Positions 1 through 64,000 of a stretch of DNA of 64,000 bases are shown piece by piece. The stretch is taken from positions 1 through 64,000 of the forward strand of contig NIVC01002662.1 in assembly GCA_002269645.1 (NCBI GenBank), read 5' to 3'. Source of the stretch: Macrostomum lignano. Taxonomy: Eukaryota. The notes below the pieces were generated by a model. It was not told the DNA's origin. It ran no database searches and saw only the letters and a program-made list of their open reading frames with translations. Position 1 is the first letter of the stretch. Each line of letters begins with the position of its first letter. The position numbers were made by a program, and so were the translations under genes.

Positions 1-960
1 TCTTTGTTCAGCTACCATTGGCTATTACCACCGGTCTTTGTTCAGCTACCAGTTGCTAATCTTCGGTTTTGTTCAGCTACCATTGCTATTACCACCCGGT
101 CTTTGTTCAGCTACATTCCTATCACACCGGTCTTTGTTCAGCTACCATTGCTAATCTTCGGGTCTTTGTTCAGCTAACCATTGCTTTGACCACTGGGTCT
201 TGTTCAGCTACCATTGCTATCACCACGGTCTTTGTTCAGCTACCATTGCTATCACCACTGGGTCTTGTTCAGCTACCATTGCTATCACCACCGGTCTTTG
301 TTCAGCTACCATTGCTATCACCGACCGGTCTTTGTTCAGCTTACCACTGCTAATCTTCGGGTCTTTGTTCAGCTACCATTGCTTTGACCACTGGGTCTTG
401 TTGTTCACTACCATTGCTATCACCACCGGGTCTTTGTTCAGCTACCATTGCTATCACCATGGGTCTTGTTCAGCTACCATTGCTATCACCACCGGGTCTT
501 TGTTCAGCTACCATTGCTATCACCACCGGTCTTTGTCAGCTACCACTGCTAATCTTCGGGTCTGTTCAGCTACCATTGCTTTGACCATGGGTCTTGTTCA
601 GCTACATTGCGCTATCACCACCGGTCTTTGTTCAGCTACCATTGCTATCACCACTGGGTCTTGTTCAGCTACCATTGCTATCACCACCGGGTCTTTGTTC
701 AGGTACCATTGCTATCGACCACCGGGTCTTTGTTCAGCTATATTGCTATCACACACCGGGTCTTTGTTCAGCTACTATTGCTATCACCACTGGGTCTTTG
801 TTCAGCTACCATTGCTATCACCACCACCGGTCTTTTGTTCAGCTACTATTGCTATCACCACTGGGTCTTTGTTCAGGTACCATTGCTATCATCGAGTCTT
901 TATTCAGCTACCATTGCTATCACCATTGGGTCTTTGTTCTGCTCAGCTTCACTGGGTCGT
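1..960. repeat. ~33-bp minisatellite (ggtctttgttcagctaccattgctatcaccacc), intronic to MKK7
   Basis: Degenerate tandem units throughout; overlapping ORFs are only repeat translations. Confidence 0.95.
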
Positions 961-1057
961 CGTTCAACAAACAGTCTTTATTAAGCTACTAACTCTCTCT
1001 CCATGTCTTTGTTATTAATTTCGCATCTATCGCCGCCAACCCACGCTCAACCTGCAG

Positions 1058-1483
1058 AGAGGACCAGGTGCACCGGCGCTACGAGGAGATGCTGAAGAAG
1101 AGCGGCCAGCTGACCCTTGACCCCGGCGGGCCCACCATCAGCTGCCAGCGTGAGGACATCCAGCTGGAATGCGAGCTTGGCCAGGGCATCTGCGGCGTGG
1201 TGTCGCGGGCCAGGCTGAAGCAGTGCGGCCGCCAGATGGCCGTGAAGGTGATGCGGCGGACGGGCAATAATGCAGAGGAGAACAAGCGAGTGATCATGGA
1301 CCTGGAGGTGGTGACCAAGTGTCACGATTGCCGGCACATTGTTCGCTGCTTCGGCGTGTTCATATTCCCGTCGGAGTGTGGGTCTGCATGGAGCTGATGG
1401 CCACCTGCTTAGACCGGCTGATGCGGCATGCCGGAGCGCTGCCTGAGAGGATTCTGGGCAAAATTGTGGTGCCAATTCTCAAG
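1058..1483 (+). CDS. MAP2K7: MAP kinase kinase 7, internal exon (kinase N-lobe); 1-nt frameshift at ~1376
   Basis: Acceptor cctgcag ends 1057, donor gtgag at 1484. GQGICGVV G-loop and AVKVMRRTGNNAEENKRVIMDLEVV..HDC..IVRCFG, then after the shift VWVCMELMATC..PERILGK; colinear with MKK7/hemipterous. Confidence 0.92.
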
Positions 1484-1499
1484 GTGAGCTGCGGTTCTG

Positions 1500-2050
1500 T
1501 GGGATAATTGAGATAGGATTTTTTCTGTGACTGCCGTTTGGGATTTGGGATAACTGAGATGGGATTTTTCTGTGGCTGTCGTTTGGGATTTGGGTAACTG
1601 AGATGGGATTTTTCTGTGGCTGTCGTTTGGGATTTGGGATAACTGAGATGGGATTTTTCTGTGACTGTCGTTTGGGATTTGAGATAACTGAGATGGGATT
1701 TTTCTGTGACTGCCATTTGGGATTTGGGTAACTGAGATGGGATTTTTCTGTAACTGTCTTTTGGATTTGGGATAACTGAGATGGGATTTTTCTGTGACTA
1801 TCATTTGGGATTTGGGATAACTGAGATGGGATTTTTCAGTGACTGTCGTTTGGGATTTGGGATAACTGAGATGGGATTTTTCAGTGGCTGTTATTTGGGA
1901 TTTGGCGATAATTGAGATGGGATTTGAGGATAACTGATATGAGATTTTTCTGTGACTGTCGTTTGGGATTTGTGGCAACTGAGGTGGGCTTTGGGATAAT
2001 GAGATGAGATGAGATGGGATTTTTTCAGGGACTGTTATTTGGGATTTAGG
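1500..2050. repeat. ~45-bp minisatellite (gggataactgagatgggatttttctgtgactgtcgtttgggattt) in MKK7 intron
   Basis: Tandem units visible directly after the donor site. Confidence 0.93.
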
Positions 2051-2276
2051 ATAACTGACTTAATACTTTCAGCGATATGGTAGCCAGTACTGTACTATTT
2101 AGACCTACTAATTTTAACCCGTTGCTCCTTCAGCTCACACAAGCAACTCAATGAGCTTTTAGGGAAGCCTTCATGTGTTTTTATCTACTAGCTAATGCAT
2201 TTCCCAGATCTCCAGATATCCCTAGAAGCTGTAGAAATCCTCTCACATGATTAAGCTATTTTCTCACCGCCTGCAG

Positions 2277-2656
2277 GCTCTGCACTACCTGAAGGAGCGG
2301 CACAATATCATCCACCGCGACGTGAAGCCGTCCAACATGCTGCTAAGCGAATCTGGCCGAGTGAAACTCTGCGACTTTGGCATCTCCGGCCTGCTGGAGG
2401 ACTCGCGGGCCAAGACTCGAACCGCCGGCTGCACGGCCTACCTGTCGCCCGAGCGGATCACTCTGGCCGCGCCCTACGATATCCGGTCGGACGTTTGGTC
2501 CCTGGGCATCAGCCTGGTGGAGCTGGCCACCGGCCGGCACCCGCTGGCCGACTGCGCCACCGAGATGGAGATGCTCACAAGGATTGTTGACGAGCCGCCG
2601 CCGCAGCTGCCTCTGACCGGATTTACCGATCATTTTCGAGAGTTTGTAGCTCGCTG
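2277..2656 (+). CDS. MAP2K7: MAP kinase kinase 7, internal exon (catalytic and activation loops)
   Basis: Acceptor ctgcag ends 2276, donor gtgagt at 2657. [40 protein letters not shown] (S-x-A-K-T phospho-motif), [20 protein letters not shown]. Confidence 0.95.
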
Positions 2657-2699
2657 GTGAGTGCGCGTTTCCCTGCTTACATCTTGAATACGCGACAAG

Positions 2700-3000
2700 T
2701 ACGCAGGAACTAAGTACTCATGTACCTAAGTACGCATGTACCTAAGTACGCATGTACCTAAGTACGCATGAACCTAAGTACGCATGAACCTAAGTACTCA
2801 TATACCTAAGTACGCATGTACCTAAGTACGCATGTACCTAAGTACGCATGTACCTAAGTACGCATGTACCTAAGTACGCATGTACCTAAGTATGCATCAA
2901 TTCAAGTACGCGTGGACCTAAGTAAGCATGTACCTAAGTACGCATGTACCTAGGTACGCATGCACCTAAGTATGTACCTTAGTAATCACTGCCTAAGTAC
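2700..3000. repeat. 16-bp minisatellite (gtacctaagtacgcat)
   Basis: Near-perfect tandem units. Confidence 0.93.
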
Positions 3001-3934
3001 GCATTGTCTCTTCAAATGCGCCTGTACTTCTTAGTACACAGGTACCTGAGTACCAATTACGTTTAGTACATAAGCCATTTACCTAAGTAGGATTGCGAAT
3101 TTGCAGTACGCGTGTACCTCTAAAAAATATACAAGGCTTATTTTAATCAAGTACTTCTTAGCACTCTATTGAGTACGCGTGTACTTTCTAAACGATTGTA
3201 ATTTTTCTCCTCGGTCGGGTCTTGTTTCCCATTAATATTGCGGATACTCGCACAGCTAATCCAGAGCTCCCGCCCCGCTAATTCTTAAGCTTCTTAGGCT
3301 CGAATAGAAAAAACAGAAGCATTTTTTGTCTCTATCAAAATCGCAGGATACTCGAGTCAGTCTATTTTTAGCCTGTCTAAACCTTCTGCCTGTTCTGCTG
3401 CACTGCAGTTTTGATTTGGAATTTCCCCGGAGCAAACCATGAGGAACATTCCTGACTTTCCTGTCCGTTCGCGAATCTCAAACCTCAATTTTCAGCCCTT
3501 TGACTTGCACTGCCGTTTTTTTAAGCACAAAGTCGACCAGCTTCTCTTTTTGGCTCTCTTTTTTTTGCTTCCTGTGTGAACAGTAATTGCTCTTATTAGT
3601 CCTCAAGTGCTTGTCGAGGACGGCCCTGACTTTATTTTCTTCTAGACGGCTCTAAAATCGTCAAAGAGTTGCCTAAGAATCAATTTGAGGCGTTTCGATT
3701 GTCTGCGACTCGGAAACGACTCTGGGATCGTAGAGACACTGAAGAATCACTGAATTTGAATCGCATATTTTGCATCTATAACACCTCTATTTAGTCTACT
3801 GGAGTTGGTAGAAAGTTGACAGATAACACAACGTCTCTTGGGACGACTTTTTTGCGACTTAACGGTCGCCTCTCCGTTGCGTAGAGTCAGTAGCAAGTTG
3901 TTTGCAACGACTTTTTAGCGACTCCTGTTAAATT

Positions 3935-4255
3935 GGCGCGAAAGTATAATCAGTGGCGCTAAATTGACGCCAGAATATCATCTTCGGCGCTAAATTGGCG
4001 CCAAAGTCTCCTCCGCAGCGCAAAATTGGCGCCAAAATATTATTTGCGGCCCTAAATTAGCCATAAAGTCTGAAATTGGCGCTAAAATCTCATCCTTGGC
4101 GCTAAATTAGCGCCAAAAAATCTGCGGCGCTAAAGCCATAAATTGTCGCCAAAATATCATCTGCTGTGCTAAATTGGCCCTAAAGTCTGAAATTGGCGCC
4201 AAAGTCTCATCCTCGGCGCTAAATTGGCGCCAAATTATCATCCGCATCGCTAAGA
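3935..4255. repeat. Degenerate GGCGCC/GGCGCT-core array (ggcgctaaattggcgccaaa...)
   Basis: Recurring aaattggcgc and ggcgctaaa motifs. Confidence 0.8.
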
Positions 4256-4407
4256 TTTTTCCATCAATGGGGCTTTTGTTACCCAAGCGATTTTAATTCT
4301 TTCATTTATTTTGTACAAGTATTTCGTTCATTTTTTTATGCTAGGTTATAATTTTTTCGATACATATCGGTATATTTTCCCATTCGCAAAAAATAATCCT
4401 TTCACAG

Positions 4408-4921
4408 CCTAACCAAGGACGTGAGTCTGCGGCCGAAGTACCAGCGGCTGCTCGGCCACGACTTCATCAAATATCACGAGCAGACTCAGACGGATCTGGC
4501 CGACTGGCTGGCCGAGGTTCGAATCCGCTGTCCGGGCCTGGCCTCGCCAAGCGGAAGCACCGGCGGTGGAAGCAGTTCCGGAAGTAGCGGAGCCGGAAGT
4601 GCCGCCGGAGTAGCGGCGGCTGGAGGTGCGGCTGCGGCTGCCCCGGCGGCGGCGGCGGCGGCTACAGCGGCCGGGAGTTCGGCCTCCAGCAGCGCGGCTT
4701 TCCGTCGCCATCGTCAGCTGTCTGCCGGGTCGCAGGGCTCGAGCTCGGGCTACGGCTCGGTGGACAACAGCTCGCCGTCCTCCCTGCAGAGCCGGTCGCC
4801 TAGCGCTCCGAAACCGGCTGGCTGTCAGCAGCACCAGCAGCTGCCGCAGCCTCCGCCTAGGCTTCATCACTCTCAGCAGGCTCAGTACTCTACGCCTGAG
4901 TCGCCTCTGCCGCCATTTTAA
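4408..4921 (+). CDS. MAP2K7: MAP kinase kinase 7, last coding exon with Ser/Ala/Gln-rich tail
   Basis: Acceptor ttcacag ends 4407; phase-2 join gives C-LTKDVSLRPKYQRLLGHDFIK..DLADW, matching MKK7 CLTKD..RPKY..LLEH.FIK; stop TAA 4919-4921. Confidence 0.92.
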
Positions 4922-4953
4922 CCTGTTCTCTTCAGCTGCTTGTTTACCGCTGT

Positions 4954-5299
4954 CTCAGCGGGGTTCGCGTTTGAGAGTTCAACTGGTTGTCAGATGGCGC
5001 CAAATCAGATTTGTCAGATTTGTCTAATGGCGCTAAATTATTTTTGAAATGGCGTCAAGTTGGATTTGTCAGATGGCGCCAAGTCGATTTGTCAGATGGC
5101 GACAAGTTGGATTTGTCAGATGGCGCCAAGTCAGATTTGTCAGATGGCGCCAAGTCAGATTTGTCAGATGGCGCCAATTTAGATTTGTCAGATAGAGCCA
5201 AGTTTAAAAAGGTCAGAAGGCGTCAGGTTAATTGTCAGAATTCAAAAGTTTGTGGGGCAATATTGCTTTATGAATGAAGATGTCGCGAACCCCGCTGAG
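4954..5299. mobile_element. MITE-like TIR element with internal ~24-bp GGCGCC array, just 3' of the MKK7 stop
   Basis: Perfect 16-bp inverted repeat ctcagcggggttcgcg (4954-4969) / cgcgaaccccgctgag (5284-5299); no TSD found. Confidence 0.6.
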
Positions 5300-5842
5300 C
5301 AGTGCTTTAGACTAGAGTCGTCTTCCCCCTTCACCCCGTTGTTTAAGTATGGATTTTTATTCAAGAATAATGCAAAGAAAAGGTCGACAAATGCTATTAT
5401 TACTACTACTCTCATGTGTTGTAAGTAGGTCTTCGCGTGTATTCATAAGTTTATTAACATGTTGACAGCATATAAAAATTGTGATTTTGCTTAGCGCTGT
5501 AGTTTATGTGTAGTTTTGTTACCTGGTTAATAATAATTACTATTATACCAAGTGTTGTGCTTTAACAGTACATTTTTAGTGTCTCAGGCACGGCTCGGTT
5601 CTTTTGACACTCGAGTTTTAAATGAGGGTACATGAAGTCTTAAATGAACTTTGGCCCTTGCGGTTGCATTGGTCTGTTGCGATTTCATTTGAACTGAAGT
5701 TTTTTAGGCTTTTTTTCTGGAACATTGCACTGTTTTTGGCTGGTGTAATTATTTGAATTCGATTCGATTTTTAATGATAAGTGAATTATTTTATCCGTTA
5801 GCTTTTAGCTCCCTATTTTGCGTACTTATTACTGTCATATCC

Positions 5843-6562
5843 AATGTACACACCTGCCACCCACCCCAATGTACACCTGCCACCGACCCCAATGTACACA
5901 CCCGCCCCACCCACCCCTAAAGTACACACCCGCTCCACCCCCCAATGTACACACCCGCCCACCCCCCAATGTACACACCTGCCCCACCCACCCCTAAAGT
6001 ACACACCCGTCCCACCCCTAATGTACACACCCGCTCCACCCCCAATGTACACACCCGCCCACCCCCAATGTACACACCCACCCACCCCCCAATGTACACA
6101 CCCGCCCACCCCCAATGTACACACCTGCCCCACCCACCCCTAAAGTACACACCCGTCCCACCCCTAATGTACACACCCGCTCCACCCCCAATGTACACAC
6201 CCGCCCACCCCCCAATGTACACACCCACCCACCCCCCAATGTACACACCCGCCCACCCCCCAATGTACACACCTGCCCCACCCACCCCTAAAGTACACAC
6301 CCGTCCCACCCCTAATGTACACACCCGCTCCACCCCCAATGTACACACCCGCCCACCCCCCAATGTACACACCCGCCCACCCCCCAATGTACACACCCGC
6401 CCCACCCACCCACCCCCAATGTACACACCCGCCCACCCCCCAATGTACACACCCGCCCCACCCCCAATGTACACACCCACCCACCCCCAATGTACACACC
6501 CGCCCACCCCCCAATGTACACACCCGCCCCACCCCCAATGTACACACCTGCCCCACCCACCC
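5843..6562. repeat. ~24-bp C-rich minisatellite (ccccaatgtacacacccgcccac) with higher-order blocks
   Basis: Tandem units; the variant block cccctaaagtacacacccgtcccac recurs. Confidence 0.95.
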
Positions 6563-7204
6563 CATCAAACTGCGATATTGTCAAGAGTATCATTCTAGTC
6601 TTCTGGGTAAAAAAGTAACGAACAGTACTTAATTGATGAATTTTCGAAATCTCCTTTGTTTTGACTCGTTAAACCTGTCGGTGAAAATATTTATGAAAAT
6701 ATCTGCATATTGCACTTTAATTAGTTAGTGTTTAACCTTGTTATTTCGAAATCTCAGACTTTTTTAACAGCTTGCTTGCATAAATAAAAATATGCCTGAA
6801 CTTTTCTGCAATCTCTCCTAGTCAGTAGTATGGTTCGTGCATGCAGTTTTTAAAAGCTAATATTATTTTTATTTAAAATCTGCAATGAATTTATCGTGAA
6901 AACAGGAGTTAGCTTAGGTGTTACTGGTATATTTTGTGTTGTAATAATTTTCTCGAGTATAGCATTTTCCCCATTTAAGATGCCTGATCGTTGCTCGTTG
7001 TGCGACAGGGTTTATACTACTCAAAAATTAACCTGTTCATTTATTGTGTTATGTTTATTGTTTGTGTATAAATATATATATGCGCATACATCTGTAGAAA
7101 TTTGACTTTTCTATGTTGTTTTTTGGTTTGCACTTTGATGTATAGAAAGTTATATGCTTGAATTTTACCTAATTTTACAAGTTAACTAACTGTTCTTTAA
7201 GTAA

Positions 7205-7900
7205 GTACTTATCTCTGTCTCTATCCCACTTCTCTCTGTCTCTATCCCACTTATCTCTGTCTGAATCCCACTTCTCTCTGTCTCTATCCCACTTCTCTCT
7301 GTCTCAATCCCACTTATCTCTGCCTCTATCCCACTTATCTCTGTCTCAATCCCACTTATCTCTGCCTCTATCCCACTTATCTCTGTCTCTATCCCACTTC
7401 TCTCTGTCTCTATCCCACTTATCTCTGTCTCTATCCCACTTATCTCTGTCTCTATCCCACTTATCTCTGTCTCTATCCCACTTCTCTCTGTCTCTATCCC
7501 ACTTCTCTCTGTCTCAATCCCACTTATCTCTGTCTCTATCCCACTTATCTCTGTCTCTATCCCACTCATCTCTGTCTCTATCCCACTTCTCTCTGTCTCA
7601 ATCCCACTTATCTCTGTCTCTATCCCACTTATCTCTGTCTCTATCCCACTTATCTCTGTCTCTATCCCACTTCTCTCTGTCTCTATCCCACTTCTCTCTG
7701 TCTCTATCCCACTTCTCTCTGTCTCAATCCCACTTATCTCTGTCTCTATCCCACTTCTCTCTGTCTCTATCCCACTTATCTCTGTCTCTATCCCACTTCT
7801 CTCTGTCTCTATCCCACTTCTCTCTGTCTGAATCCCACTTATCTCTGTCTCTATCCCACTTATCTCTGTCTCTATCCCACTTATCTCTGCCTCTTTCACA
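7205..7900. repeat. 21-bp minisatellite (ttatctctgtctctatcccac)
   Basis: Tandem units. Confidence 0.95.
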
Positions 7901-8534
7901 CTTATCTCTTCCTCTATCCTTTCTATCCCTCTACATCTGCTTTACCGCTATCAGAATCTGGTCAAAACACAATAAATAAGCAATCGAAAGGAATAATGTA
8001 CTTTGATCGGCCTATAGTCACTTAGAGTACTTCAATCAATTAATCAATGCTTTTGTTTACCGACTGTCGGCTCTGTGATTTATTTAACACAAAATTAATT
8101 GCTTCTGTGTGAGTTCGCGTGTAATGCTTAATCGCCTGTCTTGTTGCTAATATATTTATTTGTTTCTTTTTCAAACCTTTGTATTTCGCGCAAAGTAAAG
8201 CTGAAAAATTGTTAATCAACTTTTATCCTCGAGTGCTCGTGTTGCAAATTAGATGTGAAAAAAAGTTTTTTAAACTAATTGTCCAAATTTAAGAGCCCAG
8301 TCCCTTCAATTTTGGAAATGGAATCATTTACAGTGTAATCTGATACTGAGTGCAGTAGAATCAGTTTGGGTGAATTAAATATAACTCCCGTATCCATATT
8401 CATAAATAAAGGCCTATTTTTCTAGTTTGCATAGGCTCATTGTGAAAACTATTATCTTATTTTTGTGAATGCAGCACATTTAAAAGTACATGCAGGAGTT
8501 TCTTTCTTGTTTATTATTTTTTTGTCGCTCCTGG

Positions 8535-9500
8535 GGGAGTTACTTTGGCAAACTCTGAGGGATCTACTTTGTCACCCTCTGGGGGATCTACTTTGTCACC
8601 CTCTGGGGGATCTACTTTGTCATCCTCTGGGGATCTACTTTGGCAAACTCTGAGGGATCTACTTTGGCAAACTCTGAGAGATCTACTTTGGCAAACTCTG
8701 AGGGATCTACTTTGTCACCCTCTGAGGGATCTACTTTGGCAAACTCTGAGGGATCTACTTTGTCACCCTCTTGAGGGATCTACTTTGTCACCCTCTTGAG
8801 GGATCTACTTTGTCACCCTCTTGGGGGATCTACTTTGTCACCCTCTGAGGGATCTACTTTGGCAAACTCTGAGAGATCTACTTTGGCAAACTCTGAGGGA
8901 TCTACTTTGTCACCCTCTGAGGGATCTACTTTGGCAAACTCTGAGGGATCTACTTTGTCACCCTCTTGAGGGATCTACTTTGTCACCCTCTTGAGGGATC
9001 TACTTTGTCACCCTCTTGAGGGATCTACTTTGTCACCCTCTTGAGGGATCTACTTTGTCACCCTCTTGGGGGATCTACTTTGTCACCCTCTGAGGGATCT
9101 ACTTTGGCAAACTCTGAGGGATCTACTTTGGCAAACTCTGATGCATCTACTTTGTCATCCTCTGAGGGATCTACTTTGTCACCCTCTGAGGGATCTACTT
9201 TGGCAAACTCTGAGGGATCTACTTTGTCACCCTCTGAGGGATCTACTTTGTCATCCTCTGAGGGATCTACTTTGTCACCCTCTTGAGGGATCTACTTTGT
9301 CACCCTCTTGAGGGATCTACTTTGTCACCCTCTTGGGGGATCTACTTTGTCACCCTCTGAGGGATATCCTTTGGCAAACTCTGAGGGATCTACTTTGGCA
9401 AACTCTGAAGCATCTACTTTGTCATCCTCTGAGGGATCTACTTTGTCATCCTCTGAGGGATTTACTTTGGCAGTCTCTGAGGAATCCACTTTGATCTTCA
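8535..9500. repeat. 24/25-bp minisatellite (gagggatctactttgtcaccctct / ...ttggcaaactct)
   Basis: Two interleaved unit variants. Confidence 0.95.
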
Positions 9501-10539
9501 GAGTGATCTACTAATTGTCTCCCTCTGAGAGGTATATCTACCTTGGTTTTCCAGATTAGCAGATGTTATTAGTGCACGTCAACAAAGCACCGAAATAATC
9601 TGCACTGCACTTCACTGTACAGCCATAATGCAACCTGGTCCACTGAGGCATTGCCACCAACTTGACAAAATGAATGCAATAAAAGGTCGCATTCAATGCC
9701 GGCTGGGTCAGGAAAATATTTCTCCAATCTGCGCAGTTTCCGGGATTTTATGGCCAGATGCTTGACTGGATGATCATTTTCTATTGTGCCCTATTATTGC
9801 TATTGATTTAGTGCAATAATTGCCAATCTGCATTGTGATGATTGACAATCTGCAGTCTGGATAAATATTCCAGCGTTAATTAATTACATCTGTGACTACA
9901 TAATTTATGGCTGCGAATTTATGGACATCGAATGGCTGATAAAGTTCCTGGATCGGAAACCCCAGTCTCCCAAGTCAGATTGGAACTCTGGGAGTGAGTC
10001 ATCTCTGTTGGGACTGCGCGAAATGAATCTGCTCAAGACGAATTCTTTCTGCTTTTGCCAGGCAAACTTTGGACAGCAAGGTCTGAGTTATCCAGATCGT
10101 CCCCTAATCTCTCGTACTTGCTTCTATGCATCTTATTGGTTCCCGTGGCAATCCCCATTCCCCATCCACAAAACAAGCCGTTCCCAATTGTAAATCCCCA
10201 TCCAGGCTTTGGCCAGGGGATTTTCTCGGTGTACAAACGCGCCTGGCCTTGTTATCTCACCCTGCCCGCTGCCAGTCTCGCAATACTCGGCTCGACCTGA
10301 TTTGCTAAGTGGCCAACTGCGAGACCCGGCGGCCGGCTTTGAGGGAGAAAAAAGGCTCGCGACTGCCGAAGTTGCTCTGTCTGCATCGAAAATTCTTCTG
10401 ACTTCTAGAAACCTTTTAGACCTTTTGCGACTGATTATCGACTTAAAATAAGTTGCTGCAAAGTTTCTGCTCAGCCTGAGTACAAAAAGATAACGACAAA
10501 ATGGCTGTTTTTAGCCGTAAGTATTTTTTTACTGGTTTG

Positions 10540-10571
10540 GATAGATAGATGGATAGATAGATAGATAGATG

Positions 10572-10634
<63 letters not shown>

Positions 10635-10657
10635 GGATAGATAGATAGATAGATGGT

Positions 10658-10718
<61 letters not shown>

Positions 10719-10777
10719 GGATAGATAGATAGATAGATAGATGGATAGATAGATGGATAGATAAATAGATAGATGGT

Positions 10778-10814
<37 letters not shown>

Positions 10815-10817
10815 GGT

Positions 10818-10858
<41 letters not shown>

Positions 10859-10881
10859 GGATAGATAGATAGATAGATGGT

Positions 10882-10918
<37 letters not shown>

Positions 10919-10921
10919 GGT

Positions 10922-10974
<53 letters not shown>

Positions 10975-10975
10975 G

Positions 10976-11010
<35 letters not shown>

Positions 11011-11055
11011 GGATAGATAGATAGATAGATAGATAGATGGATAGATAGATAGATG

Positions 11056-11114
<59 letters not shown>

Positions 11115-11137
11115 GGATAGATAGATAGATAGATGGT

Positions 11138-11182
<45 letters not shown>

Positions 11183-11185
11183 GGT

Positions 11186-11226
<41 letters not shown>

Positions 11227-11227
11227 G

Positions 11228-11326
<99 letters not shown>

Positions 11327-11356
11327 GGATAGATGGAAAGATGGATAGATAGATAA

Positions 11357-11411
<55 letters not shown>

Positions 11412-11448
11412 TATAGATGGATAGATGGATAGATGGATAGATAGATAA

Positions 11449-11538
<90 letters not shown>

Positions 11539-11550
11539 GGATAGATAGAT
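10540..11550. repeat. (GATA)n microsatellite, ~1 kb
   Basis: gata units with gatg/ggtt interruptions. Confidence 0.98.
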
Positions 11551-11574
11551 ACAGTAGCTATACTGCACCCGCAG

Positions 11575-12044
11575 GCAAGACTTCGATCCCCGCCCAGCTC
11601 AACATCACCTGCTACCACGTTTCGGTGCCGTCCAGCGACCCTGCAGCTCCATCAGCGTCGAAATCGAAGAGCGCCGACCGCCTGGACGTTCCCAACGCGG
11701 CCGAGATGGCCGCCCTCGCGGCCGAGGTGCCGCACTTTCTGTCCAACCTGGAGGTGGCTACCACGGCGTCCGGCGGAGGCGGCAGCCACCGTCAGATGTT
11801 TCTGCTGCAGCAGCGGCCCTCTTTCACCTTCACGGAGGCGTCAGGAGGCAGCCTCACCAGTCCGCAGCAGCAGCTGTCGCACCAGCAGCTGTGGCTCCAA
11901 CAGCTGCATCAGCGCCGGATTTCCCGCGGATCCCCCGGCGGGGGACCTGTCGAGGCCTCGGAGCAGCTGGGCGGCTCAGGACCCTCGCTGCTGCGACCGC
12001 CTGCCCCCACTTTGCCGAAGCCGCAGTCGCAGCCTCAACTGCTG
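11575..12044 (+). CDS. Probable exon of the RING-CH/2TM gene (low-complexity N-terminal region; upstream exon not found)
   Basis: Acceptor cccgcag ends 11574, donor gtgag at 12045 (phase 0); GC-rich open frame that splices in frame to 13845. Confidence 0.65.
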
Positions 12045-12051
12045 GTGAGCG

Positions 12052-13790
12052 AGTGTCAGGGGTGTCAGATTGCAGTGTCAGGAATGTCTGATTGCAGTGT
12101 CAGGAATGTCTGATTGCAGTGTCAGGGGTGTCTGATTGCAGTTCAGGAATGTCTGATTGCAGTGTCAGGGGTGTCTGATTGCAGTGTCAGGGGTGTCTGA
12201 TTGCAGTGTCAGGAATGTCTGATTGCAGTGTCAGGGGTGTCTGATTGCAGTGTCAGGAATGTCTGATTGCAGTGTCAGGGGTGTCTGATTGCAGTGTCAG
12301 GAATGTCTGATTGCAGTGTCAGGAATGTCTGATTGCAGTGTCAGGGGTGTCTGATTGCAGTGTCAGGGGTGTCTGATTGCAGTGTCAGGGGTGTCTGATT
12401 GCAGTGTCAGGGGTGTGTGATTGCAGTGTCAGGGGTGTCTGATTGCAGTGTCAGGAATGTCTGATTGCAGTGTCAGGGGTGTCTGATTGCAGTGTCAGGA
12501 ATGTCTGATTGCAGTGTCAGGGGTGTCTGATTGCAGTGTCAGGAATGTCTGATTGCAGTGTCAGGAATGTCTGATTGCAGTGTCAGGGGTGTCTGATTGC
12601 AGTGTCAGGGGTGTCTGATTGCAGTGTCAGGGGTGTCTGATTGCAGTGTCAGGGGTGTGTGATTGCAGTGTCAGGGGTGTCTGATTGCAGTGTCAGGGGT
12701 GTCTGATTGCAGTGTCAGGGGTGTCTGATTGCAGTGTCAGGTGTGTGATTGCAGTGTCAGGGGTGTCTGATAGCAGTGTCAGGGGTGTCTGATTGCAGTG
12801 TCAGGGGTGTCTGATTGCAGTGTCAGGTGTGTGATTGCAGTGTCAGGTGTCTGATAGCAGTGTCAGGGGTGTCTGATTGCATTGTCAGGTGTGTGATTGC
12901 AGTGTCAGGGGTGTCTGATTGCATTGTCAGGTGTCTGATTGCAGTGTCAGGGGTGTCTGATTGCATTGTCAGAGGTGTCTGATTGCAGTGTCAGGGGTGT
13001 CTGATTGCAGTGCCAGGGGTGTCTCATTGCAGTGTCAGGTGTGTGATTGCAGTGTCAGGGGTGTCTGATTGCAGTGTCAGGGGTGTCTGATTGCAGTGTC
13101 AGGTGTGTGATTGCAGTGTCAGGGGTGTCTGATTGCAGTGTCAGGGGTGTCTGATTGCAGTGTCAGGTGTGTGATTGCAGTGTAAGGTGTGTGATTGCAG
13201 TGTCAGGGGTGTCTGATTGCAGTGTCAGGTGTGTGATTGCAGTGTCAGGGGTGTCTGATTGCAGTGTCAGGGGTGTCTGATTGCAGTGTCAGATGTGTGA
13301 TTGCAGTGTCAGGGGTGTCTGATTGCAGTGTCAGGTGTGTGATTGCAGTGTCAGGGGTGTCTGATTGCAGTGTCAGGGGTGTCTGATTGCAGTGTCAGAT
13401 GTGTGATTGCAGTGTCAGGGGTGTCTGATTGCAGTGTCAGATGTGTGATTGCAGTGTCAGGGGTGTCTGATTGCAGTGTCAGGGGTGTCTGATTGCAGTG
13501 TCAGGGGTGTCTGATTGCAGTGTCAGGGGTGTCTGATTGCAGTGTCAGCTGTCTGATTACAGTGTCAGGGGTGTCTGATTGCAGTTTCAGGTGTCTGATT
13601 GCAGTGTCAGAGGTGTCTGATTGCAGTGTCAGGTGTCAGATTGCAGTGTCAGGGGTGTCAGATTGCAGTGTCAGGGGTGTCAGATTGCAGTGTCAGGTGT
13701 GTCAGATTGCAGTGTCAGGGGTGTCAGATTGCAGTGTCAGGTGTGTCAGATTGCAGTGTCAGGGGTGTCAGATTGCAGTGTCAGGATGTC
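12052..13790. repeat. 22/20-bp minisatellite (gtgtctgattgcagtgtcaggg) filling almost the whole intron
   Basis: Tandem units with positional variant gradient. Confidence 0.97.
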
Positions 13791-13844
13791 AAGCAACAGC
13801 TGTCACTAGTTAGACCAATAAAACCCACGCTGTAACATCTTCAG

Positions 13845-14333
13845 CTGCCTAAGCGCGGTGACATAAGCCTCGCGCCGTCCGCGTCATCCTCGCTGAACCA
13901 CCTCGCTGCTGCAGCGGCCTCGGCCCGCGCCGCAGCGGCCGCCTCCAGCCGCAGTCGCACGCGCCAGCAGCAGCAGAGGCGACAGCAGCGCAGGAACAGC
14001 TGCTGGGTGCACTCGGAGACCTGCCTGGTCTGCGCCTGCTACACCGCCGACGCTGACGTCGTGAACGACAGCTGCGCCAGCTTGGCCGACCTCACCGCCA
14101 GGATGGACAGCTGGAGACGCCTGCCGTGCCGCTGCCGTCAGGAGAAGTACATCCACGCCACCTGCCTGTTGTCCCGCTATCTGCAGCGTCGGGTGTACAG
14201 CTGGGGCCGCTGGCAGATGACCTTCCAGTGTCCCCACTGCATGTCGCGCATGCGGGTGACGCGTCGCTACGGACGGCACACCTGCGATAAGAAGGCCCAG
14301 CTATCAGTGCTGAGGCACTTCTTGTGTCTTCTG
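13845..14333 (+). CDS. RING-variant (RING-CH/MARCH-like) zinc-finger exon
   Basis: Acceptor cttcag ends 13844, donor gtgcgt at 14334; CLVC...PCRC-x6-HATC...CPHC ligand pattern. Confidence 0.75.
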
Positions 14334-14572
14334 GTGCGTTCTGGGGGCAGCCGAGGGGTCACGGGGGACCCTGAAGTCCTTGACCGTCCCGAAGATCAGA
14401 GCGCACAAGCGCGCCAATACTGTAAACAGACACGCACTCATACTTACGCTCACACGGGGTGTACAGTGGCCCTGACTTTCTAATCGTTAGGCGTGTACAG
14501 TCTCAGTGCCTTGAGGGTTGGCCCTCATTGGGTGTCCCCCGCACTGATCTGGACTTTCCCACTCCTTCCCAG

Positions 14573-14806
14573 GTGATTTCCGGCCTGTTCCTCACCTTCG
14601 GCCTGTGGTCCCTCATCGGCGGCAGCGGCCCGAACCTGGTCACGGTTGGCCTGGTGCTCGTCGGGTCCCTGCTAGCCGTCTGGTTCTGCTGCTACGAGAT
14701 CTGGGCGGCATTTCAACGGCTGGATCTGAGCATCGCTCTGGTGCCCACTGACAGGCGCTTTTCAATTCGGCGAAGGTCGAAGGTCAACGAGCCTGAGCCT
14801 GTGTGA
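14573..14806 (+). CDS. Last exon of the RING-CH-like gene, two predicted TM helices
   Basis: Acceptor ttcccag ends 14572; VISGLFLTFGLWSLIG and LVTVGLVLVGSLLAVWFCC hydrophobic stretches; stop TGA 14804-14806. Confidence 0.75.
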   Translation: MISGLFLTFGLWSLIGGSGPNLVTVGLVLVGSLLAVWFCCYEIWAAFQRLDLSIALVPTDRRFSIRRRSKVNEPEPV

Positions 14807-15304
14807 CGGCTGCTGGATGAAGCGGATTCAATGACCACACTTATAAGGATAGATTCAAGTATCCAAAAGCTACAATTATTAGCCGTTGTTATTTCGCTAT
14901 TTCTACTACCAGTGCTATTCTGAGGACATCTAAGGAAAAAAATTATTCTACGATTCCAAATATAAAATTCGTTCGTTGTAAGTTGAAGCTTCCCAAAAAT
15001 AAAATATGTGGTTTTTAACGAGCCTGCACTGTGCCCGCAGGCCCTTTCACCCTAACTTTAACTGGTCATCTGCGAGCTTCTTTTGATGGCAACATATTCG
15101 AAACTGAGTTTCTGATTTCTTAAATCCGCTGGCTTTTAAAAGATTTTAAGGGATTACTGCTCACTCTTTGAAATGTGACACCCTGCACCAGAGACGGCAG
15201 GGTAAAGACAGAATTTTCAGAGGCAAAGAGTTCTTGCTGCCTGAGATGAAAGAAGCGTTGCTTTAGTAGAATATCAAAATGGATGTTTAAAATGTGGCGC
15301 TGTA

Positions 15305-15941
15305 ACAGACAGAGGATAGAAAGACAGACAGACACTGAGACAGACACTGAGACAGACACTGAGACAGACACTGAGACAGACACTGAGACAGACACTGAGA
15401 CAGACACTGAGACAGACACTGAGACAGACACTGAGACAGACACTGAGACAGACACTGAGACAGACACTGAGACAGACACTGAGACAGACACTGAGACAGA
15501 CACTGAGACAGACACTGAGACAGACACTGAGACAGACACTGAGACAGACACTGAGACAGACACTGAGACAGACACTGAGACAGACACTGAGACAGACACT
15601 GAGACAGACACTGAGACAGACACTAAGACAGACACTGAGACAGACACTGAGACAGAGACACTGAGACAGACACTGAGACAGACACTGAGACAGACACTGA
15701 GACAGACACTGAGACAGACACTGAGACAGACACTGAGACAGACACTGAGACAGACACTGAGACAGACACTGAGACAGACACTGAGACAGACACTAAGACA
15801 GACACTGAGACAGACACTGAGACAGAGACACTGAGACAGACACTGAGACAGACACTGAGACAGACACTGAGACAGACACTGAGACAGACACTGAGACAGA
15901 CACTGAGACAGACACTGAGACAGACACTGAGACAGACAGGC

Positions 15942-15978
<37 letters not shown>

Positions 15979-16011
15979 GCAGACAGACAGACAGCAGACA
16001 GACAGGCAGGC

Positions 16012-16044
<33 letters not shown>

Positions 16045-16046
16045 GC

Positions 16047-16095
<49 letters not shown>

Positions 16096-16140
16096 GGACA
16101 GACAGACAGACTGACAGACAGACAGACAGACAGACAGTCG
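15305..16140. repeat. (GAGACAGACACT)n 12-mer grading into (GACA)n
   Basis: Direct inspection. Confidence 0.97.
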
Positions 16141-16624
16141 CACAATTAGGAAAGAAATATGAAACGAAAATTGAATTAACAGAGCTTCAGTTTTGCTTAG
16201 CTCAGTCAGCAATTGAATCCCAATAATTTAATCCCATTCAATTTACTATTGCAGCAGGTGGACTGCAGGCCCAGAGCAGATGCAGTCACGCAAAGGGGAT
16301 TATGTTGAAACTCGAGAGAAATTTTCTTTGACATCCCAAATGAATTTGAGTCGTCTTTTCTCTACCTGCATGCCCGGCTCAAAATCAGCTTCTTGTCTGA
16401 CGTTAATCTGCTTGGTGAAAATCGAAAAAGCCCAATGGGTTACTTTGCGACGAGATTAGCGTGCAAATTATTTTGAAATGCAATTTATTAATTTACACCT
16501 TTAATCTGGCTGTCTTTGAGCTGGACAGCAGGGCATCTCAGTTTTAATCTCATCATTTTTTGATAGAATTTTCATAAATATTTCATCCTTCTCAAGAGAA
16601 GAAATTGTGCAGTTTGGTTAGTAG

Positions 16625-17310
16625 CTGTTCGATACATATCGGTGTAGTCTGTATTTACAAGCTGATCGATATATATCAGTGTAGTTTGTATTTACAATCT
16701 GATCGATACATATCGGTGTAGTTTGTATTTACAATCGGATCGATACCTATCGGTGTAGTCTGTATTTACAATCTGATCGATACATATCGATGTAGTCTGT
16801 ATTTACAATCTGATCGATACATATCGGTGTAGTCTAGTTTATAATCGGATCGATACATATCGGTGCAGTCTATTATATAATTGGATCGATACATATATCG
16901 GTGTAGTCTGTATTTACAATCGGATCGATACCTATCGGTGTAGTCTGTATTTACAATCTGATCGATACATATCGGTGTAGTCTGTATTTACAATCTGATC
17001 GATACATATCGGTGTAGTCTGTATTTACAATCTGATCGATACATATCGATGTAGTCTAGTTTATAATCGGATCGATACATATCGGTGCAGTCTATTATAT
17101 AATTGGATCGATACATATCGGTGTAGTCTGTATTTACAATCTGATCGATACATATCGGTGTAGTCTAGCTTACAATCGGATCGATGCATATCGGTGTAGT
17201 CTAGCTTATAATCAGATCGATACATATCGGTGTAGTCTAGCTTATAATCGGATTGATGCATATCGGTGTAGTCGATCTTATAATCAAATCGATACATATC
17301 GGTATAGTCT
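16625..17310. repeat. 36-37-bp minisatellite (atcgatacatatcggtgtagtctgtatttacaatctg)
   Basis: Tandem units with an internal multi-unit duplication. Confidence 0.95.
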
Positions 17311-17799
17311 ACTTAACAATTTGATTAGAGAATCTTTACAATCTTATTGATAAACTACAATCATTATGAAGAGAAGAAAGGTATTTTCGTGAGCATAAAT
17401 TTTTTGTTGAATTCCTCCCCTCTATTCCGACTCTTCCTTCCTCTACTCTTCTTTCTCCTCGCAGTCTTCACTTCTTGTGTGTCTCATTTCCTGCGCATTG
17501 TTCCTTTGTCTTTTCTCGTATTACTAAGGTAGTTTCCGGCAACCCGCCAGTCTTAGGAGCCCCCCAGCTATGGACTCAAGCACAATCGAAGCCTAGAGAT
17601 ACAATTTTAATCTCACGGTCAGGCTAAAAATATGATTGCCTATATTAGCTCTGTTTGCTTTCCGGCTCGCTATCCGGACCTTTGGGCCTTCAATCGAAGA
17701 GGCGCTCGACTAAACGAAGGGGAAAACCAGACTGACAGTTTTTGAATTGGATTGAACTGGGAAAGGAGAGAGGCGTTGGAGAATAGAGGAAGGCGCAGA

Positions 17800-18470
17800 A
17801 ATTGGAAGAAAGAAATAGGAGATGGGTGAGAGTGGGAGAGAGCGGCTGAGCGATGAGGGGCAGAATGGGGAAGAGGGAGAGAGAGGAGAGGGGCAATGGG
17901 AGAGGGTAGGGCCGAGAAGAGGGACAGAGGGGAGAGGAGAAGAAGGGGAGAGGATGGGATAGGGAGAGAGGGAGAGAGGAGAAGAGGGACAGAGGGGAGA
18001 GGAGAAGAGGGGGAGAGGATGGGATAGGGAGAGAGGGAGAGAGGAGAAGAGGCGAGAGGGAGAGAGGGAGAGAGGAGAAGAGGGGAGAGGGAGAGAGGGA
18101 GAGAGGAGAAGAGGCGAGAGGGAGAGAGGGAGAGAGGAGAAGAGGGGAGAGGGAGAGAGGGAGAGAGGAGAAGAGGGAGAGGGAGAGAGGGAGAGAGGGA
18201 GAGAGGGAGAGAGGAGAAGAGGGGAGAGGGAGAGAGGGAGAGAGGGAGAGAGGGAGAGAGGAGAAGAGGGGAGAGGGAGGGAGGGGAGAGGGAGAGAGGG
18301 GAGAGGGAGAGAGGGAGAGGGGAGAAGAGGGGAGAGGGAGAGAGGGAGAGAGAGAGAGAGGAGAAGAGGGGAGAGGGAGAGAGGGGAGAGGGAGATGAGA
18401 GAAAGAAGAAGAGGGGAGAGGGAGATGAGAGAGAGAAGAAGAGGGGAGAGTGAGAGAGGGGCAGAGAGAG
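17800..18470. repeat. Polypurine (GA-rich) low-complexity tract
   Basis: Almost exclusively G/A on +. Confidence 0.95.
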
Positions 18471-18904
18471 GCTCGGGCTGCCCATACCGGACCAGAGGCA
18501 GTGGAAGAATTGCGGGAGACTCCCAGCCTCAGTGGAATAAAATTGATGTATCTAGGAAGTTCTGGGCAGGAGTTGTGGGATTATAGCCGACACCGAGTGC
18601 AAAAGTGCGCGCGCACCGGAGTGACCGGAGATGCCTGACTCCCAAGCATTCAGCCGGATGACTGAAGCGAGGCTCTTTGAATATCTGAGGCTCTCAAGAA
18701 ATATTTGAAATTCCGTTTCTGGCTGCATCGAAAAAGTCACAGAAGAAAAAGAAAACCTTTTTTGATTGCGATTGGATGGCTTGGCTGGTTGATGCAGGGG
18801 CTGCGCTGGTTTGTCCCTGATAAATTAATCCTTTGATGAGATTGGATATTGAGGGAAAGAGAGAGATGGGGAGAGATGGAGGGGCGAAGATTGATGGAGT
18901 TAAA

Positions 18905-19592
18905 TAGAGATGAGAGAGGATGGGATGGAGAGGGAATGAGATGAGATGAGAGTATGAAATGAGACGAGACGAGATGAGATGAGATGAGATGAGATGAGAC
19001 GAGATGAGATGAGACGAGATGAGATGAGACGAGATGAGATGAGACGAGATGAGATGAGACGAGATGAGATGAGACGAGATGAGATGAGACGAGATGAGAT
19101 GAGACGAGATGAGATGAGACGAGATGAGATGAGACGAGATGAGATGAGACGAGATGAGATGAGACGGGATGAGATGAGACGAGATGAGATGAGACGAGAT
19201 GAGATGAGACGAGACGAGATGAGACGAGATGAGATGAGACGAGATGAGATGAGACGGATAAGATGAGGCGAGATGAGATGAGACGAGATGAGATGAGACG
19301 GATGAGATGAGACGAGATGAGATGAGACGGGTGAGATGAGAAGGGTGAGATGAGACGGATGAGATGAGACGGGATGAGATGAGACCGGTGAGGTGAGACG
19401 GGTGAGATGAGACGGATGAGATGAGACGAGATGAGATGAGACGAGATGAGATGAGACGGGTGAGATGAGACGAGATGAGATAAGACGAGATGAGATGAGA
19501 CGGGATGAGATGAGACGGGATAAGATGAGACGGGATGAGATTATAGGGTATGATATGAGGGAATAGGAGTGCATGAGATGAGACGGGATGAG
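18905..19592. repeat. (GAGAT)2GAGAC 15-mer / pentanucleotide array
   Basis: Direct inspection. Confidence 0.95.
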
Positions 19593-19884
19593 AAAAGTGA
19601 ATCCTCAATCGTGGACTCGATTGTGAATCGATGCGGACTCAGACCCCCAGATTGTACGCCATTATCGTCATTTTTTCTTCATATGGAGCGAAGCTTCTCA
19701 AGCATTCTCAGTCTCATTCCGTGGTAGGCACTCAGGAAAGCGCCAACCATCGGCTCCGACACGCTCCAACTCCTGCTTCCTGATGCCTGCGTTTTCTTGT
19801 ACTTTTTTAATCGATTTTTACTTGCATGAGAGTGAGGGGAATCTCAGCCGGGTCTGACGTCCCGGAGGTCAGGTTAGAACGGAT

Positions 19885-20492
19885 AAAAAACAGCGCCTCT
19901 TAAAACGGCGCCACTAAAACGGCGCCCCTATAAACAGCGCAATCAAAAAACGGCGCCCCTATAAACAGCGCAATCAAAAAACGGCGCCCCTAAAAACGGC
20001 GCCCCTAAAAACGGCGCCCCTAAAAACGGCGCCCCTAAAAATGGCGCCCCTAAAAACGGCGCCCCTAAAAACGGCGCCCCTAAAAATGGCGCCCCTAAAA
20101 ACGGCGCCCCTAAAAACGGCGCCCCTAAAAACGGCGCCCCTAAAAACGGCGCCCCTAAAAACGGCGCCCCTAAAAATGGCGCCATCTAAAAACCGCGCCA
20201 TCTTTAAACGGCGCCCCTATAAACAGCACAATCGAAAAACGGCGCCTATAAAAACGGCGCCCTAAACATGGCGCCCCTAAAAACGCGCCCCTAAAAACGC
20301 GCCCCTAGAAACGGAGCATCTAAAAAACGGCGCCCCTAAAAACGGCGCCTCTATAAACAGCACAATCGAAAAACGGCGCCTATAAAAACGGCGCCCTAAA
20401 CATGGCGCCCCTAAAAACGCGCCCCTAAAAACGCGCCCCTAAAAACGCGCATCTAAAAACGGTGCTCTATGAACGGCGCCCATAAAAACGGC
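19885..20492. repeat. 15-bp minisatellite (aaaacggcgccccta)
   Basis: Direct inspection. Confidence 0.95.
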
Positions 20493-21059
20493 GCTCCTCA
20501 CACAAACAGTGCCTAATACGAGCATACAACTAATCAAAAGCAATGCAGAAAGAAACATCAGGCTGATAGTAAATCTAGACAGAGTCAACAAAGTCCGAGA
20601 GGCACAGCCTGAGCACTGCTCACTTTGTAGCCCAGCCCAAATAGCGTATCGTTTGCACGCTCATAAAGATGGAATATGAGGGGAGGGGAGAGAGTGGGGA
20701 GTGGAAGCAGAGAACCAATATGTGGCCATGCTTATGGCTATCAATAATTATGACATGACAGGGGATTGAGGCCACCCCCCCCCCCAATGCTCGCTCGCCC
20801 ACTCTCTCTCCCCTCTCTCCCTCATCCTGTGTGCCCTTAGGCGGAGTTGATTGATCCCTTGCTTGCTGTTCTGAGGCAGGAGCGAGCGAGGCTTTTTTAC
20901 TCGCCCTGCTTTATCTGTGTAAACAGTGAAACACAAAAGTGCAACCGATTCCCCTAATTATTCGAAATGCGCAAAATTTTGTTAGACATATGGCAAGTGT
21001 TTTCAAGCATCAAGCAATGAAATGCATGCATTCTTGAGGGAGTTTTTTGTATTGTGTCA

Positions 21060-21775
21060 TATGCGCGCAGTTTCATAAGCGCGCAGTGTTAATCATAAGC
21101 GCGCAGTGTTAACCATAAGCGCGCAGTGTTAACCATAAGCGCGCAGTTTCATAAGTGCGCAGTATTAATTCTAAGCGCGCAGTGTTAATCATAAGCGCGC
21201 AGTGTTACTTCTAAGAGCGCAGTGTTAATCGTAAGTGCGCAGTGTTATTTATCAGCGCGCAGTCTTAATCATAAGTGCGCAGTGTTTATCATAAGCGCGC
21301 AGTGTTAACCATAAGCGCGCAGTGTTAACCATAAGCGCGCAGTTTCATAAGTGCGCAGTATTAATTCTAAGCGCGCAGTGTTAATCATAAGCGCGCAGTG
21401 TTACTTCTAAGAGCGCAGTGTTAATCGTAAGTGCGCAGTGTTAATCATAAGCGCGCAATGTTAATCAAAAGAGCACAGCGTTAATCATAGGCGCGCAGTA
21501 TTAATCATAAGCGTGCAGTATCATTCATAAGCGCGCAGTGCTAATCATAGGCGCGCAGTATTAATCATAAGCGCGCAGTGCTAATCATAGGCGCGCAGTA
21601 TTAATCCTAAGCGCGCAGTATCATTCATAAGCGCGCACTGCTAATCATAGGCGCGCAGTATTAATCATAAGCGCGCAGTATCATTCATAAGCGCTCAGTA
21701 CTACTCCTAAGCGCGCAGTATTAATCATAAGCACGCAGTGCTAATCCTAAGCGCGCAGTGTTAATCATAAGCACA
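21060..21775. repeat. 20-bp minisatellite (ataagcgcgcagtgttaatc)
   Basis: Direct inspection. Confidence 0.95.
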
Positions 21776-22364
21776 GTAATCGAAAGAAAACTTCTGAAAT
21801 AATGCAGATTATTCGAGAAGTGGGAAAATCGAATGGAGACCGCAGAGCAGAAAAGCTGAGGATTCCAGCTGCCTGCTACTTCCTAGATGGAGGTCCCGTC
21901 TGAGCTGGGATTAAGTCTCCGGGCTCTGATTTATCCTACCCACGCCTGGCATGGCACTCATTGAAAGGGAGACGAAATGATGATGAAGAATAGCTTGTGC
22001 TCAAAGCTTGCGGGGGGAGGATTCTGGGAAAGCCGAGCTGGCAAAGCCTACAGTTGACCCATTCGATACCAAAATTCCAAGAATAGATGCAATGTAACCG
22101 CTTCAAGCAGTCAATGCCGCGCTGATGAAGCTGCTGAGGAGGCGGGAGGCTGAGGAGACGACTTGGCGAGTTTGCCGCAAAAAAGTAGCCTTTTGGCGTT
22201 TGGGGATGGTAAAGGAGATTATGGGCTCTCGGCTTTCCGAACGGGAGTCGGCAAACGTAATTGAGCTCATTAACTGCTCGGGTTTGCTAAGGCTGCGACT
22301 GGCCTGCTCTGCTTCTCTGTGTGTGTGTTTGTGTACTCCTGCTTCTTATCCTTACTGCTGCTAG

Positions 22365-22910
22365 TCTCTCAACTTTGTCTACTTCTCTCTCTCCTTTGTC
22401 TACTCCTCTCTCACTCTTCATTGTCTAATTCTCTCTCTACTTTGTCTACTTCGCTCTCACTCTTATTTGTCGAATTCTTTCTCTCTACTTTGTCTACTTT
22501 TCTCTCTTCTTTGTCTACTACTCTCTCTCTCTGCTGTGTCTACTTTTCTCTCTTCTTTGTCTACTTCTCTCTCGCTCTACTTTGTCTACTTCTATCTCTA
22601 CTTTGTCTACTCTCTCTTCTGTCTACTTCTCTCTCTCTCTACTTGGTCTTCTTCTCTCTCGCTCTACTTTGTCTACTTCTATCTCTACTTTGTCTACTCT
22701 CTTATGTCTACTTCTCTCTCTCTACTTGGTCTACTTCTCTCTCTACTTTGTCTACTACTCTCTCTCTCTCTCTCCTTTGTCTACTTCTCTCTCTCTCTCT
22801 CTCTCTACTTATATTACTTTTCTCTCTCTTTTGTCTACTTCCCTCTACTTTGTCTACTTCTCTTTTTACTTTGTTTACTTTTCTCTTCTACTTTGTCTAT
22901 TTACACCCTT
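22365..22910. repeat. Pyrimidine-rich degenerate array (ctctactttgtctactt)
   Basis: Direct inspection. Confidence 0.9.
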
Positions 22911-24618
22911 CTGTTCCTTGTGCATTAATCTGAAAATCTTTTTAAGCAGATCCCTCAGTGCAGAAGTTCTACTCTGGTTTCACCAAGTTAATGACGCCGT
23001 GAGTGTCGCATCTACACTGAAGAGCAGAGACTGCAGCTGAGTACAAAGGCAAAAATAGATGCAAATTTGTATGCACAACAAACGAGCCACTCCAAGCGAT
23101 GAAAGAGCTTACTTTCAAGTTTGCTCAGCCAAGTGTGAAACGAGTTCTTCTTAAACCTGATGGCGAAGTTGCGACCGAAAGACACGTTTTCCATTATTGC
23201 CCGAGCTGAGGGAGGCTGCTTGGTGGAGTTGGTGCCGTTGAGCAGACGGTAATACGGGATTTACGGGAAATAGGGAAATTCATTCCAATGGTTGGGTGGA
23301 TTCTAAGAAACGGATTGTCTATGGTGCTAAGGGGAAGCTTGAAATAATAAGCCAACACAAGACAATCTGAATGAACCCTATGCGGAAGTCTGAGGAAAAA
23401 TCCACAATCAGACTTATTAGTTAATTACTTAAGCCTTCACCCGTTGCTGTCTCAGACTATTGCTGAAGCGTTAAGAAGAAAATTAGCAATAGGAGCAAAA
23501 CTAAAAAGCGGCATTCTTCTGAGAGAATTGAGCTATAGCTGCCTAAGTAGAAGTTGCCGCCGTTTTCAAGAGCGACCGATCGATTGGTGGGTAAGTGGAC
23601 CGAACGCGGCCCATTGATCCGATCCGAAGAGCATCCTTGCAAAAAGCTTTGAGAGCCAAGTGCTTTTGTAAGTGCATGCACACCCGTCAGAGTGTTGAAG
23701 AAGTTTTCCCAGTCTAGAAAACTTATCGCTGCATCTTCTCCTGGGCGGCCTCTTGAATCTCTCCAAGCAAATCTTATTACGTTGGAAATTTTCAGACATT
23801 CTATTATCCCCAATCCTCTTCTGCTCCCTTCTCTTCCCCTTTCCTCAGCTGACGACAATTCAACTATATTCTCTTCCTCTATATAAGTCGCGTTTGCCTG
23901 AGGATTTAAAAGTCCCAAATCTTTATGGTCATAGTCAGCGGTAGCGGGCCTAATGTGTCATTTTCCAGCCCAGCAAAACCGTTGCCAAGGAGTCCCTGAG
24001 CCAGAACCTGGATCGGAAACTCTTACAGGACTGACTGTAGTTGTTTCTTTTCAGCTTCATGCACAACTAACAGACTTCTTGTCAACACTGGATGTAACTG
24101 ATGAATGAGAACCAGCTTAAAATCATTGATGTCGCAAACTGAACCAAAAAGATGTTATATTGTTTGGTATATTGTTTGTTCCATCTCAAAATGGAAGAGT
24201 TGCAATGCCAAGTACTGCTTCTGGGCCTCCTTGCCATTGCCTTACACCTGAGTCTTCAATAATGGCGACATTCAGGCAGCTACTCAAGGCCACCGCATCC
24301 CATTGTGGCGGATGAGGTCGCTGGAAATACTACAGCAAACAGCTAGGGACGGAGGGGGTTGGAATTTGTGAGTCCCCTGTCTGCCCACTCCCCAGCCGTC
24401 GCTCACCGCCATGGCGGGCCAATCGCGCATCTGCTGTGTGTGAATGGCAGACTTTTTTCTTGCTACAGCATTTGCAGATCGACAAGCTCTAAAGAGGGTC
24501 CCGCGGGGGATTGAGGGGAAAATGCAGGGAAGGCAGATAAACCCCCCCACACTCGGCAGTCAGAGCGGTTGTGACAGCCGGGAACCCATCGCTCCAATCG
24601 CTCCACAACCAAAGCACA

Positions 24619-24838
24619 ATGATCCGTCTTCATCCTGCGCCAGCCAAGGACTCCGCGGTCCCTGCCAGTGGCACTAAATTCCCATTTCCACCGCCGGATC
24701 TGCCTCAGTTCCATCATCAGCAGCTCTCGCCAGCTGCGGCACAGTCTCATCATCAGCTGCATCCGGGCTATCATCATCAGCAGCACCAGCTGCTGCAGGA
24801 TGTCATCATCGAATGCGACGGTAACAATGGATCCCAAA

Positions 24839-24871
<33 letters not shown>

Positions 24872-25596
24872 CTCCGCCACCTCCGCCTCCATCGCAGCAG
24901 GCCAGCAGCTTTGAGGTGCACTTTCCCTCCCTGCTGCGGCATCACCAGCAGCAGCAGCAGCAGCAGAGGCATCGGCGAGCCAAACTGCACAGAAGCGGCA
25001 TTCAGTCCTACATCGGCCGGTGCGAGTGCACTCCGTCCCGTTGTCGTCGCGCGCTGTTCGCCAGCCTCATCTGCCTCATCCTGAGCTGTCTGGTCATCGG
25101 CGCCGCTCTTACCGGTTGGGCGGCATTGGTGACCGGTCACCGGGCCACCCTGGCAGCCGGCACCATCCTGCTGCTCAGCGGAGTCGGCCTGTTCTTCTAC
25201 TCATGCTGCACCACATCGCACTACGCTAGAGTGTACTCCGGCATCAACAACAATAACAACAACAACAATAGCAGCGTTAGCAACAATAATAACAACACGG
25301 ATGCGCACCAGTTCTTTCAGCACGGACACGCCGGCGGCAGTTTCCATGGCAACGGATGCTCGAGCTGTTACTACTCGCCTGTCAGTCCCATGAGACAACT
25401 GAGGCAACAGCAGCAACAGCAGCAACAGCTGCAGCCGTGTCAGCTTCACGACCCAGCCAGGATACTGCTGCCCCAGCCGGGCCTGGGCCGCAACTCCATC
25501 ACGGACATGATTCAGGAGACGGTGCCCCGGTGCCTGCTGAACCGACAGCACCGGCGTCACAGCTCACTCGCTGCCAGCATCCCGCCGGTGCTCTGA
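24619..25596 (+). CDS. Intronless uncharacterised membrane protein: poly-Q/poly-N tracts and two predicted TM helices
   Basis: Long GC-rich ORF from ATG 24619; hydrophobic ALFASLICLILSCLVIGAALTGWAALV and TLAAGTILLLSGVGLFFYSCC; composition like other genes here. True start uncertain. Confidence 0.7.
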
Positions 25597-25924
25597 TCTA
25601 AGAAAGTGCGGGTAATTCTAAGCCTATAAGGTAATTTATAAGCTTCTGAGAATGAAGCTACAGCAAGCTCAGGCGTTTTGTGAAACTGGTGAAACTGGCG
25701 AGTGTATCAAGCATTTTTATTAAATGCTGCCAGAGACTAACCGAAATCAACCGATTTTTTGACCGATTTTGTTTATGGCGAATGTTTAGGAAACCCGCTT
25801 CGGTAAAACGAATTTAAATCGTTTAAGCGGGCCACATGCGTCCTTGAAGCCTCTCTCCATCCGGGCTTTCGGGACCTTTGAAACTTCACCATAGCAATAC
25901 GGCCCGCTCAAGGCTTTTGTCTCT

Positions 25925-27360
25925 TCTCAGCGCTTTCTCTTCTCTCTTCTCTCTTCTCTCTTCTCTCTTCTCTCTCCTCTCTTCTCTCTCTTCTTCTCTC
26001 TTCTCTCCCCTGTCCCCCTCTCCTCTTCCCTTCTCTTCTTCTCTCTTCTCTCTTCTCTCTCTTCTCTCTCCTCTCTTCTTCTCTCTTCTCTCTCCTCTCT
26101 CAATTCTCTCCCCTCTCTTCTCTCTCTTCTCTCTCTTCTCTCCCCTCTATTCTTCTCTCTCCTCTCTCCTCTCTCAATTCTCTCCCCTCTCTTCTCTCTC
26201 TTCTCTCTCTTCTCTCTCCTCTCTTCTTCTCTCTTCTCTCTCCTCTCTCAATTCTCTCCCCTCTCTTCTCTCTCTTCTCTCTCCTCTCTTCTTCTCTCTT
26301 CTCTCTCTTCTCTCCCCTCTCTTCTCTCTCAATTCTCTCCCCTCTCTTCTTCTCTCTTCTCTCCCCTGTCCCCCTCTCCTCTTCCCCTCTCTTCTTCTCT
26401 CTTCTCTCTTCTCTCTCAATTCTTTCCCCTCTATTCTTCTCTCTCCTCTCTTCTTCTCTCTTCTCTCTCTTCTCTCCCCTCTCTTCTCTCTCAATTCTCT
26501 CCCCTCTCTTCTTCTCTCTTCTCTCTCTTCTCTCCCCTCTCTTCTCTCTCAATTCTCTCCCCTCTCTTCTTCTCTCTTCTCTCCCCTGTCCCCCTCTCCT
26601 CTTCCCCTCTCTTCTTCTCTCTTCTCTCTTCTCTCTCAATTCTTTCCCCTCTATTCTTCTCTCTCCTCTCTTCTTCTCTCTTCTCTCTCTTCTCTCCCCT
26701 CTCTTCTCTCTCAATTCTCTCCCCTCTCTTCTTCTCTCTTCTCTCCCCTGTCCCCCTCTCCTCTTCCCCTCTCTTCTTCTCTCTTCTCTCTTCTCTCTCA
26801 ATTCTTTCCCCTCTATTCTTCTCTCTCCTCTCTTCTTCTCTCTTCTCTCTCTTCTCTCCCCTCTCTTCTCTCTCAATTCTCTCCCCTCTCTTCTTCTCTC
26901 TTCTCTCCCCTGTCCCCCTCTCCTCTTCCCCTCTCTTCTTCTCTCTTCTCTCTTCTCTCTCAATTCTCTCCCCTCTCTTCTTCTCTCTTCTCTCCCCTCT
27001 TCCCCTCTCCTCTCCTCTTCCCCTCTCTTCTCTCTCAATTCTCTCCCCTCTCTTCTTCTCTCTTCTCTCCCCTGTCCCCCTCTCCTCTTCCCCTCTCTTC
27101 TTCTCTCTTCTCTCCCCTGTCCCCCTCTCCTCTTCCCCTCTCTTCTTCTCTCTTCTCTCTTCTCTCTCAGTTCTCTCCCCTCTCTTCTTCTCTCTTCTCT
27201 CCCCTCTTCCCCTCTCCTCTCCTCTTCCCCTCTCTTCTCTCTCAATTCTCTCCCCTCTATTCTTGTCTCTCCTCTCTTCTCTCTCTTCTCTCTCTTCTTC
27301 CCTTCTCTTTTTTCTCATCCCATCTATCGTCTCTACTCTCTTCTCTCATCTCTCATCTTT
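25925..27360. repeat. Polypyrimidine (CT-rich) tract with higher-order repeated blocks
   Basis: Recurring cccctgtccccctctcctcttcccc and ctcaattct landmarks. Confidence 0.95.
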
Positions 27361-28204
27361 AATTCCCTCTCCTTTCCAGGCTCATCTGGCCCGCAGACAT
27401 GAGCTGAATTCTCTATCTGGTCCTTGAGGTAAAAAAGTTTTCTGACCCCTGGTTTAGGTATATTGTGAACCATTTAGATAGTAAAATATTAAATTGAAAC
27501 ATTCCTTTTTAGCATGTTAAATAGCTCCAATGAAAACAGCTGTACTCAAGAAGCCCTTTTATAACTGTTTAACTTTTGTACTTTAGTCAAGTACAATATA
27601 ACTGTAACGGACTGACTATAGTTCATCCATGCTCATACATTGCACAAATATGTTAATCCTTCAGTGTCTGTACGCTTTCGCGTCAATTTGTTAAACCGCG
27701 TTGATCAGTACGCTACGTTCGATTTTCGGAAGTCGGATTTTTTATTACCGCGAATTTGTCTATGGCCAGACTCTAAGAAAGTAGAGCTTTGTACTAATGC
27801 AGAGTTGTTTATATTTAGTCTTGTCCATCGCGTGTGTTGTTGTTTTAAATCCTAAACATCTACCTTGAACATAATTTGCGTTATATTCTTTTCACAAGGA
27901 ATAATTAGTACCTCTACATTTTCACAATCAGATTGTGGTTTTGTGCTGACAAAAAACTTGTTTATTAATTAGCTAAGCGTGTGTTAGGAGCAAACGACTT
28001 TTTTATTATAAAGTGCACAGTCAGAGTGTATAAGTTTGTACTGTTAGCTCATATACATGTATGCGTCTCCTAATAACTTATTGATGATAATAAAAAAGCT
28101 AATATATTACAATAAATCATGTATATGAGTGCGACCAATGTGTTCGACTAAATTAAGTCTTTTAAAGGCCAGCGTTGGTTTTGCACTTTTGAGTTGATGC
28201 CTGA

Positions 28205-29395
28205 CTGTGACAGATGTTAGTGAACAGATGACAGACTGTGTCAGATACTGTAGTGAACAGATGACAGACTGTGTCAGATACTGTAGTGAACAGATGACAG
28301 ACTGTGTCAGATACTGTAGTGAACAGATGACAGACTGTGTCAGATACTGTAGTGAACAGATGACAGACTGCGTCAGATACTGTAGTGAACAGATGACAGA
28401 CTGCGTCAGATACTGTAGTGAACAGATGACAGACTGCGTCAGATACTGTAGTGAACAGATGACAGACTGTGTCAGATACTGTAGTGAACAGATGACAGAG
28501 ACTGTGACAGATACTGTAGTGAACAGATGACAGAGACTGTGACAGATACTGTAGTGAACAGATGACAGAGACTGTGACAGATACTGTAGTGAACAGATGA
28601 CAGACTGTGTCAGATACTGTAGTGAACAGATGACAGAGACTGTGACAGATACTGTAGTGAACAGATGACAGAGACTGTGACAGATACTGTAGTGAACAGA
28701 TGACAGAGACTGTGTCAGATACTGTAGTGAACAGATGGCAGACTGTGTCAGATACTGTAGTGAACAGATGGCAGACTGTGTCAGATACTGTAGTGAACTG
28801 ATGCCAGACTGTGTCAGATGTTTCTGAACTGATGCCAGACTGTGTCAGATGTTTCTGAACTGATGCCAGACTGTGTCAGATGTTTCTGAACTGATGCCAG
28901 ACTGTGTCAGATGTTTCTGAACTGATGCCAGACTGTGTCAGAGGCTGTAGTGAACAGATGACAGACTGTGTCAGATACTGTAGTGAACAGATGGCAGACT
29001 GTGTCAGATACTGTAGTGAACTGATGCCAGACTGTGACAGATACTGAATGAACAGATGCCAGACTGTGTCAGAGGCTGTAGTGAACAGATGACAGACTGT
29101 GTCAGATACTGTAGTGAACAGATGGCAGACTGTGTCAGATACTGTAGTGAACTGATGCCAGACTGTGTCAGATGTTTCTGAACAGATGCCAGACTGTGTC
29201 AGAGGCTGTAGTGAACAGATGACAGACTGTGTCAGATACTGTAGTGAACAGATGGCAGACTGTGTCAGATACTGTAGTGAACTGATGCCAGACTGTGTCA
29301 GATGTTTCTGAACTGATGCCAGACTGTGTCAGAGGCTGTAGTGAACAGATGACAGACTGTGTCAGATACTGTAGTGAACAGATGACGGACTGTGA
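28205..29395. repeat. 33-bp minisatellite (gtgaacagatgacagactgtgtcagatactgta)
   Basis: Tandem units; variants cluster toward the 3' end. Confidence 0.96.
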
Positions 29396-29904
29396 AAGGC
29401 AGTGAACGGATAAACCTGATTCAGTGACTAAAATGCATTAAAGTAGTCATGCATTTCTGGTTATTTGCAAATTTTATCAATACAAGCGCACTATTACGTA
29501 AAATCGAAGAGAAAGCTTCATATAATTCCCATCCTCTAAGTGCGTGACTCATTTTTACTCGGTTACAAAACACACAGGACGACTCCGTCTGCAGTTCCTA
29601 TAATTTGTTTGAACCTTTATCTCGCCCCTCCCTCCGACCGATCGCTACTATAGGGTCGAGAAACTCGATCCGCGCATTGTCCCGATTAAATGGCGATTCT
29701 CTAGTCTAATGATGAAGCTATATAGACACTATACAAATAGCACTAAATGGAGTTGCATAGCCACTGATAGCATCGCGCTATATCGGTAAGAGTTCATCGT
29801 TTGCACTTTTGTTCACTATCTATTCTCCTTTGAACCGCGTGGACAACTACAGTAGAAAGACGTTGAACGATCGACTTTCTTGGAAATGCATTTAGTAATA
29901 TTCA

Positions 29905-30201
29905 ATAGTAACTTATTGCATCCGCCCAAATGGCCAAATATGCAACCGAAAGCTCAGCCGCAGCTATTGTTCGGCTGTTCAGTCCAAGGACTGGGGGGGG
30001 AGGGTCGCCACACACACCGTCAATTACCCCAGCTAATGCTGGCACCCATTTTACAGCTGGGTGAACTGAAGCAATGCCGAGTATTAGTAGTGTCTTGCTC
30101 AATGACAAAAATTGTTCCCAGTGCAGTGCTGGGTCGAGAATCGAACCCCTGGACCTTTCAGTCGCGAGTGGGGTGCTCTAACCACTTAAGGCTACAACCC
30201 C
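29905..30201 (-). mobile_element. Full-length tRNA-derived SINE with CORE-like domain
   Basis: Minus strand: A-box-like gtagccttaagtggttagagc, B-box ggttcgattctc, then ttgagcaagacact...gcattgcttcagttcacccagctgtaaaatggg; homologous to the copies at 51.7, 52.0 and 59.7 kb. Confidence 0.85.
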
Positions 30202-30559
30202 CTAAAATCATTTTTGCATGCAGGCAGTAGCTCCCCATGCAGTGCATCAACGCGAAGTTGAAAAAAAACTGTTGAATTGCTTTTAACTAAAAGAACATGC
30301 AGCCCAGAAAGGTTCATTCTCCGTACGGTGGACTCCCGCCTACTTGTTGCTTTCATGCATGGCGGTATTGTTCGTTTAACTTCAATGGCCAATGCAATGC
30401 GCATATTTTGTAAGTAGAAGAATTGAATATTTATGGCAAGATCTTCTTTAGGGTATTACACTACAGGCACTGAGAAGAGAATCGCAACATTCCCCAGGGA
30501 GCTCAATTCAGCGCAGCATTCCAATTAGTTCTGAGCGTCTCATTTATTCCGAGATGCAC

Positions 30560-30602
<43 letters not shown>

Positions 30603-30923
30603 TCTTCTCTCTTTTTCTTTTAGACGCGGCTCGATCCTGCATGTCTCTTTAATTACATTTCGTTTGAGAAAAATATTTCGAAAAAAGGACATTCCCAAAA
30701 ATTCGCGAATATATAATAACTAACTGATCGATAGGGGCGACATAATGCAGATACAGGTTTATTAAAAAAAACGGTTGGCCTCATTTTACGATCGTATTTT
30801 GCGTCGTCTCCATGGATACCCGGCGCTTGACTTACTTGACTTAGCTGCAGGGCTGTCCCGGAGGGGACACAGCGGGAAGGCGCGGGCGCCCATTCCGCTA
30901 GTCCCTGAACGGCCGACGCGTCG

Positions 30924-33900
30924 CTATGGACGGAGGGTTGGCGCCGCCCAGGGAGGTCCCCCAGTGTCGCCAGCAGCTATGGTGCTCTCTGGAAAGGAGA
31001 GTTCAGCCCTGCGGGTGGCCCGAAGGTAGCGCATGAGCTGATTAAAGTTTTCGGGTTTGCACGCTTCAGTAATAGATGTGTGTGGCCCGAGGTAAGTGAG
31101 TCTGGCCCGCGTGAAGGCGGGACAGATGCTGACGAAATGCTCAGCGGTTTCGTCACCTGAGTTGCAGAAACTACAGGTGGCGTTGGTGGCGTTGCCCTGC
31201 AGGTACTGGTGCCTGGAGAAGCAGCCGTGACCAGAGAGGGTCATGGTGGCAGCCCGGATGTCTCTGCGCGAGAGGCGCAAGAGGAGCTTCCGGAGCTGGT
31301 GAGAGGGCTCAGGGACAGCGCCTCTGGATTGCCTGCAGTTCGTGCGGTTCGCCCAAGTCGAGCGGTGCTGAGTCCTGATCCACGCTTTGATGCGCGAGTC
31401 GATGACACAGCCAGGATCGGGACAAGAGGTTCGGGGCCGAGAGAGGAGCCGGAGGCACCAACTTTTGCAAGGGTGTCAGCCAACTCATTTCCTCGGATCC
31501 CCACATGCCCCGGAACCCACTTAAGGGTAATTTTGTTGGCGGAACCCAACACATTGAGGAGTTTGATACAGTCAAGGACTGTAGCAGAGTTGGTGCTGCA
31601 GCCACTGATGGCGTGCAAGGCAGCTTGGCTGTCCGAATGGAAAATGATGTTCTTACCAGTAACGCCAGTGGCGAGAAGCTCTGCAGTGCAGGAGCTGATG
31701 GCCAGAACTTCATTTTGGAAAACACTGGAGTTGACCCCAGTGTATTGAGCGTGGGTAGCGATGACCCTCCCGTTCAGAAAGATTCCAACACCAAAGCCGG
31801 TGTTGGCTGACTGCTTAGAACCGTCGGTGTAGCAATGAAGCTCACCAGGGTTCCAATGGTCATTGATGTTATCGCGCGAGTCGATAGCTACGGAGTAGCG
31901 CTGTCTCAGGTTGAGCGTTGAGGCAATGCCATCGGTGAAGACGCGATTGGCCTGACACTCGTTGAGAAAGTTGAGGCACAGATCGCTATGCGGGACAAGG
32001 TTCCGCTTAGCAGGTGCTCTCATGTAAATGAATTTGACGCCGGCATCAATTAGACGCCGCGTCGTTCTAGCCGCCTCACCCCTGATGAAGAGGTCAAGAG
32101 GCGGAAGATTAAGAAAGGCCCCCATGCCAGCAAAGGGCGTGGACCTGGTGGCGTTGCAGATGAGCCTACACGCTCTGCCTTGGATCGTGTTGAGCAGGTC
32201 TGCATGGCTTTTGACCTGGGTAGCGCTAACCCAGACAACAGAGGCGTACGTAATGGCAGGTCTAACTACGGAAGTATAGATCCACCAAAGCCGCTTTGGG
32301 GATAGACCCCAAGAAGTGCCAAGTGCTCGTCGGAGCTGGGCCAGGATGGCTGAGGCACGCTTAGCTTTTGCTTTCACGTGGAAGGACCAGTTGAGCCGGT
32401 GGTCAAGTGTGACCCCGAGACATCTGGTCTGGTGCGCGAAGGCAATATCTCTGCCGTAGAGCTGCAGAGGACGTATGTTCCAGCGTAGTCTGCTGGTAAA
32501 CATAATGGCAACGGTTTTGGGCTCAGAGAGTTCCAAACCATTGTCATTGGCCCAGGATTCTGCTTTGCGGATAAAGCTCTGCATCAGATCCCTGAGCGTG
32601 CTGGGAGACGGTCCTGCCACAATGGCCGTGACGTCATCAGCATACCCGACTTTGAAGACGGGGTCAGGTCGGGAGTCACTCAGAAGAGCGTCCATGACCA
32701 GGTTCCAGAGCGTCGGGGTGAGGACTCCGCCTTGGGGTCCACCCTTACAGACTCTGGTGGAGGCAGTTTGCCCAAGAAGTTGGGCAGTGACCGTACGGTT
32801 GGAGATCATGTACATGATCCACCGTATGAGGGTAGCATGAGCTTTGCGATTTTGAAGGGCCCTCTGAAACGCTTCAAAGATAACGTTGTCGAAGGCGCCA
32901 ACAATGTCAAGAAAGAGAGCCAGGGCGTAACCGTCACCCAGTACCGCCCGTTCAATCTTTTCGACAATCGCATGCAGGGCGCTGTCAGTCGACCTCCCGG
33001 TACGGAAGGCGTGCTGATTATTGCTGAGGGGCATCGCTGTCAGCTCGCAGGAGAGCAGCCGCCAGAGAATAAGCCTCTCAGTGAGCTTAAGCATTGCTGA
33101 CGTTAAGCTAATTGGCCGGAAGGCCTTGACGCTTTGGTAGTCACCCTTCCCAGGTTTGGGAATAAAGACTACTCGAGCTTCAGTCCAGCTTTTGGGAACG
33201 TATCCCAGCTGGATAGAGGCCCGCATAAGATTGCGGGTGAGTCTCAGGAACGAGGGTATCTTGGCTGCTTCACGAAGGAGAACAGGGTAGATACCATCAG
33301 GTCCAGGAGATTTGAAGGGTTTGAAGGTTCTGACCGCACGAGCGATTAGGTCTTCAGTGACAATGCCCGCCGCTAGGGTGGCTCCATCCATCGAATGGTT
33401 GGGCTCCGGTCTAGCAGTAGGTACCCTCGGGAAGAATGTGCTAAGCATATGCTGAAGCACTTCTTCAGGGTCTTTAGTAAGAGAGCCATCATCTTTTTTT
33501 ATCATGGCTAATTTGGACATTTTGTCCATTGTAAGGGCCTTGACAAGCCTAGAAGTAGGTCTGTCTTGATCCAATTCATTGCAGAATTGGCGCCACTTAC
33601 ATTCCTTGGCCTTGCGCACTTCAGATTTGAAATTGCGGGAGGCTTGCCGGAAAAGCTCCATGTCCTCCGGGTTTCCGGTCTTCATGGCACGGCGATGAAG
33701 GCTTTTGGCCTTCCGCCTGAGTTTCCCCAGCTCCGGGTTCCACCACGGCGCCGAGGTCTTGCCTCTGTAGGCGCGAGCAGGACAAGCCGCTTCGTAGGCT
33801 GCAATAATGCAACCTGTCAGCGTCTCAGCCATATGATCCACATCCTCGCAGGTCTCAATCGGACGTAAGTCCGTGAGTTCCTGCAGGTGCAGATCAAGGG

Positions 33901-34663
33901 CAGCCTTGTAGGCCGCCCAATCAGTGTTGCGGATATTGCGTCTCCAAGTGATCGGAGACTGGGTTTTAGTGTCCGCGATATTAAAGGCGATAAAGCAGTG
34001 GTCAGACAGGGAGGGCTCCTCAGACCAGACTCTCCACTCCTTGACTCTGTCAAAGAGTCTTGGGGTAACGAGTGTGGCGTCGAGGACCTCGGTCCATCTG
34101 CCATTATTAAAGGTAGGAGTGCTGCCGCGGTTGCAGAGCATGAGGTTTGTGTTAGAGATGAGGGCCAGAAGCTCCTCTCCTCTAGTGTTGGTATCTTTGC
34201 TGCCCCAGTGCTTGTGGTGCGCGTTGAGGTCGCCCCCTAAGCACAGCTCAGCGTTCTGGGACTCGCAGTACTGCGCAAGGCGCAGTAAACTCTCGGGAGC
34301 AGGGTCTCTGTCGCCTGGGATATAAACCGAGGCAACAAGACACGTACGCGGAGAGAAATGATTAGATTGGATGACGCAAAGGTCTCCATCAGAGAGATCA
34401 GTCCTCAGCCAAGCCTGGAGATGGCTAGCAGCGAGGATAGCCGCTCTAGGGCGGCTGTTCCCCGGGCCACACACATAAAAATCAGAGTAGCCAGAGGGAA
34501 TGTTGGGCAACTTACCGTTGCGCATCCAGGGTTCCTGGATCAGGATGAGGCCTGGCCTGTACAGCTCAGCAATCTTCATCAGATTTACTGACGCAGATAC
34601 GCAATGCTGTAAATTTATTTGCAGACAGAATGTCGCTCCTTTGGCAGCGTGGAGCTTAGTCAT
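30924..34663 (-). CDS. ORF2 of outer element: AP endonuclease, RT, RNase H, C-terminal Cys/His motif; 1-nt frameshift at ~31414
   Basis: LQINLQH, GDLNAHH, SDH; [18 protein letters not shown]; YTDGS/SDSQA/WVPGH..GNELAD; CSFC..ETAEHFVSIC. Restoring one C gives PIPGCVIDSRIKAW in frame to stop 30924. Confidence 0.92.
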
Positions 34664-34686
34664 ACTGTATTAAATGCAATATCTGG

Positions 34687-36189
34687 CTAGAGCCCAGGGC
34701 CATCAAGGAGACTTGGACAACAGATCGTCCTCGTCCCAGGCCGCTGGGGCTTGACTGGGAGATGGGAGTTGGTCGACGTCCATGGCCTCCTCACCCCCAC
34801 CGGCCCCCCAGCAGAGTCCTCAGGCTCCGATGACAGGATGGAGGAAGCTTCCTCACCTGCATCTTTACCTTCAGACCCCACCAAGGTGGCCGAGGAGAGC
34901 TCGGATTCCGAAGACCCGGCCTCGTCCTCAACTCCTTCTCCGACTGGCAGGTTTGGTTCCCGGGGCTCGGCCGGAGCCGTTACCGCGGTCGCCGAACTGC
35001 TGCTAGCAGAGGGGCGAGATGCAGCTTTGGCTTTGGGATCGGCTTGCGCCTTTCCTTGGGCCTTAGACTGCGCCCCGCTCTTGCCGGAGATGCCGGGGTT
35101 GGCAGTAGCCTTCCCTTTGGCAGACTTTCCTCGGCGCAACTTGAGCTTGAGGGCACCCAGCTGGAAAGAGGATCCATTAGGGTACCGACTCGCCCAAGTG
35201 CTGGAAAGGCCGAGGACAATTGAGTTGCCCGTCTCCCCCCTGCGGACTTTGCGGTGATACACCAGTCCACTAGCAGGGAGGTCGGGGTTCAGACGCAGTA
35301 GGACCCGGCGAATAACGTCTGGTCCAGCTGCGGTGCTCTTAGCAGGGACGAAAACCACATAGGGTATCGTCTTTGGACGCTGGCCCTCGCGAAGAAAAAG
35401 AGCTCCACCAAGGTCAGCATCCAAGGAGACCGTCGGTAGCCGCTGGAGCAGCCGCCGAGCGTCCTCCTCGCTGCTAGGAGCAATAAGAACGAATGTGCTT
35501 CGCAGCACCATCCGCTCAACGCCGATGGAGATTCCCTCCTCGACAGTCAGCTCAATCAGATAGGAGTCAACAGCACTCCACACTTTTTGAAGCTGATCAG
35601 TGGTCCAGTCCTGGTCGCGACCTTGGATGATCACTCCCGGGATTTTGGCCTTGGCCTTCGCCGCAAAGGTAGCTCCCGAAGGAACCTCCTTGTTGGCAGT
35701 GGCCATTTGTTGCGCCGTGGTTTCGGCCTCAGCAGCCGCGGCAGCAGCTCCAGGGAGCGCCGCCGCTGAACTACTGGAGCTTCCACCGGCCGGCCCGCCT
35801 GGTTGCCTTGGGACTCCAGTCGCTTCAGCATCCATGGTGGACGCCGCCGCTTTGGCCCCCGCAGCTCCCTTCTTGGCCTGCCTTTTGGCGCGTTGTTTAG
35901 CGCGTTTGCGCTCAAGCCGAGCCCGCTGAGCTTCATCGGATCTGCCAGATTTGGCCGGTCCTTTAGGCTCAGAGCTCGCGGTTCCCTTAGATCCACCAGC
36001 GGAGCTGGCAGGTCTTAGGGTATTTTGAGTTTGGTAGCTCTGGTCGGATCTGCCAGCAGAGCCAGCCGGTCCTTCCTTTGCCACAGTTGAATCAGTCGGT
36101 TGGGATCTGCCAGCAGGGCCGGCCGGTCCTTCGGACTGAGGTTGGGGTTTAGAAGGGTCCCCGTCCCTAGAAATAGCTTGTTTATCCAT
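34687..36189 (-). CDS. ORF1 of outer element (DUF4780-like, no zinc knuckle)
   Basis: ATG at 36189 (MDKQAIS..); central VLLRLNPDLP..IVLGL..FQLGALKLKL region resembles LOA ORF1; possible homopolymer frameshift near 34803-34808. Confidence 0.75.
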   Translation of the reverse strand: MDKQAISRDGDPSKPQPQSEGPAGPAGRSQPTDSTVAKEGPAGSAGRSDQSYQTQNTLRPASSAGGSKGTASSEPKGPAKSGRSDEAQRARLERKRAKQRAKRQAKKGAAGAKAAASTMDAEATGVPRQPGGPAGGSSSSSAAALPGAAAAAAEAETTAQQMATANKEVPSGATFAAKAKAKIPGVIIQGRDQDWTTDQLQKVWSAVDSYLIELTVEEGISIGVERMVLRSTFVLIAPSSEEDARRLLQRLPTVSLDADLGGALFLREGQRPKTIPYVVFVPAKSTAAGPDVIRRVLLRLNPDLPASGLVYHRKVRRGETGNSIVLGLSSTWASRYPNGSSFQLGALKLKLRRGKSAKGKATANPGISGKSGAQSKAQGKAQADPKAKAASRPSASSSSATAVTAPAEPREPNLPVGEGVEDEAGSSESELSSATLVGSEGKDAGEEASSILSSEPEDSAGGPVGVRRPWTSTNSHLPVKPQRPGTRTICCPSLLDGPGL

Positions 36190-36401
36190 AGTCGGCTGGG
36201 GGGCAAACGGCAACTTAAACCGAGGGACTCTGTGACATCCGCCAGCTTTTCGTTTTTCGAGGAGGCTCTTCCCCCTCCTTTTCGTTCTGGCCTGGCGTGG
36301 AAGCGGCTAGCTTCCTCGTCTTGGTCTGCTGGTGGGGGACGGATCCCCCCTGCTGCTTTTTTGCGGGGCAGGTGGCTGCTAAGTAGTTGGCTGCTGGCTA
36401 A

Positions 36402-41485
<5,084 letters not shown>

Positions 41486-41820
41486 TCCTTGTGCTCTTTT
41501 ACCTTGGGGTTGCGATAGGGGCCTCGCGGCCTATTCGCGGCGCCTGCGCCCCCCGTCAGTAGTTATCCATAGTCGGCTCGAAGGCCATGATAAAAGGTTG
41601 GTGGGCTACCCTCAAAGGGGCGCGGTACCCACCCGGCCGCTCCACCTGACCGGGCAGTAGGCCAATAGCACCCTCAAGGCTGGCCCGACACCAGGAGGGG
41701 GACCGCTTGCGACCGGACTACTCCCCGGCCTTCCAGCCCATCGGCACGGTCAACACCTTAGGCATTAGAGAGTACGTTGAGCAGTACCACGGCCTGCAGG
41801 TTGGCGAGCCAGACCCGCAT

Positions 41821-42108
41821 ACCCAAATTCGGCCGAAGCCACTGGATAGGGTCGCCAGCGCCGGAGCCCAGTCTGTCCAGCAGCCCTAGGGACTGCCTTG
41901 AACACACGCGGGGACGAGTACCCTGGGTCGACTTGCGAGACAGCGTGGGGGGGGGGGTCTGCGGCTGCCAGAGGCAAATAGAGGGTGCAGACCTCCCACC
42001 AGCCTTGACCTGCTGAAGATAGGGGCAGGCGTGAAGCATCGCAGACCTTAGCCCATGGGCCTAGTCTGTCTCATACTTCACTGGCATGTTGAATACGCCT
42101 TCGCGTGC
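41821..42108 (-). ncRNA. Predicted HDV-like (delta-like) self-cleaving ribozyme at the 5' end of the outer retrotransposon
   Basis: P1 GCACGCG/CGCGUGU; P3 GGG/CCC; L3 UACUCGU; P1.1 AC/GU; P2 ACCCA/UGGGU; J4/2 CGAA; G1 is the first base inside the TSD. Confidence 0.8.
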
Positions 42109-42528
42109 GGATACCCGGCGCGGTTATGTATAGTTTCTTTTGAAATTATATTTTTCGCCATTATACGAATTAACTTTCACTCATGTGCGAATAATAAGTT
42201 CATACTCACGTTCCAGTCGGTTAATGATTCATATCGAGAATGAATAATAGACATCTGCAGACTGAGCAGAGATTTGATTTATTTTACTTCTATTCTACGT
42301 TAGAAGTTGGAGTGCATTAGGCACATAGCCATGCAGGCGGATCAGCGGTCAGTTATAATTATTGTATAATGTATCGGCATCTCGACTCAAGTTCGATTTT
42401 CGTTCGACTTTGTATCAGGTAATGTGTACGTCAAACCCTCTCACGACACGAATTACATGTACTAGTAGACATGTAAGTTAAATCTACCTTGGTGAAGAGA
42501 AAGTCATCAGGGCCGCTTTGCACCCAAG

Positions 42529-43152
42529 CAGGGGCGTAGCCAGGAATTTTGATTGGGGGGGGGGCGTGAGTTAGGGGGCGCCAGCGTCTTATAGGGGGGC
42601 GCCAGTTTCTTATAGGGGGGGCGCCAGTTTCTTATAGGGGGGGGGCGCCAGTTTCTTTTAGGGGAGGGGCGCCAGTTTCTTTTAGAGGGGGGGCGCCAGT
42701 TTCTTTTAGGGGGGGTGCCAGTTTCTTTTAGAGGGGGGGGGGCGCCAGTTTCTATTAGGGGGGGAGGCGCCAGTTTCTTATAGGGGGGGCGCCAGTTTCT
42801 TATAGGGGGGCGCCAGTTTCTTTTAGGGGGGGGGGCGCCAGTTTCTTTTAGGGGGGCGCCAGTTTCTTTTAGGGGGGGGGCGCCAGTTTCTTTTAGAGGG
42901 GGGCGCCAGTTTCTTTTAGGGGGTGCCAGTTTCTTTTAGAGGGGGGGCGCCAGTTTCTATTAGGGGGGGGGCGCCAGTTTCTTATAGGGGGGCGCCAGTT
43001 TCTTATAGGGGGGGCGCCAGTTTCTTATAGGGGGGGCGCCAGTTTCTTTTAGGGGGGGGCGCCAGTTTCTTTTAGGGGGGGGGCGCCAAGGCCAGAGTTG
43101 GTGATTGGGGGGGGGGCCACGGCCCCCCTTGCCCCCTCTGGCTACGCCCCTG
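42529..43152. mobile_element. hAT-like MITE with G-rich ggcgccagtttctt internal array
   Basis: Perfect 15-bp TIR caggggcgtagccag / ctggctacgcccctg; 8-bp TSD cacccaag (42521-42528, 43153-43160). Confidence 0.92.
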
Positions 43153-46100
43153 CACCCAAGCCTTTTTGCTGTGTGTGCCATGGCATGTGCAGTGTCTGCA
43201 TGGCATGTACGTCTCCTTGTGCGGGCTTAGGGTCAGCTAGCGGAATTGGTATTGACTGCATGCTGAATCTGACTCATTGCTATCGACTAGCTATAGTTGC
43301 ATATGTCGCCTTTAGTATGCATGTGCAAATACGAGCATATACGATATTATTGTGCCTGCTGCCATGCAGCTACATGGCCTTGTTGCTGCTGATATGGCGC
43401 AACAGGTAGCTGGGGTTGACTACATTATTGTAGCTCGGCGCGCGATACAGTAGTACAGTCTCCGTATGCATGTAAACGCGAGCCTGTGAACTGAGCCTTC
43501 GTACAGTAGTACGCGTACATGTGCAGTGTATCTGCAGCGCACTTTGCGCAAAACATCTGACATGCATGTGTATATATGTTTTGAGGATTCAGCGAAACAG
43601 ACAACTCACAGTGTTTTTAACAGTAGGCGTTTGGACTTGGTTCTGATCTTTCAATTGTTTTACGAATTTAATAATGCGGTTTATTCTACTGTACATGTAA
43701 CTATCCTATATTCTATAACCCCATTGCGCATGATAAGAAATATAAGTACAGCGTATAGTACTGTAAGTACTGTAAGAGTAAGCAAATACTGTACAGGTCT
43801 AAATGCGATTAAACTGTAAATGCGTGCTTGGGCGCTTTAACGTAGCTCGTACAATCTAATAAAGAAATTTCCAGCCTAGTTAGAAAGTACTATTATTTCG
43901 AAAATAAAGCAGTGTTTTAGTTTTTTGTTCCTAAATTATACGGTAAAAATTATGCTTGTTAGTATAGAAAAAGTACGTAAAAATTTGTTTTACCGTTCAA
44001 CACTATAGGCAGTTTTTTAACTGCTATCCGCCAGTCGAGTGATTCCAGTCGATCAATAATTATTACTTAGGCGCGCGCGGTGGCGGTGCATCTGTTGACA
44101 GCTCGCGACAGCGACAGGAGCAAGTCATGGCAGTCCTAGCCAGAAATCTTCTGATCGACTGGTTACAATACAAGTAGTACTTGTTAATCTTTGAGATGGC
44201 CAGTGAATGACCCCTAGTCCACCAGTCTGATCTTAGTCTGAGACTGAGAGAGACTAGGGGCCTAAAAAATGCAGATCAATAAATAAGGCTTAATTTTTAT
44301 TAGGCCTAATATTAGTAATATATTGAAAATGCTTTCTAATTCTTTATGTAATTTTAAGACTTCTTTTTCATTAAAATATTAAGACTGATTAAGTGCTTGA
44401 TGTATGAAATATAAAAAACTTTGGAAAAAATTCTTTAGCATTAGCACCTATTTTCATTTTTAGCAATATCATTAACAAAGCACCCCCAAAAAATCTTTTG
44501 AGTAGTCTTAAGGCTTGTTACATGTCCATTCATTTTACTGCTTTTTGTTACTTTTAATAGCATAGGCCTATTACTTTTTTGTTCTAACAAAGTTGTTTCC
44601 AATTTGTTACATTAACACTTTATTTGTGAGATGGCTATGCGCGCCATTACTGTGTCCAGGTTGGCAGTTTATCTGCTTTCAAATTTTGTACTTCAAGCCA
44701 AAAAAGTTACTGCAATATTTTCTTTTTAATCCACATTGTTTATTCCATCTACTATGGGTATTTAATTCCAAGGCAATGGTCTTAATCTTAAATATATTGT
44801 ATAAACATTTTTTATTTGCCTGAACATTATAGCACTTTACCAAAACATTACTTGGCCAAAATTTTCTATACTCTATAGCCTTTCATAGTCTTACATTTAT
44901 ACATTCTTACATTTATGTCCTAATTAATTAGGGGCCTAGCATTATCTCTGGTAATAAATAGGCCTAGCCATAGCTATCTTAGTTATAGTTTATACACTCA
45001 AGTAATTGCAAAAGTAGGCCAAAATAAATATAGTCTAGATATAATTTTATAAATTGAAAAGTCATATAAAAAAGAATTTTTTTTGTAACTATTGTCATTG
45101 AAAATAAACTAATTATAATGTAAAATAAGTTTCTTGATAGTTCAACAATATAAGCAATCACTTTAATTTCGTTTTGTGAATGCATTCTTGGCTTGTGGGT
45201 ACAATGCGCCTTAACTTATTTCATATATATTTGAATCTGAACAATCTATGTAATCAAAGTAATTAAGATATATTTTAAATAATGACTAGATCTATTATTA
45301 AATTAAAACTGGATCGACTAGAACTCTGGAATGGCCAAGCAACCCTACAACTACAATGGTGCCAAGAAACCCTAATATTAAACATAGCGCATTTGTGTTT
45401 CAAATATGATAGGAATTAACATAGAGTAAACAATAGTAATAAAGTAAATACAATAAGTATCACGGAAAAGGAAACCCACTACTGAATAAACACTGACTAA
45501 AATAGTTAATAGATTATTTCTAGGAATGCAGGATACATTATAAAAAGTATATAAATTCAAATGATACATTAAAATACTTTAAAATAAAGCCTATGGTTAT
45601 GCACTGGTTAGTATAACTTTTATTAAGATTTAGCCTATACGCTTAAGTTATTTATGAATTCTTGCGAAAATTCATATTTAGATAAAAACTATAGTCCCAA
45701 GTATGTACTATGTATGCAAAAAAAAATTGCTTTGCACATTGCATAGGAGGATTAGATCAAATTTACCAGGTGTATTAATAAGAGACAGTAGATAAATAGC
45801 ACTGATAAATGCCTATATATTGTAGTGACTTAATAATATATTACCTTCTATTCTAGTACTAAAACATTCCCTATTTTATTGTTGATATAAAATAATTATT
45901 TAAAAAAAATATCACATGTGTTAGAAGCCTAATAATTCCTATGAGATATATAGCTTTTGTAGCAAGTCATAGCTCTGATAGTGGTGGAATGCCAAAAAAC
46001 TTGAAATGTGGTATTGTTGCACAAAACATGCCAAAAACTTTTCCAACTCTGCTAGATATTATGCATGCCATATTAGACTGCTTGAGACCTTGTTGCATAC

Positions 46101-48284
46101 TTCCCCCCTCCCAATGTGGAGAGAATTTTCCCCATATAACAGCATCTTCAGGAGTATAGAATAAAGGTAGATTAAGATTTTTTATTGGTAGCTGACACCA
46201 ATGAGGTAGGATAATTTAAAAAGAATTTGAGCTGCCACTTGCATTTGTATTTATGTATTTTAAATTTAAAAAAATTAATAGTATATTTATTAAATATTTG
46301 CTTTATTATATAGAAGCAGTTATAATTCTTAAGAAATGCTAGTTTTAAATTCATACAAAGTCTTGAAGCCTTAGGCCTAGTTATCTTTGCTATTTACCCA
46401 AAACTGCATTACACTACAATATTTCATGCTTTGACTTTAGCCACAATACAACACCAGAAAATTCCAAAATTGCAACACATAATTGGATGCCTTTTTTCTA
46501 CTTATTCCAATAGGGGAGCCTAAAAGCCTATTAGCTAATATTAGTAATGGGATCTATAAAAAAGAAGCAAAATTTTTATCATAATTACTCCATTGGATAA
46601 GTCCTTAATTCTAAAAAAGATAGATAAAATCATAGTTAAACAATCATTATTATAGTTGTTTCCTACTTAAAAATATCTAGGGGGCCTCTAGAGATTACAT
46701 TTAGGTGGTAGGGGCTAGCTAAAGGGTTGTCACTAATTCTTCAAGATTTCATAAGAGTTCTCTAGGGGTCATTAAGGGCTAGCCCCCCCCCCCTGTTACC
46801 CCTATCAAACCCCTAATTTTTTTCATTTTTATTGTTAAATCATAAAGAAAAAAGACAAATTTAAAAATAGTAGACAGTTATAATTTATGTATATATTATT
46901 ACAGAGTAAACTATTTAGATTTAGTTTGAAAGAATATTACTCAAACATTTTTGAATGCATGAACTTTTTTGCAACAGTTATGCTATTAAAGCAATAAATA
47001 TATACTTTTTCTTAATGACTGAAGATATTTAAGAATTGCCAAGCATTTGTTCCACATTGAGACTTAATAATAAATATATAGAATAGAATAACATAAATCC
47101 TTTATTAGCACAAATATAAGCCGCCACATTTATATATAATTTAGCATTGGAAATAGCTCTGTAAAATTGAATAGTAAAATATTCTGTGTGTAAAACTAGC
47201 ATTAGTTATAGAAGTCAGTAAAGTAAATAATAATATGACTTGTAAACTAAAATGCAGTAAAATAAAATGACAAAACATGCTATTAACATTTAACATTTGT
47301 TATAGAATATCAACAACAAAAAATATGTTGTAAAAATAGAATTAAAAGCAATAAAACAGACATGTCACATGGGTTTAGTGGGTTTAGAGAAAAAAATATG
47401 ATGGGTGATAGATTAGAGATAGAAGATTGTGAGATTATTGGCACTATTTATTTGTAATTGATTGTAATTCTTGGTTGTAATAAAGTTGAGTCTATAAAAT
47501 ATTTCAAAATTGAGTCTCTATAATGATAGGAAAAGCACAATAAATAGAGTAAATAGCAGTATTAACCATTATTTTCTTCTACTGTGACAAAATTTAGAAT
47601 TGGAAAAGTAAGTTTTCATGATAAATAATAATTAAAAACAAAGGTTAAAACTACAATTAAAAAATTATAATGCAAATAATTGGTCCCATTGTATCCCTAA
47701 ATCCACCAATGTTTTCTTACAACAAATAAGAGCTACAAGAATGAAAAAGTATGAACTAAACAATTTTAAAATATATTACTAAAAGAGAAAAAGATTCTTT
47801 TTTTCTAGACTACAAAAGCAAATTTTCTTTTACCTATTTTATTTTACTTTTAACTTTACAACCACATAGTAATGTAAATTTGATAATACAGAAGAAGCCA
47901 TTAGTCAATTTCTTTAGTCTATATATCAATTAGTCAATAATATTCAATGTGTATAGCTGGCAATACACAATTATGCCATTGTCCTACACAACTGACTTAA
48001 TGTACTGAGTGCATCAGCAGCTCCTTCAAAATTGCAGGTTGAAAGTCTATCACCAGTGACCTAAGGCTACTCTCTATAATAACTTCTTTATTACCAGATA
48101 TAGCAGATGACTTAAATTCATTAATCTGGCTATAGGGTTCTTTCAGCGTATAGATAATCATATCTAGCTTGGATTCCAATCTTAGCAACACAGTGTCACC
48201 TAGTGCTAAGATAAACTTTTCAATAGCAAAGTTTGGCAGATTGGAATTTCTAAGACACTCACATGGAGTGCATTGCCATTGGCA

Positions 48285-48500
48285 TTGGCAGAGAAGTTGA
48301 CAGAGGCACTAGCAGAGACCTTGGTGCTGACATTGGTAAAAGCACTAGCAGAGACCTTGGTACTGATATTGGCGCAAAGGTGCTAAGAGGCCTTGGTGCT
48401 GACATTGACAAAGGTGCTAGTAGAGGCCTTGGTACTAACATTAGCAAGGGTGCTAGCAAAAGTCTTGGTGCTAATATCAAAAAAGGCACTAGCAGAGGCT
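48285..48500. repeat. Decayed ~33-bp tandem repeat
   Basis: Units around gcactagcagagaccttggtgctgacattgg with ggcact/ggtgct/ggtact variants. Confidence 0.75.
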
Positions 48501-48719
48501 TTCATGCTAATTGTGCCTGGCAAATTTGGCCTTGTCTTCTGGCAATTTATCTGGCTGCAATTCTGGTTTTCATCCGGGAGTGCAATGCATTTCTGTCATT
48601 TGAAAACTGGAGAAAAGCTGAAAGTTTTGTCCATAAACCAGACAAACACATTGCATGTTTCTGGTTTCATCCTAGGATTGAATCTGACATGCATCCAAAA
48701 ATATCTCCAGTTTGCAACC

Positions 48720-49010
48720 CAAGAAATACTGGAGGATAACTGGAAAAATATCTGGATCAAAACTGGACTAGAAATACTGGAGGATAACCAAAAAAATATC
48801 CAGATCAAAACTGGACCAGAAATACTGGAGGATAACTAGAAAAATATCCGGATCAAAACCAGACTAGAAATATTGGAGGATAACTAGAAAAATATCCAGA
48901 TCAAAACTAGACCAGAAATACTGGAAGATAACCAGAAAAATATCCGGATCAAAACTAGACCAGAAATACCAGAAGATAACCAGAAAAATATCTGGATCCA
49001 AACCAGACCA
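48720..49010. repeat. ~48-bp tandem repeat (about 6 units)
   Basis: gaaatactggaggataac..aaaaatatcc(g/a)gatcaaaact units. Confidence 0.88.
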
Positions 49011-49494
49011 TTGTCCTATTGTAGGCAAAACAGGAGGAATTCTGGATGAAAAGCAGGCCAAATGTGCAAAGGCCATTGTACTTTGTAACTCTGTTATAGA
49101 GTGCTTGCACAGAATGTCTGTCATTTGGCATCTGATTATAAAATGTGAAAGAAGGCTAGACAATTAAAGACATATTTTTATTCCAAAGATGGTAAAAATT
49201 GTCAAAGGGGTCTTCATCTGTGTCTGTATTGTTTAATATTAATAATATAGGATGTAACAGAAATAATTTTTAGTTATGTGATAGTTTTGAACAGGGTAGC
49301 TGGTACACTAAATACCTGTATTTACTACTTTAGTAGTTAGAATCTAATACTTCGTTTAGTTCGTATCTATCAATCTATCTATCTAATGCAGAAAAGACTA
49401 AGGCAGACACAAGCTACTTCATCCCTCCAGCACCCGCAACAACAAGTCCTTGGTATTGAGCTGAGCCACGTTGGTCACATCATGTCAGAGCCTG

Positions 49495-49612
49495 GAAGAT
49501 GTGGCACCAGAGCCTGGGTTGCCACAGTCTGTGGTGCCAGAGCTTGTGGCGCCAGAGCTTGTGGCACCAGACCTTGTGACGCCAGAGCTTGTGGTGCCAG
49601 AGCCAGTGACAA
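49495..49612. repeat. 15-bp tandem repeat (ccagagcttgtggcg)
   Basis: Direct inspection. Confidence 0.8.
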
Positions 49613-51744
49613 CCACTAGAGTTGACTTCCTGGTCTGTTTTGAGGCTCTTTTGGGAGCCGTTTTATGCTTAGTTATTGCTAGTCATTTGTAGGCCATTTC
49701 ACCGCACCGCAAAAAAATGCACTGCATGTCTTCATTGCAGCAGGAAACGCTGGCTGTTTCCAACCACAAGTGTGCAGCCGCAACTTTAGCCAAATTGGCA
49801 GGCGCAGTGCTATATGAGGAGGTCTTTCGACCTGAAAATGTAGATGCTGCAAGCTTGCTGTCAGTAAAAATGCAGCAAAACAGAGCTCTGAGCAGAGCAA
49901 GGCGAGCCATGCATCAGGCTGCCTGCTTTTCTGCTTCAGAGTTCATCAAAGATTCCAAGGCTTTTTTATAGTCTTCTAGCCGATGGTATAAGTCAGCTTG
50001 AGCTCAGGCAGGAACTAGCAAGAAGGACTGCAGCTCAGAAAGAGGCACCCGCCTTCCTAGTGGTTCGTCATTTGCAGGCATCGACGCTGAAGATTGCAAG
50101 CAAGCCTGCATAAGAGCGTAATTATTTTTACTTCCAGTAGAGGAGGTAGTTTTTGTTTTAGCCATGACAAGGGTCTGGAAATGGTTTTGTAATGAAATTT
50201 AATTTCATGCTTGACCTAGTCATTGTTAATTATATGCATCAGTTGAGTGGCTGTAAGTATGTGAACAGACCTTTAATTTCTATTTCATCTATTTATATCC
50301 AATGTTGAAAAAATTTCCGTCTAAACATTATCTATCCTTACAACTATACAAAAGTAAAATATATAGAAGTGTAAAACAATTAAAAGAAGTATACATGTAA
50401 ATCTTGAAATTCAAAACAAGGGGCATTCTAGAAACCAGCTGGTTTCTACCAGGCATATGCGATGCAATTGCGAATATAATTACAGTAATAATTATATAAT
50501 ATATAATTTATATAATTTAATAATAATTATAATTGCAGAGAGCTGTAAGCTGTATTCATATCAAGTATTTTAAGCAGCTATAGAAGCTGGCCTCCAACTC
50601 TTGCGCAGCCGCAGCCAAGATATTGTCCATCCCATTGTTAGCCTAGTGCCGGGCGTTACTAATCCACTCGTTGTGGACTTGGGGAACAGGGCCGCACGAC
50701 ATTGGCACTGCTTTTTGAAAACTGGCGACATGGTCGAGTGCTCCTCCGTAGTGGCTGCCTTTTGCTAGAAAGCGAGAAGCCTTTGTACTGCTGTTGTGGC
50801 TTCCTGTAAGGCCTACTCCACTTGTATGAAAGCTCTTTCACAGGCGGCTTCCAGATCTGCCTCTCTTGAATCATGATCTGCAGATTCAACCTGTTGACAC
50901 CTGTCAAATGATTATTTCTTTTTCTCTTCACCTTCATCACCTTCATGAAGGTATGCAAATAAGTCTTTGGATTCATTCTGTTAATTTGCTTTGCTTTGTG
51001 ATTGACTGAAAGTTAAGTTTAGGACCAGAATTCAATATAGGCTAGCTAGCTTTGTGATTGAACATCCATTATTTCCTTGTCTTATACTTTCCCATCTGTA
51101 TATAGCTACTTTTGCTTATTTATGGATAGATAGTGCATGGCTTAGTTTTATACAGCTAATATATATCAGACTATGAGGCTACTATTATGTAATTTGTAAA
51201 ATTGAACTCCCATATAGCACATATTTTGAGGGTTTTGTTTAAAAGATTGCCTTGGGCTAATAAAGTAAAAAATCCTTTTTAAACTATCAAAGACCTATAT
51301 TTTATTTGTTGCCATGTTGGGAAGCAAATTTAGGTTATTATTTTTATTTAGATTTTATTATATAAGAGGTATTTAATAAGTTTTGGCAATATGGCTTAAT
51401 TACAACTCTTTGCCAAATCTTATTGCTTATTAAACTACCACCTAAATATACTTGGCCTTTACATTTTATGTAGGAAAATTATCAATAAAAGTGGTTAGTC
51501 AAACTTATTGATTTAGTAGACTATATTTTCTTTTGGGTATATTGGTTAGTTTTTTATAAGCAAAATAGTTTTGGCAATGCAAATTTGCAAATTGTATTTG
51601 TGCTCTGGTTATGCCATCTTGAATGCTACTTTATTTACAAAGCTTTTCATTTCATTATTATTTCTATAAATCACTATTTAAAATCAAATTCAAGGTAGCT
51701 GGTACATTGCTCTGTTTTTCTAACTTTTCTTTGATTTATAACAA

Positions 51745-51972
51745 TTTGTGTCCTTGAGCAAGACACTTAACTCTGCATTGCTTCAGTTCACCCAGCTGTA
51801 AAATAGGTGCCAGCATTAGCTGGGGTAATTGAGGGTGTGTGGCGACCCCTCAGTCCTTGGACTGAACAGCCATACGCAGCCTTCAGATGCGCCGCACAAT
51901 AGCTGTGGCTGAGCTGTCAGTTGCACATCTGCCCAATTGGGGCAGATGTAATTACAATTACACAATTACAAT
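51745..51972 (+). mobile_element. CORE-like SINE, head-less copy with (aattac) tail
   Basis: tgtgtccttgagcaagacacttaactctgcattgcttcagttcacccagctgtaaaatagg; colinear with the 29.9-kb copy. Confidence 0.85.
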
Positions 51973-52003
51973 TGATTTATAAGCATTATAAAAATTGGCT
52001 ACA

Positions 52004-52437
52004 CCTGCCCCTAATGGGCAGATGTGCAACTGACAGCTCAGCCACGTTGCATGGTACATCTGAAGGCTGTGTGTAGCTGTTGAGTCTAAGGAATGGGGGG
52101 GGGGTCGCCACACGCACCCTCAATTGCCCCAGCTAATGCTGGCACCCATTTTACAGCTGGGTGAACTGAAGCAATGTCTTGCTCAAGTACACAAACTGTT
52201 CCAATGGGATTGGGCTTACATACGCAACCTTGGGGCATCACTCGGCCGTTTTTATTGGCAACACACATATGTATGTCGCTATTGGCTGGAAGCAGTCACG
52301 TGACTACTATTCCGTGTGTGTGTTGCCAATAGAAATGGCCGGGTGAATCCCTAGGTTGCGCCCAAGCATGGGATCGGGAATCGAATTTCCTTTCTTCAAG
52401 TCGTAAGTCTGACGCTGTAAGCACTGGGTTACAACTA
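52004..52437 (-). mobile_element. CORE-like SINE copy (body 52004-52195, degenerate tRNA head ~52370-52437) split by an insertion
   Basis: Reverse complement of the 51.7-kb copy; head gttgtaacccagtgcttacagc...ttcgattcc on minus. Confidence 0.75.
52223..52360. mobile_element. Small palindromic MITE-like insertion
   Basis: ~45-bp imperfect inverted arms (52223-52267 / 52315-52360) around the central palindrome agtcacgtgact. Confidence 0.6.
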
Positions 52438-52613
52438 CCTAGGCTTGTGTATTAAGTTATTTATTCACTTTTACTGATTCTTCATCTAACTAAAATTCTT
52501 CTTAATTTAATGCTTTTGTAATTTTGTCCTCTAAAAGTCATCATTCTTGAGCACTTTTTCATTGCATCCATGGAAACTAAAAACCTTGCAATATTGTCAG
52601 TTCCAGTGGCCGC

Positions 52614-55600
52614 ATGCAAACCAAAGATATTGACGATTTGCAATGCCTGTCACTGGGCCGTATCGATCTAGACCTGGGAGCTGGCAGCAGTTATCCCAAC
52701 GATGTGGTGGCTAGACCGACTGCTACTAGCCTTGTAGCCTGCACAAGTCAGGGACTGGTCATAGCAGCCAGAGCTGCAGACATTGTTGTTACCAATACAG
52801 CCGATATTGAAACAGCCACACTTACTACTCACAAGACATCTACTCAGTTGATTGATAAATTCGCATTTCGCTGCACGGTTCCAACAGCCAAGGGCAGGCC
52901 TACAGGTTTAGCTGTGAACTCTGACAGCAGCCTGTTGGCCGTAGCCACCGAAGGACCCAGCGGTGCATTTGTTAGCCTGTACGAATTAGCCTGGTTCTCA
53001 GCCAGTGCTCCAGCTCCGGCTCCTTACTTAGAGATCCGCGCTTCCCAACGCGCCAATATTTATGTGAGTCAAATTGGCTGGAATCCCGAGCTGTCAGACA
53101 GTCTGTTCTGCTTGCTGTCAGACGGCAGTCTGAGCCTGTACTCGCTAGCTAGCGGAGAAGGCGTCACCATTGTTGGCTCATTGACTAATCGGCCAATTTC
53201 TGCAGCTTGCTGGAGTCCCAGAGGCAAACAGCTGGTAGCTTGTTTCTGTTCGCCTCCAGGCCAACAGCAGCGATTTGTGCACTTGGAACAGTTCGATTTG
53301 AACTTGGCTTGCAAACGAAAAATTGACGCCACCCAGGCTGTTGGCAACGCCTTGTCTACCGGGGTCACCAACCTGCTGTGGCTGTCAACTTTTCGATTCT
53401 TTCTTGCTGGCACTTCGGACGGTCAGAGCGGCTCGGCCGGCTGTCTGGCCTGTCCAAAAGAGCCCGGCCGTCCGGTTTATACTGAGTTAGGCGAGATTGG
53501 CATGTCGTTTGCTCCGCCAGGCTGTAGACAGATATTCTACCAGTTGGCCTATGTGCCTCAGTGGTCGCTACTGATAGCCGCTCTGTCCACTTCAGTCGAG
53601 GCCAGCCTGTTGCAGCTGCTTGGCAACGAGCCGTCTGTTAGCGAACTGCTGCCGCCATATGGAAAGCGGATCACCCTACCAGCTGGAAGTAACGGCACTG
53701 ATTCCTTCTGTCTGGGCCTTGCCTACTCCTCTGTACCTGCCGCTCCTGTGCCAGTCGCATCTGACGAGACAGTGACACCTGGGCTGCACGTGTACTCAGT
53801 GACCAACACAGGCTATCTGTGCCCCTTTGCTATTGTGCCACCCGCCACAGCAGATAAAAATATTTGGCAGCAATTGAATAGAACTCCGACTGAATTTAAG
53901 CCGACTGTTAGAGCGCCGAAACCAGCAGCTCAGAAGCAGCAGCAGCCACAGCAGCCTGTATTAGAGCCTACTAAGTTAGCGACGCCTCCTCCGTTGACTG
54001 CAGTTCAACCGCAGAAACCGCCTTCAACTACTAAGCCTTTGACTCCATCATCATCAGTAGCGCCAGCGCAGCCTTCGCCTCAGGCCCAGCCTCAATCTGT
54101 TACAGTTCTTCAGCCTGCTCGAACTTCCAAGGCATCGCCATTAACTCAGCAACCAAAGCCCCAACAGCAGCAGCAGCAGCGACCAACTCCACCACCGGCT
54201 CAGCCAGCTCCGACTCCCGCGGATTACGATGCCGAAATCTCCAGCATGATAGTGGCTTTGCACAAGGACATTGCGTCCGCTAAGGCTGCCAACGCTGAAG
54301 TGCTTTCTAAACGGGCCGCTTTCGATTCGCCGGACACGTCTAAAGCGTTTATCCAGCGGATTGAAGCTGCGCTGCAGCACTCGCCGAGCCTATCGGAGAC
54401 CCTGGCTGAAATGAGCGCAGAAGCGCGTGCTATTAAAGCTGCGGTATTCGATAATACGGCCTCGCAGCAGTACGCTAACGCCCTGCTCAATATGCAACAG
54501 GATGCCAAGTCACGCCGACTTGTGCTAGCAGCTGGCGGTCTGGCCGGCATGGATCCCGCCCTGCGCAAACGGATTGGCACTGTCAAGTCTACGCTGCATC
54601 GATTGGAGACAGTCACGGCTGGCCTGCACGAAGCTTTGGACGCTCGGCTGGCTACAGCGTCTAGGAAGCAGCAGCACCAACAGCACCAGAGACGGGTACC
54701 GCCGCTTCATTCAGTCTATCAGACCATCCGCACCAATTACCGCATCATTCAACAACAGGAGGAGGCCATGGACCAGCTCATGAATCGTTTTGCCGCTCTG
54801 CGAGTCGACGCTGCTCGACAAGCCACTGCTGGCAACGATCTGTCTGCGGCATCGTCAAGTTCCAACGCCTCCGGTGTCCTCGGCACCGCCTCTGCTGCCA
54901 ACCTGCTCAATGAGCTGGAGCGGGAGTTTGAGCAGGCGTCCTTGACTTCGGTGACCTCGCCACTGGCTCTCGGGCAGCGGTCCAACCGACGCTCGCTAAC
55001 GACGTCCGCCGCGTCGCCGACTAAACTGCCTCCAGCTCCGGAGGTGACGCCAAAAGGCAAGAAGAGTTCATCAGTGTCGAAGTCAACGGCTTCAGGGTCG
55101 CCCAATTCGGACGCTCTGGTTGAATCAATTGTTCGTCAAGTCATGTCTTCTACTGCGGCTGCGGCGTCAGCTGCTGCTCGACGCCAGCAACTGCAACAAC
55201 AACAGCAGAACAAGCCAAATTCACCAAAGCCGACTGCATCGTCTGCTTCTCCTAGTGGCAGTCTGCTTACCGGCCTGCTGTCGCAGCAGCCCGCCGCGGT
55301 GCCAACTTCCCAGTCTTCAGTTGGATCCACTAGCGGCCCCTTCAAAGTGCCGGTTGCTTCCTCTGTGTCTGGCACTCCTACAGCAGGAATTTTTGCTGCT
55401 CCTGGAGCGGTGTCCGCGGCGGCAAAGCCTTCTAGTCTTGGCGCTCTGCTATCGGCACCTGCTGCAACAACAGCAGTACCGTCTGCTTTCACCAGTGCTA
55501 GTAAAGCTCCTACTAGCACTAGTACCATCGGTGGTCTTTTGTCAATGCCGCCTACTACAACTAAAGCACCTGGAACCGGTGGATTGTTGTCTACACCGGT

Positions 55601-57366
55601 TACGGCCACCACCGGTGCAGCAGTCTCCAAACCAACAGCTACAGCTGCACCTGGTACCGGTGGATTGTTGTCTACACCGGTTACAGCCAGCACCGGTGCT
55701 GTAGTATCTAAGCCAACAGCTGCAGCGGCACCTGTCACCGGTGGCCTGTTGTCTACACCGGTTACAGCTAGCGCCAGTGCTGTAGTATCTAAGCCAACAG
55801 CTGCAGCGGCACCTGTCACTGGTGGCCTGTTGTCTACACCGGTTACAGCTAGCACCGGTGCTGTAGGATCTAAGCCAACAGCTGCAGCGGCACCTGTCAC
55901 TGGTGGCCTGTTGTCTACACCGGTCACAACTAGCACCGGTGCTGTAGTCTCTAAAGCTGCAGCAGCACCTGGCACCGGTCTATTTGCTGCGCCGGCGGTT
56001 TCGACAGATGCAGCTAAAACCGACGCGATTTCACCTGCAGCTACAACAGGTGCTAGCAAATCTCCGGTAGGAGCTGTTGGCCTGCTTTATACTTCAACTG
56101 TTACTTCAGCAGTTACACCCACCGCAGGCATTGTTTCTTCGTCAACTACTTCTGCTACCAATGCCACTTCAAGCACTGCTGGCCTGTTTTCTGGGAAAAC
56201 AACCAGTGCATCAGCTGCGCCTGGAACCGGTGGTTTATTTGGAACTTCAGCAGCTGCTACAACCGCCAGCACCGGTGGTCTATTTGCAAGTTCTACAGCT
56301 CCAGCCGGTACCGCCAGCACCGGTGGTCTATTTGCTAGTTCTACGGCTCCAACCGGTACCACCGGCACCGGTGGTCTATTTGCAAGTTCTACAGCTCCAA
56401 CCGGTACCACCCGCACCGGTGGTCTATTTGCTAGTTCTACGGCTCCAACCGGTACCACCAGCACCGGTGGTCTATTTGCTAGTTCTACGGCTCCAACCGG
56501 TACCATCAGCACCGGTGGTCTATTTGCTAGTTCTACGGCTCCAACCGGTACCACCAGCACCGGTGGTCTATTTGCTAGTTCTACGGCTCCAACCGGTACC
56601 ACCAGCACCGGTGGTCTATTTGCTAGTTCTACGGCTCCAACCGGTACCACCAGCACCGGTGGCCTGTTTGCAACTTCAACAGCTCCAGCCGGTGCTATAA
56701 AGACTGGTGGTCTTTTTGGTACTGCAGCTGCTTCAACTGGTACCTCCAGCACCGGTGGCCTGTTTTCTGGCACAACAGCTACAACAGGTGCTCCCAATAC
56801 TGGTGGTGGCCTGTTTTCTGGCACAACAGCTACAACAGGTGCTCCCAATACTGGTGGTGGCCTGTTTTCTGGCACAACAACTACAACAGGTGCTCCCAAT
56901 ACTGGTGGTGGCCTGTTTTCTGGCACAACAACTACAACAGGTGCTCCCAATACTGGTGGTGGCCTGTTTTCTGGCACAACAGCTACAACAGGTGCTCCCA
57001 ATACTGGTGGTGGCCTGTTTGCTGGCACAACAGCTACAACAGGTGCTCCCAATACTGGTGGTGGCCTGTTTGGCAGCAGCACCGGTGGCTTGTTCTCCGG
57101 TTCGCAAGCCGCAGGCGCTGGTGGCGGCGGCGGTCTGTTTTCATCGTCAACAGCAACGACCACCGCGGCAGCTGCGGGACAGTCTAGTCTGTCGTCTGTA
57201 GGTGGACTGTTCTCGTCACTGTCTACTGGCGGCGGCGGCGGCGGCGGCGGCGGAGGAGGTGGCTTGTTCGGCTCATCGTCAACGGGTCCCGGAGCCGGTG
57301 GCAGCGTCTTCGGTGGTGGCGGCGGCGGCGGCGGCGGCGGAGGGCTGTTCTCCTCGACCGCTGCAG
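52614..57366 (+). CDS. NUP214: Nucleoporin NUP214, large exon (beta-propeller, coiled coil, repeat region); a short upstream exon is possible
   Basis: WNP..LFCLLSDGS, ACWSPRGKQL propeller motifs; LDPAL..RIG and VYQTIRTNYRIIQQQ coiled-coil motifs; GGLF repeats; donor gtgaa at 57367. Confidence 0.88.
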
Positions 57367-57544
57367 GTGAAACTTCTACTGCTGTTTTCTTGCAATTGAC
57401 CTTGATTGAGGTTTAGGGGAGGGCAGCCTAGGATAGGAGTCTAACTGTCTGAGTACAGGTTGTATATTACACTTTTATTAATGTTTGGTGAGTCAAATTT
57501 TAAAGGGTGTTAGGCATGTCATTAGTTACTGGGGTAAGTGTGAC

Positions 57545-58250
57545 TGATTGAGCGGAGGTGTAGATATAGTATTGTATAAATTATAGTGTACATGTGGGTC
57601 ATAGCACAGATGTGTTGCATCGTACAATAGATAGGTAGATAGTAGATACGGTAGGTCAGAGAGTAGATGCGGTAGGTCAGAGAGTAGATGCGGTAGGTCA
57701 GAGAGTAGATGCGGTAGGTCACAAAGTAGATACGGCATGTCATATACAAATAAGGTAGGTCGTATAGTAGATAAGGTAGGTCATATAGTAGATATAGTAG
57801 GTCAAGTAGGTCATAGAGTAGATACGGTAGGTCATATAGTAGTTATAGTAGATCATAGAGTAGATACGATAGGTCATAGAGTAGATACGGTAGGTCACAG
57901 AGTATATACGGTAGTCGGTAGGTCACATAGTAGATACGGTAGGTCATAGAGTAGATACGGTAGGTCACAGAGTATATACGGTAGGTCATATAGTAGATAT
58001 AGTAGGTCATAGAGTGGATACGGTAGATCATATAGTAGATACGATGGGTCGTAAAGTAGATACGATGGGTCGTAAAGTAGATACGGTAGGTAACAGTGTA
58101 GATACGGTAGGTAACAGTGTAGATACGGAAGGTAACAGTGTAGATACGGTAGGTCGCATAGTAAATATGATACTTGTAGATATGATGCATGTAGATACGG
58201 TAGGTTATAGAGTAGATACGGTGGGTAGTAAAGTAGATAGATTAGTAAAT
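57545..58250. repeat. ~22-bp degenerate minisatellite (gtagatacggtaggtcatagag) in NUP214 intron
   Basis: Direct inspection. Confidence 0.9.
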
Positions 58251-58364
58251 CATTTAATAGCACTTGTATAATTTGAATAGTTTCTGTAAGAAATCATGCC
58301 AATAGTAGTAATACATGTTCAACTATTGCTGTATTTATAACAAAAACAATAATAAAATCCTCAG

Positions 58365-58858
58365 GCGCATCAAGTCAACCCGCTAATCCGTTCGCAAGCC
58401 CTGGCGCCAAAACCGGAAGCGGCGGCGGAAGCCTGTTCTCGGGCACCAGCGTCCTGGGAGCAGCGGCTTCAACTTCTGGCGGCCTATTTGGCAGCGGAGG
58501 CGGAGGTGGCGGTGGCGGCCTCTTCAGCGGAGGTGGCGGCGGCGGTGTATCCGCTGGCGGGCTGTTCAATTCGGCTCCTCAATTCGCCTCGCCATTCGCA
58601 GGCACTTCGCCTTCATCGACGTCGCCAGCTTCGCCTGTCGGAGGCGGCGGCGGCGGCGGTCTGTTTGGCAGTGGAGGCGGCAGCAGCGGAGGTTTCGGCG
58701 GGTTCGGCAGCGCCATGCAGGCTGGCGGCGGTATGACCTTCGGCGACTTCGCTTCTGCTGGCGGCGGCGGCGTCTTTGGCGGACAGCAGCAGCAGCAGCA
58801 GCAACAGCAACAGCCGCAACAGCCAAGCAGTCCGGCTTTTAGTCAGCGAAGGGCCTGA
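58365..58858 (+). CDS. NUP214: NUP214 last exon (FG-rich C-terminus)
   Basis: Acceptor atcctcag ends 58364; phase-1 join in frame; GGLFG/GFGGFG repeats ending PAFSQRRA; TGA 58856-58858; joined CDS 5247 nt. Confidence 0.88.
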
Positions 58859-59139
58859 GTCTTGCGCCCGCCCGGCTTGGCCTACTTCAAGTAGTTACTT
58901 ATTGTCGTTGATTACCCGCTCCCCCTGTTTGTATTTTACACTGACAGTGTACCGGTTGTTTAAAATTTTCGACATTTGTATTGTCAAAATATTTTAATTC
59001 CCCTCCAAATTTTTTTTTAAAAATAACACGATTTCAAAAACAAATTGTTAAAGCCGTCAAGCGGTGCATCTGAGATATGTATTTTAAATTTTTCTTGCTT
59101 GGGTTGCATTTCATTTTAAACGTGTTATTATTAGTCGTA

Positions 59140-59212
59140 TTACTATAGTCGTAGTAGCACTATAGTAGTAGTAGCAGTATAGTAGTGTTAGTAGTAGTAG
59201 TAGTAGTAGTAG

Positions 59213-59258
<46 letters not shown>

Positions 59259-59685
59259 GTAGTAGTAGTAGTAGCAGTAGTAGTAGTAGTAGTAGCAGTA
59301 GTAGTAGGTAGTAGTAGTAGTAGCAGTAGTAGTAGTAGTAGTAGCAGTAGTAGTAGTAGTAGTAGCAGTAGTAGTAGGTAGTAGTAGGTAGTAGTAGTAG
59401 GTAGTAGTAGTAGTAGGTAGTAGTAGCAGTAGTAGTAGGTAGTAGTAGGTAGTAGTAGTAGGTAGTAGTAGTAGTAGGTAGTAGTAGCAGTAGTAGTAGT
59501 AGTAGTAGTAGGTAGTAGTAGCAGTAGTAGTAGTAGGTAGTAGTAGGTAGTAGTTGTAGTAGTAGTTTCTGTTGTTGTTTTAGTATCGTGGTAATATAGT
59601 AATGGTTGTTAGTAGTAGTAGCAGTAGTCTAATAGTAGTATAGTTATAGTAGTAGTAGTAGTAGTGGTACTGTTAGTAGTTAGTT
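59140..59685. repeat. (GTA)n microsatellite
   Basis: Direct inspection. Confidence 0.97.
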
Positions 59686-59686
59686 A

Positions 59687-59783
59687 GGGATTGTAGCCTA
59701 GTGGTTAGAGCGTGTCAGACTCACGAATAAAAGGTCGGGGGTTCGATCCTTGACTCTGCATTGCTTCAGTTCATCCTGAAAAT
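59687..59783 (+). mobile_element. SINE tRNA-like head fragment with internal deletion
   Basis: A-box tagcctagtgg, B-box ggttcgatcc, then a jump to actctgcattgcttcagttca of the SINE core. Confidence 0.75.
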
Positions 59784-59814
59784 CACCATCTGCTGAATTC
59801 CAGCGAGTGCCGCA

Positions 59815-59972
59815 ATGTCTAAGCTGTCTCGAGAGATTCTCACCGAGTCGGTGGAGGGCGTGCTGAAGGGCATCAAGGACAAGCCGCGCAAGTTCAAGCA
59901 GACCATCGAGCTGCAGATCGCTCTGAAGAACTACGACCCGCAGAAGGACAAGCGATTCAGCGGCACCATCAA
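59815..59972 (+). CDS. RPL10A: 60S ribosomal protein L10a (uL1), exon 1
   Basis: [33 protein letters not shown]; donor gtgag at 59973. Confidence 0.96.
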
Positions 59973-60065
59973 GTGAGCAGAGGTTTTTTATCACAAAACA
60001 TGAAAAAAATATTCAGTTTTCTGTTGCTAAGATAAACAATACTGTAACCCCCGGTTGCCATGCAG

Positions 60066-60558
60066 GCTGAAGAACGTGCCCAAGCCGAAGATGAAGGTTT
60101 GCGTCCTTGGCGACCAGCAGCACTGCGACGAGGCCACAGCCAACGGACTGGCCTGCATGGACATCGAGGCCCTGAAGAAGCTGAACAAGAACAAGAAGCT
60201 GGTGAAGAAGCTGGCCAAGCAATACGACGCCTTCCTGGCTTCGGACTCCATCATCAAGCAGATTCCCCGTGTTCTGGGCCCCGGCCTCAACAAGGCTGGC
60301 AAGTTTCCCACCATGGTGACTCACGGCGACTCTCTGGTTGCCAAGGTGGAGGAGGTCAAGGCCACCATCAAGTTCCAGATGAAGAAGGTGCTGTGCCTTG
60401 CCGTGGCCATCGGGCACGAGGAGATGACCTCCGGTGACCTCATCAACAACATCACCTTGTCAATCAACTTCTTGGTGTCGCTGCTAAAGAAGAACTGGCA
60501 GAATGTTCGGGCTCTGTACATCAAGTCCACAATGGGCCCCAGCTTCCGGATCTACTGA
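60066..60558 (+). CDS. RPL10A: 60S ribosomal protein L10a (uL1), exon 2
   Basis: [30 protein letters not shown]-like..[39 protein letters not shown]; joined CDS 651 nt (216 aa). Confidence 0.97.
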
Positions 60559-62783
60559 TGAGGTTAGGCAGCATGACCCGCGTGAGATTGTATTGAGAAA
60601 CTTCGCTAGTTTGTGTCTTGTTTTGCTGGGCAATTATTTCGGCAAAATAAATCGAAGTTGACAAAACGTAAAAAGCCCGTTGTCCGTTTGGCTCTTTACA
60701 GATGGAACAAGAATTCCTTTGTTGAAGCGGTCTTTGTTTGAAGTTTTTTTAGGGGAGGGGTCTGGAAAGTTTGGACAATTGTTGTTCCAAAGCAGAAACA
60801 GATCGACACAACTGTCGACGCAACTTCGTGTCATATAAAAGCGGTGAAATAAATTCAATTGAATTTAAAATTGACACAAGTACCACTGTACGAGCTATCA
60901 TATGCTTAGCTATGGATTGTAACAAGAATGCGAAGTTTTAAACCAATCGATATGTGACTCAAGGACTTAAGCAATTCCTGCTTCCTGCTCAGCTGAGATT
61001 GGACTGCCTTTGATATTTTACTGTCAGTTAACTTTCGGTAGAGGCCGACCTAGAAAAGAATTGAGTGGGGGGCAAGCTATACAAAAGAACTACGTACATG
61101 TACAACCAACATTGGAAAAAGCCCTAAATTGCATTTCTAATTCATGTTAGTTACACAGGCCAAAAAAGTATGGCTCATTTTTTTGCTTATAGCTGGGGAG
61201 CCATGCCCCCCCCCCCTGCATCTGCCCCTGACCGAAATGTTAAGGGAAATTTGACTGCGGCAAATGTTGAATACAGTGTCGAGTGTTCAGGCAGTAATAT
61301 AAATATACATTATAATTAATTCTAACGATTTTCTGGGTTCATTAATTTTGATCATCTAGACGTAAACAGCTAATTTAATTTTTGACTTGGGTTTTGATAC
61401 TAAAACCTATTGAATGTATAAAGTTGTATATATGTTTTTCCAGCACAATTTGACTACATGTATATCAAAGAAAAAGTATGAACGTGTACTGCAGCAGAGT
61501 ACCTGCTGTATTTACTTTTGAGGCCGCGTCTACATGTATAGTTAAGCCAAATCGACTTGTAATTAAGTGATACTGGAGGAACTAAAAAAGTCGCAGTGAT
61601 GAAGTTGCTTACAGACATTAGAAACATGAGCAAATGTTTCCTTCCGTATCAGTTCTTACTATCATAATTTTTGCACACGGGTTCTTATTCTGTAACGAAT
61701 TTTTGTTATATTCTCTATTGTCTGTAATTTTTAGAACTAATTTATAAACTATTTTCTTATTCTGAAATTTATTATTAACTTTTAGTTGTTAAGCTAATGT
61801 AAATAAAACAAGCGTTTCAGTATATTGTTTAAAATATCAATTTGGAATCGCGCGTCGCGAACATTCGCCGGTGTGGGCATTTATTTGAATCATTTGATTC
61901 ATAAGGCCTCGCTATGGGCCTACAAGATTTGCATTGCTAAAATTTACTAAGAATCTAAGATTATAAAAAGAAATTTTATAAATGCTGCTGTTGAGAGAGT
62001 TTATTAAATATAAGTAAAATGTAGATGAAACGAAACTATTTTACTTATCTTTGAATATTAGTAGGCCTATATTAGTAGATGTGACACTAGGCCTATGGCC
62101 CAAAATTGTGGCACTAGGGCCTACACTACAAGCTGTAGCTAGACCTGTAGATATGCAATATGTACTAGCCTAGCTGCAGCTGTGTATGCCCTGGATTGCC
62201 CCCATTTTATACATGCTTATAATATAAAGGCTTGATTCATTTAAATAAAGCGTCATCTTCTATCTAGAATCTGACAACACTCTTTTTGGCTTATGCCTGA
62301 ACCATATTTGCTGTTGCCATTGACTGCAATCATCACTCCATCAGATTGCAAAACTTGCTCAAGTGCTCACACAATTTCTATAAACAACACAGATGTCTTT
62401 TGCATCAAAGAATTTTTTAATGAGAATAACCAGGCCTATTCATTGATATTTTTATCTTTATCAATTTTTTAACACTTTCTGCACTATTATTATTTTAGCT
62501 AAGCTTTCTTATTTTAGGTGTATATTGTAAAATAGTTTGTTAAAATGATAAGAGATCTCTATATGCAGCACCTAAATTATGTTAACTAGAATTGCTTTAT
62601 GCTATGCTAGTTGATATTCTGTATCTCTTGGAGATATGGTTGATTATTAGAAGGCCTAGTGCTATTAGGCCTAGACTATAAGGGCCAATTTGTTGGCTAG
62701 TAGGCCTAATCTTGTTATATATGTTATAGGGGTCTTTACTATTATTGTATTTTTATTCCACTATGCCACCAAGTTGTACCAGG

Positions 62784-63452
62784 CCATAGTCAGGAAGGTG
62801 GCAGTTTGGTCGGAAAATTCCGGCGCACACAAGCCCTTTTGTTTTTGGGCACACAACGGCGCACAACGGCGCACAGCGGCGCGCCACAACAGCGCACAGC
62901 GGCGCACTGGCGCACAGCGGCGCACAACGGCGCACACCAGAGGACACCGGCGCATGGCGGCGCGGCGCGGCGGGCGCCGCGCCACATGCAGCGTTACCCT
63001 TGTGGCGATCCCATGTAACGATGTAAGTTGTTACTTGTTACAGTACACTATTCACTGTTCCATCTAATGTAACACTGCATTCTACAAAAAAATAAAAAAT
63101 AAAAAAAAATAGTTTCCTTTTCCTTTTTACCTTTGTTTTCGCCATTTGCTTACTTTTTATGTTTGTTTTGTTTTAAAAATTAGAAATTAAATTAAATTTT
63201 TTTTAAATTTCTATATTCGGTTTAACGATCTCAATTTCTCATAATATAATATAGATAGCCCGTAACCGTCCCGTATATTGGCGCACAAAAATTGTTGCTA
63301 TGTTGTAAAAAAAGGTCTTTTATTGTCGCAAGGCAGGTAGTGGCGGGCGCACAACGGCGCACACGAGGGTTTTTGTGTCGGCGCACGGCGCACAATTTTG
63401 GGAGAGGCCAAAATTTGTTCCGGCGCACACTCTGTCACCTTCCTGACTATGG
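62784..63452. mobile_element. Non-autonomous DNA transposon (8-bp TSD class) with subterminal cggcgcaca arrays
   Basis: 21-bp TIR ccatagtcaggaaggtg(g/a)cag with 1 mismatch; 8-bp TSD gtaccagg (62776-62783, 63453-63460). Confidence 0.9.
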
Positions 63453-64000
63453 GTACCAGGGGGTGTTTAATTATTTTAGATTATCCTACCGATGTCACCA
63501 AGTTGTTATAGGGGTTATTTTTGTCTGTTAAAATCCCACTACTGTTACTAAGTTGTGGTAGATGTATCTACTTCCTAGTTTATAGTCATGCTGCTGAATC
63601 AAGTTGTTGTAATTTAGAATAGTTATTACTCCATAAAATTACTTAGTCAATTATTGTTTCTTAGAAAACATTAAGTCTAGAATTCTAATCTAAGGACTCC
63701 TTGAATCTATGCAAGTCACCCTGGTAGCAGTGTCGAGTGGCAAATACTGGTCTACATGTAGTTATGAATTTTATTACTATTATTATTACTACTATTAATT
63801 CCCTATATTTAGTTGCGGGCTCCCTAGGAAGGAGTTGCCCGACTCGTCAACCGTCTATTTCTGGTTTCTTACAGCTTTCCTGGCCTCTTACGGCTTTTTC
63901 TGGCTTCTTATAGCTTCTCTGGCCTCTTACTCCTTTTCTTGCTTCTAACAGCTTGCTTTCCTGTCTTGCTTTCCAGTGACTAAGACAACATGTTTTGCTT

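What the first reader, a model, noticed from the sequence alone, without database searches (positions are those of the whole stretch)
41821..42108. HDV-like self-cleaving ribozyme whose G1 is exactly the first nucleotide of the outer retrotransposon
Seen on the minus strand. P1 5' is GCACGCG (42108-42102) and pairs 7/7 with CGCGUGU (41910-41904), with the canonical G1-U wobble. P3 is GGG (41923-41921) / CCC (41913-41911), closing a 7-nt L3 UACUCGU. L3 positions 2-3 (AC) pair with the GU right after P1 (P1.1, a covariant form of HDV CC/GG). P2 is ACCCA (41928-41924) / UGGGU (41825-41821). A branched P4 ends in a gc-UUCG-gc hairpin followed by C-G-A-A, so the putative catalytic C is at 41831. 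J1/2 is long (~170 nt). The predicted cleavage site coincides with the element boundary defined independently by the 13-bp TSD. Established: HDV-like ribozymes process the 5' ends of several non-LTR clades (R2, RTE, LOA/Baggins, L1Tc/ingi). Inference: this is an active ribozyme releasing the element from host read-through transcripts, in a lineage where it is probably unreported. Deviations: two extra U between CGAA and P2, and a P2 of only 5 bp.
Basis: partly seen in the sequence, partly recalled or inferred. Interest (0 to 1): 0.88.

Follow-up and report, generated by a model that had tools for sequence, protein, structure and literature searches.

The report
Likely HDV-like ribozyme at LINE start
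The first 288 bases of a flatworm (Macrostomum lignano) LINE retrotransposon can fold like the HDV-type self-cutting RNAs that other LINE families use to trim their own 5' ends; the front half of the fold is well supported, the catalytic back half is not, and this would be a new example of a known trick, not a new mechanism.

Summary
A perfect 13-bp target-site duplication places the element's first base at G42108, which is also the first base of P1. The element is a 5.9-kb Macrostomum lignano non-LTR retrotransposon (ORF1; ORF2 with APE, RT and RNase H), interrupted by a second LINE.

The 5' half of the fold is more than chance. P1, P3/L3 and P1.1 anchored at base 1 arise in 4 of 3000 shuffles. 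A related element (L001, ORF2 56% identical) starts at the homologous G and has the same core. It keeps P1 through two compensatory changes and P1.1 through two more. The 173-nt J1/2 is a conserved, structured domain, and published R2 ribozymes have J1/2 loops this long or longer.

The 3' half is weak. P2 plus a C-N-R-A junction arises in 11% of shuffles. It is not at a homologous position in L001, which also lacks the C-N-R-A motif. No Rfam HDV-type model matches, and cleavage is untested.

Verdict: probably (about 0.6) a genuine HDV-like 5'-processing ribozyme. It would be a new member of a known kind, already described for R2, R4/Dong, RTE, L1Tc/ingi and Baggins. Interest is moderate.

The parts
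42109..42121 (-). 5' copy of the 13-bp target-site duplication GCGCCGGGTATCC of the outer LINE
   Evidence: Exact repeat of 30814-30826. It directly abuts G42108.
42102..42108 (-). P1 5' strand GCACGCG. The predicted cleavage site is 5' of G42108, which is the element's first base.
   Evidence: 7/7 pairing with 41910-41904. Anchored core arises in 4/3000 shuffles. In L001 positions 3 and 4 change on both strands and stay paired.
41929..42101 (-). J1/2, 173 nt: a structured peripheral domain of three hairpins. Hairpin A (42081-42031) is 85-90% identical to L001.
   Evidence: Single-sequence folds agree. The consensus fold has 11 pairs kept through changes on both sides. In L001 the MFE closes the domain with a long-range helix.
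41924..41928 (-). P2 5' strand ACCCA, directly 5' of P3
   Evidence: 5-bp Watson-Crick complement of 41825-41821. Statistically weak.
41921..41923 (-). P3 5' strand GGG
   Evidence: Pairs with CCC 41913-41911. Invariant in L001.
41914..41920 (-). L3 UACUCGU. Positions 2-3 (AC, 41919-41918) form P1.1.
   Evidence: L001 has UCUCCGU with the same length and the same U1, C5, G6, U7. P1.1 partners change on both sides: AC/GU in the window, CU/AG in L001.
41911..41913 (-). P3 3' strand CCC
41904..41910 (-). P1 3' strand CGCGUGU
41902..41903 (-). P1.1 3' strand GU, followed by UCAAG
   Evidence: Complementary to L3 positions 2-3. L001 has AG followed by GCAAU.
41832..41901 (-). P4 region: hairpin GCAGUCC-CUA-GGGCUGC followed by a second folded stretch ending in a GC-UUCG-GC hairpin. 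There is no single closing helix.
   Evidence: Folds. z-score -0.34, so no more stable than shuffles.
41826..41831 (-). Putative J4/2 CGAAUU, with the candidate catalytic C at 41831
   Evidence: Seen in the sequence. Not conserved in L001. An alternative C-A-G-A-C-UGGG lies at 41875-41867.
41821..41825 (-). P2 3' strand UGGGU, the 3' end of the proposed ribozyme
41579..41820 (-). Rest of the outer element's 5' UTR, with blocks conserved in L001 (for example CCGGGGAGTAgTCCGG)
   Evidence: Anchored global alignment.
36198..41562 (+). Inner LINE nested in the outer one, flanked by the 16-bp TSD TTATCCATAGTCGGCT (36182-36197 and 41563-41578). It is not part of the ribozyme, but it separates the ribozyme from ORF1.
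   Evidence: Sequence. ORF2 has RT and RNase H and is 42% identical to the outer ORF2. Its APE region is split over two frames.
34687..36189 (-). Outer element ORF1 (500 aa). Its ATG lies inside the inner element's TSD.
   Evidence: 98% identity to M. lignano UniRef models. 39% identity to L001 ORF1 over 179 aa.
31241..34663 (-). Outer element ORF2 (1140 aa): APE endonuclease, reverse transcriptase, RNase H
   Evidence: Pfam hits. 169 homologues found.
30814..31240 (-). Outer element 3' UTR, ending ...CTAAGTCAAGTAAGTCAA at 30827, followed by the 3' TSD copy (30826-30814)
   Evidence: L001 has the same tail motif.

Best explanation
The first 288 nt of the outer LINE's RNA (window 42108 to 41821, minus strand) most likely fold into an HDV-like nested double pseudoknot that cuts the transcript immediately 5' of G42108.

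Shown:
- The element is a 5.9-kb Macrostomum lignano non-LTR retrotransposon of the APE-RT-RNase H type.
- Its first base is the first base of P1.
- P1, P3/L3 and P1.1 are conserved with compensatory changes in a related element.
- J1/2 is a conserved, folded 173-nt domain.

Inferred:
- The element is transcribed from upstream host or read-through promoters.
- The J1/2 domain folds and brings P1 and P2 together, as shown for the large mosquito (Agam-2) HDV-like ribozymes with a P1.2 helix in J1/2.
- Every new copy therefore starts at the same base and carries the ribozyme with it.
- The fold may also help translation of the uncapped RNA, as proposed for R2.

The identity of the catalytic C and of P2 is the least secure step. 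This copy is no longer autonomous, because the inner LINE landed on its ORF1 start codon.
For: - All pairings are present.
- The exact 13-bp TSD fixes the 5' end at G42108.
- The anchored core arises in 4/3000 shuffles here and 12/3000 in L001.
- L001 (ORF2 56% identical) begins at the base aligned with G42108. It has GGG-UCUCCGU-CCC-GCAGGC-AG at the homologous place.
- P1 positions 3 and 4 change from A-U and C-G to C-G and U-A. P1.1 changes from AC/GU to CU/AG.
- The L001 MFE structure contains P1, P3 and a closed J1/2 without any constraint (z = -3.0).
- For the window sequence, the forced fold (-109.3 kcal/mol before adding P2 at -5.8 and P1.1) is about level with the MFE of -117.3.
- J1/2 hairpins are kept through compensatory changes.
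- Two relatives with only about 36% ORF2 identity pair their first 7 nt with an internal 7-mer. Their 5' ends are marked by an AT-rich flank. L003 has GGGCUGC/GCAGCCU and L020 has GGGGUGC/GCACCCU. Both pairings have G.U at position 1, are followed by GG, and differ by one compensatory change.
- Literature (PMC3774820): R2 ribozymes have J1/2 from 23 to more than 700 nt, variable or absent P4, P1 of 6-7 bp and P2 of at least 5 bp. Cleavage is at the element's 5' end in R4, Dong, Baggins and L1Tc.
- A structured J1/2 helix accelerates large HDV-like ribozymes (PMC4908430).
Against: - No Rfam HDV-type model matches, even at E<=10. The 173-nt J1/2 could explain this, but it is not positive evidence. 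L003 also gives no hit.
- P2 plus C-N-R-A is found in 11% of shuffles.
- The P2 3' strands of the window element and L001 are not at homologous positions. L001's lies in a 37-nt stretch that the window element lacks and is preceded by AGCUGC.
- L001 has G1-C instead of the G.U wobble, and only 6 bp in P1.
- The P4 region is two hairpins without a closing helix and is no more stable than shuffles.
- Two extra U lie between CGAA and P2.
- The window MFE prefers GCGA/UCGC over P1.
- Only one close relative could be retrieved, so covariation rests on two sequences.
- In the distant relatives the P3/L3 region is non-canonical (15-28 nt 'L3').
- Other loci (L002, L007, L011, L014) show no terminal pairing, though their true 5' ends are unknown.
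- No cleavage data exist.
Confidence: 0.6

Rival explanations
1. The fold is a non-catalytic 5'-UTR structure. The element has an internal promoter that starts transcription at G1. The terminal helix, the small hairpin and the conserved J1/2 hairpins would then serve other roles: binding of the element's proteins, translation control or RNA stability. The resemblance to the HDV-like fold would be partial.
For: - The catalytic half is not above chance and not conserved in position.
- No Rfam match.
- The most strongly conserved stretch is hairpin A in J1/2 (85-90% identity), which is not part of the catalytic core.
- Further conserved blocks lie downstream of the proposed ribozyme.
- L1Tc shows that a promoter and a ribozyme can share the same first 77 nt (PMC3383444 abstract), so 5'-terminal conservation alone does not prove catalysis.
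Against: - A 3-bp GC hairpin with a 7-nt loop sits immediately 5' of the complement of bases 1-7. The next two bases pair with loop positions 2-3. This layout is the defining arrangement of the HDV-like core.
- It is kept through four double changes between the two elements.
- A promoter or protein-binding role does not predict such RNA-level compensation at the very first bases.
Confidence: 0.25
2. A real HDV-like ribozyme whose 3' half differs from the reader's model. P4 would be the single hairpin UCAAG-GCAGUCC-CUA-GGGCUGC-UGGA. J4/2 would be C-A-G-A(-C) at 41875-41871, and P2 the 4-bp CCCA/UGGG (41870-41867). The ribozyme would then be about 242 nt, not 288.
For: - The motif C-A-G-A directly follows a closed hairpin.
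- In the anchored alignment it lies opposite C-U-A-A in L001.
- Only one extra base lies before P2', not two.
Against: - P2 would be only 4 bp.
- L001's aligned CGGG has no partner next to its P3, so covariation does not support this model either.
Confidence: 0.15
3. Chance resemblance: a GC-rich 5' UTR happens to offer complementary 7-mers and a small hairpin.
For: - 2.5-4% of all 7-mers in these elements have a perfect complement within 250 nt.
- Unanchored core-like hits are common.
Against: - The anchored core arises in 0.13% of shuffles.
- The same core occurs at the homologous place in L001, with compensatory changes.
Confidence: 0.05

Closest known systems
L1Tc ribozyme (L1TcRz) of the Trypanosoma cruzi L1Tc/ingi LINEs
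   Same: A dispersed LINE encoding APE endonuclease, RT and RNase H, flanked by TSDs of about 12 bp. An HDV-like ribozyme begins at the element's first nucleotide and frees the RNA from co-transcripts (PMC6765202; PMC3185411 abstract).
   Different: L1TcRz is compact (first 77 nt) and overlaps an internal promoter (Pr77). The present candidate is 288 nt with a 173-nt structured J1/2, sits in a metazoan (flatworm) host, and has no shown promoter or cleavage.
R2 (and R4/Dong) HDV-like ribozymes, especially the silkmoth and honeybee forms
   Same: The same strand order. J1/2 loops are very long (216-498 nt in silkmoths, P1-P1' separation over 700 nt in honeybee). P4 is variable or absent, P1 is 6-7 bp and P2 is at least 5 bp. 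Few nucleotides are invariant (PMC3774820).
   Different: R2 and R4 are site-specific elements with a restriction-like endonuclease and a single ORF, and are co-transcribed with rRNA. In many R2s cleavage is upstream, in the 28S sequence. The present element is a two-ORF, APE-type, dispersed LINE, so it is not an R2-clade member.
Baggins1 (Drosophila) and mosquito (Agam-2) HDV-like ribozymes with a P1.2 peripheral domain
   Same: Baggins is cited among non-LTR elements whose ribozyme cleaves at the element's 5' end (PMC3774820). The large Agam-2 ribozymes are activated by a helix in J1/2 that brings P1 and P2 together (PMC4908430). In L001 the MFE closes J1/2 with such a long-range helix. In the window element a comparable GGCGU/ACGCU pairing is possible by eye only and is not in its MFE.
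   Different: Whether the flatworm element belongs to the same clade as Baggins (LOA, from my own knowledge) could not be tested. The J1/2 here is a three-hairpin domain, not a single helix. The primary paper (Ruminski et al. 2011) was not available in the library.
Twister-variant ribozymes at the 5' end of Perere-3 (RTE) LINEs in Schistosoma mansoni
   Same: Another flatworm APE-type LINE that carries a 5' self-cleaving ribozyme next to its TSD (PMC8501958).
   Different: A different ribozyme class (twister, not HDV-like) and a different LINE clade (RTE, single ORF).

Membership tests
HDV-like self-cleaving ribozymes | Nested double-pseudoknot strand order P1-J1/2-P2-P3-L3-P3'-P1'-P1.1-P4-J4/2-P2' | tested here: met
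   All strands are present in this order at 42108-41821.
HDV-like self-cleaving ribozymes | P1 of 6-7 bp whose first nucleotide is the cleavage site, lying immediately 3' of P3/L3 | tested here: met
   7/7 pairs including G1.U. Anchored core in 4/3000 shuffles. L001 has 6 bp with G1-C.
HDV-like self-cleaving ribozymes | 3-bp P3 closing a short L3 that carries a conserved C and G | tested here: met
   GGG/CCC with the 7-nt L3 UACUCGU. L001 has UCUCCGU, with C5 and G6 shared. Exact correspondence to the published invariant positions could not be checked, because figures are not held.
HDV-like self-cleaving ribozymes | P1.1: two pairs between L3 and the bases following P1' | tested here: met
   AC/GU in the window and CU/AG in L001. 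Both pairs are kept through changes on both sides.
HDV-like self-cleaving ribozymes | P2 of at least 5 bp stacked on P3 | tested here: inconclusive
   ACCCA/UGGGU is present. However, P2 plus J4/2 arises in 11% of shuffles, and the 3' strand is not at a homologous position in L001.
HDV-like self-cleaving ribozymes | Catalytic C in J4/2, followed by a constrained A, just 5' of P2' | tested here: inconclusive
   C41831-G-A-A is present but followed by two extra U. L001 has AGCUGC instead. An alternative CAGA lies at 41875-41872.
HDV-like self-cleaving ribozymes | Match to curated covariance models (Rfam HDV ribozyme, CPEB3, drz-Agam and related families) | tested here: not met
   No match at the gathering score or at E<=10. 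L003 also gives none. The 173-nt J1/2 insertion may be what prevents a match to these short models (my inference; not tested), so this is weak negative evidence.
HDV-like self-cleaving ribozymes | Mg2+-dependent self-scission giving 2',3'-cyclic phosphate and 5'-OH ends | not testable with these tools
   Requires a transcription/cleavage assay.
Retrotransposon 5'-processing ribozymes (R2, R4, RTE, L1Tc, Baggins type) | Cleavage site coincides with the 5' boundary of a non-LTR element | tested here: met
   The TSD boundary is at G42108. The L001 contig begins at the homologous G.
APE-type non-LTR retrotransposons with RNase H (I/LOA/R1/Tad/ingi group) | ORF2 with APE endonuclease, RT and RNase H; a separate ORF1; variable TSD | tested here: met
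   Pfam hits to Exo_endo_phos, RVT_1 and RNase_H. 13-bp TSD. Exact clade not resolved: no reference set was available. ORF1 of distant relatives carries DUF4780.
R2 clade | Single ORF with a restriction-like endonuclease and insertion in 28S rDNA | tested here: not met
   Two ORFs, an APE endonuclease and a non-rDNA target with a TSD.

The most novel reading that the evidence does not exclude
The ribozyme is real. Its 173-nt J1/2 would then be a conserved second RNA module built into the ribozyme, not a spacer. Hairpin A is 85-90% identical between elements whose proteins are 56% identical. The module would couple 5' cleavage to another step, such as recruitment of the element's proteins or cap-independent translation. 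In addition, a 5'-terminal P1 helix followed by a P1.1-like GG would be an ancient feature of a metazoan-wide LINE lineage that tolerates a very large, hairpin-bearing L3. That would widen the accepted HDV-like descriptor.
Probability: 0.2. Interest if true: 0.6.

Novelty: new member of a known kind. Interest (0 to 1): 0.45.

Why it matters
If confirmed, this would add a free-living flatworm LINE of the APE-RT-RNase H type to the list of retrotransposons that define their own 5' ends with an HDV-like ribozyme. The only flatworm LINE ribozyme in the papers retrieved here is a twister variant in Schistosoma. It would explain how this family produces uniform, full-length 5' ends without needing its own promoter. 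It would also supply a natural example of a large, conserved J1/2 peripheral domain for studying how such domains tune HDV-like catalysis. Practically, it shows that Rfam models miss this kind of long-J1/2 variant, so annotation needs descriptor searches anchored at element ends. It does not change the known mechanism.

Tried and rejected
- **Rfam scans.** The window at gathering score, the region at E<=10, and L003 gave no HDV-type hit.
- **Loose whole-window descriptor.** It gave thousands of hits, mostly in tandem repeats, and was useless as a test. I replaced it with anchored shuffle tests.
- **Fetching more copies.**
  - Exact-protein look-ups of the window's ORF2 and of three M. lignano UniRef models found nothing.
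  - The closest relative, P0004, had no retrievable DNA.
  - A profile search with the conserved ORF1 core found nothing.
  - P0007's contig lacks the 5' UTR.
- **Metagenome scan for the conserved hairpin-A word.** It returned two unrelated matches, one inside an uninterrupted coding-like stretch, taken as chance.
- **GTDB genome scan.** It returned LINE relatives in contaminated MAGs. Their 5' UTRs are too diverged. Only L006 showed a terminal 7-bp pairing, and it had no canonical P3.
- **Hairpin A in distant relatives.** By eye, similar hairpins seemed present in L003 and L006, but the covariance model R1 found none in 13 loci. I withdrew that resemblance.
- **Inner LINE 5' end.** There is no anchored HDV-like core, and the element is probably 5'-truncated.
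- **L021 and L022.** Their 5' boundaries could not be placed.
- **Clade assignment.** Pfam and the literature (DUF4780) led nowhere.
- **Primary paper.** Ruminski et al. 2011 is not held.

Full report
**The observation**

- P1: GCACGCG (42108-42102) pairs 7/7 with CGCGUGU (41910-41904), starting with a G.U pair.
- P3 and L3: immediately 5' of that second strand lies GGG-UACUCGU-CCC (41923-41911), a 3-bp helix with a 7-nt loop.
- P1.1: the two bases after P1' (GU, 41903-41902) complement loop positions 2-3 (AC).
- P2: ACCCA (41928-41924), directly 5' of P3, complements UGGGU (41825-41821).
- J4/2: P2' is preceded by C41831-G-A-A-U-U.
- J1/2 is 173 nt.

**The element and its ends**

- A perfect 13-bp direct repeat, GCGCCGGGTATCC, lies at 42109-42121 and 30814-30826 (0.1 matches expected even with two mismatches allowed).
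- The outer element therefore runs from G42108 to 30827 on the minus strand and ends in ...CTAAGTCAAGTAAGTCAA.
- It encodes ORF1 (36189-34687) and ORF2 (34663-31241) with APE endonuclease, reverse transcriptase and RNase H domains.
- ORF1 is 98% identical to pieces of Macrostomum lignano UniRef entries, so the host is this flatworm.
- A second LINE (36198-41562, plus strand) is nested in it. Its ORF2 is 42% identical to the outer one, and its APE region is frameshifted.
- The inner LINE is flanked by the 16-bp duplication TTATCCATAGTCGGCT. It landed on the outer ORF1 start codon, so this copy is disabled.
- The intact outer element would be about 5.9 kb with a 538-nt 5' UTR. The proposed ribozyme occupies the first 288 nt of that UTR.

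**Is it more than chance?**

- A loose descriptor is worthless here. It gave thousands of hits in the window, and even a stricter unanchored core turns up several times per 600 nt. The test that matters is anchoring at base 1.
- I held bases 1-7 fixed and dinucleotide-shuffled the rest of the 5' UTR. A core anchored at base 1 appeared in 4 of 3000 shuffles. The core was defined as P1 of 6-7 bp, a 3-bp P3, L3 of 6-8 nt and a 2-bp P1.1.
- In contrast, a P2 of at least 5 bp next to P3 and preceded by C-N-R-A(N0-2) appears in 561 of 5000 shuffles.
- The 5' half of the fold is therefore significant, and the 3' half is not.

**Comparative evidence from a close relative**

An ORF2 search found 169 relatives. 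Only one close relative came with DNA: L001, a 6.5-kb Logan contig (ORF2 56% identical, ORF1 39% identical over its conserved core).

- L001 has the same 3' tail motif followed by unrelated flank.
- Its first base aligns exactly with G42108.
- At the homologous place it has GGG-UCUCCGU-CCC-GCAGGC-AG.
- Comparison with the window element:
  - P3 is unchanged.
  - L3 keeps its length and U1, C5, G6, U7.
  - P1 position 3 changes from A-U to C-G, and position 4 from C-G to U-A.
  - P1 position 1 changes from G.U to G-C.
  - The top pair of P1 is lost.
  - Both P1.1 pairs change on both sides (AC/GU to CU/AG).
- Four compensatory double changes in 12 pairs between two sequences is what an RNA-level constraint predicts.
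- The anchored core arises in 12 of 3000 shuffles of L001.
- L001's unconstrained MFE structure already contains P1, P3 and a closed J1/2 (z = -3.0).
- For the window sequence the MFE prefers a competing GCGA/UCGC helix. Forcing P1 and P3 with the pseudoknot strands left free costs 8 kcal/mol. P2 (-5.8) and P1.1 would roughly repay this.

**J1/2**

- The two J1/2 regions fold alike into three hairpins. The consensus fold keeps 11 pairs through changes on both sides.
- In L001 a long-range helix closes the domain. In the window element a comparable GGCGU/ACGCU pairing is possible by eye only.
- Hairpin A (42081-42031) is 85-90% identical between the two elements, far above the rest of the UTR.
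- A covariance model built from hairpin A finds nothing in 13 more distant loci. It is family-specific and its role is unknown.
- Published work makes such a J1/2 unremarkable for this ribozyme class:
  - R2 ribozymes have J1/2 loops of 216-498 nt in silkmoths, and more than 700 nt between P1 and P1' in honeybee (PMC3774820).
  - A helix in J1/2 that brings P1 and P2 together speeds large HDV-like ribozymes by nearly three orders of magnitude (PMC4908430).

**The weak half**

- After the core, an anchored alignment shows that L001 carries about 37 nt that the window element lacks. This stretch is a 10-bp hairpin followed by AGCUGC-UCUGAG.
- L001's only good P2 (CUCAGA/UCUGAG, 6 bp) uses that stretch and has no C-N-R-A before it.
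- The window's UUCG hairpin-CGAAUU-UGGGU aligns with L001's CUCG hairpin-CGAGU-GGGAC, but L001 has no partner for GGGAC next to its P3.
- The window also offers an alternative: a single closed P4 hairpin followed by C-A-G-A-C-UGGG (41875-41867). It is aligned with C-U-A-A-AC-CGGG in L001, again without covariation.
- The catalytic C and P2 therefore cannot be fixed from two sequences.
- R2 ribozymes show almost no conservation in L4-J4/2 beyond the C and one A, and P4 may be absent. This does not exclude a ribozyme, but it is not evidence for one.

**Distant relatives (about 36% ORF2 identity)**

- In two loci an AT-rich flank marks the 5' end, and the first 7 nt pair perfectly with an internal 7-mer:
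  - L003: GGGCUGC (116-122) with GCAGCCU (209-215).
  - L020: GGGGUGC (744-750) with GCACCCU (889-895).
- Both pairings start with G.U and are followed by GG. They differ by one compensatory change.
- L006 has CGCCACG/CGUGGCG at its apparent boundary.
- The background rate of such 7-mer pairing is 2.5-4% per position, and the boundaries were judged by eye. This is suggestive only.
- Their P3/L3 regions would need 15-28-nt loops, and Rfam finds nothing in L003.
- Other loci gave nothing, or their ends could not be placed.

**Comparison with known systems**

- HDV-like ribozymes that cut at, or just upstream of, the 5' end are established for R2, R4/Dong, RTE, L1Tc/ingi and Baggins (PMC3774820; PMC6765202).
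- L1Tc has the same protein architecture and TSD size as this element.
- In Schistosoma, the flatworm LINE Perere-3 uses a twister variant instead (PMC8501958).
- No paper in the held library links Macrostomum with ribozymes.
- The clade of the present element within the APE-RT-RNase H group could not be resolved.

**Verdict**

I put about 0.6 on a genuine HDV-like 5'-processing ribozyme.
- I put about 0.25 on a conserved non-catalytic 5' structure with promoter-defined ends, and about 0.05 on chance.
- If real, it is a new member of a known kind. Its one distinctive feature is the conserved three-hairpin J1/2 domain.
- I did not compare the sequence letter by letter with the viral HDV ribozymes (see referred steps). 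Published descriptions of cellular HDV-like ribozymes served as the yardstick.

Noticed in passing
window 36182-41578: Nested LINE: an inner element (36198-41562, plus strand) with a 16-bp TSD, TTATCCATAGTCGGCT, inserted exactly on the outer element's ORF1 ATG. Its ORF2 is 42% identical to the outer one, and its APE region is split over two frames near 38105. It begins GGGGGGCAAAC and shows no anchored HDV-like core, so it is probably 5'-truncated.
   Followed up: partly
window 42031-42081 (minus strand); L001 27-78: Hairpin A inside J1/2 is 85-90% identical between two elements whose ORF2 proteins are 56% identical, with two compensatory pairs. A covariance model built from it finds no copy in 13 more distant relatives. 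Its function is unknown.
   Followed up: yes
window about 41712-41728 and further 3' in the 5' UTR (minus strand): Additional short blocks downstream of the proposed ribozyme are conserved between the outer element and L001: CCGGGGAGTAgTCCGG, TTGGCcTACTGCC and GGGTGGGTAC.
   Followed up: no
window 42574-43088: A minisatellite of about 22 copies of a 23-24-bp unit, GGGGGCGCCAGTTTCTTTTAGGG, lies 470 bp upstream of the outer element's 5' end.
   Followed up: partly
window 52614-57416 (plus strand): An uninterrupted 1600-aa ORF with only weak, sub-threshold Pfam hits (FG-nucleoporin repeat, THOC3 beta-propeller). Its nature was not determined.
   Followed up: partly
UniRef entries P0001-P0003 (M. 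lignano): Public M. lignano gene models named UBC9, a GPCR domain protein and an Endo/exonuclease/phosphatase domain protein contain 87-98% identical pieces of this LINE's ORF1. They are probably chimeric annotations.
   Followed up: no
loci L006-L014: Relatives of this LINE family sit on contigs of 'bacterial' metagenome-assembled genomes in GTDB (Gammaproteobacteria, Pseudomonadota, Opitutia and others). This is most simply eukaryotic contamination of the bins.
   Followed up: no
window 30827-30845; L001 about 5945-5963: Both elements end in a shared non-poly(A) tail motif, CTGCAGCTAAGTCAA(G/A).... It is partly repeated in the window copy (TAAGTCAAGTAAGTCAA).
   Followed up: no
L003 303-313: In this distant relative, the best candidate P2 3' strand (CUGGUCAUGGG, preceded by CUAAAU) overlaps the ORF1 start codon at 309. 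If real, this would tie the ribozyme fold to translation start.
   Followed up: partly
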